Shown: one piece after another, positions 1 through 8,707 of the stretch
Position numbering within the stretch: the first letter of the stretch is position 1
How the letters are laid out: each line of letters starts with the position of its first letter
Virus genome (UHGV): UHGV-0140516
Origin: a virus
Length of the DNA stretch: 8,707 nucleotides
Reading direction: 5' to 3' (one strand)
Program-made: the position numbers and the translations under genes
Notes under the pieces: generated by a model
What the model was told of the DNA's origin: nothing
The model's database searches: none
The model's input: the letters and a program-made list of their open reading frames with translations, nothing else

Positions 1-693
1 AAGTACTGCCGAAAACGACGATACGCAATCAGCAACGTTCTTGATGATATGGTTGTCGGTGATGTGGGAAAAAAAGCAGAAGTGAGCGAGCGCGTACTAA
101 CAAACAAGGAGCTTGGGGAATTACTCCGCGCCCTGGATGACAAAATATTCCCGCCGTACTACAGCGCCCTAATTCGCCTCCTGATTGTTTTCGGATGCCG
201 TACCACCGAGCTAAGGCGCTCTGAGGTGCAGGAGTGGGATTTTAAAGAAATGCTCTGGACGGTACCGAAGGAGCACAGCAAAACGAAGGTCGCCATATTC
301 AGGCCAATACCGGAAAGCATTTTGCCGTTCATCACGCAGCTGGTGGAGCAGAACAGACACACGGGCTTATTGCTTGGTGAACTGAAAGGACAATCTTCGG
401 TAGCAGAGTACGGAAGAACAGCGCACAGACGAATTAATCAAGCCCCCTGGACGTTACACGATATCCGGCACACATTTACAACCATGCTGAACGATTTAGG
501 CGTGGATCCGCATATTGTCGAGCAGCTTACAGCCCACCAGATGCCAGGGATGCAACGAGTCTATAACCACTCCCGCTATCTTGATGCAAAACGTGATGCT
601 CTTAATCTATGGGTAGACCGTCTCGAGCTTCTCCAGAACAATGATGAAAAAATCGTTGTTATGACCCCGCGAATTTACACCCAAAATTCTTGA
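1..693 (+). CDS. int: Tyrosine recombinase / integrase, P4 family, C-terminal catalytic part (5'-truncated at window edge)
   Basis: Frame 1 is open from base 1 with no stop upstream of the listed Met at 49. The translation contains the tyrosine-recombinase catalytic motifs: Arg in FGCRTTELRR, H-x-x-R in LHDIRHTF, and His plus Tyr nucleophile in VYNHSRY. Stop TGA at 691-693. Confidence 0.85.
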   Translation, partial: KYCRKRRYAISNVLDDMVVGDVGKKAEVSERVLTNKELGELLRALDDKIFPPYYSALIRLLIVFGCRTTELRRSEVQEWDFKEMLWTVPKEHSKTKVAIFRPIPESILPFITQLVEQNRHTGLLLGELKGQSSVAEYGRTAHRRINQAPWTLHDIRHTFTTMLNDLGVDPHIVEQLTAHQMPGMQRVYNHSRYLDAKRDALNLWVDRLELLQNNDEKIVVMTPRIYTQNS

Positions 694-743
694 CAAATTA
701 CGGCTGTTTTTTCTTTAAGAGATTACAGCCGTGAATAAATCGT

Positions 744-813
744 AGAATATCAGAAAATATCTGCAAATATCTTCACTTTATATGTGTCAACCATCGAAAA
801 AATTGAAATATCT
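744..813. promoter_or_regulatory. Array of short direct repeats (RAATATC) at roughly helical spacing in the int-alpA intergenic region
   Basis: GAATATC at 745-751 and AAATATCT at 755-762, 765-772 and 806-813. The first three copies are 10-11 bp apart. The region between the int stop and the alpA start is AT-rich. Function (regulator or arm-type integrase sites) is inferred, not shown. Confidence 0.3.
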
Positions 814-1110
814 TCTTCTGAGTTCTTATTTTCTGTTTCTTGATTATTCCAACACCTGATGGTTTATCTATTTGTTTTTAATAAGATAATTCAAGTATCA
901 TGCCAAATGACGACATTTTTTGTTGCGTCGCTTAAAAACTCGTGACACGATTTTATGAACAGCAGCAAACTCTAGCGAACTTTGACGAACATAAAGTTCA
1001 GAAAGGTTACGTATTCAATTTAAGAGGTGAAAAAAGCTAAGAAGTATTCCTTCCCGTATATCCACAGCGAAACAAAAATTTCTATACGTAAATTTTATGT
1101 AGGGCTTTTT

Positions 1111-1320
1111 ATGCGCGAAATAAATGAAGATCGTGTAATCCGTGAAAAAGAATGCAGAGAGCTAACAGGCGTTTGCCGTACAACTCGTTATGAGATGGAA
1201 AAACAAGGCCGCTTTCCCTCCCGTATCAGTCTTGGAGGTCGTTCGGTTGGCTGGGTTAAGTCTGAGGTTATGGAATGGGTTAAAAGCCGGGATCGCATTA
1301 ATTCAGGAAAGGCAGCGTAA
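1111..1320 (+). CDS. alpA: AlpA-type (MerR-like HTH) prophage regulatory protein / excision-transcription regulator
   Basis: The 69-aa product MREINEDRVIREKECRELTGVCRTTRYEMEKQGRFPSRISLGGRSVGWVKSEVMEWVKSR shows the AlpA pattern (HTH, then FP-x-x-I-x-LG-x-R-SVGW-x-x-E-V-x-EW). ATG at 1111 is preceded by AGGG at 1101-1104. The track start at 1027 is GTG with AAGAGG abutting it at no spacing, so it is disfavoured. Confidence 0.75.
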   Translation: MREINEDRVIREKECRELTGVCRTTRYEMEKQGRFPSRISLGGRSVGWVKSEVMEWVKSRDRINSGKAA

Positions 1321-1710
1321 AGGGGAGCATATGACACATAAAACAAAGGCGACCGGGGGCGGTCGCCAATGGGAAAACACTAAACATAAGCCCGAACATC
1401 ATAGCGATTTGCTGGCTGGTGGGCAATGTGATCAGTGTACTGGCTTGCTGGTGGGCTATTCCTGCTCTTTAGCATCGCCATGCTGCGATGTTTTCCAGGT
1501 ATGCGATCCCATTTTTGTGCGCCTGTACTCTTTAAGGAACTTCTCAAGGACAAACGCACATGGTGCGAATCTCTCCGGTTCATGTTCGTTTACCGCATTT
1601 TTGCGTTGTTTTTTCTTGGATGAGGATAATTTCTTTAATGATTTGTCAGTCATCGTAGATACCTGTAACCCTGTGCGTCACAGTTCACCGCACCACGGCA
1701 CTGGTGATGG

Positions 1711-1890
1711 TTACTCCTGCTCTTTGGCCTTCCGGCGCTGGCGGCGTTTGATCTCGCCACGCATGGCTGTAACGATAAACTGCGCGTCTGTTTCGTTTTC
1801 CTCTTTGACCAAATTCATTTCGCTTAAAACTTCTAGAGGGATTCTAGCCGTTTTTTGTTGTGATTTGTTGTTGGTTGTACCCGTTGGCAT
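1711..1890 (-). CDS. Small Arc/Mnt-like ribbon-helix-helix DNA-binding protein (putative repressor), divergent from the replication operon
   Basis: Internal Met of the 115-aa minus ORF. ATG at 1890-1888 is preceded by a strong SD (AAGGAGG, complement of 1896-1902) at 5-6 nt spacing. The 59-aa product MPTGTTNNKSQQKTARIPLEVLSEMNLVKEENETDAQFIVTAMRGEIKRRQRRKAKEQE aligns with P22 Arc (RWPREVL / AEENGRSVNSEIYQRV versus RIPLEVL / KEENETDAQFIVTAMR). Basic C-terminal tail. Confidence 0.55.
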   Translation of the reverse strand: MPTGTTNNKSQQKTARIPLEVLSEMNLVKEENETDAQFIVTAMRGEIKRRQRRKAKEQE

Positions 1891-1951
1891 TACTGGCCTC
1901 CTTACTGTTAGGTGGCGTTCAGTATACGTAGAAAAAAAAATAAAAAAAGGC

Positions 1952-2002
1952 TTGAAGTGCAAGTCACCTAAAAGTAGCATAATCTTCAAAGGTGACTTGC
2001 AC
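1952..2002 (+). promoter_or_regulatory. Candidate sigma70 promoter for the replication operon, overlapped by a 13-bp perfect inverted repeat (putative operator)
   Basis: -35 TTGAAG at 1952-1957, 17-bp spacer, -10 TAGCAT at 1975-1980 (CATAAT at 1978-1983 as alternative). Inverted repeat GTGCAAGTCACCT at 1957-1969 and AGGTGACTTGCAC at 1990-2002 brackets the -10. On the opposite strand, a TATACT -10 (complement of 1921-1926) lies upstream of the RHH gene. Confidence 0.4.
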
Positions 2003-2083
2003 CTTAAAGACAAAGCCCCGCAAGTGTCGTTACCACTCGCAGGGCTTCTAACCACCAACGATAACGATAGTATCGAGGTAGCT

Positions 2084-2287
2084 ATGAGAAATCATACCAC
2101 ACACCCGCAAGGGCGGGACTCGCACAACCTGAATAAATACATCTGGCGTTTTATCGCCCTGAGCACGGCACAACCGCGCGTGATTACCATTGAGGCCACC
2201 AGCGAACAGGAAGCCCGCCAGCAATCCCCGGCTGGCTGCGTGATGGTATTCGCCGCCCGTATTCGTCAGGGGGTGTGCCATGCCTGA
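2084..2287 (+). CDS. Small hypothetical protein (67 aa), first gene of the replication operon; possibly of the short Icd-like family seen next to P4-type primases (unverified)
   Basis: ATG at 2084 with GAGG at 2075-2078. It is the 3' part of the long 1190..2287 track ORF, and only this part has a start and RBS. Product MRNHTTHPQGRDSHNLNKYIWRFIALSTAQPRVITIEATSEQEARQQSPAGCVMVFAARIRQGVCHA. Its stop overlaps the start of the next ORF (2280/2287). Confidence 0.5.
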   Translation: MRNHTTHPQGRDSHNLNKYIWRFIALSTAQPRVITIEATSEQEARQQSPAGCVMVFAARIRQGVCHA

Positions 2288-2600
2288 TATGTCAAATTAC
2301 CAGTACCTGATTAATCCGCATTTTAACTGTGAGCATGATATGGCTAAAAAGGTTTATTCCGCTGCGGATGGGGCTACTGACAATATATCAATGGCTGTTG
2401 CGTCAATTGGTAGCCTGATGTGGCATGCGTCAGAAAATGAGGACTATGACGAAAAGGCCATGCGCATTGATATGGGTAATATCGGTTTGTTACTGGCAAT
2501 GCTTGGGCAGTTTGATATTTCGTTACGGTGCACCATTGAAAATGCCACAGATGCATTAAATGCCATAAAGAAAGCGAATACTGATTCAAATCGGGGATAA
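2280..2600 (+). CDS. Hypothetical protein (106 aa), unknown function
   Basis: ATG at 2280 overlaps the upstream stop (translational coupling). AGGGGG lies about 10 nt upstream. No recognisable motif. Confidence 0.5.
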   Translation: MPDMSNYQYLINPHFNCEHDMAKKVYSAADGATDNISMAVASIGSLMWHASENEDYDEKAMRIDMGNIGLLLAMLGQFDISLRCTIENATDALNAIKKANTDSNRG

Positions 2601-2606
2601 ATAATC

Positions 2607-2906
2607 ATGAGAACATATTTATCTGGCTTGACTGCCAGCGGTTATGCACACCCCAAAATTATCCCCGGCGCTATTTATCTGGATAAGAACGGTAACAGAG
2701 TAACGGTAAAAGAACTGATGTTTGACCGTGTGTATTTTATTCGTGATGGATATTCATTTCATAGTTCGCTGAACGTGGAGATCTTTATTAGCAGATTCAG
2801 GCGGGAAATCCCGCTTTCCGGAAATAACCATGTGTCATGTCTGGATGTTGATAAAAAACTACAGGAACTGAAAAACATGATTGCCGCGTGGAGAGAGCAG
2901 AAATGA
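2607..2906 (+). CDS. Hypothetical protein (99 aa), unknown function
   Basis: Starts 7 nt after the upstream stop. Its TGA (2904-2906) overlaps the primase ATG (2903-2905) in an ATGA arrangement. No recognisable motif. Confidence 0.5.
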   Translation: MRTYLSGLTASGYAHPKIIPGAIYLDKNGNRVTVKELMFDRVYFIRDGYSFHSSLNVEIFISRFRREIPLSGNNHVSCLDVDKKLQELKNMIAAWREQK

Positions 2907-4720
2907 AAAAAGCGCCAAATTTAAAACACCAGCCGCGTGACAAAATGACGGAAGTCATCATTTTTGCGGGTAGTAATGCGTGGGCACATGCGAAGCAGTG
3001 GCAGGAACAGGACGGGCGACTGGCTGGCGATAACGTGCCTCCTGTCTGGCTTGGAGAGCAACAACTTGCCGAACTGGACAACCTGCAAATCGTACCGGAC
3101 GGACGCTATCGCGTGCGTCTCTATCAGGCGGGGTTATTGCGTCCGGGGCTTGTTAATACCATCGGGCAGAAACTGGCAGTGGCAGGTGTCAGGGATGCTG
3201 ATTATTACCCTGAAGGAATGCACAGCCAGAAACGGGAGAACTGGCGCGAATATCTGGAACGTGAACGGGCAGAGCAGGCGGAAAAGAAAAAGGTAGTTGA
3301 ACTGCCTGTAAAGAAAAAAGAGCGGGTAAAAGACGATAACGCTTCATCACTGGCGCTTAACCAGATGGGAGCAAGTCAACGCGGCGAAGTTCTCCTGGCA
3401 CATTATGGCGGTGAACTGGCGATTCATGCTGACTCTGACACTGTTCACCATTACAACGGCGTTGTATGGGAGCCAGTACAGGATAAAGAATTACAGCGAG
3501 CTATGGCACAGATTTTCATTGATGCGGAGATCAGCTATTCGCAGAACGCCATTAAATCGGCGGTCGATACCATGAAGTTAAGTTTGCCTGTAATGGGGAA
3601 TACAGCCCGTAACCTGATTGGATTCAGTAACGGGGTATTTGATACCAGAACAGGTAATTTTCGGGAGCATAACAAAAACGACTGGTTGTTAATTGCCAGT
3701 GAATTACCTTTCAGCCCACCAGCAGAGGGGGAAACGCTGGCAACACATGCGCCGAATTTCTGGAAGTGGTTACGCCGTTCGGTGGCTGAGAATGACCGCA
3801 AGGCGGATCGCGTACTGGCTGCATTATTCATGGTGCTGGCGAACCGGTACGACTGGCAGTTATTCATTGAGGTAACAGGTCCAGGGGGAAGTGGTAAAAG
3901 CGTGATGGCGGAGATTTGCACCATGCTGGCGGGTAAGGCCAACACAGTATCGGCAAGCATGAAGGCGCTGGAAGATGCAAGGGAACGCGCGTTAGTGGTT
4001 GGCTTTTCGCTGATTATCATGCCGGATATGACCCGCTACGCTGGTGATGGGGCAGGGATTAAGGCTATTACAGGCGGTGACAAGGTGGCAATTGACCCGA
4101 AACACAAAGCCCCCTACTCAACGCGTATTCCGGCAGTAGTGCTGGCGGTTAACAATAACGCCATGTCATTCAGTGACCGCAGCGGGGGGATCTCACGTCG
4201 TCGGGTGATATTCAATTTTTCGGAAGTTGTACCGGAGAACGAACGCGATCCAATGCTGGCGGAAAAAATAGAAGGTGAGCTGGCGGTAGTGATTCGCCAT
4301 CTGCTTACACGGTTTGCTGACCAGGACGAAGCCAGACGCCTGTTATATGAGCAGCAGAAATCTGAAGAAGCACTGGCGATAAAGCGAGAGGGGGATTCGC
4401 TGGTGGACTTCTGCGGCTATCTCATGGCGTCGGTAATGTGTGATGGCCTGTTAGTGGGTAATGCTGAAATTGTGCCATTCAGCCCACGCAGGTATCTCTA
4501 TCATGCCTATCTGGCTTATATGAGGGCACATGGGTTTGGTAAACCTGTAACACTGACGCGCTTCGGTAAAGATATGCCGGGGGCAATGGCGGAATATGGC
4601 AGGGAGTATATGAAACGGAAAACGAAGCACGGTTTTTGTTCAAACGTGACACTGACGGAGGAATCAGAAGACTGGATGCCATCATGTGTATCGGTCACTA
4701 ATGACGATAGTAAAAATTAA
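2903..4720 (+). CDS. P4-alpha-like primase/helicase replication protein (D5-type NTPase)
   Basis: 605-aa ORF. ATG at 2903 is preceded by GGAGAGAG at 2890-2897; the track start at 2888 is GTG. Walker A GPGGSGKS is encoded at 3878-3901, in frame. Followed immediately by the cognate-type iteron array. Large and well anchored. Confidence 0.85.
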   Translation: MKKAPNLKHQPRDKMTEVIIFAGSNAWAHAKQWQEQDGRLAGDNVPPVWLGEQQLAELDNLQIVPDGRYRVRLYQAGLLRPGLVNTIGQKLAVAGVRDADYYPEGMHSQKRENWREYLERERAEQAEKKKVVELPVKKKERVKDDNASSLALNQMGASQRGEVLLAHYGGELAIHADSDTVHHYNGVVWEPVQDKELQRAMAQIFIDAEISYSQNAIKSAVDTMKLSLPVMGNTARNLIGFSNGVFDTRTGNFREHNKNDWLLIASELPFSPPAEGETLATHAPNFWKWLRRSVAENDRKADRVLAALFMVLANRYDWQLFIEVTGPGGSGKSVMAEICTMLAGKANTVSASMKALEDARERALVVGFSLIIMPDMTRYAGDGAGIKAITGGDKVAIDPKHKAPYSTRIPAVVLAVNNNAMSFSDRSGGISRRRVIFNFSEVVPENERDPMLAEKIEGELAVVIRHLLTRFADQDEARRLLYEQQKSEEALAIKREGDSLVDFCGYLMASVMCDGLLVGNAEIVPFSPRRYLYHAYLAYMRAHGFGKPVTLTRFGKDMPGAMAEYGREYMKRKTKHGFCSNVTLTEESEDWMPSCVSVTNDDSKN

Positions 4721-4731
4721 ACTTATGGAAT

Positions 4732-4963
4732 AACTGTTCACCACTGTTCACCCTGTCATAAATATCTTTTATATCAGTATATTATAGGGTGAACAGTTAT
4801 TTATGAACTGTTCACCAAACTATTCACTGTTCACCTTTTTGATTGTTTATTGAGCTTCAAGGGTGAACAGTGGTGAACAGTTGGTGAATAGTTTTTGTGA
4901 AACTGTTCACCCCTTAACATTATGAATTAAAAGATAAAATATCAAAAGGTGAACAGGTGAAGG
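4732..4963. repeat. Replication-origin iteron array (P4 ori/crr type): at least 9 perfect TGTTCACC / GGTGAACA octamers in both orientations with AT-rich spacers
   Basis: Plus-orientation TGTTCACC at 4735-4742, 4745-4752, 4809-4816, 4828-4835 and 4904-4911. Minus-orientation GGTGAACA at 4788-4795, 4862-4869, 4872-4879 and 4948-4955. Degenerate copies at 4821-4828, 4883-4890 and 4956-4963. AT-rich stretches at 4760-4786 and 4918-4946 are candidate unwinding elements. TGTTCACC is the octamer I recall as the P4 alpha-protein binding iteron. Confidence 0.8.
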
Positions 4964-5007
4964 GTTAAAACGCAAAAATTTTAATTTACTGCTGTGAGAT
5001 AAAGCCT

Positions 5008-5253
5008 ATGACAGCGAAGCACACAAAAAAATCACAATCGCACGCCCTTGATTTGACGGAACACTGGTTAAGGGTGTCGATAAAAATCATCGACCGCAAC
5101 GCCGGGGAAGGATATGCGAAAGCACATCCCGAACTGATTAGCGCATTCATGACAACGGCAGCTGCAAACTTTGCCACGCTGACAGAACGGGAGATTGCCG
5201 AAGCGGAACAGGTGACAACCATCAACGTTAAAACCGGAGAGCAGACAGCATGA
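5008..5253 (+). CDS. Hypothetical protein (81 aa), translationally coupled to the SSB-like gene
   Basis: ORF starts just downstream of the iteron array. Its TGA (5251-5253) overlaps the ATG (5250-5252) of the next gene. No recognisable motif; weak RBS. Confidence 0.45.
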   Translation: MTAKHTKKSQSHALDLTEHWLRVSIKIIDRNAGEGYAKAHPELISAFMTTAAANFATLTEREIAEAEQVTTINVKTGEQTA

Positions 5254-5672
5254 CAGCACAGATAGCGGCTTACGGGCGGCTGGTGGCTGACCCGCAGTTA
5301 AAGACCACCAGCAAGGGTACACAAATGACGATGGCTAGTATGGCGGTCCCCCTTCCGTGCAGCCAGGCAGATGACGGAACGGCGACGATGTGGTTATCCG
5401 TCCTGGCGTTTGGCAGACAGGCCGACGCACTGGCAAAACACCACAAAGGCGAACTGGTGAGCGTGGCGGGTAACATGCAGGTAAGCCAGTGGACAGGCCA
5501 GAACGGCGAAACGCGGCAGGGCTGGCAGGTTATCGCAGACAGCGTAATCAGTGCGAGAACGGCGCGACCGGGCGGCAAAAAAGGCCAGCAAGGGCAGGCT
5601 ACTGACGCACTGAACAGGGCAAAACAACAGGCGGGTAACGATGATCCGTACGGGGATAACATACCGTTTTAA
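5250..5672 (+). CDS. ssb: Single-stranded DNA-binding protein family (short SSB-like OB-fold protein with C-terminal DNIPF tip)
   Basis: Aligns by eye to E. coli SSB across the OB fold (G-x-L-x-x-DP; W-x-x-V-x-x-FG-x-x-A; KG-x-x-V-x-x-x-G-x-x-x-x-x-x-WT-x-Q-x-G-x-x-R). Ends in DDPYGDNIPF, resembling the SSB DDDIPF partner-binding tip. Shorter than host SSB (140 versus about 178 aa). Confidence 0.7.
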   Translation: MTAQIAAYGRLVADPQLKTTSKGTQMTMASMAVPLPCSQADDGTATMWLSVLAFGRQADALAKHHKGELVSVAGNMQVSQWTGQNGETRQGWQVIADSVISARTARPGGKKGQQGQATDALNRAKQQAGNDDPYGDNIPF

Positions 5673-5686
5673 GCAACGAGTAACAG

Positions 5687-5710
5687 AAGCCGGAGAAGTC
5701 CGGCTTTTTT
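5687..5710 (+). terminator. Rho-independent terminator after the SSB-like gene
   Basis: Stem AGCCGGA (5688-5694), loop GAAG, stem TCCGGCT (5699-5705), then a T6 run ending at 5710. Confidence 0.7.
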
Positions 5711-5720
5711 ATGCCCCAAA

Positions 5721-5758
5721 AAAAGCCCGATAAGGTCAGAGGGTCTTATCGGGCTTTT
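5721..5758. terminator. Second hairpin with A-run and T-run flanks (possible bidirectional terminator)
   Basis: AAAAGCCCGATAAG (5721-5734), a 10-nt loop, then CTTATCGGGCTTTT (5745-5758). Confidence 0.5.
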
Positions 5759-5838
5759 GCATATGAGGCTTTTATCTAACAGTATGGTGACTACTGTTGC
5801 CGGAAATCATTTCACAATTTGCAACACAACTCAACATT

Positions 5839-5899
5839 ATTGCGTAAAATGAAATCATGATTATAATCACAACTGGATGAACATCCAGTTGTGATTTTT
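5839..5899 (+). promoter_or_regulatory. Candidate promoter of the head-gene operon followed immediately by a 15-bp perfect palindrome and T-run (operator or attenuator hairpin)
   Basis: -35 TTGCGT at 5839-5844, 16-bp spacer, -10 TATAAT at 5861-5866. Perfect inverted repeat AATCACAACTGGATG (5864-5878) and CATCCAGTTGTGATT (5882-5896) with a 3-nt spacer, followed by a T5 run (5895-5899). It sits between the promoter and the RBS of the first head-module ORF. Confidence 0.4.
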
Positions 5900-5923
5900 A
5901 ACGTCAAAGAGGAATTTCCGACT

Positions 5924-6130
5924 ATGGCAGAAGAGAAAAAAGGCGGGGTGACAGTTTACATAAGCCCAGACATCGTGGAGGCGCTCAAGGAACGCCACCA
6001 GCAGAACGTAAAAGCAGGCATTGCGGCAGGACTTGAGCCGCTGGCGATGGTTGAGCCGTCAACAGGCTGGCAGGTACGCGCCTATTTACGCGCGGCGCTG
6101 GGCATGAATCAGACTCATGGGGGTGAATAA
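5924..6130 (+). CDS. Hypothetical protein (68 aa), first ORF of the head module
   Basis: ATG at 5924 with AAAGAGGAA at 5906-5914. The track start at 5891 is GTG inside the palindrome, so it is disfavoured. The stop TAA overlaps the capsid-gene ATG (TAATG at 6128-6132). Confidence 0.5.
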   Translation: MAEEKKGGVTVYISPDIVEALKERHQQNVKAGIAAGLEPLAMVEPSTGWQVRAYLRAALGMNQTHGGE

Positions 6131-7185
6131 TGACAGGCAAAGCAACGGCACTTAACACTAACCAGCTTTTCGCGTACCTGAATCGTGGGGATATTTCGGA
6201 ATTTAAATTCAGTCCGCTGTTTACGTCGCTGTTTTTCCCGAACGTGGCAACCTTCAACACGCAGGACATCATGTTAGATACCCTGGATATTGAAGAAGTC
6301 ACCATGTCGGCTTTTTGTTCGCCTATGGTGGGGAGTCAGGTTCAGCGCGATAAAGGGTACGAAACAAGCACTATCCGCCCTGGCTACATGAAACCAAAAC
6401 ACGAAATCGATCCATCAAAAACCATCATGCGCATGGCTGGAGAAGATCCGGCACAGCTTAACGATCCAACTTATCGCCGTATGCGCCTGATTACTGGCAA
6501 CATGCGCCGCCAGGTAAACGCTATTAAAGCTCGCATAGAATGGCTGGCGGTGAATGCGGTCACGACCGGAAAAAACATCATTGAGGGCGAAGGAATAAAT
6601 AGATACGAAATCGATTGGAAAATCCCGACTAAAAACATCATTACGCAGGGATCGGGCAAAAAGTGGTCTGAGGCAGATAAGGAAACACACGATCCAATCT
6701 ATGACATCGAACTATACACCGATCAGGCTGGTTGCCCCGCCAACGTCATGATTATGGGCGCTGAGGTATGGCGCACGTTACGCAGCTTTAAAAAATTCCG
6801 TGAACTGTACGATCTTTCCCGTGGTTCAGAATCCGCCGCAGAGCTGGCCTGTAAAAACCTGGGCGAAGTAGTGAGCTTTAAAGGCTATCTGGGTGATCTG
6901 GCCCTTATCGTCTATTCCGGCAAATACACCGACAGCGATGGCACCGAAAAATATTTCCTTGAGCCTGATTTGCTTGTCCTGGGCAACACTAACAATAAAG
7001 GGCTGGTGGCCTATGGTGCGATTATGGATCCGGAAGCGGTAAGAACTGGCGCAACGCAAAACATGTACTACCCGAAAAACTGGATTGAGGATGGCGATCC
7101 GGCGATTGAGTACGTGCAGACGCACAGCGCACCGCAGCCGGTACCGGCAGATATTCGCAAATTTGTTACCGTCAAAATTGCTTAA
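6130..7185 (+). CDS. Major capsid protein, lambda gpE family
   Basis: 351-aa product aligns to lambda gpE over its whole length by eye: KFxPLF...LFF near the N-terminus, PGY(V/M)KPKHE, DP-x-x-L-x-DP-x-YRR-x-R-x-I-x-x-NMR, SYKG / SFKG, VVYSG / IVYSG, LGNT, YPKNW and a C-terminal GDPA. Similar length (351 versus 341 aa). Confidence 0.9.
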   Translation: MTGKATALNTNQLFAYLNRGDISEFKFSPLFTSLFFPNVATFNTQDIMLDTLDIEEVTMSAFCSPMVGSQVQRDKGYETSTIRPGYMKPKHEIDPSKTIMRMAGEDPAQLNDPTYRRMRLITGNMRRQVNAIKARIEWLAVNAVTTGKNIIEGEGINRYEIDWKIPTKNIITQGSGKKWSEADKETHDPIYDIELYTDQAGCPANVMIMGAEVWRTLRSFKKFRELYDLSRGSESAAELACKNLGEVVSFKGYLGDLALIVYSGKYTDSDGTEKYFLEPDLLVLGNTNNKGLVAYGAIMDPEAVRTGATQNMYYPKNWIEDGDPAIEYVQTHSAPQPVPADIRKFVTVKIA

Positions 7186-7196
7186 CGGGGGATTCT

Positions 7197-7532
7197 ATGA
7201 ACACTCCATACATTGAGTTATTTGCAGGCAGTCAGCAGGTATCCACGACGCTGGTACATTTTGCCGCTGATGCTGGAGTTATTCAGGAATTTACCCCGCT
7301 GATGCTGGCGGACAATGGCGAGTTTAAGCCGTGGGATGGTCAGGAATCTGGCAAGGCTGTTTATCTGACCTCGTACCCCGTTGACACGTCGACGCAGAAA
7401 TCAGCACAGTGCTATAAGACGGGGATATTTAATATCGCCGCCGTTAACTGGCCTGAGAGCGTCGACACCGATGCGAAAAAATGCGCCGCCTTTGCGGGTT
7501 CTGGCGTATCCGTTCAGCCACTGGCCCGATAA
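7197..7532 (+). CDS. Head decoration protein, lambda gpD family
   Basis: 111-aa product shares with lambda gpD the motifs TPLML, WDG, YK(S/T)G-x-F, WPE and KK-x-x-AFAG. Near-identical length (111 versus 110 aa). RBS GGGGGA upstream. Confidence 0.8.
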   Translation: MNTPYIELFAGSQQVSTTLVHFAADAGVIQEFTPLMLADNGEFKPWDGQESGKAVYLTSYPVDTSTQKSAQCYKTGIFNIAAVNWPESVDTDAKKCAAFAGSGVSVQPLAR

Positions 7533-7544
7533 GCAGAGGGAACG

Positions 7545-7958
7545 ATGGCAACGAATGAAAGTATCATGACGCTACCGCTGGCGAGTAAATTTAAGGCCGA
7601 AGCGCGGGCAATGGCTGACAGAGGTTTATCAACCTACGAGGCCGTATATCAACTTAACAGCCTGGAAGAGAAGGACAAGCCGCGCTCTGATGCGATTATG
7701 GCGCTTGATGAATCTGGCGACTATCAGCCGCTGTTACGTGCAATGGCAAACGTGCCTTGTATCGATGTTGGTACGGCTAAAAGCATCCTTAGCATGACCA
7801 TAGAGCAGGAACGCCAGAAGGTTGCACCAGAGCTTACCGCAGCCTTTGAAAACTTTATGGACATGCACAGCCCGAAAGCCGTATCAGCTGGTATGGCATA
7901 CGCTGGCAGAAACCCGGGCGATGATGGCGACATCGATCGCATACTGAAAACCATCTGA
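7545..7958 (+). CDS. Hypothetical protein (137 aa) between the decoration gene and cos; function unknown
   Basis: Good RBS (AGAGGGAA 5 nt upstream of the ATG). Followed by a strong terminator. No similarity to lambda FI, FII or W that I can see. Confidence 0.6.
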   Translation: MATNESIMTLPLASKFKAEARAMADRGLSTYEAVYQLNSLEEKDKPRSDAIMALDESGDYQPLLRAMANVPCIDVGTAKSILSMTIEQERQKVAPELTAAFENFMDMHSPKAVSAGMAYAGRNPGDDGDIDRILKTI

Positions 7959-7962
7959 GACA

Positions 7963-7987
7963 AGGCCGGAGAAATCCGGCTTTTTTT
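7963..7987 (+). terminator. Rho-independent terminator ending the head-gene operon
   Basis: Stem GGCCGGA (7964-7970), loop GAAA, stem TCCGGC (7975-7980), then a T7 run (7981-7987). Near-duplicate of the terminator at 5687-5710. Confidence 0.75.
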
Positions 7988-8160
7988 ACGGGTCCTTTCC
8001 GGCATATGAACCCGTTACGGGGCGGCGACCTCGCGGTTTTTCGCTATTTATGAGCTTTTTCAGGGTGGTGGTGGTGGTTTTGTTGTTTGCTCTATCTCCA
8101 TGAATAAAAAGGGAAAGATAACACCAACACACCAACCTGAAACCTTGACCAAGTTGGGAT
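7988..8160 (+). other. cos: Lambda-type cos site: cosQ-like element, cosN with a 12-nt cohesive-end sequence identical to lambda, and a divergent cosB-like region
   Basis: ACGGGTCCTTTCCGG (7988-8002) matches the lambda right-end cosQ region. GTTACG then GGGCGGCGACCT (8020-8031) is the lambda cohesive-end sequence. CGCGGTTTTTCGCTATTTATGA (8032-8053) matches lambda left-end bases 13-35 with about one substitution. Downstream (8054-8160) differs from lambda cosB and contains GGTGGTGGTGGTGG (8065-8078) and the oppositely oriented CACCAACACACCAACC (8123-8138). Confidence 0.85.
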
Positions 8161-8164
8161 ATTG

Positions 8165-8707
8165 ATGAAATCGCACCTGATGAACAAAAAAACCATGGCG
8201 CAAAGCTGCCGGGTAAGTGCTACAGCATTCGACAAGTGGGGAGTGACTCCCGTTGAACGTAAAGGCCGTGAGGCGTTTTATGATGTTGCCAGCGTGATAG
8301 ACAATAGGGTTAACAATGCAATTAGCCAGCTTACAAACGACAAAGGCGAGATTGATGATGATGAACTCTTACGAGTCAGGATCAGATTACTGACAGCACA
8401 GGCGGAGGCGCAGGAACTTAAAAACGAGCGCGATCGCGGTGACGTGATTGATACAGAGTTTTGCATGTACGCCCTTTCAAAACTGGCGAGTCAGATTTCA
8501 TCAATCATGGACAGCCTCCCGCTTACTATGCAAAGGAGCTTCCCACAGATGACCCCCGTCATGCTGGATGGCCTGAAAAAAGAAGTTGTCAGAGCCTGTA
8601 ACGCATGCACAAAACTTGATGAAAACATCCCGCGAATGCTGTCCGATTATCTGATGGAAACTACCGGAAATGTGCCTGATAAGTTTCAGCCGGATAAAGA
8701 CAAGTAA
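8165..8707 (+). CDS. Terminase small subunit, lambda Nu1 family
   Basis: Lambda Nu1 LTRAQADAQELKNARDSAEVVETAFCTFVLSRIAGEIASILDGLPLSVQRRFPE...LDELIPGLLSEY aligns with LTAQAEAQELKNERDRGDVIDTEFCMYALSKLASQISSIMDSLPLTMQRSFPQ...LDENIPRMLSDY. The N-terminal NKK...wHTH region is more divergent. First ATG is at 8165; the track start at 8162 is TTG; the ATG at 8180 matches the Nu1 N-terminus better. Position just downstream of cos, as in lambda. Confidence 0.85.
   Translation: MKSHLMNKKTMAQSCRVSATAFDKWGVTPVERKGREAFYDVASVIDNRVNNAISQLTNDKGEIDDDELLRVRIRLLTAQAEAQELKNERDRGDVIDTEFCMYALSKLASQISSIMDSLPLTMQRSFPQMTPVMLDGLKKEVVRACNACTKLDENIPRMLSDYLMETTGNVPDKFQPDKDK

Follow-up and report, generated by a model that had tools for sequence, protein, structure and literature searches.

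A Gram-negative PICI of Escherichia coli, probably of the EcCIIHE3034/EcCICFT073 type, with a full-length Nu1-type small terminase beside a lambda-type cos

The stretch of DNA analysed here (the window; 8,707 nucleotides) is found at 100% identity in public E. coli contigs (L013 and L014, 7099-15805). In L013, 22-bp att repeats at 6365 and 17034 delimit, by comparison with the empty K-12 site, a unit of 10,669 bp inserted between cspD/yljB and clpS; the target is the yljB 3' end/cspD-clpS spacer instead of the tRNA or tmRNA gene that an earlier note on this DNA had expected. The gene order of the island is int, alpA, two small antisense ORFs, an icd-like gene, orf106, a DUF4222 gene, pri and an iteron origin, continued by orf81, ssb, orf68, the capsid, decoration and Nu3-like scaffold homologs, cos, terS and orf98. 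The gpA-like TerL, portal and protease genes looked for downstream were not found, as terS is followed by a single 98-aa ORF (orf98) and then by clpS, and the genes listed for the complete island likewise include no HNH, head-tail connector, tail or lysis gene, the last two absences having been anticipated. With att repeats in the flanks and no prophage adjoining the island in L013 (host genes lie on both sides), the scenario of a complete lambdoid prophage beside an unrelated insertion therefore fails, and the proposal of an integrative satellite that combines a replicon of its own with a lambdoid cos and a Nu1-type TerS is borne out.

The 5' part of the window comprises the following features:

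1..693, + strand: 3' part (230 codons) of the integrase gene (Pfam Phage_integrase, E 6e-19)
1111..1320, + strand: alpA, 69 aa (Pfam Phage_AlpA, E 1.6e-17)
1456..1653, - strand: small antisense ORF, 65 aa (PHROG 21027, E 5e-49; gene call in L013)
1711..1890, - strand: YlcI/YnfO-family small protein, 59 aa (PHROG 949, E 1e-18)
2084..2287, + strand: Icd-like protein, 67 aa (PHROG 6196, E 1e-46)
2280..2600, + strand: orf106 (PHROG 15327, E 6e-71)
2607..2906, + strand: DUF4222 protein, 99 aa (Pfam DUF4222, E 8e-17)

The integrase gene begins 546 nt before the window and encodes, in full (L013, 6553-7791), a tyrosine integrase of 412 aa with Arm-DNA-bind_3 and Phage_integrase domains, which is 99% identical to that of EcCIIHE3034 and 23% identical to P4 Int (BLASTP). 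AlpA (87% identity to EcCIIHE3034 AlpA, 56% to EcCICFT073 AlpA and 40% to P4 Vis) is presumed to activate the island cycle, a role carried over from work on related islands (PMC6092414). The syntenic gene of the ORF at 1711..1890 bears a YlcI/YnfO annotation in EcCICFT073 and in L001, and the Icd-like protein shares 96% identity with an IHE3034 protein labelled 'host cell division inhibitor Icd-like protein'; orf106 had no match in the Pfam search.

These genes are followed by the replicon:

2903..4720, + strand: Pri/Rep, 605 aa, P4-alpha-like SF3 helicase with C-terminal origin-binding domain
4735..4955, both strands: replication origin, nine exact TGTTCACC iterons and one near-copy
5008..5253, + strand: orf81 (PHROG 1231, E 2e-49)
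5250..5672, + strand: single-strand DNA-binding protein, 140 aa (Pfam SSB, E 4e-16)

Residues 150-600 of Pri align with residues 320-771 of P4 alpha (51% identity, E 2e-162, BLASTP; Pfam matches D5_N, DUF5906 and Pox_D5), and a 135-aa Toprim-like domain precedes the helicase, whereas the Zn-ribbon and the canonical Toprim motif, i.e., the primase domains of P4 alpha, are missing. Judged by its sequence, the alpha-like part of Pri is helicase and origin-binding only, and the earlier label 'alpha-like primase/helicase', which stands for these two parts, needs correcting for the primase. The AT-rich origin lies directly 3' of pri and is built on the octamer that the P4 record calls 'ori type 1 repeat' (P4 ori/crr): allowing up to one mismatch, TGTTCACC has 21 matches in the window as compared to 6.9 +/- 2.7 in shuffles, none of 200 shuffles reaching 21. 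The origin is furthermore 79% identical to the P4 ori over 75 nt, and the iterons were found only in islands that carry this Pri allele. The product of orf81 is 88% identical to its EcCICFT073 neighbour.

Next comes a head block:

5924..6130, + strand: orf68 (c1498 homolog), first head-block gene (PHROG 3255)
6130..7185, + strand: major capsid protein (MCP) homolog, 351 aa, gpE family (Pfam Phage_cap_E, E 3e-52)
7197..7532, + strand: head decoration protein (Dec) homolog, 111 aa, gpD family (Pfam HDPD, E 3e-18)
7545..7958, + strand: orf137 (c1501 homolog; PHROG 1999, E 7e-62; PHROG 53 C-terminus, E 1e-8)
7962..7988, + strand: terminator-like hairpin GCCGGA-GAAA-TCCGGC, then T7 (inverted repeat and direct sequence reading)

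All island genes are intact, and dN/dS values of 0.07-0.39 show that purifying selection acts on terS and the head genes. Identities reach 93% between orf68 and EcCICFT073 c1498 (dN/dS about 0.2), 43% between MCP and lambda gpE as compared to 94% with c1499 (0.10-0.15), and 37% between Dec and lambda gpD as compared to 96% with c1500 (0.07-0.11; all MCP and Dec identities by BLASTP). By profile and pairwise comparison, orf137 is homologous to the C-terminal two-thirds of the scaffolding protein of lambdoid phages (lambda Nu3/phage 21 gp6): PHROG 1999 matches gp6 (2e-69) and Nu3 (3e-26), and orf137 is 36% identical to gp6 residues 115-192 (dN/dS 0.19-0.39). The hairpin that closes the head operon was not listed by a simple terminator scan.

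The 3' end of the window holds the packaging region:

7988..8053, + strand: lambdoid cos core (megablast to phage 21 cos and lambda-like phages; annotated phage 21 cos)
7988-8002, + strand: cosQ-like block ACGGGTCCTTTCCGG, identical to lambda
8020-8031, + strand: cosN 12-nt cohesive-end sequence, 12/12 identical to lambda and phage 21
up to about 8053, + strand: I2-like segment within the cos core
8058..8160, + strand: candidate island-specific cosB with three R-like boxes (pattern ARGKTGGKR)
8062-8070 (+), 8130-8138 (-), 8151-8159 (+): the R-like boxes of cosB (pattern match)
8165..8707, + strand: full-length Nu1-type small terminase subunit (TerS), 180 aa (Pfam Phage_Nu1, E 1e-22; PHROG 57, E 6e-52)

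The claimed near-identity of cosN/cosQ to lambda thus proved correct, and no P2/P4-type 19-nt cos was found in the island. Beyond 8065, megablast gave no phage match. The candidate cosB is conserved in 7 TerS-type islands, includes an inverted pair (8058-8070/8130-8142) and holds a TTGTTGTTT run like N15 R3, displaced by about 9 bp relative to the latter; the R-box pattern, which was derived post hoc, has three matches in the window, all of them in cosB.

TerS, whose stop codon is the final triplet of the window, aligns end to end with lambda Nu1 (37% identity over 179 aa, E 3.5e-34, BLASTP), phage 21 gp1 and N15 gp1, the last being its best phage match (47% identity). Its DNA-binding domain is closest to N15 (30/55 identical residues; lambda 18/55, 21 15/55), while the central oligomerisation region shows no such preference (36-37 of 85 residues for each of the three). 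The C-terminal motif LDENIPxxLSDYL resembles LDExIPGLLxxYI of lambda and N15, not phage 21, and the last ~12 residues have no counterpart in phage TerS. As the TerS C-terminus has a TerL-binding role (PMC9026076), we infer from this partial similarity that the island protein may bind TerL. Sequence comparison detected no similarity to RppA, and dN/dS is 0.15-0.26. Of 80 IMG/VR loci with this TerS, 79 lack a neighbouring TerL, and at least 16 lie among the head genes of lambda-like prophages.

All hallmarks listed in the earlier note (integrase, AlpA, iterons, gpE, gpD and Nu1 homologs, cos) are hence present above chance, the E, D and Nu1 assignments being backed by the profile searches given above, and sid, delta and psu are indeed absent from the island, as is epsilon. 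What did not hold up is the idea of a new chimera or fusion, since such an architecture is standard for Gram-negative PICIs (PMC6092414, PMC10085698), for which SatelliteFinder uses integrase, AlpA, primase-replicase, capsid homolog and small terminase as core set (PMC10085698). The closest known system, EcCIIHE3034 (E. coli IHE3034, NC_017628.1:920272-930825; Fillol-Salom et al. 2018, PMC6092414, Table S1), shares the att core ATGATAGTTAT, the cspD-clpS site and the size (PMC6092414 Table S1), as well as the gene order including capsid, decoration, orf137, cos and a 180-aa TerS (aa identities: Int 99%, AlpA 87%, MCP 93%, Dec 97%, orf137 94%, TerS 87%). It differs in its Pri allele (48% identical), the lack of TGTTCACC iterons and the small genes between alpA and pri; downstream of TerS, IHE3034 furthermore has a second cos, inverted and with a phage-21-type cosB, for which the present island has no equivalent. 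For EcCIIHE3034 and EcCI18098, both catalogued at the same att site, only ~10-100 transductants were obtained with resident prophages (PMC6092414 Table 1), and the searchable literature yielded no experiment on the present island or its TerS.

EcCICFT073, the experimentally characterised model Gram-negative PICI (PMC6092414, PMC6739421), is syntenic from int to the cos core, with the same cosQ-cosN-I2 core and a head block of 92% DNA identity (aa: MCP 94%, Dec 96%, orf137 95%), but has another att site (ycfD-phoQ), another Pri allele, plus perC and cos2. Most of all, its gene after cos encodes RppA (144 aa, binds helper TerS) next to a single-R cosB, where the present island has a full-length Nu1-type TerS and a three-box cosB. 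In the proposed life cycle, modelled for induction, excision and replication on EcCICFT073 (PMC6092414, PMC6739421) and for packaging on the anatomy of the island, a lambdoid helper phage would switch on alpA, the island would be excised via Int, and the P4-alpha-like helicase/origin-binding protein and SSB would replicate it from the TGTTCACC iteron origin into concatemers. TerS, with its N15-like winged-helix domain and lambda/N15-like C-terminal tail, would then bind the island-specific cosB, whose three R-like boxes are placed like lambda R3-R2-R1, and recruit the helper's large terminase to the lambda-type cosN/cosQ, so that island DNA would enter helper-built heads, a lambda-sized head probably taking up about four copies of the genome (42.7 kb). 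TerS would thereby replace the Rpp-TerS trick of EcCICFT073. The same logic is described for the pac-type SaPIs of S. aureus, in which a satellite TerS redirects helper TerL to satellite DNA (PMC6739421); these, however, use headful pac packaging with a TerS from an unrelated family, and block phage TerS by means of Ppi, whereas the present island is cos-based, has a Nu1-family TerS and no identified Ppi analogue. Taken as a whole, we consider it highly probable that the window represents 8.7 kb of a 10,669-bp Gram-negative PICI of E. coli of the EcCIIHE3034/EcCICFT073 type at the yljB 3' end, with this life cycle and TerS-based packaging.

The earlier note had furthermore envisaged that the island produces, alone or jointly, a lambda-like capsid of its own, much as capsid-forming islands do. 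The cf-PICIs (prototype EcCIEDL933; bioRxiv 10.1101/2022.09.08.507074) do share the int-alpA-rep backbone and island-encoded capsid and TerS homologs distant from phage versions, but they are ~15 kb in size and also encode the protease, portal, head-tail connectors, HNH and TerL that are lacking here. In EcCICFT073, moreover, deletion of the capsid (c1499) or decoration (c1500) gene leaves transfer and interference unchanged (PMC6092414), a c1501::tetA insertion leaves transfer intact, and the DNA was reported in phage-sized capsids (PMC6092414, PMC6739421). With the head genes dispensable and the DNA in phage-sized heads in EcCICFT073, the present island is therefore a satellite, but not a capsid-forming one; by themselves, its capsid, decoration and scaffold homologs are insufficient to form a capsid, and their most likely effect is to modulate helper head assembly or to interfere with it. 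A weaker form of the same idea, in which island MCP, Dec and scaffold would join helper portal and protease in satellite-sized heads for one or two genomes, can point to the organisation of these genes with orf68 as one operon just upstream of cos, to the purifying selection on it and to the small capsids made by the SaPIbov5 capsid homolog Ccm (cited in PMC6092414). The head proteins are also only 36-46% identical to phage counterparts as compared to 94-96% among islands, and are therefore maintained as island genes. Given the missing genes and the EcCICFT073 mutants, we nevertheless regard such remodelling as unlikely. Similarly doubtful is an Rpp-like action of TerS, which would form mixed oligomers with helper TerS via the conserved central domain and poison phage cos recognition, helper TerS still bringing TerL. 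The evenly similar central region, the position of terS in the rppA slot downstream of the same cos core and the proposed evolution of Rpp proteins from TerS (PMC6739421) would fit, but Rpp proteins have 144-153 aa and no TerL-binding tail (PMC9026076), whereas the island TerS is full length, carries the lambda/N15-like motif and does not resemble RppA.

Two further readings were considered. The adjacency of lambda-family head and packaging genes to a P4-family integrase, regulator and replicon might reflect a decayed lambdoid prophage remnant beside an unrelated P4-like insertion, which is extremely improbable and already refuted by the flanks of the single att-bounded 10.7-kb unit: this architecture recurs at a number of att sites (cspD-clpS, phoQ, tqsA, smrA, ung), 766 of 5,426 complete E. 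coli genomes carry the TerS module, the genes are intact and selected, and even the best phage TerS is no close counterpart. Equally improbable is a P4-like satellite exploiting a P2-type helper, despite the Int family, the Vis-like AlpA, the Icd-like gene, the alpha-type SF3 helicase and origin-binding domain and the identical TGTTCACC iterons in a related ori. P4 uses P2 capsid proteins, a feature not shared here. The island also lacks the Zn-ribbon/Toprim primase domain, the Sid, Psu, Delta and Epsilon proteins and the P2-type cos of P4, its own cos being lambda-type.

The preferred reading, a helper-packaged PICI, thus places the island in a satellite type that is already known and was catalogued in 2018; its mosaic of a P4 replicon with lambda head genes and cos is real but ordinary. 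Less well covered in the literature are the full-length TerS in the Rpp slot, the island's own cosB, the homology of orf137 and the frequency of the TerS module.

The window matches positions 7099-15805 of both L013 (a metagenome assembly) and L014 (GCA_031857215.1), two public E. coli contigs that hold the whole island and its flanks, at 100 % identity. Comparison with the empty K-12 site places a 22-bp pair of att direct repeats (ATAGATGATAGTTAT[C/T]TATCAT) at the 3' end of yljB, enclosing a unit of 10,669 bp between cspD and clpS, with macB-cspD-yljB on one side and clpS-clpA on the other. The unit has its integrase gene on the left, is flanked by a specific att site, and lies within the ~8-12 kb of Gram-negative PICIs (phage satellites). 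The earlier note had advised looking for such repeats and for a target, typically a tRNA or tmRNA 3' end; a tRNA/tmRNA scan of the window found none, so there is no tRNA integration target and insertion occurs at yljB. Just inside attL and attR, and outside the window, both arms (L013:6390-6560 and 16905-16965) contain tandem pairs of GGTGTAGTTAAT along with TGTTCG repeats, which are likely arm-type Int sites; Table S1 of PMC6092414 gives CGGTGTAGTTAATGGTGTAGTTAATT as the "att core" of a different island, EcCIDI14.

Gene calling from six-frame ORFs, together with profile searches, gave one co-oriented block with the following content:

1-693: tyrosine integrase, 3' 230 codons
1111-1320: alpA (Pfam AlpA)
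1456-1653, antisense: small ORF
1711-1890, antisense: YlcI-like ORF
2084-2287: Icd-like gene
between the Icd-like gene and pri: orf106, then a DUF4222 gene
2903-4720, co-oriented: Pri, 605 aa, a P4-alpha-like helicase/origin-binding protein (D5_N, DUF5906, Pox_D5)
between pri and the capsid gene, in this order: orf81, SSB, orf68
6130-7185: capsid protein, gpE family (MCP)
7197-7532: decoration protein, gpD family (Dec)
7545-7958: orf137
8165-8707: Nu1-family small terminase (TerS), its stop codon being the final triplet of the window

These searches thus bear out every hallmark listed by the earlier note. A 365-aa ORF in the alpA-icd region (1190-2287) was rejected as spurious, as it runs across four real small genes, encoded on both strands, and matches no family. 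Pfam and NCBIfam returned nothing usable for orf137, orf68, orf81, orf106, and orf98 (the 98-aa ORF after TerS), even at E≤10, and Rfam at E≤1 gave just three sub-threshold chance matches in the window, and neither a P4 CI-like RNA nor any other known one. Promoter and terminator consensus scans found fewer sites than in shuffles and were hence set aside. A 250-bp gene-free spacer separates ssb from orf68 (5673-5923); a promoter-like site (5811-5840), which is weak, and Rfam matches below threshold are all that it holds, whereas EcCICFT073, the experimentally studied model Gram-negative PICI, and locus L001 carry the accessory gene perC at this position.

Downstream of TerS, a single 98-aa ORF is followed by ~700 bp without genes and then by clpS. 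Neither the gene list nor tblastn with lambda A, B, C, W, and FII revealed TerL, portal, protease, connector, tail, or lysis genes in the 10.7-kb island. The gpA-like TerL, portal, and protease that the earlier note had sought downstream are therefore missing, while its expectation that tail and lysis genes would be absent holds across the whole island. A complete lambdoid prophage, next to which the int/primase block would be an unrelated insertion, is excluded by the host genes at both flanks, where there are no immunity, lysis, or tail genes and no complete set of head genes.

The closest catalogued island is EcCIIHE3034, with which the unit shares att core, site, and size (Table S1 of PMC6092414) as well as gene order, the proteins being 99 % (Int), 87 % (AlpA), 93 % (MCP), 97 % (Dec), 94 % (orf137), and 87 % (TerS) identical. 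EcCICFT073, which lies at 1.378-1.389 Mb of the CFT073 chromosome (a 21-like prophage lies within 1.395-1.44 Mb), is likewise syntenic, with 92 % DNA identity in the head block and 94 % (MCP), 96 % (Dec), and 95 % (orf137) at the protein level. Moreover, integrase, AlpA, primase-replicase, capsid homolog, and small terminase are exactly the five components of the SatelliteFinder PICI definition (PMC10085698), and the homology of Int, AlpA, and Pri-Rep between these islands and P4 was already pointed out in 2018 (PMC6092414). On these grounds, the window belongs to a known, catalogued satellite family and is not a new chimera; EcCIIHE3034, in the catalogue since 2018 (PMC6092414), already shares its integrase, its att site, and the order of its genes. 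P4-like satellites, in contrast, have Sid, Psu, Delta, Epsilon, and a P2-type 19-nt cos, all of which are missing here: BLASTP gave no match to the four proteins at E≤0.01, and no P2/P4 cos was matched in the island. In the chromosome assembly of E. coli A33 (NZ_CP028742.1, 4254036-4285422), at least three related islands (int to TerS) lie head to tail with a period of ~10.6 kb; many of their genes are frameshifted, and the copies may represent a genuine tandem array or an artefact of assembling long reads.

The replicon resembles that of P4 in part. Directly 3' of the pri stop codon, nine exact TGTTCACC octamers form an iteron cluster (4735-4955); with one mismatch allowed, the window contains 21 matches as compared to 6.9±2.7 in shuffles. 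The octamer is identical to that annotated as "ori type 1 repeat" in the ori and crr of P4, and P4 ori shares 79 % identity with window 4857-4929. Residues 150-600 of Pri are 51 % identical to residues 320-771 of P4 alpha (helicase and C-terminal domain), whereas the Zn-ribbon and Toprim primase domains of alpha are replaced by a Toprim-like domain without acidic motifs, an N-terminal module that also occurs in E. coli joined to helicases of other types. Only islands with this Pri allele have the iterons; EcCICFT073 and EcCIIHE3034, with Pri proteins 48 % identical to that of the island, have none. Protein and iterons thus travel together, and the origin-recognition module (P4-alpha-type C-terminal domain plus TGTTCACC iterons) swaps among islands as a unit.

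With regard to packaging, Gram-negative PICIs have a determinant made up of cos and either Rpp or TerS; here, it consists of a lambda-type cos core and the Nu1-family TerS. The core extends from 7988 to ~8053, with a cosN identical to lambda and phage 21 at 12 of 12 positions and a cosQ-like block identical to lambda; similarity to phages and to EcCICFT073 ends at ~8061-8065. The adjoining cosB (8058-8160) is conserved in seven TerS-type islands at four att sites and contains an inverted pair (8058-8070/8130-8142). A pattern chosen post hoc, ARGKTGGKR, occurs only three times in the window, at 8062 (+), 8130 (-), and 8151 (+), echoing the R3-(I1)-R2-R1 layout of lambda-like phages with its inverted R2 (PMC9026076); an IHF consensus scan found no site between these R-like boxes. 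The TTGTTGTTT run of the island resembles R3 of N15 (bp 48-60, GAGGTTGTTGTTT), although its distance from cosN is ~9 bp greater. The island has a single cosN. A second, inverted cos lies downstream of TerS or Rpp on the minus strand of the EcCIIHE3034 locus (L017, ~10378) and of the EcCICFT073 locus (L005, ~33309), whereas it is absent from L013; the cosB of the second EcCIIHE3034 cos resembles phage 21 R3.

TerS, a protein of 180 aa, scores 81 bits against Pfam Phage_Nu1 (cutoff 30) and matches PHROG 57 (E 6e-52). By alignment, it spans the Nu1 family end to end, including the N-terminal wHTH and the C-terminal region, the counterpart of the TerL-binding part of TerS (PMC9026076). Overall identity is 37 % to Nu1 and 47 % to N15 gp1, and the DNA-binding domain is nearest to N15 (30/55, as compared to 18/55 for lambda and 15/55 for phage 21), while the C-terminal motif LDENIPRMLSDYL is like that of lambda and N15 (LDExIPGLLxxYI) and unlike that of phage 21. 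A sequence search of solved structures with TerS gave nothing significant. Redirection of the Rpp type was also considered: in EcCICFT073, RppA (144 aa) is encoded after cos and heterodimerises with the helper TerS (PMC6739421), transfer of this island is lost with a phi80 helper deleted for terS, and Rpp proteins are wHTH proteins of ~144-153 aa that have no TerL-binding tail (PMC9026076). The island protein lacks similarity to RppA and is instead a full-length Nu1 homolog; it is not an Rpp protein, and an Rpp-like mode is unlikely.

Whether the island forms its own capsid, as the earlier note had suggested, can be judged from its head genes. orf137, the homolog of EcCICFT073 c1501, has no Pfam match but falls into PHROG 1999 (E 7e-62), the family also matched by the phage 21 scaffold gp6 (2e-69) and lambda Nu3 (3e-26), and its residues 49-131 are 36 % identical to residues 115-192 of gp6. 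Judged by these PHROG cross-matches and gp6, on which the scaffold assignment rests (direct BLASTP against Nu3 is weak, E 0.025), orf137 is homologous to the C-terminal two-thirds of a lambdoid scaffold (phage 21 gp6/lambda Nu3). A word-indexed homolog search found close E. coli relatives only, to which exhaustive HMMER added just a 134-aa relative (39 % identity) and a 195-aa scaffold-like protein (E 5e-7). No function is given for c1501 in the 2018 tables (PMC6092414), and the NCBI name "head-tail connector protein" for orf137 probably derives from the old "preconnector" label of gp5/gp6. Against three relatives, dN/dS is 0.07-0.39 for orf68, MCP, Dec, orf137, and TerS, marking these as maintained genes. 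However, capsid-forming PICIs are defined by an island portal, maturation protease, head-tail connectors, HNH, and TerL besides capsid and TerS (bioRxiv 10.1101/2022.09.08.507074), and since all of these additional genes are absent, the island cannot be one of them. In EcCICFT073, moreover, deletion of the capsid gene c1499 or the decoration gene c1500 and a c1501::tetA insertion do not prevent transfer, interference is unchanged by the c1499 and c1500 deletions, and the island is reported in phage-sized capsids (PMC6092414, PMC6739421). The earlier interpretation is thus partly supported: the satellite identity stands and packaging through the cos pathway of a lambdoid helper is likely, but the island is neither capsid-forming nor a novel chimera.

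Parts of the window are matched in 2,306 of 5,426 complete E. coli genomes. In L008 and L009 (7998-9784), this TerS-cosB pair (98-100 % identical) adjoins a different head module (346-aa MCP, 113-aa Dec, and a 127-aa Phage_AlpA-domain protein at the orf137 position), the module boundary being at cosQ, and the same TerS also turns up alongside different Pri alleles and in islands at different att sites. TerL is missing next to this TerS in 79 of 80 IMG/VR loci. In at least 16 of the 80, the island interrupts the portal or capsid gene of a lambda-like prophage, and the prophage proteins match those of lambda at 96-100 % identity. These embedded islands (L039-L046, L055, L060, L065, L072, and L078-L086), which lie inside portal gene B or capsid gene E, match the helper-embedded PICIs described in PMC10111431 and point to lambda-like helpers; in L041, only the right half of the island is kept, between portal fragments. 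Helper-dependent induction, replication, packaging, and high-frequency transfer have been shown only for relatives (PMC6092414); for the present island, the embedding of TerS-type islands in lambda-like prophages lends indirect support. EcCIIHE3034 and EcCI18098 transferred poorly with resident prophages (PMC6092414), which counts against an easy helper.

In the searchable literature, we found neither experiments on a cos PICI that carries TerS nor a published mechanism for one. Judged by the packaging anatomy, the island TerS probably binds its own cosB and brings the helper TerL to the lambda-type cosN, as the cos counterpart of the SaPI TerS strategy. Four island copies amount to 42.7 kb, or 88 % of the lambda genome, so that about four would fill a lambda-sized head. 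As a possibility rather than an expectation, TerS-type E. coli PICIs might follow an uncharacterised packaging route. The satellite's full-length Nu1-family TerS, its DNA-binding domain being N15-like, would dispense with the helper TerS entirely and deliver the helper TerL to a hybrid cos of lambda cosN/cosQ and island cosB in an R3-R2-R1-like layout. MCP, Dec, and the Nu3-like scaffold, a conserved trio, would co-assemble into heads or resize them if a suitable natural helper is present.

As a discovery, the island matters little, as its class, EcCIIHE3034 included, has been catalogued since 2018 and its architecture, already known, is the SatelliteFinder search model. Residual interest lies in the proposed TerS-based hijack, the N-terminal domain of Pri, and the MCP/Dec/scaffold trio, three head-assembly homologs, including a previously unannotated Nu3-like scaffold, that are kept under purifying selection and have no phenotype in the model island. 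By megablast, the cosB-TerS module (window 8066-8707) is present in 766 of 5,426 complete E. coli genomes and the rppA region (L005:32600-33100) in 97, a count that leaves out RppC-type islands; the experimentally solved Rpp mechanism thus applies to the minority of such islands, the TerS-bearing version being far commoner. If TerS indeed bypasses that of the helper, the Rpp mechanism would be the minority solution (97 versus 766 genomes).

Follow-up and report, generated by a model that had tools for sequence, protein, structure and literature searches.

A small gene on the minus strand of an E. coli phage satellite probably encodes a ribbon-helix-helix (RHH) repressor of 59 aa, which, together with operators of the form GTG-N5-CAC and an antisense RNA, would constitute a switch on the replication operon of the island. 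The DNA analysed here, UHGV virus genome UHGV-0140516 (8,707 nucleotides; hereafter, the window), comprises the left half of a satellite (PICI) of the EcCICFT073 type. From sequence features, fold prediction, conservation, covariation and a cassette swap between islands, we infer DNA binding, repression and autoregulation by this protein. The repressor/operator part of the switch appears well supported on these grounds, and both the existence and the action of the antisense RNA are predicted from the sequence.

The operon that would be controlled runs rightward and begins with the gene for an Icd-like protein of 67 aa (2084..2287, plus strand; NCBIfam NF033153, 69.8 bits), which has the Shine-Dalgarno (SD) sequence GAGG at 2075-2078 and is followed by DUF4222, primase-helicase, SSB and capsid-like genes. 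The RHH gene of the original prediction is present at 1711..1890 on the minus strand, and 57 of 62 loci have an Icd-like gene divergent from it. The known activator gene of these islands, alpA (1111..1320, plus strand; PF05930, E 8.2e-18), is convergent with the genes on the minus strand (PMC6092414). The RHH gene had been described as the only convincing minus-strand gene, which proved too strict: a second one, an ORF of 65 aa downstream of it (1456..1653, minus strand), is also credible (phrog_21027, E 4.7e-49), RefSeq annotates a gene at its position in relatives, and it is followed by a terminator-like site on the minus strand at 1348-1367. This 65-aa gene was not found outside Escherichia-type loci. 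EcCICFT073 carries the same RHH module, in which the RefSeq genes bear the late-numbered tags C_RS30120 and C_RS30125, read as later annotation additions. Among 5426 complete E. coli genomes, 1566 match some part of the 1.1-kb region.

The RHH gene starts with an ATG at 1890-1888, and 6 nt upstream of it the Shine-Dalgarno sequence AAGGAGG can be read directly (1897..1903, minus strand). The claim that this is the strongest such site in the window holds among the 14 gene starts compared, with an anti-SD duplex of -12.1 kcal/mol compared with -10.7 kcal/mol for the runner-up. The product, MPTGTTNNKSQQKTARIPLEVLSEMNLVKEENETDAQFIVTAMRGEIKRRQRRKAKEQE, is a member of the YlcI/YnfO family, which is uncharacterised: residues 9-50 match NCBIfam NF041551 with 62.9 bits (the curated cut-off is 30 bits), and RefSeq names its homologues YlcI/YnfO. 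Fold prediction, proposed earlier as a check of the RHH topology, gave an AlphaFold model (pLDDT 82.7) with an extended N-terminus followed by two helices, in other words the strand-helix-helix arrangement of the ribbon-helix-helix (Arc/MetJ/CopG) superfamily. Judging from this model, an RHH fold is the most likely one for the protein. The closest structures to the model are the RHH antitoxins Rv0298, TacA and ParD; a Foldseek search of the model against the PDB returned zero matches.

A Pfam scan of the 59-aa protein gave zero matches, and members of the YlcI/YnfO family matched the Pfam RHH models PF07704 and PF18064 below threshold (best E 0.009 and 0.011), so that no curated Pfam RHH model reached threshold for the window protein or for the family members. 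A PDB sequence search with the protein and a search with the family profile found no RHH protein, Arc included. P22 Arc, missed by the PDB profile search, aligned with the 59-aa protein in a single-pair BLASTP (E 0.002), with 11/25 identities around the predicted beta-strand and helix A. At the C-terminus is a short, invariant basic tail. It should be mentioned that we also considered a homologue in the helper phage that poisons the RHH dimer; this idea was dropped because tblastn of the 59-aa protein against 50,697 phage records found neither a homologue nor a phage partner for it.

The intergenic region contains, as the original prediction stated, a perfect 13-nt inverted repeat, GTGCAAGTCACCT (1957-1969) and AGGTGACTTGCAC (1990-2002), with a spacer of 20 nt; it can be extended to 18 nt at 89% (1952-1969 and 1990-2007). 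When the intergenic region 1891-2083 was shuffled 3000 times with its dinucleotide composition kept, perfect inverted repeats were on average no longer than 6.0 nt and at most 11 nt, and 13 nt was reached in 0/3000. The arms bracket a -10-like TAGCAT(AAT) at 1975-1983, and the bracketing of the plus-strand -10 (TAGCAT, 1975-1980) is thus also as described before. The arms themselves are two copies of an 11-nt operator of the form GTG-N5-CAC. The left arm holds operator O1, GTGCAAGTCAC (1957..1967, unstranded; 15-mer AAGTGCAAGTCACCT at 1955-1969), and the right arm holds operator O2, GTGACTTGCAC (1992..2002, unstranded; 15-mer AGGTGACTTGCACCT at 1990-2004); there are only two exact copies of GTGACTTGCAC within the window.

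Many relatives carry both operator copies as direct repeats at unchanged positions. We regard the inverted symmetry as incidental and the 11-nt GTG-N5-CAC site as the unit. This comparison also bears on the idea that the repeat is a hairpin of RNA or DNA, serving as a terminator or for processing, and no set of protein sites, which we regard as extremely improbable. The repeat could indeed form a stem of 13-18 bp, and Rfam miRNA models gave chance matches to it as a hairpin; against this, the same operator word is present a third time, at the other promoter, and the changes seen across relatives are the opposite of compensatory changes that would keep the arms paired. The hairpin reading was rejected because many relatives, with both copies as direct repeats, can form no hairpin at all. 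Among relatives the inter-operator spacing varies from 7 to 24 nt, and so does the relative orientation, which is unusual for cooperative binding.

The operators are best understood together with two back-to-back promoters. A consensus scanner with a 9-of-12 threshold called no sigma-70 site in the intergenic region; the rightward promoter was passed over because it matches the consensus at only 8/12 positions. As the scanner called neither promoter nor hairpin terminator, conservation across loci was used instead. The promoter of the rightward icd-primase operon has the -35 hexamer TTGAAG (1952..1957, plus strand) and, 17 nt further on, the -10 hexamer TAGCAT (1975..1980, plus strand). In 57 of 59 distinct related regions TTGA(A/C/G)G abuts the proximal operator, and 56 of the 59 have a TAnnnT hexamer at a distance of 16-18 nt from that -35. 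The promoter of the RHH gene itself has the -10 box TATACT (1921..1926, minus strand), found at the same position in 49/59 distinct related regions; it has no -35 match, and a T-tract lies upstream. Between the two promoters an A/T tract can be read from the sequence (1930..1949, unstranded), which is kept as a T-rich tract in the 59-region consensus and may serve as an UP-like element for the rightward promoter.

O1 fills the spacer of the rightward promoter, and in relatives its position is kept and its core is variable. O2 lies at about +6 to +16 of the same promoter, and in relatives with shorter spacing the equivalent site overlaps the -10 and the transcription start. A third, degenerate operator-like site, CTGAACGCCAC (1912..1922, minus strand), overlaps the RHH promoter at its -10 and start. 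Directly after TATACT, most relatives have the word of both upstream operators with 0-1 mismatch; in the window only 6/11 positions match, and therefore autoregulation is doubtful here. This layout (proximal site, -35, A/T tract, TATACT and third site) recurs in the 59 distinct related regions.

Which protein binds these sites was addressed by covariation in about 60 loci that span many genera of enterobacteria. The operator's N5 core follows the Arc-like beta-strand of the RHH protein, and neither AlpA nor the Icd-like protein: for the operator 11-mer, the Mantel r reaches 0.64 against the beta-strand segment and 0.53 against the remainder of the protein, compared with 0.23 against the Icd-like protein and 0.086 against AlpA. 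In partial correlations, the value for operator and strand given Icd is 0.62, compared with 0.07 for operator and Icd given the strand and -0.13 for operator and AlpA given the strand. There are 23 locus pairs in which AlpA is at least 90% identical and the operators differ, and 17 in which AlpA is at most 50% identical and the operators are the same. Each operator class goes with one beta-strand class of the RHH protein. Repeated sites lie over core promoter elements, and their sequence is specific to the cognate protein, as is characteristic of a repressor and its operators. The covariation of the operator core with residues 11-17 indirectly supports a model in which the two-stranded antiparallel sheet of the dimer reads the major groove. 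Part of the covariation between operator and protein could, on the other hand, come from tight physical linkage of adjacent segments and not from recognition.

A direct comparison of the window with EcCICFT073 gives a similar picture. The two are 96-100% identical over 2011-2270 and near-identical over about 1690-1760 (bases 1700-1760 match at about 57/61), whereas 1760-2010 is only 54-70% identical. The counterpart protein in EcCICFT073 begins MATGTTNAKSQALKARVPHEIV, and its operator is GTGGGCCACAC instead of GTGACTTGCAC. Between the two islands, the operators and the N-terminal half of the RHH gene are exchanged as a single cassette. In E. coli strain 143, the protein and the operators are identical and the spacer is variable. 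A different binder of the repeats (AlpA, the Icd-like protein, or a protein of helper or host), with no relation between the 59-aa protein and these sites, seems very improbable, even though the alpA and Icd-like genes are always close by and PHROGs labels the Icd-like families "transcriptional repressor". The operator follows neither of these two proteins, each operator class pairs with one RHH beta-strand class, and the DNA of the Icd-like gene at 2111-2210 is 100% identical between the window and EcCICFT073, yet the operators differ. AlpA and the Icd-like protein were set aside as operator binders on account of the covariation and the comparison with EcCICFT073.

With the RHH protein as the preferred binder, its resemblance to antitoxins has to be considered. 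It could be a type II antitoxin partnered with the downstream 65-aa ORF, the repeats serving only to autoregulate the pair; the top structural matches are RHH antitoxins (Rv0298, TacA and ParD), and a small ORF does lie downstream on the same strand. We consider this very improbable. The 65-aa ORF has no toxin family match in Pfam or NCBIfam, it lies 57 nt from the RHH gene, and, unlike the conserved RHH gene, it did not turn up in the other 62 loci. The C-terminal basic tail of the RHH protein is not a toxin-binding region, and two of the three operator sites lie on the promoter of the divergent operon. No conserved adjacent toxin gene was found, and it is this lack of a conserved partner that led us to reject a toxin-antitoxin pair.

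The second component of the proposed switch is a putative RNA on the minus strand, at about 2004-2084, with a conserved fold of two hairpins and antisense to the icd ribosome-binding site. The hairpin SL1 (2049..2084, minus strand) is complementary to the Shine-Dalgarno sequence and start codon of icd, and its pairs covary. The terminator-like hairpin SL2 (2004..2048, minus strand) has a stem at 2013-2047 and a U-rich tail at 2004-2012; the terminator scanner did not call it. In 52 of 53 loci SL2 is more stable when folded from the minus strand (mean -22.9 compared with -17.0 kcal/mol, Wilcoxon p 2.7e-10). It shows compensatory changes at 11/14 pairs, and has 95.1% of its cells paired, compared with 82.6% when shuffled, with 0/500 shuffles as high. 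For an 87-nt minus-strand RNA (2086 to 2000) the MFE is -40.1 kcal/mol, with a z of -7.2, and in 53/53 loci the minus strand gives the better fold with two hairpins. The predicted RNA spans, by position, both the SD and the ATG of icd. The antisense RNA with its terminator-like hairpin (2012-2084) lies within the region covered by the original prediction and was missed there.

A candidate extended -10 promoter for this RNA, TGGTATGAT (2091..2099, minus strand; TATGAT at 2091-2096), lies inside icd codons 3-6. It has no -35 match. Nearly all aligned loci have a TAnnnT box at 6-8 nt upstream from the SL1 base, despite differing encoded residues. Rfam gave nothing above chance for the RNA in scans of the whole window to E 1 and of 1900-2130 to E 10, and the same scans gave no match to the models for C4, IsrK and the P4 CI immunity RNA (RF01695, RF01394). 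Conserved structure on the antisense strand, a terminator-like hairpin and complementarity to a ribosome-binding site are together the features of a cis-encoded, sar-like antisense RNA.

Taken together, these elements would work as follows. A dimer of the RHH protein would bind the 11-nt operators GTG-N5-CAC; O1, in the spacer, and O2 flank the rightward -10, and their occupancy would exclude RNA polymerase from the icd-primase operon. The repressor gene would be transcribed divergently from the back-to-back promoter with the -10 TATACT, and the third operator, over the -10 and start of that promoter in most relatives, would provide negative autoregulation. Specificity would reside in residues 11-17 of the N-terminal strand, which correspond to Arc Q9/N11/R13, and in the operator's N5 core, strand and core being exchanged jointly between islands, like an immunity cassette. 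As a second layer, an RNA of about 80 nt, reaching on the minus strand from about the icd start codon to the terminator-like hairpin just before O2, would be fully complementary to the icd ribosome-binding site and block icd translation, possibly with downstream expression. The repressor/operator geometry of the original prediction is thus partly retained: the gene does face the icd-primase promoter, the operator covaries with the beta-strand, and the two are swapped jointly relative to EcCICFT073, but the symmetry of the repeat plays no evident part and the unit is the 11-nt site.

As to the helper, which in the original prediction would derepress the island, the published route of induction runs through AlpA. 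Helpers induce alpA, and AlpA is required for induction of EcCICFT073 and, when overexpressed, sufficient for it (PMC6092414). AlpA alone thus induces an island that has the same RHH module, and therefore the RHH repressor may not be the induction checkpoint. There is a considerable chance, somewhat short of even, that the switch is real and is not the helper-sensing step: helper-induced AlpA would bypass or override the repressed promoter, for instance if transcription from the alpA promoter ran on past the minus-strand genes into the operon, and the RHH protein and antisense RNA would only set the silent basal state and inter-island immunity. The terminator scan found no plus-strand terminator-like site from alpA to icd, and the AlpA of P. 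aeruginosa, which belongs to the same Pfam family, is reported to act as a processive antiterminator (PMC7969949, PMC9371919). The many specificity classes of operator and strand suit a role in immunity. Such a bypass is compatible with the proposed RHH switch and not exclusive of it.

I speculate, more tentatively still, that Gram-negative PICIs including EcCICFT073 carry an unrecognised immunity region, consisting of a YlcI/YnfO RHH master repressor with interchangeable operator specificities and an RNA that is antisense in cis to the replication operon's first gene. The "missing" repressor, keeping the island silent and defining immunity or incompatibility groups, would thereby be found, and it would be overridden by helper-induced AlpA. 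Phage satellites are common in enterobacteria, and what is understood of their induction ends with the helper turning on alpA. No repressor has been reported for this satellite class so far, and in the searchable library we found no later paper naming one. The "putative repressor" in the EcCIMP1 paper is a PerC-family protein acting on the LEE island and is unrelated. If the proposal is true, it would give a function to the uncharacterised YlcI/YnfO family, explain the silencing of the satellite replication operon, make island immunity groups predictable from operator and beta-strand classes, and add one new small RNA. The module is present in the experimental model EcCICFT073, which makes simple genetics possible in an existing system, and it has a bearing on the engineering of PICIs as delivery vehicles.

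Several known systems resemble parts of this arrangement. The namesakes of NF041551 are YlcI (DLP12) and YnfO (Qin) of E. coli K-12. K-12 YlcI shows an RHH-like sequence pattern; unlike the gene studied here, ylcI belongs to a lambdoid prophage, where it lies next to cos and diverges from nohD, a terminase gene, and no GTG-N5-CAC sites were seen upstream of it.

The Stl repressors of Gram-positive islands are helix-turn-helix proteins inactivated by binding of helper proteins. In those PICIs (SaPIs), the Stl/Rpr repressor gene is divergent from the excision/replication operon (PMC6092414), and the present gene is likewise divergent from a phage-satellite operon. The protein here, however, has 59 aa, whereas Stl is much larger; it is not known to have a helper partner, and the published inducer pathway is AlpA. 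The C4 RNA of P1 immI and the CI RNA of P4 are processed out of the sense transcript, and their target sequences are repeated. As in P1 immI (C4, icd and ant) and P4, the RNA proposed here would act on the leader or ribosome-binding site of an icd-like first gene of the operon; unlike C4 and CI, it would be made from the minus strand, and it is matched by neither the C4 nor the isrK model of Rfam.

In the OR region of lambda, PR and PRM are served by OR1-OR3, and lambdoid phages exchange immunity cassettes. Here, too, there are back-to-back divergent promoters with three operators, two on the promoter of lytic type and one on the repressor's own promoter, and the recognition part and the operators are swapped jointly between otherwise near-identical elements. 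The differences are that the protein is of the RHH and not the helix-turn-helix type, with no sign of a cleavable C-terminal domain, and that operator spacing and orientation vary among the relatives of this satellite.

The immI region of P22 combines the RHH repressors Arc and Mnt, the divergent promoters Pant and Pmnt, and the sar antisense RNA. The satellite differs in having one RHH gene in place of two, three copies of a single operator type, control of a satellite replication operon where P22 controls an antirepressor, an antisense RNA that has no Rfam relative, and a protein whose sequence similarity to Arc is below significance. The two regions nevertheless have in common small RHH proteins, as repressors in P22 and as a putative repressor here, the N-terminal strand motif of the 59-aa protein (xRxP followed by EVL) resembling that of Arc; operators placed in the -35/-10 spacer and over the start site of a promoter facing the repressor's divergent promoter; and, as predicted here, a short antisense RNA that covers, for one gene of the controlled operon, the ribosome-binding site.

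Judged by its gene content, the window is the left half of a satellite of the EcCICFT073 type, named after the model phage-inducible chromosomal island of E. coli CFT073 (NC_004431.1 1377930-1388654), because gene order and gene sizes agree, including a "YlcI/YnfO family protein" (C_RS30120) divergent from an "Icd-like protein" (C_RS30125). The window carries the 3' part of an integrase gene (49-693), alpA (about 1111-1320, plus strand, PF05930), two small minus-strand genes of 65 aa (1456-1653) and 59 aa (1711-1890, NCBIfam NF041551; the RHH gene), and a plus-strand operon in which an Icd-like gene (icd, 2084-2287) is followed by a 106-aa ORF, a DUF4222 gene, a D5/P4-type primase-helicase gene (2888-4720), an SSB gene, a major-capsid-like gene, and a decoration gene. 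The original prediction took the RHH gene for the only convincing minus-strand gene; this is wrong, since the 65-aa ORF matches a PHROG (E 4.7e-49) and relatives carry a RefSeq-annotated gene at its position. In EcCICFT073 (NC_004431.1 1380242-1381052), the RHH gene, its small downstream neighbour, and the Icd-like gene have late-numbered RefSeq locus tags (C_RS30800, C_RS30120, and C_RS30125), and these tag numbers suggest that the three genes were absent from the original annotation behind the experimental papers.

Several other elements are visible along the window. The 3' ends of the two minus-strand genes (1456-1475 and 1711-1730) are nearly alike over ~17 nt, AAAGAGCAGGA(A/G)TAA, giving both proteins the C-terminus AKEQE; a short duplication may explain this, or a recombination joint bordering the swappable cassette described below. 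A strong minus-strand terminator (1348-1367, GGCGACCGCCCCCGGTCGCC and then a T run, with no T run on the plus strand) stands 28 nt past the alpA stop codon, and therefore the alpA and minus-strand transcripts converge there. Just past the primase gene lie at least 11 copies of GGTGAACAGTT / AACTGTTCACC in both orientations (4729-4966), which look like iterons of the island's replication origin. After the SSB gene, two GC-rich hairpins lie back-to-back with T and A runs (5687-5781), having surfaced only as chance Rfam hits, and look like a bidirectional terminator between the replication genes and the capsid-like genes.

As predicted, the interval between the RHH gene and icd holds a perfect 13-nt inverted repeat (1957-1969/1990-2002, 20-nt spacer); in 3000 dinucleotide-preserving shuffles of this region, the longest such repeat was 11 nt. 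Its arms do flank the -10 element of a rightward promoter, TAGCAT(AAT) at 1975-1983, 17 nt past TTGAAG at 1952-1957, which a consensus scan left uncalled, with 8 of 12 positions matching where 9 are required. Scanning one genome per species yielded 62 related loci from Escherichia, Citrobacter, Cedecea, Serratia, Pectobacterium, Dickeya, Yersinia, Xenorhabdus, Proteus, Morganella, and other genera, with the Icd-like gene divergent from the RHH gene in 57 and homologues of alpA, integrase, or primase within 3 kb in about 50. Aligned at the RHH start codon, nearly all of them agree in layout, which reads from the icd side: the icd start and Shine-Dalgarno (SD) sequence, two hairpins, GTG-N5-CAC, a spacer of 7-24 nt, a second GTG-N5-CAC abutting TTGA(A/C/G)G of the icd strand, an A/T tract, TATACT, a third copy, (C)TG-N5-CAC, directly after it, and the SD and ATG of the RHH gene. 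Among 59 distinct regions, the rightward -35 element matches at four or more of six positions in 57, TAnnnT follows 16-18 nt downstream in 56, and TATACT is found in 49. From this recurrence, the putative operators can be placed in the spacer of the rightward promoter, at or just past its start, and over the repressor's own -10 element and start. The two upstream copies (1957-1967 and 1992-2002 in the window) form an inverted repeat in loci of the window's type and a direct one in many others, so the unit is the 11-nt site and not the inverted repeat; the direct copies likewise exclude an RNA or DNA hairpin as the meaning of the repeat. In most relatives, the third operator, right after TATACT, is a repeat of the two upstream ones. 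The window's third site (CTGAACGCCAC, 1912-1922) matches at 6 of 11 positions, and that of E. coli strain 143 has diverged likewise; autoregulation may therefore be weaker in the window allele.

The RHH gene does have the strongest SD, AAGGAGG ranking first among 14 gene starts. Its 59-aa product passes NF041551 (YlcI/YnfO) with 62.9 bits against a cut-off of 30; a Pfam search gave no match and PDB sequence searches no relative. Among 114 homologues, 17 alignment columns are invariant, including N7, K9-S10, A15-R16, P18, Q37-F38-I39-V40, E46-I47, and R49-R50-Q51. An AlphaFold model built from this alignment (pLDDT 82.7) shows an extended N-terminus followed by helices spanning residues 19-28 and 35-58; a Foldseek search with it found nothing, and family members weakly match two ribbon-helix-helix Pfam families (best E 0.009 and 0.011). 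On the model, the fold is ribbon-helix-helix, the topology originally expected. The proposed resemblance to P22 Arc is only suggestive, with 11 of 25 identities over residues 8-32 (around the predicted beta-strand and helix A; E 0.002 in a single comparison), and does not establish a specific kinship to Arc. The family's namesake, ylcI of K-12 (NC_000913.3 580251-580834), likewise shows an RHH-like pattern in its sequence and lies divergent from the terminase gene nohD, beside cos in prophage DLP12; GTG-N5-CAC sites were sought upstream of it and none was seen. In lambdoid phages, the family may serve a packaging-related role of its own. The sole paper found that lists such a protein in satellites calls it an accessory "prophage-associated protein".

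The N5 core differs among loci and goes with residues 11-17 of the protein, each operator class corresponding to one strand class: GTGAATCGCAC with SQQLNARF, GTGAAATACAC with SQMTTVRI, GTGTCAGCCAC with SKKLEARV, GTG(A/C)ATGCCAC with SQQIVSRV, GTGAACACCAC with SLQ(V/L)SVRL, and, in the window, GTGACTTGCAC with SQQKTARI. Mantel correlations with the operator 11-mer are 0.64 for the strand segment, 0.53 for the rest of the protein, 0.23 for the Icd-like protein, and 0.086 for AlpA; since the co-varying segments adjoin each other, linkage contributes to this signal. The partial correlation of operator and strand given Icd is 0.62, and those of Icd and AlpA given the strand are 0.07 and -0.13. In 23 locus pairs AlpA is at least 90% identical but the operators differ, and in 17 pairs it is at most 50% identical but the operators are the same.

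Comparison with EcCICFT073 gives the clearest instance. Identity is 96-100% across the hairpins and icd (2011-2270) and nearly complete at the RHH gene's 3' end (about 1690-1760; ~57/61 over 1700-1760 by the printed alignment), whereas it is only 54-70% over 1760-2010, with the N-terminal two thirds of the protein and the operators. In EcCICFT073, two copies of GTGGGCCACAC flank a TATAGT that follows TTGACG, and the strand segment is SQALKARV. The operators are thus exchanged together with the protein's reading part as one cassette, as in lambdoid immunity regions. E. coli strain 143 has the window's protein and both its operators, with a different spacer between them. From the covariation, the AlpA pair counts, the cassette exchange, and the identity in strain 143, we argue that the RHH protein recognizes the putative operators. 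AlpA or the Icd-like protein as the recognizer fits poorly, as operator sequence tracks the RHH strand and the cassette was swapped relative to EcCICFT073. A plausible reading code would have invariant R16 contacting the invariant GTG/CAC flanks and variable residues 12-14 the variable core. The predicted pairing of repressor and operator is thus well supported by comparative evidence, with the 11-nt site in place of the inverted repeat.

The original prediction left unmentioned a conserved, putative two-hairpin RNA on the minus strand (2000-2099), whose 3' hairpin is terminator-like. In the hairpin at 2013-2047, G·U pairs of the minus-strand RNA are A·C mismatches on the plus strand, and the minus strand is more stable in 52 of 53 distinct loci (mean -22.9 vs -17.0 kcal/mol, Wilcoxon p 2.7e-10). 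Compensatory changes occur at 11 of its 14 pairs, and 95.1% of cells are paired against 82.6% in shuffles (0/500 as high) and at most 47.6% with slid partners. The other hairpin (2049-2084), upstream on the minus strand, includes sequence complementary to the SD and start codon of icd. For the 87-nt RNA spanning 2086 to 2000, the folding energy is -40.1 kcal/mol (z -7.2). In all 53 loci, the minus strand gives the better two-hairpin fold (-36.3 vs -24.4 kcal/mol), and 12 of the 21 consensus pairs show compensatory change. A TAnnnT box (in the window TGGTATGAT, 2099-2091, minus strand) precedes the base of the 2049-2084 hairpin by 6-8 nt at nearly every locus, despite differing icd codons beneath it; this candidate promoter has no -35 element. 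In the 5' coding region of icd (2097-2125 and related loci; minus-strand GAGTTTGGGTA in most), third codon positions are conserved across genera beyond the need of the protein, which fits an overlapping promoter or RNA element. A U-rich tail with an interrupted U-tract follows the 2013-2047 hairpin, where a terminator scanner called no terminator. The element could also represent a long leader or a second promoter for the RHH gene. Overall, the region looks like a ~80-nt cis-antisense RNA that would block icd translation. The RNA is absent from Rfam, and no match to it came from the C4/isrK models, which recognize the immunity RNAs of P1 and P4.

In the integrated island, an RHH dimer on the two upstream operators would shut the rightward promoter and, in relatives, one at the third site would curb its own synthesis. 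The antisense RNA would mop up leaky icd mRNA, and together the two would keep replication and late genes silent. A helper may lift this silencing, as the original prediction proposed. Helpers induce alpA, and AlpA is necessary for induction and sufficient if overexpressed (PMC6092414). PMC7969949 and PMC9371919 describe P. aeruginosa AlpA as a processive antiterminator. Because of this activity, and because a terminator scan found no plus-strand terminator-like site between alpA and icd, we speculate that AlpA-modified polymerase from the alpA promoter might continue into the operon and so circumvent the repressed promoter. We have no candidate anti-repressor, since 50,697 phage records contain no homologue of the RHH protein.

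The searchable literature yielded no paper on an RHH repressor, GTG-N5-CAC operators, or this antisense RNA in enterobacterial satellites, and the putative antisense RNA in this region is likely to be new. The module is directly testable in the EcCICFT073 system. P22 immI combines RHH repressors on overlapping divergent promoters with the sar antisense RNA, lambda OR has three operators and exchangeable immunity cassettes, and in P1 immI an RNA acts on an icd-first operon. The closest system in logic is P22 immI, followed by lambda OR and P1 immI. Unlike these, the module described here uses a single RHH protein of an uncharacterized family, three copies of one putative operator in variable spacing and orientation, and a putative antisense RNA with no known relative, and the satellite in which it resides has AlpA as its known regulator.

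What the first reader, a model, noticed from the sequence alone, without database searches (positions are those of the whole stretch)
2084..2906. Three coupled small ORFs of unknown function leading into the primase gene
The ORFs of 67, 106 and 99 aa are joined by overlapping stop/start codons (2280/2287 and the ATGA at 2903-2906), which indicates co-translation with the primase. In P4-type elements the equivalent position holds small effector genes that act on the helper or host, such as the derepressor epsilon or Icd-like division inhibitors. These ORFs are therefore candidates for helper-interference or host-manipulation factors. Only the first shows a vague family resemblance, a W-R-F ... 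F-A-A-R pattern that I recall from Icd-like proteins.
Basis: inference. Interest (0 to 1): 0.5.

Follow-up and report, generated by a model that had tools for sequence, protein, structure and literature searches.

The report
Early operon genes of a phage satellite
The three small genes are real and lead into the replication gene of an E. coli phage satellite, but this layout is the standard one for these islands, and two of the three belong to families that are already named.

Summary
ORFs of 67, 106 and 99 aa lie at 2084-2287, 2280-2600 and 2607-2906. The junctions are an 8-nt overlap, a 6-nt gap and an ATGA overlap with the replication gene. RefSeq annotates the same three genes in related E. 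coli islands.

The element is an EcCICFT073-type phage-inducible chromosomal island (PICI).
- ORF1 is a true Icd-like protein (NF033153, 69.8 bits). It is homologous to P1 Icd and to the C-terminal part of P4 Eta/Kil. It is the first cistron behind a conserved promoter and a structured leader. It is also nested at the end of a 318-codon open frame that starts just after alpA, as in P4.
- ORF2 belongs to a small family of acidic ~100-aa proteins of unknown function. It sits in a slot that holds different small genes in different islands.
- ORF3 is a DUF4222 protein of the RgdR family. RgdR is a characterised regulator of type III secretion and motility and sits in the same position in EcCIEDL933. 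In all 12 loci checked, the DUF4222 gene overlaps the replication gene by ATGA.

"Unknown function" is therefore only half true, and the P4 analogy is correct. No biochemical function of these three proteins was tested. Novelty is low to moderate.

The parts
1111..1320 (+). alpA (AlpA-family HTH regulator), the known master activator of Gram-negative PICIs
   Evidence: PF05930, 64.5 bits. Its role is described in PMC6092414.
1331..2287 (+). 318-codon open frame (Eta-like). It starts 11 nt after the alpA stop, behind the SD AGGGGAG. ORF1 is its last 67 codons.
   Evidence: There are no stops in this frame between alpA and ORF1, against 15 and 21 in the other two frames. Nine of 11 loci show the same pattern. 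EcCICFT073 nearly does: one stop just after alpA, then 433 open codons. P4 eta is built the same way. The N-terminal 251 aa match no Pfam or PHROG family.
1456..1653 (-). Small divergent gene (65 aa), conserved next to the YlcI/YnfO gene
   Evidence: Homologous ORFs are present in L003. It is annotated in L002, L006, L008 and L021.
1711..1890 (-). YlcI/YnfO-family gene (59 aa), transcribed divergently from ORF1. Candidate repressor (inference).
   Evidence: NF041551, 60.6 bits against a cut-off of 30. It is annotated in 7 related loci. BLOSUM scores favour this frame over the antisense long ORF.
1952..1980 (+). Promoter-like site: -35 TTGAAG (1952-1957), 17-nt spacer, -10 TAGCAT (1975-1980). 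An A-tract lies upstream at 1932-1948.
   Evidence: The pattern TTGAMN-17/18-TAnnnT is found at the same place in 12 of 13 leaders and in EcCICFT073. The generic scanner missed it because it matches only 8 of 12 positions.
1955..2004 (.). Inverted repeat (arms 1955-1969 and 1990-2004, 14 of 15 complementary) that brackets the -10. Operator-like.
   Evidence: Other loci carry their own locus-specific repeats at the same place, usually ending in CACCTT.
2004..2089 (+). Conserved structured leader: hairpin 2013-2047, C-rich spacer 2048-2058, hairpin 2059-2075 abutting the SD GAGG (2075-2078), then the ORF1 ATG at 2084
   Evidence: Covariance model R1 scores 88.9 bits here and finds 15 copies in 14 loci. 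81.8% of cells are paired, against 27-41% in the slid controls, and 11 pairs change on both sides. The region folds with z = -6.2. Rfam has no match.
2084..2287 (+). ORF1, an Icd-like protein (67 aa, pI 10.1). It is the first cistron, and its 3' end carries the SD for ORF2.
   Evidence: NF033153, 69.8 bits. 36% identity to P1 Icd over 42 aa. The junction is conserved.
2280..2600 (+). ORF2, an acidic protein (106 aa, pI 4.6) of the phrog_15327/6805 family, predicted to be helical. It occupies the variable slot.
2607..2906 (+). ORF3, a DUF4222/RgdR-family protein (99 aa, pI 9.6), joined to the replication gene by an ATGA overlap
   Evidence: PF13973, 61 bits. 30% identity to RgdR over the full length. 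The ATGA overlap with the Rep gene is present in 12 of 12 loci.
2903..4720 (+). Replication protein: a 140-aa N-terminal domain followed by D5_N and a P4-alpha-like helicase part
4729..4966 (.). Iteron field (GGTGAACAG, at least 11 copies in both orientations). Likely the replication origin.

Best explanation
The three ORFs are the promoter-proximal genes of the replication operon of an EcCICFT073-type PICI. They are three different things.

**ORF1**
- It is an Icd/Kil-type leader cistron.
- It is the first gene behind a conserved sigma-70-like promoter that sits inside operator-like repeats, and behind a conserved two-hairpin leader.
- It is also the 3' end of a long open frame that begins right after alpA. 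This is the nested eta/kil layout of P4.
- Its last codons carry the Shine-Dalgarno sequence of the next gene.
- Inferred role: ribosomes translating ORF1, either from its own start or coming from alpA, are needed to express the genes downstream. This ties replication to alpA and promoter activity. The peptide itself may also slow cell division, as P1 Icd does.

**ORF2**
- It is one of many interchangeable small accessory genes found in the slot between the Icd-like gene and the Rep-proximal gene.
- Its function is unknown. It is a candidate binder of a helper or host protein.

**ORF3**
- It is an RgdR-family small basic protein made in fixed linkage with the replication protein.
- It most likely binds DNA with low specificity and modulates transcription or replication.

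**Shown here:** gene identity, family membership, synteny, junction anatomy, and conservation of the promoter, leader and long frame.
**Inferred:** translational coupling, gating of downstream expression, and every activity of the proteins.
For: **Element type**
- The window carries int, alpA, primase, SSB, capsid, decoration protein, a phage-21-like cos and TerS.
- The gene order matches EcCICFT073.

**ORF1**
- NF033153 is hit by ORF1 (69.8 bits), P1 Icd (52.6), P4 Eta residues 85-132 (73.9) and Sakai ECs1577 (64.7).
- The P1 record states that icd is required for ant expression and that C4 RNA blocks its translation.
- PMC10111431 summarises P4: eta is coupled to the alpA homologue, its translation prevents termination, and Kil is a nested shorter form.
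- The junction (an SD inside the ORF1 3' end, then ATGNNTRA) is conserved in 7 loci and resembles P4 eta/epsilon and P1 icd/ant1.
- The long open frame is documented, the promoter, and the leader.

**Variable slot**
- 1716 of 5426 E. coli genomes match the region, but only 385 hold the whole block.
- In the listed spread of partial matches, homology ends within about 10 nt of the ORF1 stop.
- Loci L003, L007, L008, L009 and L021 hold 1-4 unrelated small ORFs in this slot.
- An ORF2 homologue with 40% identity follows an Icd-like ORF, with the same 8-nt overlap, in a different satellite.

**ORF3**
-.
- The ATGA overlap with Rep is present in 12 of 12 loci, whatever the catalytic part of the Rep protein.
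Against: - There are no expression data.
- The promoter matches only 8 of 12 consensus positions, and the generic scan did not flag it.
- The long frame is interrupted in Sakai/EcCIEDL933 and in L006. EcCIEDL933 is mobilisable, so an unbroken long frame is not essential.
- The window lacks the C4/CI and isrK/seqA RNAs that control Icd-like genes in P1 and P4. The P1/P4 mechanism therefore cannot be transferred as a whole.
- ORF3 lacks the RGD motif that matters for RgdR activity.
- Both structure models are of low confidence (pLDDT about 53).
Confidence: 0.7

Rival explanations
1. ORF1-3 are helper- or host-manipulation effectors in the P4 sense. ORF1 would block cell division, ORF2 would be an epsilon-like derepressor or another anti-helper factor, and ORF3 would reprogram host transcription. 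Their position before the primase would reflect only early timing.
For: - P1 Icd is annotated as a cell-division inhibitor.
- ORF2 holds the positional slot of P4 epsilon, with the same 8-nt overlap.
- RgdR changes LEE and motility expression.
- ORF2 is acidic and varies between islands, as binders of foreign proteins often do.
Against: - ORF2 does not match the epsilon family PF25738 or any PADLOC model.
- E. coli PICIs are induced by the helper through alpA. They are not known to derepress helpers.
- No phenotype data exist for any of the three proteins.
- This reading can hold together with the best explanation.
Confidence: 0.35
2. ORF3 (DUF4222) is a replication accessory factor for the Rep protein, analogous to P4 Cnr. 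It would bind the conserved 140-aa N-terminal domain of Rep or the ori iterons. The virulence effects of RgdR would then be side effects of non-specific DNA binding.
For: - The ATGA overlap with Rep is present in 12 of 12 loci.
- All these Rep proteins share the N-terminal domain, although three different C-terminal engines follow it.
- P4 cnr lies directly upstream of alpha.
- RgdR bound control DNA as well as LEE1 DNA.
Against: - There is no sequence similarity to Cnr/DUF5375.
- L019 has the same Rep N-terminal domain but carries phrog_6610 in place of DUF4222.
- Flockhart et al. also report 63-aa truncated copies elsewhere, in OI-43/48 and SpLE1.
Confidence: 0.25
3. The small ORFs, or the long frame, are annotation artefacts with no protein product.
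For: - The N-terminal 251 aa of the long frame match no family, and their sequence is no better conserved than the DNA.
- Omega is 0.3-0.7 against very close relatives.
Against: - For ORF1-3 there are HMM matches above the curated cut-offs.
- Protein-level homologues exist at 23-40% identity in unrelated DNA contexts.
- Omega is 0.15-0.24 on diverged pairs.
- RgdR has genetic and biochemical data.
- The artefact reading stays possible only for the product of the long frame, not for its openness.
Confidence: 0.03

Closest known systems
EcCICFT073, the prototype E. coli PICI (Fillol-Salom 2018, PMC6092414), genes from the Icd-like gene to C1493
   Same: - The gene order is identical: int - alpA - two small minus-strand genes (one YlcI/YnfO) - Icd-like - small ORFs - DUF4222 - primase - SSB - capsid - decoration protein.
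- The Icd-like protein is nearly identical in sequence.
- The promoter, leader and long open frame are the same.
   Different: - EcCICFT073 has four other small ORFs in the variable slot instead of ORF2.
- Its DUF4222 protein is of the RgdR subtype and has the RGD motif.
- Its Icd/next-gene overlap is ATGA, not 8 nt.
P4 left operon: orf88(vis) - eta/kil - epsilon - orf151 - cnr - alpha
   Same: - An alpA-like gene is followed at once by a long open frame whose C-terminus is the Icd-like domain.
- There is an 8-nt overlap into the next small gene.
- A string of small genes ends at the replication gene.
   Different: - P4 carries the CI (C4 family) and seqA (isrK family) immunity RNAs inside eta. 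The window has neither and instead has a divergent pair of small protein genes.
- ORF2 and ORF3 are unrelated to epsilon, orf151 and cnr.
P1 immI operon: c4 - icd - ant1/ant2
   Same: The homologous Icd domain is encoded by the first cistron, and the next gene starts at an overlapping ATGA behind a G-rich SD.
   Different: - P1 Icd has an extra C-terminal tail.
- The downstream gene is an antirepressor.
- Control is by C4 antisense RNA, which the window lacks.
RgdR (ECs1581) of O157:H7 OI-51/Sp7, which is the cf-PICI EcCIEDL933 (Flockhart 2012, PMC3378721)
   Same: - Both are 99 aa and basic, and both match PF13973.
- They align over the full length.
- The position and the ATGA overlap with the replication gene are identical.
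   Different: - Identity is only 30%.
- Residues 20-22 are PGA, not RGD.
- Whether ORF3 regulates LEE, motility or anything else is untested.

Membership tests
Icd-like proteins (NCBIfam NF033153; P1 Icd, P4 Eta/Kil) | Scores above the curated cut-off of the family model | tested here: met
   69.8 bits against a cut-off of 25. P1 Icd scores 52.6 and P4 Eta residues 85-132 score 73.9 on the same model.
Icd-like proteins (NCBIfam NF033153; P1 Icd, P4 Eta/Kil) | Direct pairwise similarity to P1 Icd | tested here: met
   36% identity over 42 aa, E 3.5e-4 in a 14-sequence database. The Sakai homologue gives 42% over 45 aa.
Icd-like proteins (NCBIfam NF033153; P1 Icd, P4 Eta/Kil) | First cistron, with the next gene's SD and start overlapping its 3' end | tested here: met
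   CAGGGGGTGTGCC-ATGCCTGA. The same design is found in 7 loci, P4 and P1.
Icd-like proteins (NCBIfam NF033153; P1 Icd, P4 Eta/Kil) | Preceded by a C4/CI antisense RNA and its target sites | tested here: not met
   Rfam C4 and isrK give no match in the window even at E <= 1. The same models find P4 and the related islands L008 and L011.
Icd-like proteins (NCBIfam NF033153; P1 Icd, P4 Eta/Kil) | Inhibits host cell division, or kills when expressed | not testable with these tools
   Needs expression in E. coli.
DUF4222 / RgdR family | Pfam PF13973 domain above the gathering score | tested here: met
   61 bits against 27, residues 16-67. RgdR scores 82 bits.
DUF4222 / RgdR family | Full-length 99-aa architecture (beta core plus C-terminal helix) that aligns with RgdR | tested here: met
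   30% identity over residues 1-99, E 2e-11. The alignment is nearly gap-free.
DUF4222 / RgdR family | RGD motif at residues 20-22, which matters for T3SS activation | tested here: not met
   ORF3 has P-G-A at the aligned positions. The motif is described.
DUF4222 / RgdR family | Activates LEE1, represses motility, binds DNA | not testable with these tools
   Experimental properties of RgdR.
P4 epsilon (PF25738, Derepression), considered for ORF2 | Match to the family model | tested here: not met
   P4 epsilon scores 170 bits. ORF2 has no Pfam hit at E <= 1.
P4 Cnr (PF17345, DUF5375), considered for ORF2 and ORF3 | Match to the family model | tested here: not met
   Cnr scores 210.9 bits. Neither ORF2 nor ORF3 matches it.
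EcCICFT073-type PICI (the element as a whole) | int - alpA - replication module - ori - packaging genes in one orientation, about 10-15 kb, at a specific att site | tested here: met
   Window gene content. The full island lies between cspD and clpS in L002. It is collinear with EcCICFT073. Iterons follow the Rep gene.
Capsid-forming PICI (cf-PICI) | Own portal, protease, head-tail connectors, HNH and large terminase | tested here: not met
   The closest full-length relative, L002, ends one ORF after TerS. Sakai Sp7/EcCIEDL933, by contrast, carries all of these genes.

The most novel reading that the evidence does not exclude
Gram-negative PICIs may carry a P4-like two-promoter switch that has not been described for them.
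- A divergent YlcI/YnfO-type small repressor and its locus-specific operators would control an internal promoter.
- A conserved structured leader and the Icd-like ORF would gate expression of the replication operon. Translation of a long alpA-coupled frame would keep read-through transcripts alive.
- Within this operon, the slot after the Icd-like gene would be a recombination-delimited cassette site for anti-helper or anti-host effectors; ORF2 would be one of them.
- The DUF4222/RgdR proteins would primarily be Rep-coupled replication or transcription modulators, and their effects on EHEC virulence would be secondary.
Probability: 0.3. Interest if true: 0.55.

Novelty: new member of a known kind. 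Interest (0 to 1): 0.33.

Why it matters
**For the finding itself:** little. It is the standard early region of an EcCICFT073-type satellite, already annotated in RefSeq, and two of its three genes belong to named families.

**For the wider picture:**
- The paper that defined Gram-negative PICIs reported only Int, AlpA and Pri-Rep as shared with P4, and called the existence of a repressor unclear. Here the Icd/Eta module, its nesting behind alpA and its coupling junction are also shared with P4.
- A divergent small-gene and operator module is a concrete candidate for the missing repressor.
- RgdR, known only as an EHEC virulence regulator, turns out to be a fixed, Rep-coupled component of these satellites. 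This suggests that its native role lies in the satellite life cycle.

Tried and rejected
- **Rfam:** a scan at E <= 1 and a gathering-threshold scan found no C4/CI or isrK/seqA RNA in the window. P1/P4-type antisense control is rejected for this island.
- **PDB sequence searches:** profile searches for ORF2 and ORF3 found nothing significant.
- **PADLOC:** no defence-system match for any ORF.
- **GenBank phages:** tblastn found no ORF2 or ORF3 homologue, and ORF1 hit only one 16.5-kb satellite-like record.
- **The search for related loci on genome contigs** returned only 2 loci, because the peptide patterns were too specific. I built the comparative set from the E. coli collection and from the look-up of encoding contigs instead.
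- **RNAalifold** on the MAFFT alignment missed the leader hairpins because the loops were out of register. I replaced it with a covariance model and pair counts.
- **Hairpin 1 as a terminator:** I first read hairpin 1 plus the T-run on the minus strand as a terminator or antisense-RNA end. I dropped this once the comparison showed that the -35 and -10 hexamers sit inside the repeat and that the A-tract lies upstream of the -35.
- **cf-PICI:** this was my first guess for the element. I rejected it after looking at L002 and EcCICFT073.
- **Rep versus L008 dN/dS** is invalid, because indels put the sequences out of register. I ignored it.
Full report
**1. Observation**

The window holds ORF1 at 2084-2287 (67 aa), ORF2 at 2280-2600 (106 aa) and ORF3 at 2607-2906 (99 aa) on the + strand. 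A 605-aa replication gene follows, starting at ATG 2903.
- ORF1 and ORF2 overlap by 8 nt (ATGCCTGA).
- ORF2 and ORF3 are separated by 6 nt, with GGGGA 9-13 nt before the ATG.
- ORF3 and the replication gene overlap by ATGA.

The description is correct, except that only two of the three junctions are overlaps. RefSeq annotates the same three CDS, with the same lengths, in related E. coli islands. Against very close relatives the ORFs show omega 0.3-0.7 on a handful of substitutions. Against diverged relatives omega is 0.24 for ORF2 (87 substitutions), 0.15 for ORF3 (35 substitutions) and 0.07-0.42 for ORF1. The primase gives 0.055. All three are real genes, less constrained than the primase.

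**2. Context**

The window carries these features:
- the C-terminus of an integrase;
- alpA (1111-1320; PF05930);
- two small minus-strand genes (1456-1653, and 1711-1890 of the YlcI/YnfO family);
- the three ORFs;
- a D5_N/Pox_D5 replication protein;
- an iteron field (4729-4966);
- an SSB, a lambda-E-like major capsid protein and a head decoration protein;
- a phage-21-like cos stretch (7984-8065);
- a small terminase subunit.

A 90%-identical island lies between cspD and clpS in strain 23CRST038 and ends one ORF after TerS. The order is collinear with EcCICFT073, the prototype E. coli PICI. It is not a capsid-forming PICI, because there is no portal, protease or large terminase. Sakai Sp7/EcCIEDL933 does carry those genes.

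**3. ORF1**

ORF1 scores 69.8 bits on NCBIfam NF033153 'host cell division inhibitor Icd-like' (cut-off 25). The same model is hit by genuine P1 Icd (52.6 bits), by residues 85-132 of the old P4 'cI' ORF, which is Eta/Kil (73.9 bits), and by Sakai ECs1577 (64.7 bits). Direct blastp of ORF1 against P1 Icd gives 36% identity over 42 aa. The PHROG label 'transcriptional repressor' probably goes back to the historical P4 'cI protein' annotation still present in the P4 record (my inference). The real CI is an RNA.

*The junction.* The 3' end of ORF1 reads CAGGGGGTGTGCC-ATG-CC-TGA. It carries a Shine-Dalgarno sequence for ORF2, followed by an 8-nt start/stop overlap. The same design is present in L002, L003, L006, L007, L009 and L012. 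P4 eta/epsilon has GGAGGTGTCCC-GTG-CG-TAA, and P1 icd/ant1 has GGGGGGTTT-ATGA. The P1 record says icd is 'apparently required for expression of ant' and that C4 RNA represses icd/ant translation.

*The long frame.* ORF1 is also the last 67 codons of a much longer open frame. An ATG at 1331 lies 11 nt after the alpA stop, behind AGGGGAG, and opens a 318-codon frame that runs to 2287.
- Between alpA and the ORF1 ATG this frame has 0 stops. The other two frames have 15 and 21.
- Nine of 11 related loci show the same pattern: 0 stops over 680-1270 nt, against 10-26 in the other frames, with an ATG or GTG 5-14 nt after the alpA stop.
- EcCICFT073 has a 433-codon version.
- P4 is built the same way: the eta frame opens with ATGs that overlap the orf88 stop, and it has no stop up to the Icd domain.
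- PMC10111431 summarises the P4 biology. Eta is coupled to the alpA homologue, its translation prevents termination, and Kil is a nested shorter product that kills.
- The N-terminal 251 aa of the window's long frame match no family. Over the stretch antisense to the YlcI/YnfO gene, BLOSUM scores consistently favour the minus-strand protein (for example 141 against 90).

I therefore read the long frame as kept open for translation rather than for its product. It is broken in Sakai/EcCIEDL933 and in L006, so it is not indispensable.

**4. Promoter and leader in front of ORF1**

*Promoter.* Upstream of ORF1 there is a -35 TTGAAG (1952-1957), a 17-nt spacer and a -10 TAGCAT (1975-1980), with an A-tract at 1932-1948. 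A TTGAMN-17/18-TAnnnT arrangement sits at the same place in 12 of 13 leaders and in EcCICFT073. The generic scan missed it because it matches only 8 of 12 positions. The hexamers are embedded in repeats that differ from locus to locus. In the window this is an inverted repeat, 1955-1969 with 1990-2004. That is what operators of a locus-specific repressor would look like (inference).

*Leader.* Downstream lies a conserved leader (2004-2089). It consists of a hairpin (2013-2047), a C-rich spacer, and a second hairpin (2059-2075) that abuts the SD of ORF1. The region folds far better than shuffles (z = -6.2). A covariance model built from 14 leaders finds 15 copies in 14 loci (window 88.9 bits). 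On that alignment:
- 81.8% of cells pair, against 27-41% when the partners are slid;
- 11 of 18 pairs change on both sides, against 2-4 in the slid controls;
- 0 of 500 shuffles reach the observed values.

The alignment was fitted to the model, so these numbers lean towards the structure. Rfam has no match for this element.

*No antisense-RNA cassette here.* Rfam C4 and isrK find P4's CI and seqA and find both RNAs in the related islands L008 and L011, directly before the Icd domain. They find nothing in the window, L001-L003, L006, L007, L009, L010, L012 or L017-L020. In L008 the ORF that starts at the leader ATG reads MRNHTTHPQGRDSHNLNK, then 96 aa that span the isrK/C4 cassette, then the Icd domain. 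The window's ORF1 has the same first 18 residues joined directly to the Icd domain. So the window carries a variant of the same gene without the antisense-RNA cassette.

**5. ORF2 and the variable slot**

*The slot.* A blastn of 1890-2910 against 5426 complete E. coli genomes hits 1716 genomes, but only 385 hold the whole block. In the listed spread of the remaining matches, homology covers roughly 2006-2282, which is the leader plus ORF1, and stops within about 10 nt of the ORF1 stop. Between the Icd-like gene and the DUF4222 gene, other islands hold:
- one unrelated ORF (L007);
- two (L009);
- three (L003, L008);
- four (EcCICFT073).

All those scanned belong to PHROGs of unknown function. 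The ORF1 3' end is therefore a module boundary, and ORF2 sits in a swappable slot.

*The ORF2 family.* The family is small. A word-indexed search found only close relatives (19 proteins, the most distant 65% identical). A full profile search of 1.84 billion representatives found 22. About ten of these are ~100-aa proteins with 23-40% identity to ORF2, sharing a core motif IGxLM..A....Y......DM..IG.L. All members hit phrog_15327 and phrog_6805. They are acidic, with pI around 4.6. AlphaFold gives a two-helix hairpin at low confidence (pLDDT 53.6). There is no Pfam, NCBIfam, PADLOC, PDB or GenBank-phage match.

*Genomic contexts of ORF2 relatives:*
- P0178 (40% identical) follows an Icd-like ORF with the same 8-nt overlap, in an int-HTH-...-AAA_25 helicase-capsid satellite.
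- P0190 sits two genes after an Icd-like ORF and two genes before a D5-type primase.
- P0181 is in an AlpA/AntA/Bro-N island.
- P0184 is in a prophage early region next to CI/Cro-like genes.

ORF2 takes the positional place of P4 epsilon but is unrelated to it.

**6. ORF3**

ORF3 matches PF13973 (DUF4222) at 61 bits. The one characterised member of this family is RgdR (ECs1581) of O157:H7. It is 99 aa with pI about 10. It activates LEE1 and type III secretion, represses motility, and binds DNA without specificity in EMSA. ECs1581 lies in Sp7/OI-51, which carries capsid, protease, portal and terminase genes. By its size, location and gene content I take it to be the cf-PICI EcCIEDL933. ECs1581 overlaps the replication gene ECs1582 by ATGA.

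ORF3 aligns with RgdR from end to end (30% identity, E 2e-11). An alignment of ten proteins separates a window subtype from an RgdR subtype. The positions of the RGD motif read PGA in ORF3.

In 12 of 12 loci examined, the DUF4222 gene overlaps by ATGA a replication gene of 470 aa or more. Those replication proteins share a ~140-aa N-terminal domain (phrog_2850), but three different C-terminal engines follow it: a P4-alpha-like helicase part, a 710-aa type, and a RepA/AAA_25 helicase. In L012 and L019 the Rep-proximal slot holds phrog_6610 instead.

**7. Mechanism**

*Shown here:* the identities, the synteny, the junction anatomy, and the conservation of the promoter, leader and long frame.

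*Known from the literature:* alpA is induced by the helper and is required for expression of the island's genes. AlpA over-expression alone drives excision and replication. A repressor has not been identified.

*Inferred model:*
- The replication operon can be reached from two directions, as in P4. One is an internal promoter at about 1952-1980, probably under a locus-specific repressor. The divergent YlcI/YnfO gene is the obvious candidate. The other is read-through from alpA, with the long frame keeping ribosomes on the RNA.
- In both cases ribosomes finishing the Icd-like ORF would hand over to ORF2. The chain would then continue through ORF3 into the replication gene.
- The Icd-like peptide may also delay cell division, as P1 Icd does.
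- ORF2 would be an accessory factor of unknown target.
- ORF3 would be a small basic DNA-binding modulator, made in fixed linkage with the replication protein. A Cnr-like role in replication is possible.

**8. Comparison and novelty**

Everything about the three ORFs fits the known architecture of E. coli PICIs and of P4. PMC10111431 already groups the small genes between the integration and replication modules into a 'Bro zone' and notes P4-like eta/CI features in some PICIs. The finding is thus a new member of a known kind.

The side results are less obvious, and I did not find them stated in the papers I read:
- the Icd/Eta module, with its nested long frame, is shared between P4 and the prototype PICIs;
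- a conserved structured leader is absent from Rfam;
- there is a sharp module boundary at the ORF1 stop;
- DUF4222/RgdR is invariably coupled to the replication gene;
- a divergent small-gene and operator module could be the missing repressor.

None of these has experimental support here.

Noticed in passing
window 1331-2287: A 318-codon open frame starts 11 nt after the alpA stop, behind a good SD, and runs antisense through two minus-strand genes. ORF1 is its C-terminus. The same holds in 9 of 11 related loci, largely in EcCICFT073 (one stop just after alpA, then 433 open codons), and in P4 (eta). The N-terminal 251 aa match no protein family.
   Followed up: yes
window 1456-1653 (-), 1711-1890 (-), 1920-2005: A YlcI/YnfO-family gene and a second small gene are transcribed divergently from ORF1. 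Promoter-like hexamers lie back to back, with locus-specific repeats around the rightward promoter. This could be the repressor module that has not been identified in Gram-negative PICIs.
   Followed up: partly
window 2004-2089: A conserved two-hairpin leader lies in front of the Icd-like ORF. There are 15 copies in 14 loci, with compensatory base changes. No Rfam family matches it.
   Followed up: yes
L008 4185-4370; L011 4353-4541: Related islands carry isrK-like and C4-like RNAs between the leader ATG and the Icd domain. The window's ORF1 is the same ORF without that cassette, and its first 18 residues are identical.
   Followed up: yes
window 2275-2290: In the listed partial matches to other E. 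coli genomes, homology to the window ends within about 10 nt of the ORF1 stop / ORF2 start. This marks a module boundary for exchange of the downstream small genes.
   Followed up: partly
window 2903-4720: The 'primase' aligns with P4 alpha only from residue 145 onward (P4 alpha residues 320-771). It therefore lacks the N-terminal part of P4 alpha. In its place is a ~140-aa domain (phrog_2850), which is also found on replication proteins with two other C-terminal engines.
   Followed up: partly
window 4729-4966: At least 11 copies of GGTGAACAG lie in both orientations directly after the replication gene. This is probably the origin of replication.
   Followed up: partly
window 7984-8065: An 82-nt stretch is 86-87% identical to the cos/terminase-binding region of phage 21 and relatives. 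It lies just upstream of the island's small terminase gene.
   Followed up: no
window 5687-5781: Two adjacent GC-rich hairpins with U-runs follow the SSB gene. They were picked up as weak sRNA-like Rfam hits on both strands and are probably a bidirectional terminator.
   Followed up: no

Follow-up and report, generated by a model that had tools for sequence, protein, structure and literature searches.

A probable replication origin of a Gram-negative PICI laid out as two inverted copies of the P4 ori1 module

Results

The DNA analysed here, a stretch of 8707 bp from the virus genome UHGV-0140516 that we call the window, is recognisable by its gene content as a Gram-negative PICI of the EcCICFT073 type, with int, alpA, a DUF4222 gene, the initiator gene pri-rep, an iteron array, an SSB gene and capsid genes. 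Its genes and protein domains lie as follows.

49-693, tyrosine integrase C-terminus (Pfam)
about 1105-1320, AlpA (Pfam)
2607-2906, DUF4222 (Pfam)
2903..4720, + strand, pri-rep, initiator-helicase; 605 aa from ATG 2903, 610 aa from GTG 2888
2903..3310, + strand, N-terminal domain of Pri-Rep (about 135-150 aa), standing where P4 alpha has its zinc-ribbon/Toprim region
4391..4681, + strand, winged-helix origin-binding domain of Pri-Rep, presumed iteron reader (phmmer match to 1KA8)
5008..5253, + strand, small ORF of 81 aa directly after the predicted origin; same position in related PICIs
5250..5672, + strand, SSB gene, part of the replication module (Pfam SSB, E 4.4e-16)
6130-7185, lambda-E-type major capsid protein (Pfam)
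7197-7532, gpD-like decoration protein (Pfam)

The integrase, alpA, pri-rep and morphogenesis genes identified with Pfam run in one direction and in the EcCICFT073 gene order, and sets of iterons surround A+T-rich DNA immediately downstream of the initiator gene. The element as a whole is a PICI and not a P4-like satellite. The 81-aa ORF at 5008..5253 had no Pfam or NCBIfam match, and in four related loci (L001, L004, L005 and L006) the counterpart at this position carries the annotation hypothetical protein. The gap between int and alpA (700-1100) has a G+C content of 29-35%. A 365-aa ORF at 1190-2287 (+) is probably not a real gene; related islands annotate small genes there (YlcI/YnfO on the other strand, Icd-like).

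The exact octamer TGTTCACC occurs ten times in the 8707-bp window, and nine of these ten copies fall between 4735 and 4955. The chance level was set with dinucleotide-preserving shuffles of the window (n=200), which gave a mean of 0.27 octamers per window and reached ten in 0/200, so that nine perfect sites within 221 bp compare with 0.27 expected per whole window. The perfect octamers begin at 4735, 4745, 4809, 4828 and 4904 on the + strand and at 4788, 4862, 4872 and 4948 on the – strand. Degenerate copies, defined as matches to the 10-mer ACTGTTCACC with mismatches allowed, add three sites, and the whole array then covers 4733-4965 with 12 sites in two orientations, arranged in the following parts.

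4733..4835, – strand, left predicted origin module, with P4 ori1 order and spacing when read on the – strand; iterons at 4735 (+), 4745 (+), 4788 (–), 4809 (+), 4821 (+, degenerate) and 4828 (+)
4753..4787, no strand, left A+T-rich spacer, candidate DNA-unwinding element, 80% A+T, between inverted iterons
4819-4828, + strand, degenerate iteron ACTATTCACT
4836..4861, no strand, central spacer and dyad axis of the array, 26 bp, 73% A+T
4862..4965, + strand, right predicted origin module, with order and spacing as P4 ori1; iterons at 4862 (–), 4872 (–), 4883 (–, degenerate), 4904 (+), 4948 (–) and 4956 (–, degenerate)
4883-4892, – strand, degenerate iteron ACTATTCACC
4912..4947, no strand, right A+T-rich spacer, candidate DNA-unwinding element, 83% A+T
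4956-4965, – strand, degenerate iteron ACCCTTCACC

The original prediction had described nine perfect and three degenerate octamers in both orientations over about 230 bp, and the exact and the mismatch searches agree with it. Of the limits it gave, 4732-4963, the left one indeed adjoins the gene end (the pri-rep stop codon is at 4718-4720 and the first extended iteron begins 13 bp 3' of it), and the right one has to be moved to 4965. The extended unit that it proposed, (A/C)ACTGTTCACC, is kept in 8 of the 9 perfect copies, and the spacers that it called AT-rich measure 71-86% A+T.

The tenth perfect TGTTCACC, at 3442, is within pri-rep and forms part of a perfect ACTGTTCACC at 3440-3449. An inverted near-copy, GGTGAACTGG, is also found inside the initiator gene, at 3410-3419. 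These intragenic sites (3410-3449) encode the conserved peptide GGELAIHADSDTVHHY, with the 10-mer at 3440 within the codons for DTVHHY. An ori2-like internal site was considered for this 10-mer and rejected, in that the peptide DTVHHY is conserved and the DNA motif is absent from L008 and L003; the intragenic DNA motif is absent from EcCIRM13514 and vB_KppS-Ant. Because a conserved peptide is coded there and the DNA is not kept in relatives, the tenth octamer is probably a coding coincidence.

The array is composed of two inverted copies of one six-iteron module. Centre to centre it reads > 10 > 43 < 21 > 19 > 34 < 10 < 11 ( 21 > 44 <, where '(' denotes a one-mismatch site, and two more degenerate sites, beyond this one-mismatch pattern, bring it to twelve. 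The symmetry extends into the spacer DNA: an inverted repeat with arms of 56 nt (4763-4818 and 4881-4936) is 75% complementary with the spacers included, and a single strand of 4726-4972 folds into one long hairpin centred on the central spacer (z -9.4). Of all 35-bp duplexes in the window, the left A+T-rich spacer, 4753-4787, has the lowest stability (nearest-neighbour dG -33.9 kcal/mol, z 3.5), and 4913-4947, in the right spacer, has the third lowest (z 3.4). Classical iteron plasmids have DnaA boxes, IHF sites or GATC clusters beside their iterons; a pattern scan of this array detected neither a DnaA box, with up to one mismatch allowed, nor an IHF consensus or a GATC.

The P4 GenBank record labels TGTTCACC 'ori type 1 repeat' in ori (9310-9413) as well as in crr (4291-4590), in agreement with the original prediction, which gives the octamer as the P4 site at ori and crr; in the same record crr lies directly 3' of the alpha stop codon. 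P4 replication requires two separate cis sites, ori and the distant crr, and the C-terminal domain of P4 alpha binds the type I iterons, as biochemical work has shown. The pattern of the minimal P4 ori1 is < 10 < 11 < 22 > 43 < 10 <, so that its centre-to-centre distances of 10, 11, 22, 43 and 10 compare with 10, 11, 21, 44 and 8 in the right module of the window. A MAFFT alignment brought into a single register both halves of the array, those of two related elements, P4 ori1 and the two repeats of crr. The conserved frame is GGTGAACA n2 GGTGAACA n3 GGTGAACA n13 TGTTCACC, followed by some 35 bases rich in A+T and by GGTGAACAG and GTGAACA; the right spacer of the array, 4912-4947, aligns with its A+T-rich counterpart in P4 ori1. 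Consistent with this, blastn against a phage collection matched 4857-4929 of the window to P4 9304-9378 (78.7% identity, E 4e-6), a segment annotated as 'origin of DNA replication, ori type 1 repeat x4'. Many copies of TGTTCACC in both orientations, and the ori1 layout (three sites and an inverted one, some 35 bp of A+T-rich spacer and two more sites, at approximately helical spacing), are thus present in the array. On these comparisons the array would correspond to P4 crr by position and to ori1, twice and inverted, by sequence and layout.

This double correspondence bears on whether the array is where replication starts. P4 has its crr in the same place, directly 3' of the initiator gene, and needs crr in addition to a distant ori, so that the array could instead be a crr-like cis enhancer or a copy-number (handcuffing) locus that the initiator binds while replication starts elsewhere in the island. 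The original prediction had pointed to the rest of the island as a place to look for a second cluster of iterons. No second, crr-like cluster turned up when the window and three complete islands were scanned, the next most dense stretches of 250 bp holding 2 sites with one mismatch allowed; the bipartite arrangement of ori1 and a separate crr is replaced here by a single cluster. In addition, the halves match ori1 and not the crr repeat in site number, order and spacing, and the modules enclose the least stable DNA of the window. We therefore consider it improbable that the array acts only as an enhancer or copy-number locus, and favour its reading as the origin itself.

An apparent single, reduced module was observed in a distant relative, the Pasteurella satellite Pmp7 (L009 4300-4410, 34% identity), 3' of a terminator-like hairpin. 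It consists of TCTTCACA, about 36 A+T-rich bases starting CTTTAAC as in P4 ori1, and then GTGAAGAG and GTGAACAC.

The protein encoded next to the array has the domain order N-terminal domain, D5_N, SF3 ATPase and C-terminal winged-helix origin-binding domain. Pri-Rep matches D5_N, DUF5906 (SF3 ATPase) and Pox_D5 in Pfam and TIGR01613 'primase_Cterm', with a weak further match to PPV_E1_C (papillomavirus helicase; E 1.7e-4, below the curated cut-off). In alignment A3 the Walker A motif GPGGSGKS and an RRR motif are invariant. Similarity to P4 alpha amounts to 50.7% identity and is confined to aa 150-600. In a phmmer search of the PDB, residues 502-598 of the 610-aa ORF matched 1KA8 (E 9.1e-24), which is the origin-binding winged-helix domain of P4 alpha according to the title of the paper cited in PMC2777425. 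This C-terminal domain, at about 46% identity, is homologous to that of P4 alpha.

The N-terminal part differs. The first 319 residues of P4 alpha match Zn_Ribbon_Prim and Toprim_3, whereas the first 166 residues of Pri-Rep gave no Pfam match even at E<=10, and the zinc-ribbon and Toprim (DnaG-type) primase domain is absent from the initiator. The original prediction, that the protein is about 170 aa shorter than P4 alpha and may differ in domain content, agrees with lengths of 605 and 777 aa: Pri-Rep is 172 aa shorter because the zinc-ribbon/Toprim region, of about 320 aa, is lacking and an unrelated N-terminal domain stands in its place. A relationship of this domain to the P4 Toprim region was considered and dismissed, since profile comparison with alpha-type N-termini found no relation (probability 0.2%) and a fold search returned only a weak resemblance. 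No canonical Glu or DxD motif is found among its conserved residues. An AlphaFold model of the domain, built from 25 sequences, is confident for residues 1-130 (pLDDT about 90). The first ~130 residues are 73% identical to the N-terminus of the otherwise unrelated RepA-type helicase of EcCI042, and because the domain is common to these two proteins we regard it as a portable module. Judged by its domains, Pri-Rep would combine a helicase with a domain for origin binding, and nothing supports the 'primase' of its annotation.

Exchange of N-termini was also observed more widely among relatives. Helicase cores 70-90% identical to that of the window occur with three N-termini (L022, L020/L021, L023-L039 and L040-L089), namely the window type, a type of ~130 aa with the motif SDALFSCLYLWVNGH, and the full zinc ribbon and Toprim as in P4 alpha, and the fusion point lies immediately ahead of the conserved LNQMGASQRG. 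In Enterobacter hormaechei (L022), for example, a helicase 90% identical to the window's has a different N-terminus.

Relatives were scanned with one genome per species, giving 80 loci in the Enterobacterales. In nearly every one of the 80 an iteron array was located within 400 bp 3' of the gene, and the octamer was nearly absent from the remainder of each locus. The arrays belong to four octamer classes, TGTTCACC, TGTCTACC, TCTCCACC and CTGTCCGC, and complete arrays of all four classes have the spacing 10, 43, 21, 11, 8 / 10, 11, 21, 44, 8. A six-taxon alignment of TGTTCACC arrays showed that invariant columns make up 88% of iterons vs 35% of spacers (Fisher p 4e-17). The octamer class does not track overall protein similarity: three loci (L014, L019 and L022) encode helicases 90-93% identical to the window's, yet have TGTCTACC iterons and a different wing, and TGTTCACC is kept by P4 (helicase 51%, C-terminal domain 46%) and by 813-aa Xenorhabdus proteins (helicase 70%). 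Where proteins are near-identical yet differ in class, the changes concentrate in the wing and tail of the winged-helix domain, and the putative recognition helix is almost unchanged. We regard the pairing of these three loci with the window as a natural specificity swap, and infer that the wing reads the central triplet of the octamer. The wing of L014/L019/L022 carries a 5-aa insertion, KCTKGPDKGR vs KRKTKHG in the window, within the C-terminal ~60 aa (about 4540-4717).

Pattern scans of the gap after pri-rep found neither a promoter nor a terminator, and because no terminator was detected, transcription probably continues across the array, with the genes probably in one transcript. This probable co-transcription, and an array that takes up the space from pri-rep to the next ORF, would suit a set of operators by which Pri-Rep, or some other protein of the island, regulates pri-rep itself or the SSB and capsid genes downstream. 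We nevertheless hold that function to be very improbable. The scan detected no promoter-like site in the gap, P4 has the same sites in ori and crr and not at promoters, and a palindrome of ~230 bp that holds twelve sites and A+T-rich cores has the appearance of an origin rather than of an operator. Moreover, the initiator is the sole protein common to P4, the Xenorhabdus elements and the island that varies with the octamer. Binding of the initiator to the array as an origin may still have a regulatory side effect.

Among 5426 complete E. coli genomes, the 501-bp region around the array was present in 594 (about 11%), almost always in the chromosome, with a median of one place and a maximum of six per carrying genome. 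None of these complete genomes matched the whole window at high identity, and for this reason we describe the island as a mosaic. These distributions also bear on the idea that the repeats serve packaging (cos/pac) or recombination, or belong to a dispersed repeat family with no part in replication. Packaging sites are indeed found in satellites, and the array is strongly palindromic. On the other side, the octamer clusters solely at the array within the islands, which answers the dispersed-repeat alternative named in the original prediction; almost all copies in the 80 loci are within 400 bp after the gene; carrying E. coli genomes have the region at a median of one place; and in EcCICFT073 the cos site has been mapped apart from ori (PMC6092414). 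We find the packaging, recombination or dispersed-repeat alternative hardly credible.

The same replication module, with 99.2% identity over the array region, is carried by a capsid-forming PICI of O157:H7 at the roxA-phoQ site, and capsid-forming PICIs replicate on induction (bioRxiv 10.1101/2022.09.08.507074). A closed circular record of 10,790 bp, NZ_CP148328.1 (L091, 1-10790), corresponds to a whole PICI with a module 98.3% identical to the window's. Deposited as an E. coli plasmid, it has int and alpA, pri-rep together with the iteron array, a gene for a fused protease and capsid protein and a terS-like gene with DUF1441; no other replication gene is entered for it in the incomplete gene table of PLSDB. 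This record is consistent with an episomal state, and may represent an excision product rather than a maintained episome.

Single genomes, of Xenorhabdus ehlersii and of E. coli, carry up to five or six elements of one iteron class; in X. ehlersii, the loci L046, L047, L050, L060 and L087 are such same-class co-residents. Since single genomes hold this many same-class elements, co-residence of satellites sharing one origin specificity is common.

Discussion

We read the array at 4733-4965 as the vegetative replication origin of a Gram-negative PICI of E. coli, bound by its initiator, an assignment based on sequence comparison to which we give a probability of roughly 85%. In Gram-negative PICIs the origin lies directly 3' of pri-rep, as sets of iterons flanking A+T-rich DNA (Fillol-Salom et al., 2018, PMC6092414). 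For EcCICFT073, a temperature-sensitive plasmid carrying the pri-ori fragment gave colonies when grown at the restrictive temperature; deletion of pri abolished the colonies, and deletion of ori reduced them significantly without abolishing them (PMC6092414). The proposal that the array is an origin coupled to the adjoining initiator gene, with which this analysis began, coincides with the published organisation of Gram-negative PICIs, and the window has the gene order of their prototype, EcCICFT073, the coordinates of which we took from Table S1 of PMC6092414.

In the mechanism that we propose, Pri-Rep, a P4-alpha-like SF3 helicase, would bind the TGTTCACC iterons through its C-terminal winged-helix domain, as argued by the homology of this domain to that of P4 and by the co-variation of wing and octamer. 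The twelve sites would act as two inverted six-site modules, each equivalent to one P4 ori1 and each with an A+T-rich spacer of 35 bp inside it. Binding to the sites along one helix face would concentrate the protein, melt both spacers and let helicase hexamers load themselves, and by virtue of the dyad symmetry two hexamers might be loaded in opposite directions and give bidirectional replication. Analogy with P4 alpha, SaPI Rep and viral SF3 initiators suggests this opposite loading and the bidirectional forks. The PICI would in this way fuse into one compact palindromic unit what P4 splits into ori1 and a distant crr. As Pri-Rep has no recognisable primase domain, priming would probably depend on host DnaG or another factor, and for the same reason the replicon is not self-sufficient in the way that P4 is.

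The kind of origin is already known, from the PICI origin 3' of pri-rep and from the P4 type I iterons, and so are its closest counterparts: the same iterons are found in the described EcCIRM13514, and the same origin in the O157:H7 capsid-forming PICI at roxA-phoQ. A specialist in satellite replication would meet nothing unexpected here. A full-text literature search with the bare octamer returned only primer sequences. In the literature that the search covered, with PMC6092414 represented by its text, we found no statement that each half of such an array equals P4 ori1, nor any mention of the palindromic pair of modules or of a specificity shared across families. What the analysis adds is that several hundred E. 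coli genomes can now be given a predicted origin in an intergenic gap that bears no annotation in the records examined, and that a PICI origin made of two inverted P4 ori1 modules would join the replication modules of satellite families that the literature keeps separate. The four iteron classes with their fixed spacing, together with near-identical helicases that differ in the wing, provide a ready set for studying site recognition by a winged-helix domain of this kind.

Within the Enterobacteriaceae, three unrelated types of satellite (P4-like satellites, classical PICIs and capsid-forming PICIs) use one octamer, one six-site module and homologous reader domains. It is conceivable, though we lean against it, that the three families share one origin specificity in function, so that an induced initiator could fire or titrate the origins of co-resident elements from other families, and that PICI replication, for want of a recognisable primase in its protein, may depend on host DnaG or on some unrecognised activity of the portable N-terminal domain also present in a RepA-type helicase. 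Should co-resident satellites share their specificity in this manner, cross-activation would be possible.

Among known systems EcCICFT073 is the closest in organisation: island gene order, array position, site number, orientation pattern and spacing are all as in the window, and its Pri-Rep has the same architecture including the N-terminal domain (48% identity overall). Its iteron, however, is TGTCTACC where the window has TGTTCACC, and the C-terminal domains are only 30% identical. EcCIRM13514, whose Pri-Rep is among the four alleles set side by side in Fig. S10 of PMC6092414, has a TGTTCACC array as in the window, with 96% identity in the helicase and 85% in the C-terminal domain. EcCI042 has a RepA-type helicase and different, AAAAGTGAGG-like iterons at the same position.

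With P4 the window has in common the octamer TGTTCACC and, in each half of the array and in ori1, the six-site order and spacing and the A+T-rich spacer of ~35 bp; the initiators share D5_N, the SF3 helicase (51% identity) and the C-terminal winged-helix domain for origin binding (46% identity). In P4, ori1 and crr lie 4.5 kb apart, whereas the array of the window is one compact palindromic unit 3' of the gene; P4 alpha has the zinc-ribbon and Toprim primase region that the window's initiator lacks; and P4 carries sid, psu and delta, none of which is present in the PICI of the window, an element with lambda-type capsid genes.

The SaPIs of Staphylococcus aureus present the same logic. SaPI Rep is a self-loading helicase whose C-terminal winged-helix domain binds 6-12 iterons, and these lie directly 3' of rep in opposite orientations around A+T-rich DNA (PMC9371898). 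Compared by description, SaPI Rep/ori thus resembles the array of the window in its logic; the SaPI iterons are penta- or hexanucleotides as opposed to octamers, and SaPIs have a separate or fused Pri primase. In the window, the origin-binding domain of the initiator differs in fold and position from that of papillomavirus E1 and SV40 large T antigen, and a double hexamer on the PICI origin is suggested by analogy. Those viral proteins likewise combine an SF3 helicase with an origin-binding domain of their own, and two hexamers assemble at origins in which a palindromic set of short sites is flanked by easily melted DNA.

Follow-up and report, generated by a model that had tools for sequence, protein, structure and literature searches.

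The open reading frame at positions 5250 to 5672 (plus strand) of UHGV virus genome UHGV-0140516, analyzed here as a window of 8,707 nucleotides, encodes a genuine bacterial-type single-stranded DNA-binding protein (SSB) of 140 amino acids (aa), read from ATG to TAA, for which profile and fold comparisons predict binding of single-stranded DNA (ssDNA). The gene (ssb) belongs to the replication module of a phage satellite, and its product likely acts as an accessory SSB during satellite replication, using host partners through its C-terminal tip. Pfam SSB (PF00436) matched residues 5 to 99 of the product at profile positions 4 to 101 of 104 with 59.3 bits (gathering cut-off, 26 bits), and TIGR00621 ("ssb") matched with 61.1 bits (cut-off, 53.95 bits). 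All 15 NCBIfam matches were SSB models, the PHROG phrog_44 ("single strand DNA binding protein") matched with an E value of 1.4e-39, and a PDB sequence search returned 25 distinct matches at E ≤ 1e-3, every one an SSB, the best being Thermotoga maritima 1Z9F (E = 3.5e-10). No PriB, cold-shock, RPA-like, or T7 gp2.5-like family gave a better match than SSB in Pfam, NCBIfam, PHROGs, or the PDB sequence and fold searches; a different OB-fold family was ruled out, since these searches yielded SSB alone. The family membership claimed in the original prediction is thus borne out by PF00436, TIGR00621, phrog_44, and the fold matches, and the check for profile assignment to another OB-fold family left it standing. 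Pairwise dN/dS values of the OB domain across genera were 0.12 to 0.24, which indicates purifying selection rather than a chance open reading frame. A GGAG Shine-Dalgarno-like motif, read from the sequence, lies 10 nt 5′ of the ATG (5236 to 5239, plus strand), and its ccggagag context is also present upstream of ssb in L004 and in EcCICFT073.

The OB-fold ssDNA-binding domain comprises residues 1 to 101 (5250 to 5552, plus strand), as delimited by an AlphaFold2 model, Foldseek, and alignment to the Escherichia coli chromosomal SSB (EcSSB). In the AlphaFold2 model, a single chain built on 99 family sequences, these residues form a five-stranded barrel of SSB topology with block pLDDT values of 83 to 92 and predicted strands at residues 2 to 11, 16 to 19, 25 to 36, 44 to 54, 69 to 82, and 88 to 101. 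The best 50 Foldseek matches in the PDB were all bacterial SSBs, with E values from 1.5e-9 and a probability of 1.00. Three of the four aromatic residues that stack on ssDNA in EcSSB (W40, W54, F60, and W88) are retained, with W48 (5391 to 5393), F54 (5409 to 5411), and W81 (5490 to 5492; all plus strand) equivalent to W54, F60, and W88, while C37 takes the place of W40 and L49 that of H55. The retained positions are also conserved in the clade: among 107 representatives, W48 is kept in 96, F54 in 105, and W, Y, or F at position 81 in 102.

The EcSSB reference was the 178-aa protein P0AGE0, the sequence of which matched PDB 1EQQ over residues 1 to 178. Both proteins (EcSSB, PDB 1EQQ/1EYG) have in common the OB fold with the equivalents of W54, F60, and W88, a G-rich start of the tail, a terminal I-P-F, an aromatic residue at −6, and an Asp at −4, but they are only 25% identical over the OB domain. 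The window SSB is 38 aa shorter, a difference made up of approximately 30 aa of linker, 4 N-terminal residues, and 3 aa of the L45 loop, in agreement with the original prediction of a protein shorter by about 40 aa with a truncated linker. The linker (aa 102 to 130; 5553 to 5639, plus strand), defined by pLDDT and alignment to EcSSB, is short, basic, and predicted to be disordered; it has about half the EcSSB length and carries the basic residues R103, R106, K110, K111, R123, and K125, whereas the EcSSB linker is uncharged and rich in G, Q, and P. The tail from residue 104 to 140 is disordered in the model, with pLDDT below 50 at residues 104 to 117 and 127 to 135, and a low-confidence helix at 117 to 127 is the sole predicted structure within it. 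The linker starts with the clade-specific motif S-A-R-T-x-R-P-G-G-K-K, which takes the form SAR[TS]xRP across the clade. Protein length varies from 116 to 149 aa among 120 close homologues because of insertions and deletions in the linker.

The C-terminal tip (aa 131 to 140; 5640 to 5669, plus strand) is of the NDDPYGDNIPF type, the protein ends in ...AGNDDPYGDNIPF, and the segment is the counterpart of the EcSSB C-terminal peptide (SSB-Ct) DFDDDIPF. The acidic tip claimed earlier holds in part: the D-x-I-P-F end is kept and conserved, but the tip is less acidic than that of the host (PYGDNIPF versus DFDDDIPF), with one acidic residue among the last six against three in EcSSB, as Gly and Asn replace two Asp residues. 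A tip of the form PYGD[N/G/D/E/S]IPF is nearly universal among the 120 close homologues, and the 99-sequence alignment shows no variation at D136 and F140 and at least 90% conservation at I138 and P139, while position 137 (−3) is free to vary among N, G, D, E, and S. In other genera, the tips are DDETPF, DDEAPF, DDEDPF, DDQIPF, and DDLPPF, with QHEDDF in two loci. The few acidic residues and the free position −3 count against binding of host partners by this tip, which is an assumption of the role proposed below.

The window SSB represents a lineage separate from the enterobacterial chromosomal and plasmid SSBs, as judged from profile scores and sequence identity: against NF006533 / PRK09010, the model of that subfamily, it scored 25.1 bits, with a cut-off of 260. 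A search of 1.84 billion cluster representatives retrieved 7198 matches at E ≤ 1e-3 and 330 at E ≤ 1e-10, mostly of 120 to 150 aa; among 113 matches of at least 120 aa, the C-terminal residue was F in 68 and the end was PF in 45. The 330 representatives at E ≤ 1e-10, mostly of this size, indicate that short SSBs with such a tip are a large, ordinary clade. RefSeq already holds an identical protein under the name "single-stranded DNA-binding protein" (WP_000126655.1; L001; 100% identity). RefSeq and the literature already cover the protein itself, its assignment to the SSB family, and its location in the replication module of phage-inducible chromosomal islands (PICIs), and SSBs of mobile elements with short linkers are commonplace. 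The finding is less unusual than the original prediction suggested, given the RefSeq annotation, the copy in the prototype PICI, and the large clade of short SSBs.

Among 50,697 phage genomes, no close homologue was found, the best match being 31% identical, which indicates that the ssb gene is the satellite's own and was not borrowed from lambdoid helpers. The phage matches were mostly SSBs of staphylococcal and streptococcal phages. The best of these, of the 80alpha / PVL type, resemble the window SSB in length (approximately 130 to 150 aa), in the OB fold, short tail, and acidic tip, and in being mobile-element genes that adjoin replication or recombination genes. They are, however, only 27 to 31% identical to it, they come from autonomous phages whereas the window SSB comes from a satellite, and they are linked to Sak recombinases whereas the window ssb is linked to a primase-helicase and an iteron origin. 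A few copies with 57 to 71% identity occur on enterobacterial plasmid records, mostly non-mobilizable, where they are annotated as SSB. Conjugative plasmids encode SSBs of the F-plasmid Ssb type, which are dispensable extras with a host-like tip, can replace host SSB, and are near kin of the chromosomal protein with a similar length. The window SSB is likewise encoded by a mobile element but belongs to a distant lineage.

By gene content and order, the window is an E. coli phage satellite of the EcCICFT073-type Gram-negative PICI group, and homology to the experimentally studied EcCICFT073 predicts that its induction, packaging, and transfer depend on a helper phage. The layout is that of a PICI, with unidirectional int, alpA, an Icd-like/DUF4222 gene, pri, ori, and homologues of late genes. 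The left part encodes, in order, a partial tyrosine integrase (49 to 693), an AlpA-like regulator, a DUF4222 protein, and Pri, a 610-aa primase-helicase (2888 to 4720, plus strand) with D5_N, DUF5906, and Pox_D5 domains according to Pfam, TIGR01613, and phrog_864 ("DNA primase"); Pfam detected no Toprim or Zn-ribbon domain in it. A putative PICI replication origin follows at 4729 to 4958 (no strand assigned), consisting of approximately 10 iterons, ACTGTTCACC / GGTGAACAGT (repeat families D2/D3), arranged as two opposed sets that flank an AT-rich stretch and form the inverted pairs I19 to I25. The same arrangement has been described for the origins of Gram-negative PICIs (PMC6092414). The ssb gene lies approximately 300 bp downstream of the pri gene and the iteron origin, and on its 3′ side, beyond two hairpins, are genes for a lambda-E-type capsid protein, a gpD-type decoration protein, a scaffold-like protein, and a Nu1-like small terminase (TerS). 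Searches of the window for noncoding RNAs returned neither an Rfam family at gathering score nor a tRNA.

An 81-aa open reading frame (5008 to 5253, plus strand; phrog_1231) lies between the origin and ssb, and its TGA stop codon overlaps the ssb ATG as ATGA. This overlap is partly explained by the fact that every ssb starts with Met-Thr (ATGAC...). The 81-aa product is 87.5% identical to the 85-aa product encoded upstream of the EcCICFT073 ssb. As a conserved partner of the SSB it was rejected, being conserved in the E. coli lineage only; the upstream open reading frames of other genera are unrelated.

The prototype Gram-negative PICI, EcCICFT073, was placed in the CFT073 chromosome at 1,377,930 to 1,388,654, where RefSeq annotates an SSB (WP_000126698.1, 136 aa) that is 71% identical to the window protein, with a nearly identical OB domain and the tip PYGDDIPF. 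Its linker is replaced or shortened (RRKTTGTQGNQPPAGG versus KKGQQGQATDALNRAKQQAG in the window). The two islands share the order DUF4222, pri, ori iterons, a small open reading frame of approximately 81 to 85 aa, and ssb, and their integrase (76% identity), capsid (94%), decoration (96%), and orf137 (95%) proteins correspond. They differ in that the Pri proteins are only 47% identical, the EcCICFT073 iteron is CTGTCTACC although it occupies the same place, a PerC gene follows ssb in EcCICFT073, and RppA is encoded where the window has the Nu1-like TerS. The placement of ssb in the replication module of a satellite, proposed from the window alone, is confirmed by pri at 2888 to 4720, the iterons at 4729 to 4958, and ssb next, in the same order as in EcCICFT073. 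A 2023 survey of Gram-negative PICIs likewise placed "Primase, SSB and DUF5906" in the Replication zone, colocalized with mapped origins (PMC10111431). The literature searched yielded no functional study of a PICI SSB.

The ssb gene occurs across the Enterobacterales. Its DNA was present in 1544 of the 5426 complete E. coli genomes, and strain TUM1886 carries an island 98% identical to the window together with the identical SSB. A cross-species scan with one genome per species identified 19 ssb loci, including a weak 20-residue match in Mixta (L022), from Escherichia albertii, Enterobacter, Leclercia, Buttiauxella, Kluyvera, Pluralibacter, Atlantibacter, Shimwellia, Rosenbergiella, and Mixta. 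In the 18 of these loci other than the Mixta match, as well as in EcCICFT073 and the window itself, ssb is preceded by an open reading frame of 610 to 950 aa. All six of the preceding open reading frames that were sampled with Pfam encode primase-helicases, of three architectures: Zn-ribbon/Toprim/DUF927, (Zn-ribbon/)Toprim/DUF5906, and (Toprim/)D5_N/DUF5906/Pox_D5. The genes 3′ of ssb differ between loci (PerC, ProQ/FinO-like, and HK97-type or lambda-E capsid), leaving the primase-helicase as the sole invariant neighbor. Tip type and SSB lineage vary with the host and with the phylogeny of the SSBs. A relationship between tip type and primase type was ruled out, as neither SSB lineage nor tip tracks the primase architecture. 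This independence favors generic host partners over a primase-specific contact. Internally deleted alleles exist in E. coli (e.g., P0095, P0100, and P0115), which indicates that loss of ssb is tolerated.

The EcCICFT073 pri and ori, placed on a thermosensitive plasmid, reportedly allowed its maintenance in DH5alpha at the restrictive temperature (PMC6092414). Since pri and ori suffice for plasmid replication, the island SSB is at most accessory and probably not needed for origin firing; of the earlier proposal that it supports firing, the accessory part can be retained and the requirement cannot. Satellite P4 offers a useful comparison. Its alpha protein, a primase-helicase of the SF3 class, binds iterated origin repeats (ori/crr), and the alpha replicon requires SSB and the Pol III holoenzyme in vitro, both taken from the host. 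To our knowledge, P4 has no ssb gene and uses host SSB. The window thus resembles P4 in being a satellite with its own primase-helicase and iterated origin but, unlike P4, carries ssb.

In the accessory role that we favor, helper induction would activate a rightward AlpA-dependent transcript from which Pri and then the SSB are expressed. Pri would bind the iterons, its SF3-type helicase would unwind the origin, and the satellite SSB, presumably a homotetramer, would coat the exposed strands. The IPF tip could then link these strands to the host proteins that read SSB-Ct, principally Pol III chi but also PriA, primase, and repair factors. The satellite would have its own supply of SSB during the simultaneous replication of helper and satellite, when the host protein may run short. 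The protein would therefore be a booster and not an initiator, and it would work independently of the type of primase-helicase that the island encodes.

Other roles were considered, and the gene neighborhood, the published genetics of EcCICFT073, and the pattern of conservation all bear on them. The original prediction speculated on competition with host or helper SSB for partners: the satellite SSB could displace host SSB on ssDNA or titrate the readers of SSB-Ct and so starve a lambdoid helper of functions in replication or recombination. Lambdoid helpers lack an SSB of their own and rely on that of the host, and the phage genomes hold no close homologue; the conserved tip mimics the host SSB-Ct, and the basic linker with its SAR[TS]xRP motif is unlike that of host SSB and could alter partner choice, all of which fit such interference. 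The genetics argue indirectly against a major interference role, as c1503 (RppA) alone reduced lambda and phi80 plaques when EcCICFT073 post-ori genes were expressed singly, and its deletion returned plaquing almost to the island-free level (PMC6739421). The EcCICFT073 ssb homologue lies within this post-ori region, of which the text of that study (PMC6739421) does not list each gene tested. The ssb gene furthermore adjoins the primase gene and ori, outside the interference/packaging zone, and PADLOC-DB profiles gave no match for the SSB or the four neighboring small open reading frames, so that interference with the helper appears quite unlikely. The same lack of matches rules out the SSB and its neighbors as components of a defense system and also speaks against protective functions. 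One of these, shielding of the island against host nucleases or against defenses that sense ssDNA or SSB, belongs with a broader proposal in which the SSB guards satellite ssDNA or aids a recombinase, such as helper Red-beta, in concatemer formation. Here the Red-beta C-terminal domain is known to bind the E. coli SSB tail, which would suit such cooperation. In 80alpha, coordination of the short SSB with the Sak recombinase is mediated by the 7 C-terminal residues of the SSB tail (PMC11846896), and EcCICFT073 is packaged as concatemers of approximately phage length (PMC10111431), both in favor of recombination. However, neither the window nor any of the 19 related loci shows a recombinase gene linked to ssb, and the invariant neighbor is a primase-helicase, so that we consider recombination unlikely, and protection, taken together with it, equally so.

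A gene that contributes nothing to the life cycle of the satellite, as a dispensable passenger or in decay, would agree with the sufficiency of pri and ori for plasmid replication (PMC6092414) and with the truncated or internally deleted alleles. It is very unlikely in view of dN/dS values of 0.12 to 0.24 across genera, the conservation of the DNA-binding aromatics and the tip, synteny beside three primase types in at least nine genera, and the presence of ssb in more than a quarter of the complete E. coli genomes (1544 of 5426). We also regard as rather improbable a specialized SSB in which the tip and the basic SAR[TS]xRPGGKK segment would seize ssDNA in the induced cell and redirect Pol III chi, PriA, RecQ/ExoI, or Red-beta to the satellite, aiding helper interference or shielding the island from defenses that sense ssDNA or SSB.

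If the accessory role is correct, the island would be another mobile element with its own SSB, which would aid the annotation of PICI replication modules and leave the general understanding of satellites unchanged. It is puzzling that a size-constrained satellite of approximately 10 kb retains 420 bp for a protein that the host makes. That the host already provides SSB was itself counted against an accessory role. The gene is kept beside at least three unrelated types of primase-helicase across the Enterobacterales, and the SAR[TS]xRP motif that follows the OB fold throughout the clade offers a small but concrete handle for functional work.

On the 3′ side of ssb, the two strong hairpins noted above close the replication unit. 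The first is terminator-like and followed by a U-run (5685 to 5708, plus strand; inverted repeat I6), as seen on RNA folding; the second has a 17-bp stem between A- and U-runs (5721 to 5758, no strand assigned; inverted repeat I2) and resembles a bidirectional terminator. A consensus promoter and terminator scan of 4650 to 6200 reported one weak promoter-like site and missed both hairpins, which are clear on folding: the RNA of positions 5670 to 5775 folds with a minimum free energy of −43.8 kcal/mol (z = −5.5 versus shuffled sequences).

Comparison of the island SSB (window 5250-5672, + strand) with its relatives identified a motif, D-S-[VLI]-[VI]-S-A-R-[TS]-[VA]-R-P (aa 97 to 107; window 5538-5570), that lies immediately C-terminal to the OB fold and is present in the short-SSB clade but absent from E. 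coli SSB. Among 107 representatives of this clade, clustered at ≤50% identity, conserved positions include P107 (93/107), R/K103 (92/107), S101, and R106 (86/107 each for the last two). AF2 confidence is low over most of the motif in the window protein. We suggest that this segment could be a linear motif that binds DNA or a partner.

The C-terminal tip, PYGDNIPF in the window protein, is not uniform among the homologues. Those of Enterobacter hormaechei (locus L016, 7001-7450) and Rosenbergiella (locus L017, 3192-3644) terminate in ...RPQHEDDF and lack the I-P-F residues. An HK97-type capsid gene (Pfam Phage_capsid) is located two genes downstream of the SSB homologue in the Enterobacter locus, and its slot in the Rosenbergiella locus is occupied by a 409-aa ORF, known from its position and length. 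These two loci represent a satellite of a different type, in which the SSB tip is altered. Some E. coli homologues, such as P0095, P0100, and P0115, retain the tip but have lost part of the OB fold or of its junction with the linker through in-frame internal deletions, indicating that some islands harbor decayed ssb alleles. A further SSB (65% identity) was found in an Enterobacter-like satellite locus on a contig labelled Chryseobacterium sp. (L009; CACSKA010000004.1), a label that is probably the product of a mislabelled or contaminated assembly.

Upstream of ssb, an 81-aa ORF of unknown function (phrog_1231; window 5008-5253) overlaps the ssb ATG with its stop codon. In EcCICFT073, the prototype Gram-negative PICI of E. 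coli CFT073, the ORF that precedes ssb is 87.5% identical to it, whereas in other genera the slot is filled by unrelated small ORFs. Immediately 3′ of the pri stop codon, window 4729-4958 looks like a PICI replication origin: a 10-nt iteron occurs approximately ten times, as ACTGTTCACC or its complement, in two opposed sets that flank an AT-rich stretch. A different iteron, CTGTCTACC, occupies the equivalent position in EcCICFT073, matching the divergence of its Pri (47% identity to the window protein). The window Pri, the island "primase" (2888-4720, + strand), contains D5_N, DUF5906 (SF3 helicase-like), and Pox_D5 domains, and its N-terminal ∼150 residues match only PHROG families. The profile search detected no Toprim or Zn-ribbon domain in this protein, while related islands encode Toprim-containing primase-helicases alongside the same SSB lineage.

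An Rfam search of the window returned no P4-type CI/C4/isrK RNA at the gathering score. The 365-aa ORF at 1190-2287 looks spurious; strain TUM1886 carries a 98%-identical island, and in its RefSeq annotation the matching stretch holds an Icd-like cell-division inhibitor gene and two small genes on the minus strand in place of this ORF.

At the window edge, where it terminates exactly, lies an ORF for a 181-aa Nu1-like small terminase (8162-8707). EcCICFT073 has no counterpart and encodes the 144-aa RppA (c1503) in that slot, indicating that the packaging-hijack module varies among otherwise similar islands. A perfect 15-nt palindrome with a 2-nt spacer (AATCACAACTGGATG / CATCCAGTTGTGATT; 5865-5896) overlaps the start of a 79-aa ORF, the first gene of the capsid module, and could act as an operator that controls the late genes.

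Follow-up and report, generated by a model that had tools for sequence, protein, structure and literature searches.

Just ahead of a group of capsid-homologue genes in the viral genome UHGV-0140516, a long perfect palindrome lies across a predicted promoter. Is it a DNA site for a regulatory protein, an RNA hairpin that stops transcription, or a by-product of mutation with no role at all? The question was approached in the window, i.e. the whole stretch of 8,707 nt that was analyzed.

Judged by its sequence, the window is an Escherichia coli phage-inducible chromosomal island (PICI) of the EcCICFT073 type (PMC6092414, PMC6739421), since it carries an integrase, AlpA, a primase, origin iterons and cos. 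Its genes and sites are the C-terminal part of a tyrosine integrase (49-693), an AlpA-family regulator (1111-1320), a DUF4222 protein, a D5-type primase (2888-4720), a GGTGAACAGT iteron array (4729-4921) and an SSB gene (5250-5672). A 252-nt intergenic region and an ORF of 68 aa come next. Farther downstream are a lambda-type cosN (GGGCGGCGACCT, 8019-8030) and, near the window end, a small-terminase-like gene (terS/Rpp-like, from 8162 onward), whose protein gave no match in a PDB sequence search.

The 501 nt around the palindrome were found in 587 of 5426 complete E. coli genomes, with 100% identity in E. coli 06-00048, ~89% in CFT073 and ~81% in O157:H7 strains. Scans of genome contigs with the capsid protein and with the promoter pattern gave only chance matches in Clostridia MAGs.

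The capsid-homologue operon and its promoter

Downstream of the palindrome, four ORFs (5924-7958) overlap or are tightly packed, and a hairpin follows them:

5924-6130, + strand: first ORF, 68 aa, phrog_3255; its stop overlaps the start of the capsid gene
6130-7185, + strand: homologue of the lambda gpE-type major capsid protein (Pfam Phage_cap_E, 3e-52)
7197-7532, + strand: homologue of the lambda gpD-type head decoration protein (Pfam HDPD, 3e-18)
7545-7958, + strand: 137-aa scaffold-like protein (phrog_1999, 7e-62; phrog_53 positions 494-568, 1e-8)
7962-7987, + strand: hairpin followed by T7, ahead of cosN (-14.4 kcal/mol, z = -2.6)

The 137-aa protein is similar to the scaffold (Nu3-like) part at the C-terminal end of head maturation proteases. 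The 68-aa ORF had homologues in island contexts only, and none was found in 50,697 phage records. The hairpin with T7 is the probable end of the operon. Because this hairpin and then cos come after the four ORFs, the terminase-like gene probably belongs to a separate unit. Deleting the homologues of the capsid and decoration proteins (c1499, c1500) was reported to give no phenotype (PMC6092414).

The following features were recognized upstream of the first ORF:

5687-5710, + strand: terminator-like hairpin AAGCCGGAG..TCCGGCTT with a T-run, closing the upstream replication/SSB unit (-14.2 kcal/mol, z = -4.9)
5714-5758, no strand: bidirectional terminator-like hairpin A7-GCCCGATAAG...CTTATCGGGC-T4, with 14-nt perfect arms (-23.1 kcal/mol, z = -5.0)
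5809-5814, + strand: ATTTCA element, ~26 nt upstream of the -35, a possible UP or activator site
5840-5845, + strand: -35, TTGCGT
5862-5867, + strand: -10, TATAAT
5865-5896, no strand: perfect palindrome, 15+15 nt with a 2-nt gap, AATCACAACTGGATG (5865-5879) and CATCCAGTTGTGATT (5882-5896)
5873-5876, + strand: predicted transcription start, 6-9 nt past the -10, from sigma-70 promoter geometry
5895-5899, + strand: T-run, T5 here and T6-T7 in relatives, within the T-rich leader upstream of the ribosome-binding site
5906-5914, + strand: ribosome-binding site AAAGAGGAA, kept in all relatives; the ATG is at 5924

Most of this layout had been described in a first-pass annotation, and TATAAT with a plausible -35, the perfect 15-bp palindrome, TTTTT and the ribosome-binding site were all confirmed. 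Two details differed. The palindrome had been placed immediately after the -10, but it overlaps the last 3 nt of the -10. The proposed U-tract does contain TTTTT, but two of its five T lie inside the right arm and only three lie past the stem.

The -10 matches the consensus perfectly and was kept in all but one of ~50 distinct variants. The lone exception was TGTAAT, seen once, and an E. coli lineage without the box described below has TAAAAT. In the -35, the TTG is consensus and TTGC was invariant in all relatives. The 16-nt spacer had the same length in Salmonella and Pluralibacter, TTATAATC was invariant in alignment A3, and ATTTCA was invariant in a six-way alignment of E. coli, Salmonella, Pluralibacter and a cf-PICI. 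The hairpin at 5687-5710 was kept in the CFT073 and O157 islands, and the one at 5714-5758 was common also to the cf-PICI L147.

A consensus scan of the window did not list the TTGCGT-16-TATAAT promoter, because its -35 has only 3/6 matches. The orthologous Salmonella promoter, TTGCGA-16-TATAAT, scored 10/12 in the consensus scan. Upstream, at 5811-5840, the scan revealed a second promoter-like site, TTCACA-18-CATTAT, whose CATTAT -10 was variable and lost in Pluralibacter (TTGTGT). Given the weak -35 and this upstream site, the true start site could differ from the predicted one.

A probable LexA operator at the predicted transcription start

The arms of the palindrome are well beyond chance length: the longest perfect arms in 30 shuffles of the window were 6-10 nt, compared with the 15 nt observed. 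Its core, CTGGATGAACATCCAG, reads CTG-N10-CAG and has the spacing of the LexA box, TACTG(TA)5CAGTA. The corresponding 20-nt site is:

5871-5890, no strand: predicted LexA operator (SOS box), AACTGGATGAACATCCAGTT, CTG-N10-CAG, heterology index (HI) 6.81

CTG and CAG are intact in this site, 13 of the 20 positions match the consensus, and the symmetry is perfect. The palindrome and the box have one common centre (5880|5881), and the outer arms of the palindrome, AATCA/TGATT, fall outside the box.

For scoring, the HI matrix was solved from 145 E. coli K-12 site/HI pairs (Table S1 of PMC12527982). The additive HI model fitted exactly, with an rmse of 2e-5 and a rank of 42, so that all parameters were determined; the recovered matrix is therefore the published one. 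For comparison, we used the K-12 sites TACTGTATATTCATTCAGGT, TGCTGTATATACTCACAGCA and AACTGTTTTTTTATCCAGTA, the boxes of uvrA, lexA and uvrB, and CGCTGGATATCTATCCAGCA and CACTGGATAGATAACCAGCA, the boxes of ruvAB and cho (ydjQ). Their respective HI values are 6.98, 6.40, 6.11, 9.19 and 9.54 (PMC12527982 Table S1). The predicted box is on par with the uvrA, uvrB and lexA boxes and better than the ruvAB box, and only ~11 distinct K-12 sites score better. The classic HI cut-off is ~15. The box also lies inside the range of LexA-binding sites defined by the low-HI class, which extends up to 13.6 and for which 24 of 24 binding assays were in agreement (PMC12527982).

An equally good site is expected by chance with a frequency of 5.2e-8 per position, or 4.6e-4 per window, and none of the six further CTG-N10-CAG sites in the window had an HI better than 17.9. 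The core with consensus TA flanks, TACTGGAT[G/A]AACATCCAGTA, was also seen in unrelated phage contigs.

The box starts 3 nt past the -10 and spans the predicted +1 (~5874), from about -4 to +17. Tightly LexA-dependent genes typically have their LexA box overlapping the transcription start (PMC8072944). Taken with the conservation presented below, the matrix match and the position indicate that the palindrome is most probably a LexA operator in the sigma-70 promoter (TTGCGT-16-TATAAT) of the four-gene capsid-homologue operon. The first-pass annotation, in suggesting that a dimeric regulator might bind where transcription starts, was thus right in kind, as supported by the HI and by the box being found across genera, but the predicted regulator is the host LexA and not a helper-phage factor.

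Could the palindrome instead serve a different dimeric regulator, of island or helper-phage origin, with an accidental likeness to an SOS box? The palindrome exceeds the LexA box by 6 nt at either end, TGATT/AATCA words are found repeatedly near the -10 (TGATTATAATCA, 5858-5869), and the regulation of these islands is only partly known. However, AlpA was the only DNA-binding regulator detected in the window by Pfam, and no fitting candidate gene was seen. The alpA promoter region shares no 8-mer with this promoter region, which gives no support for AlpA acting here. In addition, a perfect palindrome of arbitrary sequence has a chance of only 9e-5 to reach an HI of 6.81 or lower, and conservation across genera coincides with the LexA half-sites and does not include the outer arms. 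We consider this explanation improbable. For an AT-rich palindrome at a -10, a Fur-like reading was also considered and set aside.

The outer arms do call for a comment of their own. The palindrome measures 32 nt, compared with the 20 nt needed by LexA. The outer 5+5 nt would be complementary by chance with a probability of ~1e-3, so some further constraint or mutational process is to be expected.

Conservation of the box and of the hairpin

Conservation within E. coli was assessed in viral contigs and fetched E. coli loci, using as anchor the promoter alone (ATTGCNNAAAATGNAANNNNNNTTATAATC), which is blind to the downstream sequence. The box was at the same offset in 154 of the 157 promoter-anchored matches (50 of 52 distinct sequences), with HI values between 5.41 and 9.61. 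A contig with an insertion of 1 nt and a cf-PICI were the exceptions. Among the promoter-anchored variants, no change was seen in CTGGAT, T14 or CAG of the box. Changes were found at positions 1, 2, 9, 15 and 20 and in the centre, all of which carry low weight in the matrix. The base triplets that flank the core (5870-5872 and 5889-5891) were hypervariable. Overall, ~11% of the complete E. coli genomes carry the SOS box, among them CFT073, Nissle 1917 and many O157:H7 strains.

One substitution separates the two ways of reading the palindrome. In at least three distinct variants C5885 is replaced by A (ATACAG), which disrupts a G-C pair midway along the stem and brings the box nearer to the consensus (HI 5.41). 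A change that breaks the stem and improves the box favours protein recognition over RNA pairing.

Covariation was calculated from 23 distinct variants, and as these are related sequences, the weak difference obtained (95.0% paired, 94.0% in shuffles) has to be read with caution. Two stem pairs had changes on both sides. The pair 5870/5891 (pair 6) was unpaired in 10 of the 23 variants, including the commonest O157 form. As a proof of RNA structure, covariation was rejected: it was too weak and indistinguishable from palindrome-templated mutation.

Templated mutation by itself, that is, quasi-palindrome (template-switch) mutation beside a promoter, could have left a palindrome with no regulatory role. 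The variants include a loop inversion, from GAAC to GTTC, and multi-base "compensatory" jumps, such as TTA to TCC. Loop inversions and matched multi-base jumps are typical of templated mutation in palindromes. The changes seen here look templated, so that selection on RNA is not needed to explain them. Such a process accounts for the matching of the arms, but not for the match to the LexA consensus, and the core was invariant in hundreds of genomes and present in three genera, while the neighbouring bases varied freely. A by-product without any function is therefore hardly credible.

Relatives outside the close family were found through homologues of the 68-aa ORF:

Salmonella Glostrup island: first ORF 66% identical; promoter TTGCGA-16-TATAAT; box GACTGGATAAATATCCAGAT, HI 9.86, at the same offset
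Pluralibacter gergoviae island: first ORF 60% identical; promoter kept; box AACTGGATGTTTGTCCAGTT, HI 8.44, 12 nt farther downstream

The long palindrome is broken in the middle in Salmonella Glostrup (-9.1 kcal/mol, z = -1.5), and the outer arms AATCA/TGATT are absent in Pluralibacter gergoviae. Box centre and flanks are altered in both. Across the three genera, both LexA half-sites have been retained at the correct distance from each other, and the long hairpin has not.

Two groups of E. coli elements have the promoter without the box. The cf-PICI in E. coli JNEC-KY176, with its HK97-type capsid, protease, portal and terminase, has both upstream terminators and the promoter up to the -10 in common with the window, followed by an unrelated leader and no box. 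The second group is a minor lineage within E. coli, found in 22 of 5426 complete genomes, which has the same operon, with a first ORF that is 62% identical. It keeps the promoter, with TAAAAT as its -10, and a T-rich leader, and it has neither box nor hairpin. Since these lineages keep the promoter, the promoter is a real, conserved module, and the predicted LexA control would be dispensable for this type of operon. The T-rich leader is kept where the hairpin is missing, so the T-run belongs to the leader and not to a terminator.

An SOS transcriptome is available for O157:H7 PA20 (PMC5931665). The phoQ-adjacent island in the Sakai reference is of the box-less cf-PICI type (ECs1590-1598; head, protease, portal, terS, terL). 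These genes were down, not up, at 12 h (PMC5931665). As the PA20 island has no box, its transcriptome says nothing on the promoter studied here.

The remaining alternative takes the hairpin and the U-tract as an intrinsic terminator or attenuator, possibly relieved by a Q-type factor of the helper, or as a third insulator against read-through from the early operon. In the first case, the RNA stopped early would come from the upstream promoter-like site at 5811-5840, and the presence of such a site agrees with this reading. The full hairpin is strong (5865-5905, -19.2 kcal/mol, z = -6.1), with U residues next to it. Several variants have G.U pairs on the + strand, and the pair 5870/5891 exists in three Watson-Crick versions. 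Moreover, the Pluralibacter and Salmonella equivalents were called terminator-like by the consensus scan, and the Pluralibacter hairpin lies downstream of the predicted start.

In the window, however, the full hairpin can form only in RNA begun upstream of 5865. Because the -10 overlaps the left arm, RNA made from the TATAAT promoter is without the hairpin: starting at ~5874, it lacks 8-10 nt of the left arm and folds with -4.4 kcal/mol (z = -0.4). The hairpin has 5 G-C pairs in 14 and an A-U-rich stem base, and the full stem leads into only 3 unpaired U. The consensus scan of the window called no terminator there. The relatives do not speak for a terminator, as covariation is weak, the stability is not conserved (see Salmonella above), the T-rich leader is retained in the hairpin-less lineage, and the upstream -10 is not kept in Pluralibacter. 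Two strong terminators are already present 110-180 nt upstream.

A search with Rfam, at a permissive E-value, found nothing on the palindrome. In the 50,697 phage records, the regulatory region gave only 33-nt chance matches over the ribosome-binding site (blastn, 11-nt words). With neither this region nor the 68-aa ORF having a phage counterpart there, the region is not a borrowed phage late promoter. The likeness to lambda PR'/tR' that had been noted at first did not hold up in these records. As in lambda PR'-qut-tR', a promoter precedes head genes here, with a hairpin and a T-run close by. In contrast to lambda, the -10 overlaps the hairpin, no Q-binding element or lambdoid late-region similarity was found, and the conserved part is the LexA half-sites and not the hairpin.

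Neither termination nor Q antitermination is thus likely to be the main function, and an early intrinsic terminator relieved by helper Q, as initially proposed, is at odds with the overlap of the -10 and the arm, with an unconserved hairpin and with a leader that outlives it. A minor role of the hairpin in stopping read-through is conceivable.

Proposed regulation and comparison with known systems

If the palindrome is a LexA operator, the following regulation can be proposed. In undamaged cells, a LexA dimer on 5871-5890 would block initiation. DNA damage would activate RecA, LexA would cleave itself, and the promoter would open. The same damage signal induces lambdoid helper prophages, and the operon would open in step with them. 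The island would then have two separate inputs, one from the helper through AlpA, for excision and replication, and one from the SOS response through LexA, for the capsid-homologue operon. In the island studied before, alpA expression was SOS-independent, AlpA was the early switch that responds to the helper, and induction of the island itself was reported as SOS-independent (PMC6092414). The left arm beyond the box would be part of the -10 and the discriminator, and templated (quasi-palindrome) mutation would keep the two arms matched. The palindrome extension and the T-run would at most add termination of read-through RNA from upstream.

A stronger role for the RNA, as the second layer of one switch, is a tentative option with a rather low probability. 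The DNA core would be the LexA operator, and the full RNA hairpin with its U-run would terminate transcripts that reach it from the early operon driven by AlpA or from the promoter-like site at 5811-5840. If true, the operon would be sealed from helper-induced early transcription and opened only by SOS, a strict AND/insulation logic that has not been described for any satellite.

The predicted LexA operator resembles E. coli chromosomal SOS boxes in several ways. It has the same CTGGAT...ATCCAG half-sites as the ruvAB and cho/ydjQ sites, with CTG-N10-CAG spacing. Further common traits are an AT-rich centre, an HI within the functional range and, as predicted here, a placement at or beside the -10 and +1 of a sigma-70 promoter. 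Unlike the chromosomal boxes, it is found on a mobile satellite, before capsid-like and not DNA-repair genes, and it is embedded in a 32-nt perfect palindrome.

Among satellites, packaging operon I of the staphylococcal SaPIs is LexA-controlled, according to the citation of Ubeda 2007 in PMC6092414. As far as that citation goes, the SaPI operon likewise has a LexA box at a morphogenesis/packaging promoter, and SaPIs have the same two-input logic, with excision and replication answering to a helper-phage signal. For the window, where the box is predicted, the parallel is one of function alone. The sequences are not homologous, and the Gram-positive LexA box is a different motif. The genes differ as well, being gpE-, gpD- and scaffold-like here, with the terS/Rpp-like gene past the terminator and cos. 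Early control is by the activator AlpA in the window and by the repressor Stl in SaPIs.

LexA also regulates genes of temperate phages, for example coliphage 186 tum, the Gifsy antirepressors, GIL01 P1 and CTXphi PrstA. In these cases, the element detects DNA damage with the LexA of its host, by way of an SOS box at one of its promoters, as would be so here. There, LexA acts on the lysis-lysogeny switch, whereas here it would control structural-type genes.

In the openly searchable literature, no report was found of LexA/SOS control of E. coli PICIs or cf-PICIs, or of an SOS box on an operon of a Gram-negative PICI, and LexA is mentioned there only in citations of the SaPI paper. The predicted SOS control offers a handle on c1498-c1501 of CFT073, for which the box-less lineages could be natural controls. 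PICIs of Gram-negative bacteria are at present described as turned on by the helper phage via AlpA. If functional, the SOS box would add to this a direct input of host DNA damage. Such a LexA input would mirror that of SaPI operon I, and would represent convergent regulatory logic in unrelated satellites.

Island layout and head-gene content

The window is a mosaic, with positions 1-1525 and 1526-8707 differing in their closest strains. The longer part (1526-8707) had 98.4% identity to strain 06-00048, in which ISEc10 splits the terminase-like gene. The integrase/alpA end (1-1525) had a ~90% match to strains other than 06-00048. Directly 3' of the primase gene, ~10 copies of GGTGAACAGT / ACTGTTCACC were present in both orientations (4729-4921). 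These repeats are an iteron-type replication origin, as expected of a phage-inducible chromosomal island (PICI).

A single hairpin type, GCCGGAG-A-TCCGGC followed by T6-T7, was found at two places, ending the replication/SSB unit (5687-5710) and the capsid-homologue operon (7962-7987). Another hairpin could terminate transcription in both directions:

5714-5758, second hairpin, flanked by A7 and T4

The cosN site (8019-8030, GGGCGGCGACCT), an exact copy of the lambda cohesive-end 12-mer, separates the capsid operon from the terminase-like gene, and was flagged as a terminator-like site by the consensus scan. The 137-aa protein (7545-7958) matched the C-terminal 75 positions of the head-maturation-protease profile phrog_53 (1e-8). 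In lambda, the Nu3 scaffold comes from the equivalent part of the protease, and therefore the gene set of the island may comprise E, D and a scaffold, without protease or portal.

Promoter and palindrome

The -10 of the capsid operon promoter sits within a separate, perfect 12-nt palindrome (TGATTATAATCA, 5858-5869), so that TATAAT reads on both strands; in CFT073-type copies, this palindrome extends to 14 nt. The TGATT of the -10 region was found again at 5892-5896, where it forms the right outer arm of the 15+15 nt palindrome that contains the predicted LexA box. ATTTCA (5809-5814) and TTGCA/TGCAA repeats lie upstream of and across the -35 (5809-5860). They were kept from E. coli to Pluralibacter, and also in a capsid-forming PICI (cf-PICI), and may serve as an activator site or as an UP-like element. 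No 8-mers were common to this element and the alpA promoter region when the two regions were compared.

Within the large palindrome, the central 4 nt (equivalent to window 5879-5882) were inverted from GAAC to GTTC in two related loci, L063 and L160. A third, L038, had a matched TTA to TCC change, through which pairing with GGA is regained. Both types of change resemble what template-switch mutation produces in palindromes.

SOS-box-like sites elsewhere

A second, weaker SOS-box-like site (TACTGGATATGCGAACAGAT, heterology index (HI) 11.58) was detected at 1363-1382 of L003 (O157:H7 SS52), between int and alpA of the O157-type island; no counterpart of this int-alpA site is present in the window. 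Five unrelated phage contigs (L102, L105, L107, L133 and L141) carried TACTGGAT[G/A]AACATCCAGTA, in which TA flanks, as in the consensus, surround the core of the window's predicted LexA box. The A form has an HI of about 4.3 (hand calculation), and the L133 copy lies immediately upstream of a gene start. These sites probably serve other phages as SOS boxes.

Relatives with an altered or missing box

In Pluralibacter (L185, ~3939-3953), a 12-nt insert, AACTGAATTTTT, separates the -10 from the box, which thereby comes to lie 3' of the predicted start. The insert consists of a degenerate left half-site copy and a T-run. The capsid-homologue operon and its promoter were found without the box in a minor E. 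coli PICI lineage (L209-L214, 22/5426 complete genomes):

~125 nt before the first ORF, L209-L214

This leader suggests a decayed ancestral box, because ATGTTTGT is common to it and the Pluralibacter box region.

The cf-PICI of E. coli JNEC-KY176 (L147, 5800-6320) shares with the window the two terminators and the promoter up to TTATAATC. Beyond that point it has a different 170-nt leader, without SOS box, and its two terminators flank a cos-like GGGGCGGCGGGGTCGCGG. The promoter module is swapped among PICI types.

Follow-up and report, generated by a model that had tools for sequence, protein, structure and literature searches.

A lambda-type coat and decoration gene module in an Escherichia coli PICI of the EcCICFT073 family

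The persistence, in most Gram-negative PICIs, of a coat gene that seems dispensable is a recognized puzzle. It bears on the UHGV virus genome UHGV-0140516, which harbors a gpE-like and a gpD-like gene in tandem. To the original prediction, this pair suggested a satellite able to build capsids sized for its own small genome. Here, we place the two genes in their operon, island, and protein families, and weigh what they may do; "the window" denotes the whole 8707-nucleotide stretch that was analyzed.

The island and its capsid operon

The window represents a classical Gram-negative PICI, a phage satellite of E. coli that belongs to the EcCICFT073 family. The window ORFs and their Pfam matches reveal a co-oriented int, alpA, and primase-replication module in an island of ≈10 to 11 kb that lacks lysis and tail genes, and the gene string int, alpA, DUF4222, primase, SSB, 68-residue ORF, E, D, 137-residue ORF, and cos is common to the window and EcCICFT073. 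A near-identical copy of the island in strain A33 ends ≈550 bp past terS, beside tRNA-Ile. Genes for a portal, a protease, a large terminase, or head–tail connectors are found neither in the window nor downstream in A33, Nissle, and CFT073; the A33 copy also lacks head-completion genes, and the island is unable to make a capsid alone. The gene set that marks a cf-PICI, i.e., portal, protease, head–tail connectors, and large terminase besides the coat, is likewise not that of the window island. Scanning the window with Rfam, for tRNAs, and with PADLOC returned no matches. Helper-dependent induction and high-frequency transfer have been experimentally shown for EcCICFT073 only. The TerS-type islands IHE3034 and 18098, tested in 2018, transferred poorly or not at all.

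The 68-residue ORF, E, D, and the 137-residue protein are encoded in one operon spanning ≈5860 to 7990, which is closed by a terminator and followed by cos and a Nu1-type terS (Table 1). The original prediction had described a tight operon at 6130 to 7532, bounded by a promoter/palindrome and a strong terminator. Both elements exist, the palindrome at 5865 to 5896, but these bounds are too narrow, as the operon includes the 68-residue ORF before E and the 137-residue ORF after D, and the terminator follows the latter. It is identical in CFT073 and Nissle, and folding reveals no hairpin directly after D. The E–D gap is 11 nt and contains a GGGGGA ribosome-binding site; the gap from D to the 137-residue ORF is 12 nt.

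Table 1. Features of the capsid operon and its flanks, numbered from the first nucleotide of the window
Feature	Position	Strand	Evidence
Two consecutive terminator-like hairpins after the SSB gene	5688..5758	+	ΔG −15.3 (z −4.7) and −23.1 (z −6.4), each followed by a U-run
Candidate promoter and palindrome	5840..5896	+	TTGCGT, 16 nt, TATAAT at 5862–5867
68-residue ORF, phrog_3255 (unknown function)	5924..6130	+	PHROG 1.2e-42; TAATG overlap with the E start, translational coupling
Major capsid protein E, lambda gpE family, 351 residues	6130..7185	+	PF03864 Phage_cap_E 3.3e-52; phrog_29 5e-110
Head decoration protein D, lambda gpD/phage 21 SHP family, 111 residues	7197..7532	+	PF02924 HDPD 3.4e-18; phrog_49 1.2e-27
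137-residue protein, c1501 ortholog (95% identity)	7545..7958	+	phrog_1999 6.7e-62; phrog_53 C terminus 1.3e-8
Intrinsic terminator closing the capsid operon	7964..7987	+	GCCGGA-GAAA-UCCGGC, then U7; ΔG −15.3, z −3.9
cos site	8016..8053	+	exact lambda cosN GGGCGGCGACCT at 8020–8031
terS, Nu1-type small terminase subunit	8165..8707	+	PF07471 9.8e-23; phrog_57 6e-52

Upstream, the paired hairpins after the SSB gene are kept in Nissle and CFT073 and set the capsid operon apart from the replication zone. The palindrome, which overlaps the TATAAT element, consists of two perfectly paired 15-nt arms (5865–5879 and 5882–5896; 100% complementary) and has a CTG-N10-CAG core; as a hairpin, it folds with a ΔG of −19.6 and a z-score of −6.9, and it may function as an operator or an attenuator hairpin. 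Pairing is preserved in CFT073 by a compensatory change (C>T in the left arm and G>A in the right arm); the cq9 lineage has not retained the palindrome. A consensus scanner did not call the candidate promoter because the −35 element TTGCGT matches at only three of six positions; as this scanner also missed obvious hairpin terminators, folding was used instead.

On the other side, the E–D pair lies upstream of cos, as the original prediction had it, at ≈490 bp from a lambda-type cosN. The flank of this site is identical to the lambda left end (lambda bases 1–34) save one base, with the cosB region diverging, and the site, a helper-type cos, occupies the position equivalent to that of EcCICFT073 cos1. 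The last gene encodes a TerS of 181 residues that aligns over its full length with lambda Nu1 at 37% identity. We also considered this gene as an Rpp, defined by similarity to RppA, RppB, or RppC (about 144–153 residues), and rejected the assignment given the full-length Nu1 homology and the lack of any match to RppC PDB chains even at E ≤ 10.

The head proteins and their lineage

Both structural homologs are full length, as originally claimed (351 and 111 residues versus 341 and 110 in lambda), with Pfam, PHROG, and PDB matches. E scores 178 bits against PF03864 (cut-off 22.9) over profile positions 14 to 328 of 329, and aligns with 342 residues of lambda gpE at 43% identity, with six gap positions. 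It is the ortholog of EcCICFT073 c1499 (94% amino acid identity), whose crystal structure, 3BQW, is matched in sequence at 5.6e-228; the cryo-EM structure of lambda gpE, 7VI9, is matched at 2e-82. The lambda gpE family, in which sequence places the island E, has an HK97-type fold; E is a putative former of an icosahedral shell. The original prediction called for a comparison of E-loop and P-domain lengths with gpE; this reveals no length change in the core domains, and the differences are eight extra residues in the N-arm and two single-residue indels. D scores 66.3 bits against PF02924 (cut-off 29.1), has a length in keeping with gpD (110 residues) and SHP (114–115 residues), and matches phage 21 SHP (PDB 1TD0) at 5.8e-14 and lambda gpD at 6e-14, with 33 to 37% identity to the latter. 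It is the ortholog of EcCICFT073 c1500 (96% amino acid identity) and is predicted to sit as a trimer on the three-fold sites of an expanded gpE-type shell.

Homology links the 137-residue protein to the C-terminal domain of Nu3/gpC, the lambda scaffold; a scaffold activity of the island protein is putative. The profile matches are reciprocal: the island protein matches phrog_53 at positions 494 to 568 of 583 (1.3e-8), and lambda Nu3 residues 117 to 200 match phrog_1999 (2.7e-26). BLASTP aligns it with Nu3 residues 111 to 199 at E = 0.025. It carries the C-terminal domain of Nu3 only (137 versus 201 residues). HMMER against 1.84 billion representative proteins retrieved only nine relatives, one of them Nu3-like and thus a link to the scaffold family. 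An identity with lambda FI was rejected for want of similarity, and of the two PGAP labels, "head-tail connector" and hypothetical, the former is unsupported, with no NCBIfam, Pfam, or PDB match. A single-sequence AF2 model (pLDDT 42) is unusable. The 68-residue ORF precedes E in the CFT073, Nissle, cq9, Salmonella, and Edwardsiella islands; its ribbon-helix-helix hints are all subthreshold, AF2 returns two helices at a pLDDT of 64, and an assignment as lambda W, also 68 residues, was rejected as no alignment was found.

E and D are under strong purifying selection, with dN/dS values of 0.10 to 0.12 (E) and 0.10 to 0.11 (D) at dS of 0.13 to 0.37. Of 5426 complete E. coli genomes, 598 match the four-gene module (68-residue ORF, E, D, and 137-residue ORF) across at least 80% of its span, with identity reaching ≥90% in nearly every case. 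Salmonella, Edwardsiella, Lelliottia, Serratia, and Cedecea also harbor full-length homologs, without exception in an int-alpA-primase-E-D context, and the order E then D is kept across the Escherichia, Salmonella, Edwardsiella, and Serratia islands. This order was correctly read in the original prediction as opposite to that of lambda; it is opposite also to that of phage 21 and Gifsy-1. Across 50,697 phage records, identity to the best match reaches 47% (E) and 45% (D), and the alignment reveals PICI-specific conserved motifs. In an Edwardsiella island embedded in its helper, E and D are 47% and 41% identical to the helper copies, no closer than to those of any other phage, and this E is 62% identical to the window E. 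By these comparisons, E and D form an old satellite-specific lineage rather than a recent capture.

What the module may do

E, D, and the island that carries them were already known, as was the absence of a phenotype; all were published in 2018 (PMC6092414). In that study (Fillol-Salom et al. 2018, ISME J), Δc1499 and Δc1500 islands transferred like the parent and lambda interference was not relieved; the deletions were of single genes only, and the helpers were lambda, phi80, and CFT073 prophage 4 (PMC6092414). The absence of a transfer defect on deletion, an outcome named in the original prediction as evidence against it, is thus already on record for EcCICFT073, by single rather than double deletions. 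Transfer of c1499::cat reached 1e5 to 1e6 per ml, and only phage-sized EcCICFT073 DNA was packaged with the lambda helper (PMC6092414). Transfer rose about 100-fold with a size-neutral marker, a gain that fits the packaging of multimers between cos sites in full-size heads. When the genes after ori were expressed from pBAD, c1503 alone blocked lambda (PMC6739421). We considered whether the markers themselves (c1501::tetA and c1499::cat) had disrupted the module and so caused the lack of phenotype, and rejected this from the mapping of the Table S6 primers: tetA sits just past the c1501 stop codon, and the module is therefore intact in the parent island. Literature searches found no later functional work on PICI gpE/gpD homologs.

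Our best guess is that these shell components are functional but redundant with those of the helper, "redundant" being an argument from the absence of phenotype. As a full explanation with a mechanism, we tentatively favor, at somewhat short of an even chance, a conserved "late-zone" head module in which E, D, and the 137-residue protein would act after helper induction as a cognate shell-building set. The island proteins would assemble alone or mixed with helper gpE and gpD on the helper portal, protease, and scaffold, a co-assembly that is putative at 43 to 47% identity to helper gpE. The resulting heads would have normal lambda (T = 7) geometry, because there are no core-domain indels relative to gpE and EcCICFT073 DNA packaged with lambda is phage-sized; helper TerL, steered by island TerS to the island cos, would then fill them with island concatemers of approximately four genome lengths. 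The selective value would lie in an extra or helper-independent supply of shell, the module being neither a size-redirection device nor a self-sufficient capsid system. It would be redundant in laboratory crosses because lambda-type helpers supply the same functions, which would explain the published lack of phenotype. Counting against a shell set are the poor or absent transfer of the TerS-type islands tested in 2018 and the fact that the 137-residue gene is not universal; an AlpA/excisionase-like HTH gene occupies its slot in the helper-embedded PICI (HE-PICI) and Serratia islands.

It is unlikely that the coat, cement, and short scaffold-like protein instead build smaller-T satellite capsids that exclude the helper genome, as an alternative to Sid/CpmB redirection. 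This proposal draws on the presence of cognate E and D on the island together with a truncated Nu3-like protein, in analogy with SaPI1 CpmB, which shares the capsid-binding C terminus of the helper scaffold. Small capsids are made by PmCI172, a PICI of Pasteurella that encodes a capsid homolog (PMC6092414). However, the 94 to 96% identical EcCICFT073 module, intact in the parent, is associated with phage-sized DNA and can lose c1499 or c1500 without effect, the coat core retains the domain lengths of gpE, and transfer responds ≈100-fold to a size-neutral marker. With an island that is also incapable of forming a capsid alone, the satellite-sized capsid of the original prediction is not supported, and judged from the literature on the ortholog with lambda as helper and from the coat-core length, the module does not behave as a size-redirection system of the Sid, CpmAB, Ccm, or TcaP type. 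We give a similarly small chance to a related reading in which coat, cement, and truncated scaffold would form a satellite-specific shell kit, possibly of different size, on a portal stolen from the natural helper. If true, such islands would mark an evolutionary stage between classical PICIs, whose theft extends to whole heads, and cf-PICIs, which take tails alone, and the published negatives would reflect helper choice and single-gene deletions.

A back-up role, in which island E and D replace interrupted, defective, or repressed helper copies (as with an HE-PICI inserted in helper E, or in mobilization by cryptic prophages), is rather doubtful. In its favor, helper E is the most frequent insertion point of HE-PICIs, which carry their own E (PMC10111431; L006), no late gene is more common among Gram-negative PICIs than that for the capsid (21 of 29 reference islands), and the genes are under purifying selection; against this, islands of the window's type insert at chromosomal sites and not in helper genes, the HE-PICI of L009 lies in the portal gene rather than E and still carries E and D, a fit of proteins only 47% identical to those of the helper with its portal and scaffold is putative, and the authors of PMC10111431 regard the redundancy as not essential. 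Interference, with a divergent coat and cement poisoning the head assembly of nonhelper lambdoid phages or titrating capsid-sensing host defenses, would find precedent in the SaPIbov5 capsid homolog Ccm, which interferes with its helper (cited in PMC6092414), and in the divergence of the PICI lineage from all phage E proteins. We consider it quite improbable, however, since pBAD expression of the post-ori genes, rppA excepted, left lambda plating unreduced, the deletions did not relieve interference, PADLOC gave no matches, and it is not obvious why a poison would require that a cognate D, together with a scaffold domain, be conserved alongside E. Finally, ten years of work on EcCICFT073 without a phenotype might suggest a nonfunctional relic of the phage ancestry of PICIs, but a dN/dS of ≈0.1, frames intact in hundreds of genomes and several genera, and synteny kept across lineages only 55 to 68% identical make this very improbable indeed.

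As a discovery, the locus adds little, as the genes are published and one of the proteins has a crystal structure. What is sharpened is the question of why the coat gene is kept: it belongs to an old, satellite-specific lineage under strong purifying selection, it is always found as a cognate E–D pair in a fixed, nonphage order, the pair of a helper-embedded island is no nearer to its helper than to other phages, and in the EcCICFT073 family, the pair is cotranscribed with a Nu3-type scaffold domain formerly annotated as hypothetical or "connector."

Comparison with known systems

The closest relative is EcCICFT073 itself, in which orthologs c1499, c1500, and c1501 lie in the same order and cos occupies the same position after the same terminator. 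The two islands differ in that EcCICFT073 harbors rppA where the window island has a full-length Nu1-type terS, and in a PerC-like gene between ssb and the capsid operon of CFT073 that the window lacks. The lambda Nu3/D/E region shares with the island the same protein families and lengths, a cosN and right flank identical save one base, and a Nu1-like terS, whereas identity is only 43% (E), 33 to 37% (D), and 37 to 41% (Nu1). Furthermore, the lambda order Nu3-D-E contrasts with E-D-Nu3C on the island, which retains only the C-terminal domain of Nu3, has its module upstream of cos, and lacks portal, protease, W, FI, FII, and TerL.

Among satellites, the cf-PICI EcCIEDL933 resembles the window island in its int-alpA-primase left arm and in encoding its own head proteins, but has a full head and packaging set (an HK97-type coat without decoration protein, protease, portal, connectors, HNH, TerS, and TerL) and makes small capsids; the window island has only coat, cement, scaffold domain, and TerS. 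SaPIbov5 Ccm, SaPI1 CpmB, and P4 Sid and Psu offer parallels as a satellite-encoded capsid homolog (Ccm), scaffold mimic (CpmB), and decoration protein (Psu), yet these modify the size or shape of the capsid and interfere with their helper, neither of which the E. coli orthologs do with lambda. Finally, the helper-embedded PICIs (11capE; PMC10111431), exemplified by L006 and L009, share the same E–D late zone but reside inside helper late genes, encode an E that is 56 to 62% identical to the window E, and have an excisionase-like HTH gene in the slot of the 137-residue protein.

The island and its gpE- and gpD-type genes

We analyzed the window by ORF mapping and domain searches, which reveal a single string of co-oriented genes (see table). 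Domain searches place a gpE-like capsid gene (E) and a gpD-like decoration gene (D) where the original prediction had put them, far beyond chance, and both are full length (351 residues versus 341 in gpE and 111 versus 110 in gpD). The proteins belong to the gpE and gpD families, and the element belongs among the classical PICIs of the EcCICFT073 type. The same island is found in annotated copies of strains A33, Nissle 1917, and CFT073, the last of which is EcCICFT073, the model Gram-negative PICI. The E, D, and 137-aa proteins share 94, 96, and 95% identity with those of c1499, c1500, and c1501, listed in the supplement of the 2018 study as a 351-aa "capsid," a 111-aa head decoration protein, and a 137-aa protein (PMC6092414); the c1499 protein corresponds to PDB 3BQW, titled "putative capsid protein of prophage." The two genes are already known, since Fillol-Salom et al. 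described them in 2018, naming c1499 a putative capsid protein and c1500 a head decoration protein (PMC6092414).

Features of the window
Feature	Coordinates	Assignment
Tyrosine integrase, C-terminal part	49-693	
AlpA regulator	1027-1320	
DUF4222 protein	2607-2906	
D5/P4-alpha-type primase	2888-4720	
Small ORF	5008-5253	
SSB	5250-5672	
Perfect 15-nt inverted repeat	5865-5896	
68-aa ORF	5924-6130	phrog_3255
351-aa protein (E)	6130-7185	Pfam Phage_cap_E, E=3.3e-52
111-aa protein (D)	7197-7532	lambda head decoration family HDPD, E=3.4e-18
137-aa ORF	7545-7958	phrog_1999
Terminator	7964-7987	
cosN	8020-8031	exact lambda match
Small terminase, 180/181 aa	8162/8165-8707	Nu1-type

The 2.9-kb right arm of the island has matches in 1408 of the 5426 complete E. 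coli genomes searched, and the four-gene module running from the 68-aa to the 137-aa ORF, counted where the match covers ≥80% of the module length, is present in 598 of the 5426, nearly all at ≥90% identity. In A33, the island ends ≈550 bp past terS, adjoining a tRNA-Ile gene. Two PICIs of the EcCICFT073 family stand in tandem beside the tRNA-Ile gene in this strain (L001 1-12535, NZ_CP028742.1), the upstream one closing with D, 137-aa, and terS genes of its own directly before the window-type island. Frameshifts are flagged in many genes of this assembly, but the window-type island has intact E, D, and terS. Window positions 1320-2280, from alpA to the next conserved ORF, contain no credible coding sequence (a 365-aa ORF at 1190-2287 looks spurious), and Rfam at the gathering threshold detects no C4/isrK-type immunity RNA there; related islands harbor Icd-like, HicB-like, and small HTH genes in the matching slot.

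Operon structure and neighboring genes

As predicted, the E-then-D order is the reverse of that in lambda and the pair lies upstream of cos; phage 21 and Gifsy-1 share the lambda order (C/Nu3-D-E). The cosN, GGGCGGCGACCT, and its right flank reproduce lambda bases 1-34 bar one base, with divergence beginning in the cosB region. E and D are separated by 11 nt containing a ribosome-binding site, and the transcription unit is wider than the predicted 6130-7532: the start codon of E lies within the end of the 68-aa ORF (TAATG), and 12 nt separate D from the 137-aa ORF. Folding reveals no hairpin after D and places the terminator further downstream; two more terminator hairpins follow ssb, ahead of the palindrome. 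The predicted promoter/palindrome boundary corresponds to an inverted repeat (arms AATCACAACTGGATG/CATCCAGTTGTGATT, CTG-N10-CAG core) that overlaps a TATAAT shortly ahead of the 68-aa ORF (window 5840-5930). This palindrome is kept in CFT073 via a compensatory change and is absent in cq9, another PICI lineage. It may serve as an operator, bound by a LexA-like protein or by the 68-aa protein itself, or may form an attenuator hairpin. The 68-aa ORF is conserved, stands ahead of E in most PICI lineages examined, and is translationally coupled to the coat gene via the TAATG overlap. It gives only sub-threshold ribbon-helix-helix hints and a mediocre structure model; a role as autoregulator is a conjecture based on where it lies, immediately behind the palindrome.

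The 137-aa protein belongs to a family of unknown function (phrog_1999) and matches the C-terminal end of phrog_53, "head maturation protease" (494-568 of 583, E=1.3e-8). In the reverse search, lambda Nu3 residues 117-200 match phrog_1999 at 2.7e-26, a 195-aa Nu3-like protein from an exhaustive HMMER search matches both families, and direct BLASTP aligns residues 36-136 of the 137-aa protein with Nu3 residues 111-199. Judged by these profile and BLASTP matches, the 137-aa protein is a stand-alone homologue of the lambda Nu3/gpC C-terminal domain, common to the Nu3 scaffold and the gpC protease. We found no paper describing this Nu3-domain identity; c1501 is annotated as hypothetical or "head-tail connector," and the name "phage head-tail connector protein" occasionally given by PGAP to the 137-aa ORF is without support. 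The gene is kept in the cq9 lineage, and helper-embedded PICIs (HE-PICIs) and Serratia islands carry an excisionase/AlpA-like gene in its slot.

Lineage and selection

Among 50,697 phage records, the best matches reach 47% identity for E (in Gifsy-1, phage 21, and lambda-like phages) and 45% for D. The E proteins of other PICI lineages are closer than phage E: identity is 68% in Salmonella, 63% in the E. coli island L005, which has a RepA-type replicase, 62% in Edwardsiella, 56% in L006, a helper-embedded island, and 55-58% in Lelliottia, Serratia, and Cedecea. In the alignment, some E segments are strongly conserved from one PICI lineage to the next and differ from lambda, e.g., IEWLAVNA-TTGKNIIEGEGI and, near the C terminus, GDPAIEYVQTHSAPQPVP, and every context examined has int, alpA, and replication genes, then E, then D. 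An Edwardsiella tarda contig (MBLV01000009.1; L009 8001-13626) carries an HE-PICI inserted in the helper portal gene, which places satellite E-D and helper D-E 3 kb apart. Since the satellite and helper copies are so divergent (only 47% identical in E and 41% in D), E-D appears to be an old, vertically maintained satellite lineage, and these comparisons indicate that the pair is not a recent capture from the current helper. By Nei–Gojobori estimation of the window against CFT073 or Nissle, dN/dS is 0.10-0.12 for E, at a dS of 0.33-0.37, and 0.10-0.11 for D, a clear signature of purifying selection. A 463-aa protein on a 3.2-kb Logan contig (P0098) joins Phage_cap_E and HDPD in one ORF as an HE-PICI-type E-D fusion; its length is exactly what the loss of a single base from the E stop codon would give, so either a sequencing error or a rare fusion that occurs naturally may underlie it.

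Capsid size, proposed role, and related systems

In pairwise and multiple alignments, E differs from gpE by eight additional N-terminal-arm residues and two single-residue indels. A comparison of E-loop and P-domain lengths finds no further difference across 340 residues, and the primary structure gives no hint that the capsomer geometry differs. This agrees with the published packaging data, in which the DNA packaged with lambda as helper was all phage-sized (PMC6092414). In that study, c1499 and c1500 were tested precisely in view of Ccm, a SaPIbov5 capsid homologue that redirects capsid size; deletion of either did not restore lambda plating and left transfer by the resident helper prophage parent-like at ≈2-9 x 10^3 per ml, a cat-for-c1499 island transferred at 10^5-10^6 per ml, and the authors report no phenotype for c1499 (PMC6092414). 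Marker artefacts can be rejected as the source of these negative results: primer mapping puts the tetA cassette right after the c1501 stop codon and ahead of the terminator, which leaves the module intact in the parent island. For the orthologue, deletion therefore causes essentially no transfer defect, as seen with single rather than double deletions. A 2019 review describes a capsid homologue in EcCICFT073 and packaging into normal-size capsids (PMC6893505). Our literature searches found no later functional work on PICI gpE/gpD homologue genes.

Satellite-sized capsids, as originally predicted, are contradicted by these experiments on the orthologue, and their formation with the native helper is distinctly unlikely; on present evidence, the element is not a size-redirection system. 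We tentatively favor a reading in which E, D, and the 137-aa protein are working shell components, a function that we infer from an intact, selected, and cognate set (coat, cement, and scaffold domain) forming one unit beside cos-terS in an island without portal, protease, connectors, or large terminase. Using the portal, protease, and scaffold of the helper, these proteins would form heads of the normal T=7 type, with or without helper subunits mixed in; in laboratory crosses, lambda-type helpers would make them redundant. In a 2023 study, a capsid gene was counted in 21 of 29 reference Gram-negative PICIs, and helper-embedded PICIs were described that insert in the helper E gene yet carry their own E (PMC10111431); a back-up copy for helpers with interrupted or defective E/D is nonetheless unlikely. 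Interference with, or a decoy against, non-helper phages is improbable; when each gene downstream of ori was expressed from a plasmid in 2019, only c1503 (RppA) blocked lambda (PMC6739421). We give next to no credence to a relic, a reading contradicted by the purifying selection, which argues against decay. The residual interest lies in the conservation of a capsid module that looks dispensable, a question made more concrete and testable by a lineage specific to satellites, an E-D order that is fixed, and the presence of a Nu3-domain neighbor.

The element is not a capsid-forming PICI, because the portal, protease, connector, and TerL genes that define this class are all absent. Its last gene, considered as an Rpp, has no similarity to RppC structures and is instead, as in the Nissle copy, a Nu1 homologue of full length, the window's protein sharing 37% identity with that of lambda; that some E. 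coli PICIs encode TerS was noted already in 2018 (PMC6092414). Packaging specificity probably comes from the island TerS, not from Rpp-mediated redirection of the helper TerS. The sole module-level difference from EcCICFT073 lies here: after cos, EcCICFT073 encodes the 144-aa RppA (c1503), whereas the window's island encodes a Nu1-type TerS.

Follow-up and report, generated by a model that had tools for sequence, protein, structure and literature searches.

The gene preceding cos in an EcCICFT073-type chromosomal island is related to the gpC/Nu3 scaffold region and may encode a free-standing scaffold

RESULTS

Gene content of the window

The window, that is, the whole 8,707-nt stretch of virus genome UHGV-0140516 that was analyzed, carries the greater part of a phage-inducible chromosomal island (PICI) of E. 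coli, of the EcCICFT073 type. An intact, near-identical island of about 11 kb is present in E. coli TUM1886, where it lies between nfeF and a tRNA-Ile gene, and in strain 06-00048 the island copy is broken by an IS element. A search of the entire window against Rfam returned no RNA family. The features of the window are listed below.

49-693: ORF with the catalytic half only of a tyrosine recombinase
1027-1320: helix-turn-helix ORF at the alpA position
2607-2906: DUF4222 protein
2888-4720: D5-type primase
5250-5672: single-strand DNA-binding protein
5862-5867 (+): candidate promoter -10 element TATAAT, picked out by eye upstream of the capsid-module operon; putative function
5865-5879 / 5882-5896 (+): perfect 15-nt palindrome overlapping the candidate -10 element
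5924-6130 (+): 68-aa first gene of the block; phrog_3255, 1.2e-42; weak match to BrnA_antitoxin, E 0.058
6130-7185 (+): E-like major capsid protein, c1499 orthologue; Pfam Phage_cap_E, 3.3e-52
7197-7532 (+): D-like head decoration protein, c1500 orthologue; Pfam HDPD, 3.4e-18
7545-7958 (+): 137-aa Nu3-like protein, c1501 orthologue; ATG start
7962-7987 (+): intrinsic terminator closing the four-gene block, assigned by folding
7988-8053 (+): cos site, with a cosQ-like element at 7988-8002 and cosN at 8020-8036
8020-8031 (+): 12-nt cohesive-end sequence GGGCGGCGACCT, within cosN
8162-8707 (+): Nu1-like small terminase subunit (TerS), outside the four-gene block; Pfam Phage_Nu1, 9.8e-23

The block consists of the 68-aa gene, the E-like coat gene, the D-like decoration gene and the 137-aa ORF, which closes it. 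The 68-aa product is possibly a ribbon-helix-helix-like regulator. Its gene is annotated as a 207-nt coding sequence in all sister islands, has a dN/dS of 0.25-0.28, and shares the ATGA of an overlapping stop and start codon with the coat gene that follows it. The E-like protein shares 46% identity with E of CFT073 prophage 4, the native helper of EcCICFT073, 43% with lambda E and 94% with the CFT073 island copy. For the D-like protein, the identity to the helper prophage D was 45% over 75 aa. Terminators are found on both sides of the block and the perfect 15-nt palindrome lies ahead of it, and we infer that the four genes form one operon. The consensus promoter scan skipped the TATAAT at 5862-5867 because its -35 element, TTGCGT at 5840-5845, is weak.

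The ORF was annotated as a coding sequence in 593 of 5426 complete E. coli genomes, about one in nine, and was intact at the same length in 591 of these carriers. Likewise, 593 genomes held the 2.27-kb block that runs from the 68-aa gene up to cos, counted when at least 80% of it was present. The position of the ORF and the order of the genes around it are the same in the window and in the loci L001, L003, L004 and L006-L011. The block is kept across islands with D5 primase, RepA helicase or DUF927 replication genes, whether the gene behind cos encodes a Nu1-like TerS or an Rpp protein.

Signals of the ORF and the cos site

The 137-aa ORF follows the stop codon of the D-like gene after a gap of 12 nt, and a GAGGGA ribosome-binding site is located at 7536-7541, 3 bases ahead of its ATG. 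Directly 3' of the ORF stop, a 9-bp GC-rich hairpin (7962-7983) is followed by a T-run that extends to 7987. For the 46-nt segment 7950-7995, the fold energy is -19.1 kcal/mol, with a z value of -3.2 versus shuffles. The consensus terminator scan did not flag the hairpin at 7962-7987, probably because the stem can extend into the T-run, and flagged cosN alone. The first-pass annotation had described a gene with a good ribosome-binding site that is the last one before a strong terminator and cos, and both statements agree with these signals.

The cosN sequence GGGCGGCGACCTCGCGG occurs a single time, at 8020-8036, with 0 occurrences expected in shuffles. When the region was aligned with the joined lambda ends, cosN and the cosQ sequence ACGGGTCCTTTCCGG (7988-8002) were kept, and the divergence from lambda on the cosB side begins after TATTTATGA. 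The function of the equivalent site of EcCICFT073, cos1, has been demonstrated (PMC6092414).

Over its full length (residues 1-137), the ORF product matched positions 1-134 of the 135 positions of the phrog_1999 profile (6.7e-62). No usable match came from NCBIfam, PADLOC or, at E values up to 10, Pfam. The dN/dS (omega) of the ORF was 0.24-0.31 across 8 loci, compared with 0.11 for the E-like gene and 0.10 for the D-like gene. The ORF at 7545-7958 is a real gene under purifying selection.

Identity with c1501 of EcCICFT073

The ORF product is 95% identical over all 137 aa to c1501 (WP_000224596.1) of EcCICFT073. The primers that were used to clone pBAD18-c1501 (Table S5, PMC6739421) match the upstream flank of the ORF and its downstream terminator. 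The primers bracket the ORF, indicating that it is the orthologue of c1501. The neighbours are shared as well: in EcCICFT073, c1501 stands with the 68-aa gene, the c1499 coat gene and the c1500 decoration gene, followed by the terminator and cos1. The two islands differ after cos, where EcCICFT073 encodes RppA and the window a Nu1-like TerS, and also at the integrase/alpA end. The window TerS, which occupies the place of RppA, is full-length, shares 37% identity with lambda Nu1 over 179 aa and showed no similarity to RppA.

For c1501, published genetics are available from work with lambda. In the study of Fillol-Salom et al. (2019), c1503 (RppA) was the only one of the region's cloned island genes that cut lambda plaquing (PMC6739421). 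The c1501 clone did not reduce plaquing, indicating that over-expressed c1501 does not block lambda. All clones were tested on lambda, and phage 80 and HK97 are mentioned for c1503 only (PMC6739421). The marker "c1501::tetA" comes from Fillol-Salom et al. (2018). One of its homology arms ends at the c1501 TGA and the other begins at the terminator. The cassette thus sits after the gene and is not a c1501 knockout, and no loss-of-function test of c1501 was found in the published work consulted. Deletion of c1499 or c1500 left the transfer of EcCICFT073 and its interference unchanged, and with lambda as the helper, EcCICFT073 DNA was packaged in phage-sized heads only (PMC6092414).

The gene and its island family were known already, and c1501 had been cloned. 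The product had been called unknown in the first-pass annotation, which is only partly right: the gene is the c1501 orthologue and its product a gpC/Nu3 homologue.

Identity with an Rpp or TerS protein was considered and rejected. By BLASTP, the ORF product did not match RppA or the Rpp protein of island L004, and its match to the window TerS was at chance level. Rpp proteins and Nu1-type TerS carry an N-terminal winged helix-turn-helix and their genes lie just downstream of cos, whereas the ORF lies upstream of it. For RppA (c1503) of EcCICFT073, downstream of cos, packaging specificity has been shown experimentally (PMC6739421). The role of a packaging-specificity factor, which had been suggested for the ORF from its position, belongs to these downstream genes (RppA/TerS), and the ORF is similar to neither.

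Homology to the gpC/Nu3 scaffold region

The ORF product matched the profile phrog_53, "head maturation protease," with an E value of 1.3e-8 at profile positions 494-568 of 583. By BLASTP, residues 49-131 were 36% identical over 83 aa (E 9e-10) to the S49 peptidase of CFT073 prophage 4, in which the matched stretch comprises residues 416-493 of 501 aa. Alignment of the island proteins with gpC C-termini by hhalign gave a probability of 97% and an E value of 7.9e-11 over 74 columns. When the pieces were scored singly, the repeat unit (residues 47-92) gave an E value of 1.8e-7 and the tail motif (residues 98-118) one of 1.2e-7. The tail motif reads FENFMDMHSPKAVSAG in the ORF and FEHFMANHSPAAVQGG in gpC of the native helper, prophage 4. 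In the same region, the similarity to lambda gpC was weak, with 22% identity and a pairwise E value of 0.046.

Other searches returned the same relatives. The best tblastn match in the phage collection is annotated as Nu3, and when the ORF was compared by BLASTP with the complete sets of lambda and prophage-4 head proteins, gpC was the sole significant match. An exhaustive HMMER search, run over 1.8 billion representative proteins, recovered the island family, an allele with 39% identity, and a single gpC C-terminal fragment whose gene adjoins D and E. The matches to its own family were essentially E. coli island copies only. HMMER thus yielded few relatives, indicating that the ORF family is narrow, and no relative turned up when one genome per species was scanned. 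One further weak HMMER match, P0042 (E 1.4e-4), consists of repetitive sequence and was judged spurious.

On this sequence evidence, residues 47-121 of the ORF are homologous to the C-terminal end of gpC/Nu3, which comprises its final helical repeat and the FxxFMxxHSP tail. Shared with lambdoid gpC/Nu3 is a repeat unit of the type …IMALDEa.g…A..LA..PgmtvE.Ak.iL…, which is followed by an FxxFMxxHSP-type tail. Nu3 of lambda is a scaffold whose C-terminus is common with gpC and which interacts with E in a two-hybrid assay (PMC3224144). Like lambda Nu3, the ORF product is acidic and helical (pI 4.8, compared with 4.5 for Nu3), and like gpC/Nu3, it is encoded alongside D-type and E-type head genes.

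There are also differences. Nu3 is nested in frame within the S49 protease gene C, whereas the ORF is free-standing and has its own ribosome-binding site; no S49 peptidase was matched among the window proteins scanned, and none is annotated in the full sister islands. The gene order is C/Nu3, D, E in lambda and prophage 4, but E, D, ORF in the island. Nothing in the ORF corresponds to the N-terminal ~110 residues of lambda Nu3, which comprise the end of the protease fold and a low-complexity linker. Its own ends also differ from gpC/Nu3, with an N-terminal SIMxLPLASKF motif and a C-terminal DRILKTI. The identity to the helper prophage counterparts was 46% for E, 45% for D and 36% for the ORF, and this similar depth of divergence fits an old module whose genes were inherited together rather than a recent capture.

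These results bear on the first-pass annotation in several ways. It had stated that the ORF is unlike lambda FI, FII and W, and BLASTP indeed found no similarity to them. As a positional comparison, these proteins were the wrong choice, and the real relative, gpC/Nu3, which is encoded upstream of D and E in lambda, was missed. A scaffold had been among the candidates proposed from position, and the match of residues 47-121 to the scaffold part of gpC/Nu3 favors such a function. Profile comparison and structure prediction had been suggested as checks; the former gave the hhalign probability of 97% to gpC/Nu3, and the latter a helical domain with generic fold matches.

RefSeq calls several orthologues "phage head-tail connector protein," but Pfam connector families gave no match even at E up to 10, and NCBIfam returned nothing usable. 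One phage record labels the matching gene "head-tail preconnector," an old gpC/Nu3 name, and the RefSeq connector name may derive from this label. The ORF is also the last gene ahead of cos, and its size (137 aa) and acidity recall lambda FI (132 aa), although W, FI and FII of lambda and prophage 4 are dissimilar to it. We regard it as highly improbable that the ORF is a head-completion or packaging accessory, i.e., a head-tail connector or an FI-like chaperone linking terminase and prohead.

As specific identities, a connector was rejected, since no profile or fold search supports it, and FI, W and FII were rejected with an E value of 0.97 for lambda FI and with gpC as the only significant BLASTP match.

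Protein architecture

The ORF product consists of a conserved N-terminal segment (residues 1-46), followed by the gpC/Nu3-like region. The gpC homologues have between one (lambda) and three (prophage 4) units of ~40 aa, with the consensus …IMALDEAkGrE…LA..PGMTvE.Ar.iL…, and then the tail. In the ORF, one such unit is clear (residues 47-92), again with the tail behind it. The N-terminal segment of the ORF is possibly a degenerate second repeat unit. Landmarks recur at a spacing of 44 residues, with IMxL at 7 and 51 and RAMA at 21 and 65. Natural variants of 93 aa are missing exactly residues 25-68, that is, one 44-aa unit, in register. When residues 1-46 were aligned as a unit by hhalign, the E value was 0.007 within the protein and 0.13 against phage units. 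With the repeat-unit HMM, unit 2 (residues 48-83) obtained 5.7 bits, a value inside the range of shuffled sequences, which reach 6.6 bits.

The two ends of the protein are strongly conserved. IMxLPLASKF (residues 7-16) is invariant except for position 9, even in the 39% allele. The C-terminal residues 130-137 read IDRILKTI, in which position 131 alone varies; positions 130 and 132-137 (I-RILKTI) are invariant in 7 of 7 aligned sequences, including the 39% allele.

AlphaFold gave a pLDDT of 42 from the single sequence and of 76 with an alignment. The model made with the alignment is all-helical, with confident residues ~10-95 and a weak tail, and in this low-confidence tail, short helices were placed at 95-108 and 127-136. 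The ORF product is thus predicted to be a compact helical domain with a flexible acidic tail that ends in a short amphipathic helix. Fold searches with the AlphaFold model returned generic helical bundles only. Among solved structures, searches by sequence gave only chance-level matches to Integrator subunit 1. The PDB does not cover the C-terminal region of gpC/Nu3 and contains relatives of the S49 protease core alone.

The ORF corresponds to the C-terminal part of gpC only, and an inactive leftover, i.e., a functionless fragment of the gpC gene captured together with D and E, would have this appearance. The natural 93-aa deletion variants and a capsid module with no reported phenotype (PMC6092414) are in line with such an origin. 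However, the E, D and ORF genes are all under purifying selection (omega 0.24-0.31 for the ORF), which makes a nonfunctional leftover less likely, and the same-length intact ORF persists in nearly all carriers (591/593). A ribosome-binding site and start codon of its own, and the N-terminal motif and C-terminal residues that are invariant across the 39% allele, likewise speak against it, and the rearranged position downstream of D indicates that the ORF is not simply a truncated capture. We therefore consider an inactive leftover quite improbable.

A divergent allele and possible action on the helper

Island L004 shares 85% identity with the window in E and D but only 39% in the Nu3-like protein. 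This allele has the same length and the same neighbours, and its FxxFMxxHSP motif has decayed. The dS between the two ORF alleles is saturated, at 2.8 compared with 0.8 for E and D. This pattern points to allele replacement at the Nu3-like gene. The decayed motif runs counter to simple co-evolution with the island's own coat.

Such a pattern could arise if the ORF acted on the helper as a competing-scaffold mimic, in the manner of CpmB of SaPI1. The gpC/Nu3-derived tail would occupy docking sites on the helper coat, or, as an alternative target, the ORF would pair with helper Nu3/gpC, and helper assembly would be biased via head size, protease exclusion or incorporation of the island coat. As a precedent, the 80alpha scaffold and CpmB have a C-terminal helix-and-hook in common, and the two compete for one and the same site on the coat (PMC5644958). 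The ORF tail FENFMDMHSPKAVSAG is nearest to that of the native helper, FEHFMANHSPAAVQGG, and the 39% allele has changed its tail though the island's own E is 85% conserved, which suggests a partner outside the island. The saturated dS indicates an allele replacement of the kind that occurs in specificity genes, but the pattern comes from one divergent allele only, and the island's own coat gene offers a more economical partner. The results with lambda also weigh against the mimic, as plaquing was not reduced by over-expressed c1501 (PMC6739421) and the island DNA was found in phage-sized heads only (PMC6092414). We consider the mimic possible but rather unlikely.

With regard to these negative results, lambda carries the distant type of gpC tail and prophage 4 the close one. 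The first-pass annotation had also named helper interference as a candidate function. This proposal is weakened by the absence of an effect of the 95%-identical orthologue (pBAD18-c1501) on lambda, but it retains the argument that the native helper has a close tail.

DISCUSSION

In EcCICFT073, neither the loss of the coat gene nor that of the decoration gene had a measured effect. The ORF that follows these genes is related to gpC/Nu3. By analogy with Nu3, we lean towards the reading that the ORF is a free-standing, protease-less internal scaffold or assembly chaperone of the Nu3 type for an E-type coat. The ORF tail would dock on the inner face of coat subunits, mainly those of the island's own E-like protein, and the helical domain would self-associate and thereby concentrate the coat subunits. 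The concentrated subunits would then assemble into a shell on the helper portal, and the ORF protein would later be removed by the helper gpC protease or expelled when DNA is packaged. Binding of the tail to an E-type coat is proposed because of the analogy with the Nu3-E interaction and with the C-terminal helices of other scaffolds; scaffold proteins bind coat via such a helix, as does the 80alpha scaffold protein (PMC5644958). The island's own coat protein is presumably the most economical partner of the ORF.

Several observations do not fit a scaffold easily. Deletions of c1499 and c1500 were silent (PMC6092414), indicating that the module that the ORF would serve is dispensable under the tested conditions. 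The island order E, D, ORF is unlike the phage order C/Nu3, D, E. The tail motif has decayed in the 39% allele despite an island E that is 85% conserved, and the matches from the fold searches were generic helical bundles.

If the ORF does encode a scaffold of the Nu3 type, the three proteins required for a lambda-type shell are all present in the island, and the E-like coat, the D-like decoration protein and the ORF form a complete shell kit of its own. The cos site and TerS (or Rpp) are its own DNA-recognition kit. The island would still need the portal, protease, large terminase, connectors and tail of a helper. The link to gpC/Nu3 completes a coat-decoration-scaffold set in a very common E. 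coli satellite. It also comes with two corrections to the record: the RefSeq name "head-tail connector protein" is unsupported, and c1501::tetA leaves c1501 undisrupted.

A more far-reaching view is that the E-like, D-like and Nu3-like proteins are a working satellite shell kit and that these islands stand half-way between classical and capsid-forming PICIs. We hold this view to be unlikely on present evidence. An own or hybrid shell would be built on the helper portal with the helper protease, and the Nu3-like protein would nucleate the shell or outcompete gpC/Nu3 on helpers with a matching tail. On this view, lambda and phage 80 would have given no phenotype because they do not match the island as helpers. 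Classical PICIs steal whole heads, whereas capsid-forming PICIs take tails only.

Among known satellite proteins, CpmB of SaPI1 (PMC5644958) resembles the ORF product in being a small helical satellite protein with a C-terminal region like that of the helper scaffold. Over the final 80 residues of helper gpC, with the FxxFMxxHSP motif among them, the ORF shares 36% identity. The ORF ending, …RILKTI, recalls the RIIK hook, but this is a resemblance only; CpmB has no sequence homology to the ORF, and the helpers are of different families. SaPI1 has no coat gene, and CpmB acts on the helper coat only, whereas the window island has coat and decoration genes. A CpmB-type protein redirects helper head assembly to small heads and interferes with the helper; EcCICFT073 gave no small heads when lambda was the helper (PMC6092414).

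Capsid-forming PICIs (cf-PICIs), such as EcCIEDL933, encode a full set consisting of portal, protease, large terminase, HNH nuclease and connectors (bioRxiv 10.1101/2022.09.08.507074). In contrast, the window island is limited to a lambda-type coat, a decoration protein, the scaffold-like protein, TerS and cos. Both kinds of island share an int-alpA-primase backbone, head genes derived from phages, and a small terminase (bioRxiv 10.1101/2022.09.08.507074).

Variation of the ORF

The natural 93-aa variants of the 137-aa ORF (P0024, P0026 and P0031) lack residues 25 to 68 by an in-frame deletion. The deleted segment is exactly 44 aa, the distance between two successive RAMA motifs, at which it begins and ends. 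As read by eye from the DNA of the window, both deletion junctions share an 8-nt microhomology (gcaatggc).

In the Logan ERR3372453 island (L004), the ORF allele at 1873-2277 is only 39% identical to the ORF, against 84 to 85% identity for the coat, decoration and Rpp genes on either side. Synonymous divergence in this island is saturated for the ORF gene only, which suggests that the ORF was swapped by allele replacement inside a conserved block. The genome of E. coli A33 (NZ_CP028742.1) contains five copies of the ORF and therefore presumably carries five islands of its family.

The c1501::tetA marker of EcCICFT073, which carries the orthologue of the ORF as c1501, is in wide use. According to the primer tables in the supplements of PMC6092414 and PMC6739421, the insertion site lies between the c1501 stop codon and its terminator. 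Because the cassette sits after the stop codon and before the terminator, c1501 itself is not disrupted, but the insertion could part c1501 from its terminator and cos.

Putative control region of the capsid-module operon

The following features are found around the start of the proposed operon.

~5688-5760, two hairpin terminators, 3' of the ssb gene
5865-5879 / 5882-5896, perfect 15-nt palindrome, directly upstream of the 68-aa gene
5924-6130, conserved 68-aa gene (phrog_3255)

The palindrome overlaps a TATAAT hexamer at 5862-5867, and the region 5840-5896 looks like a regulated promoter with the operator of the capsid-module operon. The stop of the 68-aa gene is overlapped by the start of the coat gene. 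The 68-aa product gives a weak BrnA/ribbon-helix-helix-like match (E = 0.058) and may be a regulator that binds the upstream palindrome.

Left end of the island

The left end of the window (1-2005) has no homology to the islands of strains 06-00048 and TUM1886, which are otherwise 99% identical. In the ORF at 49-693, a tyrosine recombinase is represented by its C-terminal half alone, the one with the catalytic domain. The integrase/alpA end of the island is mosaic.

cos region and the gene behind cos

The gene behind cos in the window is the following.

8162-8707, full-length Nu1-like small terminase (TerS), 37% identical to lambda Nu1

Between cosN and terS lies an inverted repeat (8058-8070 / 8130-8142), a candidate for an island-specific cosB element. 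The window stops at the end of terS, and no second copy of the cos core was found in it. In the EcCICFT073 locus of CFT073 (L003), the cos core is present again, inverted, downstream of rppA (3276-3340), and this copy matches the published cos2 site of EcCICFT073.

Among the sister islands, the block of the 68-aa gene, E-like coat gene, D-like decoration gene, ORF and cos is followed by TerS in some and by Rpp in others. In EcCICFT073, the position held in the window by the Nu1-like TerS is occupied by RppA.

Follow-up and report, generated by a model that had tools for sequence, protein, structure and literature searches.

The closest described relatives of the locus studied here are EcCICFT073-type phage-inducible chromosomal islands (PICIs), which carry a cos1 site and the packaging protein Rpp (Fillol-Salom 2018, 2019; Murialdo & Feiss 2022). 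In these islands the island cosB is read by Rpp together with the small terminase (TerS) of the helper phage, and an R3 equivalent has been proposed at bp 48-65. Helper-dependent induction and transfer of this island type are documented in the literature only for EcCICFT073. That subsites read by the large terminase (TerL) are conserved while the specificity subsite is divergent is a principle already published for Rpp islands. Published packaging of cos-type Gram-negative islands has been explained only via Rpp, which needs the helper TerS, and phage-sized concatemers have been reported as the form in which Gram-negative PICIs are packaged. E. coli PICIs that encode a TerS were noted in 2018 and remained uncharacterised; our full-text literature searches found no paper on the cosB of TerS-encoding PICIs, on an N15-type domain in their TerS or on chimeras. 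Another informative system is phage N15, where the R3 site GAGGTTGTTGTT was mapped via mutagenesis to +48-59, with bp 54-59 being most critical (PMC4669245). Terminases of lambda and phage 21 do not package N15 cos DNA, and a chimeric TerS composed of the N15 domain and the lambda C-terminus works with lambda TerL (PMC4669245).

We analysed a stretch of 8,707 nucleotides, referred to as the window, which by its gene content is most of an EcCICFT073-type PICI, i.e. of an E. coli phage satellite (Table 1). The PICI backbone of int, alpA and primase was found in unidirectional arrangement, on a scale of ~10 kb and free of lytic, tail and TerL genes. Among complete genomes it is matched most closely by E. 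coli chromosomes, where the genes come in the same order and are annotated as int … primase … major capsid protein, head decoration protein, terminase small subunit. Full-length relatives form a 10.6-kb unit (strain A33), and we infer that a lambda head could accommodate four of them (~42 kb). Neither TerL nor portal, protease or tail genes were detected in the window or in the full-length relatives, which agrees with the proposal of the first-pass annotation that a TerL from a helper would be required. A capsid-forming PICI (cf-PICI) was rejected, as the TerL, portal, protease and head-tail connectors that such an island would encode are absent from the window and the full relatives, and an intact prophage was rejected on gene content. 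The 137-aa protein encoded upstream of cos was likewise rejected as a homologue of lambda FI. The rpp gene that usually follows cos1 in the EcCICFT073 type is absent here, and a full-length TerS of the Nu1 family is encoded instead. Judged from its sequence, the region 7988-8160 is probably a functional cos site of this TerS-encoding EcCICFT073-type PICI.

Table 1. Features of the 8,707-nt window; bp numbers with a plus sign are counted from the first cosN base.
Feature	Position	Strand	Basis
Tyrosine integrase, C-terminal part	49-693		
AlpA-like regulator	1027-1320		
DUF4222 protein	2607-2906		
D5-type primase	2888-4720		
SSB	5250-5672		
Lambda gpE-like major capsid protein	6130-7185		
gpD-like decoration protein	7197-7532		
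137-aa protein	7545-7958		
Terminator-like hairpin AAGGCCGGA / TCCGGCTTT with T-run, end of the upstream 137-aa gene	7962-7987	+	inverted repeat and sequence
cosQ-like element ACGGGTCCTTTCCGG, packaging termination signal	7988-8002	+	15/15 vs lambda
cosQ-cosN spacer	8003-8019	+	lambda spacing kept, sequence variable (8/17 vs lambda)
GTTACG, left flank of the predicted top-strand nick	8014-8019	+	TACG invariant across island lineages
cosN cohesive-end sequence GGGCGGCGACCT	8020-8031	+	12/12 vs lambda and phage 21, 10/12 vs N15
cosN-proximal spacer, conserved, CGCGGTTTTTCGCTATTTATGAGC, region of the lambda/21 I2 site	8032-8055	+	bp +13 to +43: 26/31 vs lambda, 25/31 vs phage 21
Block A, candidate R3, TGGTGGTGGTTTTGTTGTT	8069-8087 (bp +50 to +68)	+	conservation and position
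A/T-rich spacer with conserved CTATCT..ATGAATAAAA	8088-8124	+	partly conserved
Block B, candidate inverted R2, reverse complement TTTCAGGTTGGTGTGTTG	8125-8142 (bp +106 to +123)	-	conservation and inverted repeat
terS, 180-aa Nu1-family small terminase with N15-type N-terminal DNA-binding domain and Nu1-like C-terminal region	8165-8707	+	Pfam, phrog, BLASTP
Possible third, remote inverted element, terS codons 7-10, AACAAAAAAACCA	8183-8195	-	12/13 complementary to 8075-8087

The cos regions of lambda, phage 21 and N15 used for all comparisons were taken from fetched records. A lambda-derived pattern with 38 specified bases (ACGGGTCCTTTCCGG-N11-GTTACGGGGCGGCGACCTCGCGG) occurs a single time in the window, at 7988-8036, with 0 mismatches; it was matched by none of 200 dinucleotide shuffles (chance expectation 0.00). 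The elements follow each other as cosQ–GTTACG–cosN–CGCGG, as in lambda, and the cosQ-to-cosN interval is 17 nt in both. Features expected of a lambda-like cos were thus found in the island, namely a 12-nt cosN with a conserved left half and flanking CG dinucleotides (..TTACG on the left, CGCGG.. on the right) and a cosQ at lambda spacing. At the DNA level, identity to lambda amounts to 85% in the core (-35 to +43), against 53% between terS and Nu1, 55% between the capsid gene and E, 52% between the decoration gene and D, and 41% in cosB (+44 to +145), where shuffled sequence reaches 40%. The corresponding proteins are 43% (gpE), 37% (gpD) and 37% (Nu1) identical to those of lambda. A sensitive blastn search of 7900-8200 against 50,697 phage records aligned only ~7983-8065, with 83-86% identity to lambda-like phages, and the flanks were never aligned. 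These results bear out the first-pass annotation: alignment with the lambda, 21 and N15 records showed the cohesive end, GTTACG and cosQ to be near-identical to lambda and more so than flanking coding DNA, the core to be conserved between a diverged cosB and diverged flanking genes, and the flanking proteins to be moderately similar.

Within the core, conservation across nine divergent island lineages is concentrated in short stretches. The GGGTCC of cosQ is invariant except for a one-base register shift in a single lineage (L100), and CGC and CGCT..TTATGA are invariant in the cosN-proximal spacer, at a place where the phage 21 record annotates I2. The cosN 12-mer varies among island relatives at bp 6-12 only (e.g. 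GGGCGTCAGGCG and GGGCGGAAGGCG), and within the island family these variants show no link to TerS type. Co-variation of the 12-mer with the TerS C-terminus was also considered and not seen, one and the same C-terminus being found with at least four cosN variants. Natural lambda-like cosN sites show the same bp 6-12 variation, which Feiss et al. explained by TerL being anchored via TerS-R3 (PMC4669245). By comparison with lambda, nicks are predicted at 8019/8020 on the top strand and at 8031/8032 on the bottom strand. Immediately upstream, the T-run of a terminator-like hairpin adjoins cosQ; this hairpin was called from the sequence only and is absent from the output of a consensus terminator scan, in which the sole terminator called was the cosN palindrome itself. 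No sigma-70 promoter was predicted for terS, and together with a terminator-like hairpin just upstream this counts against the assignment of a functional site with its own TerS.

In cosB, two motif strings had been proposed as possible R-site analogues in opposite orientation. Both strings are present, one base away from where they had been placed (GGTGGTGGTGGTGG at 8064-8077 and CACCAACACACCAACC at 8122-8137). As conserved elements they stand only in part: a portion of each is kept, in cores that lie at 8069-8087 and 8125-8142 (blocks A and B), and the rest is not conserved. Nor is the motif pair the actual inverted repeat, which spans 8058-8070 and 8130-8142 and is complementary at 12/13 positions. 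The proposed function fared better than the exact strings, since conservation within cosB is highest in blocks A and B, which are found at the R3 position of lambda and N15 and approximately at the R2 position of lambda; this makes opposed R-site analogues plausible. In the alignment of nine lineages, with TerS identities as low as 56%, invariant columns cluster in cosQ, TACGGGGCG, CGCT..TTATGA, block A (14/18 columns invariant) and block B. Both blocks are also held in 51 unique cos regions of close relatives, in which the variable positions are 8062-8068 and 8118-8124. We therefore regard blocks A and B as candidate R-type sites that may be bound by TerS. Lambda-type or 21-type R boxes in the island cosB were rejected in view of its shuffled-level identity to lambda.

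Block A occupies the position of lambda R3 (+50-65) and of N15 R3 (+48-59), and block B lies near the lambda R2 core (+114-120), which is likewise inverted. At the critical bp 54-59, block A reads GGTGGT versus GTTGTT in N15 R3, with the T at 56 and 59 kept and GTTGTT displaced to +63 to +68; this mismatch to the critical N15 positions counts against our main explanation. In one related island type (L007) the R3 position carries the N15-identical GGTTGTTGTTTAA at +50 to +62, and its block B, read in reverse, is GGTTGTTGTATT and changes jointly with the R3 of the same locus. The possible third element within terS might represent a remote R-type element, by analogy with the remote rR2 inside gene 1 of N15; its conservation is uninformative because the sequence is coding. 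Two such 13-mer inverted repeats were found in 8044-8200 versus 0.024 expected, and two were reached by 0.8% of shuffles. The A/T-rich, partly conserved spacer between the blocks is a possible bend or IHF-type site. An IHF consensus with up to 2 mismatches was not detected in 8032-8165, which again speaks against the main explanation. A search for known RNA families over 7800-8400 gave only far-sub-threshold Rfam matches, due to the inverted repeat.

The TerS encoded by the island belongs to the Nu1 family. It matches Pfam Phage_Nu1 (PF07471) with 81 bits (cut-off 30), where only aa 63-147, the best-conserved Nu1-like part, are recognised, as well as phrog_57 (E 1e-51 over aa 1-173) and, over its full length, lambda Nu1 (BLASTP E 1e-35). 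The closest phage TerS is N15 gp1 with 47.5% identity, and all 153 phage matches stay below 60%. Its short DNA-binding domain SATAFDKWGVTPVERKGREAFYDV aligns with SVQAFDKWGVQPVEKRGREVFFDV of N15 and is without the insertions of lambda and 21, so that by sequence the domain is N15-type and not lambda-type. The specificity module as a whole is accordingly N15-like on sequence comparison and not lambda-like, which refines the earlier reading. At the other end, the C-terminal LDENIPRMLSDYL aligns with LDELIPGLLSEYI of lambda Nu1, a segment in which the literature places TerL binding; from the Nu1/N15 similarity and from co-residence with a lambda-type helper, this part would be a putative TerL-binding segment. 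The AlphaFold (AF2) model has a pLDDT of 69 and shows residues 5-56 as strand-helix-helix-hairpin-helix with pLDDT 70-80, a strand-helix order in the model that is weakly suggestive of a winged helix-turn-helix. Foldseek searches with this model returned MerR-type winged helix-turn-helix domains as best matches, none of them significant (E >= 0.15), and a direct PDB sequence search with TerS yielded nothing significant. A TerS family profile from which chimeras were left out matches lambda TerS 1-98 at E 0.0034; the strong matches to TerS DNA-binding domains obtained with a profile including 21-type chimeras were discounted as driven by these chimeras. The weak structural support for the DNA-binding fold is to be counted against the main explanation.

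Related loci allowed us to follow how the parts of this region travel. Viral contigs provided 80 such loci, with TerS 83-100% identical; in all of them terS is an intact 180-aa gene that is followed by no large ORF or TerL, and the distance from cosN to the ATG is 145 nt in 79 of them and 142 nt in L053, which has a 3-base deletion. TerS lineages that are more distant (56-75% identity), found in E. coli, Enterobacter and Citrobacter, again belong to islands throughout. Of 5426 complete E. coli genomes, 759 (about one in seven) contain the module of cos and terS at >=80% query coverage, at several integration sites and also inside prophages; carriers of the variant include Nissle 1917 and O157:H7 strains. 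Some module copies are pseudogenised or interrupted by IS elements. Two loci (L009, L010) share TerS and cosB with the window at 100% identity and differ from it in the upstream backbone and the cosQ-cosN spacer, and in several E. coli islands homology to the window ends exactly at 8053-8061. One of the relatives (L005) encodes a genuine Rpp (E 4e-32 to RppC, PDB 6HLK) where the window has terS.

Islands of the P0099 type encode a natural chimeric TerS of 194 aa: up to residue ~100 it almost coincides with gp1 of phage 21, and from there on it is identical to the TerS of the window. Their cosB is of the 21 type, with three R boxes, and cosN lies 188 nt from the ATG, the distance also seen in phage 21. 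The DNA-binding domain therefore travels with cosB, and the C-terminal half is island-specific. An Enterobacter/Citrobacter lineage mirrors this pattern, with a constant domain and a variable C-terminus. Since islands with the N15-type domain carry a GGT/GTT-rich block at +50 to +68 and those with the 21-type domain a 21-type cosB, the suggestion that cosB is matched to the element's own TerS gains weight from sequence co-variation. The related suggestion that cosQ and cosN track the helper is favoured by L099, a lambda-like prophage whose cos, Nu1 and gpA N-terminus are identical to those of lambda and in whose portal gene a satellite is integrated, an arrangement to be compared with known helper-embedded satellites. 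The satellite cos equals the helper cos from cosQ to bp +35 and then continues into island cosB, and the satellite TerS is 88% identical to that of the window. Many relatives contain a second, convergent cos with phage-type cosB; it appears unlikely that programmed inversion switches these two sites, with 5 inverted versus 482 direct genomes.

The sequence identities, gene content, conservation and co-variation described above, along with the co-residence with a lambda-type helper, are best explained by the following probable route of packaging. Helper induction would lead to replication of the island into concatemers, on which the island TerS would bind island cosB through its N15-type winged helix-turn-helix domain, using block A as R3 equivalent and the inverted block B as R2 equivalent. 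The Nu1-like C-terminal region may then recruit the lambda-type TerL of the helper, which would nick cosN at the two predicted positions to give 12-nt GGGCGGCGACCT ends, and packaging would proceed toward terS and stop at the next cosQ-cosN. In such a scheme the elements read by the helper TerL, namely cosQ, the +13 to +43 spacer and the left half of cosN, would for this reason be constrained to the helper sequence, and cosB with the TerS DNA-binding domain would form a separate, exchangeable specificity module. The only published attempt at transfer counts against this explanation, since inducing the resident prophages led to no transfer of the TerS-encoding E. coli islands IHE3034 and 18098 (Fillol-Salom 2018).

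The main rival explanation is that the island TerS acts in the manner of Rpp, i.e. that it co-assembles with the helper TerS via the Nu1 oligomerisation region, so that mixed complexes would be redirected to island cosB and poisoned for helper cosB, with the TerL contact provided by the helper TerS. Rpp is used in this way within the same island family and at the same genomic position, as illustrated by the relative with rpp in place of terS, and the conservation of aa 63-147 makes hetero-oligomers plausible. However, Rpp proteins have 135-153 aa and are without the C-terminal TerL-binding segment, whereas the island TerS is full length with a Nu1-like C-terminus, and we rejected TerS as an Rpp homologue as it has no sequence similarity to Rpp. 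We consider this mode of action unlikely as a replacement for the route outlined above, with which it is compatible; the two are not mutually exclusive.

It is improbable, and somewhat more so, that a complete helper terminase of the N15/Monarch type reads cosB directly, with the island terS being redundant or a backup and the cos copied from a not-yet-sequenced helper. Some islands, those of the L007 type, do have the N15-identical R3 but neither terS nor rpp, and must therefore rely on a helper of the N15/Monarch type; prophages of the Monarch group have an N15-like R3 together with R2, R1 and an IHF site (Feiss 2015, PMC4669245), and the second cos of many relatives has a plainly phage-type cosB. 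Yet no deposited phage TerS exceeds the 47.5% identity of N15 gp1, all 80 closest terS genes and the examined relatives at 57-64% identity are island-borne with no adjacent TerL, and the L099 module resides within a helper whose cosB and Nu1 are lambda-type. Least probable of all is that the region is what remains of a decayed lambdoid prophage, with cos and terS persisting but no longer functional. The negative transfer attempt and the pseudogenised or IS-interrupted copies would fit such decay, but they are set against an intact 180-aa ORF in 80/80 relatives at a constant distance from cosN (L053 excepted), a prevalence of 759 genomes with several integration sites including prophages, conservation that is focused on functional subsites instead of being even, and a gene order that is that of PICIs and not of prophages.

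Returning to packaging by the island's own TerS with a helper TerL, a broader picture can be drawn tentatively, and we hold it with less confidence than the cos assignment itself. CosB and the TerS DNA-binding domain might constitute a portable 'packaging identity' cassette, added to a cosQ/cosN that matches the helper and to a constant, island-specific C-terminal half of TerS; recombination would join the parts at the cos core. The cassette would confer specificities orthogonal to lambda-type helpers, resembling N15 in this island and phage 21 in the chimeras, and the second, convergent helper-type cos in most relatives could open two packaging routes of opposite direction per island. If the proposed mechanism is true, it would represent a second route to take over lambda-type packaging motors, independent of the helper TerS, and the relatives would supply naturally swapped pairs of TerS domain and cosB in which DNA recognition by small terminases could be studied. 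Under the same condition, cosmid-like delivery vehicles could be equipped with orthogonal cos/TerS parts from this source. The principle will not surprise the specialist; the domain/cosB swaps and an N15-type specificity within lambda-type helpers are useful and testable.

Compared to the described systems, the locus is most similar to the EcCICFT073-type PICIs, with which it shares the backbone of int, alpA, primase, gpE-like and gpD-like genes, cos and a small packaging gene, as well as a cosQ/cosN near-identical to lambda-like helpers, a cosB unrelated to that of the helper and a proposed recognition site at about bp 48-65. Related islands of this type have DNA in common with the window up to the cosN/cosB border. 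The differences lie beyond that border: a 180-aa TerS that shows no similarity to the 135-153-aa Rpp, a distance from cosN to the ATG of 145 nt versus ~102 nt, and two conserved cosB blocks versus one. Since the island TerS keeps a Nu1-like C-terminus, it need not borrow the TerS of the helper. With N15 and the Monarch prophages (PMC4669245) the island shares the short DNA-binding domain with a near-identical recognition region (AFDKWGV.PVE..GRE.F) and, in the form of its candidate blocks, a G/T-rich R3 at the same distance from cosN and an inverted accessory R element. However, N15 is a complete phage in which TerL adjoins gp1, with a single R3 and the ATG at bp 89, whereas the island has no TerL, an inverted R2-like block at +106 to +123, the lambda 12-mer as cosN and a TerS with a C-terminal tail of 12-13 aa. 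Lambda and its Nu1-gpA terminase share the cosQ, cosN, spacing and +13 to +43 region, a TerS that is homologous from end to end and a comparable geometry, the R3 site lying near +56 and the inverted R2 site near +116, both as candidates in the case of the island. Lambda R-box sequences, an IHF consensus and R1 were not identified in the island, and its DNA-binding domain differs by the lack of the lambda/21 insertions. The same logic of combining a satellite TerS with the helper TerL for satellite-specific packaging is known from SaPI1 and SaPIbov1; SaPIs differ by headful packaging from pac, by Gram-positive hosts and by an unrelated TerS family, whereas the island described here is of the cos type with defined cohesive ends.

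A second, convergent cos is present about 180 nt 3' of terS in most of the related islands. The window stops at the stop codon of terS, and the zone of the second cos thus lies outside it; among the closest relatives of the window island, namely the one in E. coli A33 and loci L008-L010, a second cos was absent. Where it is present in loci L046, L049, L071 and L035, its cosB is plainly of phage type with three R boxes, 21-like in the first three and of the CAGATCC type in L035. One island therefore has two cos sites in facing orientation, the first of island type and the second of helper type. Among 5426 complete E. coli genomes, 482 have this layout, Nissle 1917 being one of them.

Coordinates of the features in related loci and in the window
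Feature	Locus	Position	Remark
Layout with second cos	L046	2850-3860	same layout in L035, L049, L071
Inverted layout	L006 (E. coli PM4-5)	11150-12120	
cos with R3 box	L007	11255-11420	R3 at +50..+62
Rpp-type cosB	L005	10651-10760	motif at bp 53-65
Lambda-like prophage	L099	4290-19700	
TerS residues 166-180	window	8660-8704	
137-aa protein	window	7545-7958	between decoration gene and cos
365-aa ORF	window	1190-2287	overlaps AlpA-like gene
Zone with small genes in relatives	window	1320-2280	no family-supported gene

Locus comparison identified the region in strain PM4-5 as an exact inversion isomer of L046, in which the terS-containing segment between both cosN sites is flipped, so that the upstream cosQ is followed by a 21-type cosB. 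Such an arrangement could be read as a programmed switch between the two cos sites or as the product of occasional recombination between inverted cos cores. Since only five genomes, which fall into two sequence groups, were inverted, occasional recombination fits the data and a programmed switch is disfavoured.

Small terminase and cosB types were also compared in other islands. Loci L095-L098 encode natural chimeric small terminases (protein type P0099, 194 aa) in which the DNA-binding domain is of phage-21 type and the C-terminal half of the window type; a 21-type cosB precedes them. In L099, a satellite is integrated in the portal gene of a lambda-like prophage whose cos, Nu1 and gpA are identical to those of lambda; terS and cosB of this helper-embedded satellite are both of the window type. 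The cohesive ends vary alongside unchanged TerS and cosB, with the variants GGGCGGCAGACG, GGGCGTCAGGCG, GGGCGGAAGGCG, GGGCGGCTGACG and GGGCGTCAGCGT (loci L014, L019-L021, L038, L039, L060-L068, L100 and L101) differing only within bp 6-12 of cosN. In island L007, the R3 box of the cos, GGTTGTTGTTTAA, is identical to that of N15, and neither terS nor rpp follows this cos; the island presumably relies on a helper of N15-type specificity. The window cosB has (GGT)n at the position of the motif ACACCACCACCAC in the Rpp-type cosB of L005, and the two are reverse complements.

The 137-aa protein belongs to phrog_1999, to which no function is assigned. It showed no similarity to lambda FI and was rejected as its homologue; it weakly resembles head-maturation proteases (phrog_53, E 1e-8) at their C-terminal end, which may point to a scaffold-like domain. 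The 365-aa ORF looks spurious; in the zone equivalent to 1320-2280, small Icd-like and YlcI/YnfO genes are annotated in relatives. In E. coli A33 (L002), the island is present in at least three tandem copies, the series from int to terS recurring every ~10.6 kb, and frameshifts are annotated in many genes. The pattern could stem from a true tandem integration, from errors in assembly or sequencing, or from both.

At the C-terminus of the island TerS proteins (residues 166-180 in the window) lies a tail of 12-13 aa, TTGNVPDKFQPDKDK in the window and ..EKLLQKKGE in relatives, whereas the TerS proteins of lambda, 21 and N15 have no such tail.

Follow-up and report, generated by a model that had tools for sequence, protein, structure and literature searches.

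Can a small terminase gene carried by a satellite direct the packaging machinery of a helper phage to the satellite's own DNA? The DNA studied here (UHGV virus genome UHGV-0140516; 8,707 nucleotides, hereafter the window) ends at the stop codon of a gene that the original prediction took for a satellite-encoded, Nu1-like small terminase (TerS), which would recruit a lambdoid large terminase (TerL) to the island's own cos. Steering of helper packaging by a satellite TerS is expected for such islands, for which TerS has been listed among the core PICI components as 'responsible for redirecting the packaging' (de Sousa et al. 2023, PMC10085698). Genes for virulence and for defence against phages are spread by PICIs, which are also being engineered to deliver DNA. 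Only the Rpp route of redirecting packaging has been elucidated in Gram-negative cos PICIs, and TerS islands have been annotated since 2018.

The terS gene and its island

The terS gene lies on the + strand, from an ATG at 8165 to a TAA ending at 8707, and encodes a protein of 180 aa. A TTG is present at 8162, just 5' of this ATG; the RefSeq annotation of relatives uses the start homologous to the ATG at 8165. A Pfam profile search matched the protein to PF07471 (Phage_Nu1) with 81 bits (cut-off 30), the match being limited to aa 64-148 (profile positions 77-161 of 164). The match to phrog_57 spans aa 1-174, and BLASTP against lambda Nu1 gave 66/179 identical residues (37%, E = 1e-35), all of which bears out the proposed Nu1-like identity. 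The N-terminal 71 aa alone matched no Pfam family at E <= 1, the NCBIfam search gave no family for TerS, and no PDB chain was matched, 1J9I (DNA-binding domain of lambda Nu1) and 6HLK (RppC) included; PDB matches for Nu1-type TerS are short DNA-binding-domain fragments only (54-101 aa). As in the Nu1-type arrangement, terS is placed directly 3' of cosQ-cosN-cosB (cosN at 8020-8031), ~145 bp downstream of cosQ/cosN sequences identical to those of lambda. The 3' half of the gene is matched in 792 of 5426 complete E. coli genomes (~15%).

The window is a nearly complete E. coli PICI, running from inside the integrase gene to the terS stop with all genes on the + strand. Its backbone (49 to 5672) was assigned from profile matches and from the annotation of two collinear islands, L001 and L106 (the island of strain IHE3034). 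The genes are as follows:

49-693, + strand: tyrosine integrase, 3' part
within 1027-1320, + strand: AlpA-like regulator
2607-2906, + strand: DUF4222 protein
2888-4720, + strand: D5-type primase/helicase
5250-5672, + strand: SSB
6130-7185, + strand: gpE-like major capsid protein (Phage_cap_E, E = 3.3e-52; 43% identical to lambda gpE)
7197-7532, + strand: gpD-like head decoration protein (HDPD, E = 3.4e-18; 37% identical to lambda gpD)
7545-7958, + strand: 137-aa ORF (phrog_1999), between the decoration gene and cos
8165-8707, + strand: terS, Nu1-family small terminase

This is the core PICI order (int, alpA-type gene, primase/replicase, capsid homologue, TerS; gene list in PMC10085698) in an island of ~10 kb with no tail or lysis genes. 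A tblastn search of the window with lambda head and packaging proteins found only E (43%), D (37%) and Nu1 (37%); A, W, B, C, Nu3, FI and FII gave no match there, and the window holds neither a portal nor a protease gene. That terS is satellite-encoded, as had been proposed, is confirmed by this content and by the collinearity of the window with the published IHE3034 PICI. Readings of the window as a defective prophage or as a P4-like element were rejected on gene content, and so was a cf-PICI, whose own TerL, portal, protease and connector genes are absent from the window and annotated in none of its relatives. Sequence comparison ruled out the 137-aa ORF as an Rpp, and none was found elsewhere in the window. 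This ORF is weakly similar to the C-terminal, scaffold-like end of the head-maturation protease family phrog_53 (E = 1.3e-8), and its slot holds a 127-aa AlpA-like HTH protein in the backbones L018 and L103.

The original prediction had left room for a TerL gene beyond terS, where the window stops. The window includes neither end of the island, and its nearest full-length relatives are found between cspD/yljB and clpS. Downstream of terS, L001 (90% identical across the window), L018 (TerS 100% identical) and L106 have an ORF of ~93 aa and then host clpS; in L002 the integrase of a tandem copy of the island comes next. None of 39 IMG/VR loci with a TerS at least 84% identical carries a gpA homologue 3' of terS (up to 4 kb, less on short contigs), and nearly all of the 32 loci with a TerS less than ~51% identical have gpA immediately downstream. 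A downstream TerL gene is thus lacking in all these close relatives, and with it the adjacent or overlapping TerL gene typical of phage Nu1 genes, which sets the satellite version apart from the phage version. Since the island encodes no TerL, it would depend on that of a helper. By homology and context, 8165-8707 encodes the small terminase subunit of an E. coli PICI of the cos type, in the class of the IHE3034 island.

Two other arrangements were noted. L002 (E. coli A33, 1-19387) contains at least three tandem PICI copies, each running from int to terS, with many genes annotated as frameshifted, which probably reflects assembly quality. L022 (E. coli STEC276, 19642-21440) is a PICI at tRNA-Pro without capsid genes. 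It encodes a 169-aa 'DUF1441 family protein' and a 200-aa 'terminase small subunit', both TerS-like and oriented in opposite directions.

Domains of TerS and anatomy of cos

The proposed recruitment of a lambdoid TerL leaned on the idea that the C-terminal two-thirds of TerS, including the part that contacts gpA, are clearly conserved with lambda Nu1, and that the N-terminal region is much less so. We compared the protein with lambda Nu1 domain by domain, and distinguish four parts:

aa ~1-54: N15-type DNA-binding domain, predicted winged HTH by homology to N15 gp1
aa 55-85: linker
aa 86-126: conserved assembly region
aa 127-180: variable C-terminal tail

Identity to lambda Nu1 amounts to 15/50 (30%) in the DNA-binding domain, 45% in the linker, 21/41 (51%) in the self-assembly region, where the motif AQA.AQELKN is nearly identical, and 14/41 (34%) in the TerL-binding tail. 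Lambda and phage 21 are 32% identical in this tail, a distance similar to that of the island tail, and the TerL partners of their terminases are not interchangeable (Murialdo and Feiss 2022, PMC9026076). Because 34% identity resembles the distance between these two phages, whose TerL specificities differ, the gpA-contacting tail is not clearly conserved. As judged from the alignment, only the central part of TerS (aa ~72-126) is clearly conserved with lambda. The expected conservation therefore holds for the centre of the protein but not for its gpA-binding tail, which is about as far from lambda as the DNA-binding domain is. Likewise, the lower conservation of the N-terminus agrees with its failure to match Pfam or PDB on its own, but at 30% its identity is about that of the tail.

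Neither is the DNA-binding region unusual in its divergence. The best match to TerS among ~50,000 phage records is gp1 of phage N15 (47.5% overall), which is a full-length Pfam Nu1 member. The first 52 residues of TerS align with N15 gp1 without gaps (30/52 identical, E = 2e-23), compared with 17/45 identical and a 5-residue gap against lambda (E = 4e-5), and TerS and N15 gp1 have common deletions relative to lambda in the recognition-helix/wing region. In an AF2 model of low to moderate confidence (mean pLDDT 68; 75-80 over aa 11-40), a strand, helix 1, helix 2, a beta-hairpin and a long helix 3 follow each other at aa 5-56, the order expected of a winged HTH. A Foldseek search of this model against the PDB placed MerR-type winged-HTH proteins on top, all at E > 0.1 and none significant, in weak agreement with a winged HTH. 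By its alignment to gp1, the N-terminal domain of TerS is N15-type and not a novel divergent one.

The cos region upstream of terS contains the following features:

7962-7987, + strand: terminator-like GC-rich hairpin with T7 behind it, between the 137-aa ORF and cosQ
7985-8002, + strand: cosQ-region sequence TTTACGGGTCCTTTCCGG, 18 bp, identical to the lambda stretch directly upstream of cosN, the site of cosQ
8020-8031, + strand: cosN cohesive-end sequence GGGCGGCGACCT, identical to lambda's (alignment with lambda cos, motif positions)
8032-8164, + strand: cosB region and terS leader, unrelated to lambda cosB
8067-8088, + strand: putative R3-equivalent GGTGGTGGTGGTTTTGTTGTTT (GGT/GTT block), bp 48-69 from the first base of cosN

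Conservation of cosQ and cosN has been reported for PICIs (PMC9026076). Here, positions 8014-8052 around cosN nearly match lambda and the similarity ends beyond them. Neither a lambda- or 21-type R3-I1-R2-R1 array nor an IHF consensus was found at 8032-8164. Hence, as had been anticipated, this cos differs from that of lambda in the site that TerS would read: cosQ and cosN match, cosB does not.

The GGT/GTT block coincides with the R3 position of lambda (bp 50-65) and of N15 (bp 48-60, GAGGTTGTTGTTT; PMC9026076). In Enterobacter/Citrobacter-type islands, 18-19 of its 22 positions are conserved between flanks that are only 36-57% identical; the TerS of these PICIs is 57-59% identical to the island TerS overall and 70% in the DNA-binding domain. 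The block thus has the appearance of a phylogenetic footprint at the place expected for TerS, and we propose it as a candidate site that TerS would bind. We also found, inside terS (8333-8345) and in the same codon region as the remote 'rR2' of N15, an inverted near-match to the R3-like core; it is not claimed as a site because ~6 matches of such quality are expected by chance in the search space.

Other repeats and signals in this region are recorded here as observations. A 13-nt inverted repeat lies within the cosB region and leader (8058-8070 / 8130-8142). Another of 13 nt, with 12/13 positions complementary, links TGGTTTTGTTGTT in the GGT/GTT block (8075-8087) to AACAAAAAAACCA in terS codons 7-11 (8183-8195) and may be coincidental. 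In the Rpp-type island L005, CACCACCACCAC at bp 54-65 from cosN of cos1 (11151-11216) reads on the other strand like the (GGT)n run found at bp ~45-58 from cosN in TerS-type islands (compared stretch 8064-8080); this likeness could be due to chance or mark a related, inverted site. We spotted the hairpin at 7962-7987 by eye and then folded it; it is absent from the consensus terminator scan, and the segment containing it (7950-7995) folds with -19.1 kcal/mol (z = -3.2). The promoter/terminator scan flagged only the cosN palindrome, and no sigma-70-like promoter was found on the + strand of the scanned region 7500-8707. Should the hairpin act as a terminator, expression of terS would require read-through, a separate promoter or transcripts that cross cos in the circular or concatemeric form.

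Exchange of the cosB reader and probable capture of a helper terminase

Comparison of closely related islands indicates how this cosB and its reader vary. L005 has the same backbone and att site as L001 and carries, after cos, a 144-aa Rpp (6HLK, E = 4e-32) where L001 carries TerS. The two islands match at 97.6% identity as far as bp 41 from the start of cosN, and become similar again at the 93-aa ORF. Thus cosB plus reader form a discrete, replaceable unit. The island TerS cannot itself be taken for an Rpp, as it carries the Nu1 C-terminal half and has no 6HLK match at E <= 1. A third arrangement is found in P0099, whose TerS combines a phage-21-type DNA-binding domain (97% identity to gp1 aa 1-101) with a C-terminal half 95% identical to that of the window TerS, the gene adjoining a 21-like tripartite cosB. 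We observe therefore that cosB changes together with the DNA-binding domain of TerS, and that cosQ/cosN and the rear of TerS stay constant, the pattern that would be expected of cognate reader-site pairs. At least three solutions are seen on the shared backbone:

Solution 1, this window: N15-type TerS with a (GGT)n(GTT)n site
Solution 2: phage-21-type DNA-binding domain fused to the island-specific C-terminal half
Solution 3: Rpp

In L006 (E. coli PM4-5, 11692-12614) there are two cos sites. The first, on the + strand, has a 21-like tripartite cosB with no reader gene behind it; the second belongs to an inverted cos-cosB-terS cassette, with terS on the - strand (12425-11883).

Among 72 full-length island TerS proteins, aa 1-120 are almost invariant and variation is concentrated in aa 121-180, with two main tail types. 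Between the window and L001, terS has a dN/dS of 0.15, and full-length TerS, including the tail, is under purifying selection (dN/dS 0.14-0.24). In the last 60 codons dS is high (1.17 vs 0.26) with a similar dN/dS (0.14), and the tail is therefore an older recombined allele, not a decaying one. That the tail is kept and under selection argues that TerS binds TerL itself, unlike Rpp. We considered whether the two tail alleles are paired with different types of helper TerL, an idea that gained no support, both occurring in prophages with a lambda-type gpA (two embedded examples).

These embedded examples point to a candidate helper. Islands with a TerS 84-88% identical interrupt gene B or gene E of lambda-like prophages; the two junctions occur in 57 and 40 complete E. 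coli genomes. In the two examples analysed, the prophage Nu1 (179/181 and 177/181) and gpA (637/641 and 639/641) are 98-99% identical to those of lambda, so that co-residence with a lambda-type terminase is directly observed. In L103 the cosN sequence is the same in prophage and island, and cosB is of lambda type in the prophage and of GGT/GTT type in the island. The enclosing prophage has been described as the helper for helper-embedded PICIs (PMC10111431). The embedded relatives are islands other than the window's own; they are the best available evidence, of a circumstantial kind, that this TerS family may work with lambda-type gpA. No phage with a closely matching TerS tail was found in the phage collection, the best being PhiR5_1 with 51% over 65 aa.

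The embedding sites are the portal gene B or the major capsid gene E, and the loci are L103 (E. coli JNE23-011, 5700-18226), L104 (AST216, 9987-21745) and L012-L017. The island in gene E of L104 has GGGCGTCAGGCG at the cosN cohesive end (18650-18670), about half of whose positions differ from the GGGCGGCGACCT of its host prophage; L009 and L011 have GGGCGTCGACCT there. In contigs of the Enterobacter/Citrobacter type, a TerS-type PICI precedes a truncated capsid gene, which is followed by FI, FII, Z, U and V.

We consider it probable that the island TerS reads its own cosB, recruits the TerL of a helper to the lambda-type cosN and directs island concatemers into helper heads. A lambda-like helper would induce the island, leading to its excision and replication as concatemers. 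TerS would then bind its cosB through the N15-type domain, a predicted winged HTH, with the GGT/GTT block at bp 48-69 from cosN as the key site, and its assembly region and C-terminal tail would recruit the helper's lambda-type gpA. The latter would nick the lambda-identical cosN and package island DNA into helper-built heads until the next usable cosQ/cosN is reached. Helper Nu1 reads a different cosB, and helper and island DNAs would therefore be discriminated, with interference as a possible outcome beside redirection. The predicted specificity-swapped TerS with a lambdoid TerL as partner is in keeping with the PICI context, the lack of TerL, the co-variation of cosB and the lambda-type prophage neighbours; the supposedly conserved gpA-binding part, at 34% identity, does not speak for it. 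Against redirection stands the report that the PICIs of E. coli IHE3034 and 18098, which encode TerS, hardly moved out of their native strains upon induction with mitomycin (PMC6092414), where neither a helper nor a mechanism was given. The deviating cosN of the embedded island in L104 and the distance of the island tail from those in the phage collection also weigh against it. Judged on sequence relationships, redirection through the helper TerL appears well supported circumstantially.

A broader reading, which we put forward tentatively and at slightly less than even odds, is that cosB and its reader are swappable as a unit after a fixed lambda-type cosQ/cosN, and that the central and tail regions of island TerS have diverged from helper Nu1 in a way that still captures lambda-type gpA and avoids mixing with the helper TerS. 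If this is true, TerS-type islands need the TerL of the helper and not its TerS, the opposite of Rpp-type islands.

The best conserved region of TerS relative to lambda is the one for assembly (51%, with AQA.AQELKN), and near-identical islands carry in the same slot an Rpp, which acts through a complex with the helper TerS (PMC6739421). Both facts would suit an adaptor-like mode of action, in which TerS, not binding TerL itself, enters mixed oligomers with helper Nu1 through its central region, these oligomers read the island cosB, and Nu1 provides the link to gpA. We find this unlikely, given that Rpp has no TerL-binding tail and the island TerS keeps a full-length one under purifying selection; moreover, the DNA-binding domains of TerS and Nu1 differ in length and sequence, which makes a heterodimer mediated by these domains, in the manner of Rpp and TerS, less likely.

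Still less plausible is that TerS serves as a decoy which titrates the helper TerL or poisons the terminase so that phage packaging is blocked, and adds little to packaging of the island, left to helper Nu1 at another cos. Some relatives do have a further cos whose phage-like tripartite cosB could be read directly by helper TerS (L006 at 11692, L005 at 11901), but the window, L001, L018 and L106 show one cos only, adjoining terS, and co-variation of cosB with the DNA-binding domain is not required of a pure decoy. Finally, homology of terS to phage TerS and the nearby gpE- and gpD-like genes might suggest a functionless remnant of a defective lambdoid or N15-like prophage, a reading that we give next to no weight because terS is intact, widespread in the complete E. 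coli genomes and under selection (dN/dS 0.15), sits always in an island of ~10 kb with int, alpA and primase genes whose att sites are fixed, and belongs to an architecture published as that of PICIs (PMC6092414, PMC10085698).

Relation to known packaging systems

The preferred reading, direct recruitment of a helper TerL by the island TerS, can be set against systems already described. The closest is the PICI of E. coli IHE3034 (Fillol-Salom et al. 2018, ISME J, PMC6092414), which occupies the same att site, cspD/clpS, as the relatives of the window and whose genes come in the order seen here (int, alpA, primase, SSB, capsid, decoration, 137-aa ORF, cos, terS). Its TerS is identical to that of the window at 152/174 positions (87%) and its cos/cosB is 95% identical, GGT/GTT block included; it differs in its allele of the C-terminal tail (aa ~127-180). 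Because the IHE3034 PICI carries the same module, the terS module of the window belongs to an already published class. Our searches of the open-access literature brought up neither functional work on E. coli PICIs of the TerS type nor any mention of the N15-type domain, the candidate site, the limits of the cassette or an association with lambda-type prophages. These are refinements and not a new kind of system; what they add is an N15-type domain, a candidate site at 8067-8088, exact boundaries of the cassette, and prophage-embedded relatives that point to lambda-type gpA.

Among phages, N15 provides the closest reader. Its gp1 is 59% identical to the island TerS in the DNA-binding domain, with the same indels relative to lambda, and its single-R3 cosB resembles that of the island in being compact, with no IHF site and with a GTT-repeat element at the R3 position (PMC9026076). 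The differences are that the N15 gene overlaps its own TerL gene, which the island lacks, that the tail is 80% identical to lambda in N15 and 34% in the island, that the GTTGTTT core of the island is shifted by ~9 bp and preceded by (GGT)4, and that cosN and terS lie 57 bp further apart in the island. Lambda gpNu1 shares with the island TerS its family, its three-part layout, its position after cosQ-cosN-cosB and an identical cosN; the island protein has a 13-residue extension beyond the aligned end, and the island has neither the R3-I1-R2-R1 array nor an adjacent gene A. The lambda-21 hybrid TerS (PMC9026076) and the natural chimera P0099 show that DNA-binding and TerL-binding parts are separable modules, the window TerS carrying an N15-type module where P0099 has the DNA-binding domain of phage 21.

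Among satellites, the TerS_S of SaPIs also pairs with a helper TerL for satellite packaging (PMC6739421), but the likeness is functional only: SaPIs package by headful (pac) and not by cos, and their interference needs a partner protein, Ppi. In near-identical islands, the place of terS behind a lambda-like cosN is taken by a gene for an Rpp protein (RppA/B/C; Fillol-Salom et al. 2019, PMC6739421), again with a cosB specific to the island, and the presumed purpose of Rpp, the retargeting of the helper terminase, is that of the island TerS. Rpp proteins are shorter (139-154 aa), combine a winged HTH with a C-terminal coiled-coil dimer, lack the Nu1 C-terminal half and need the helper TerS as an adaptor. 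Beside Rpp, the island TerS would matter mainly as a second, simpler solution.
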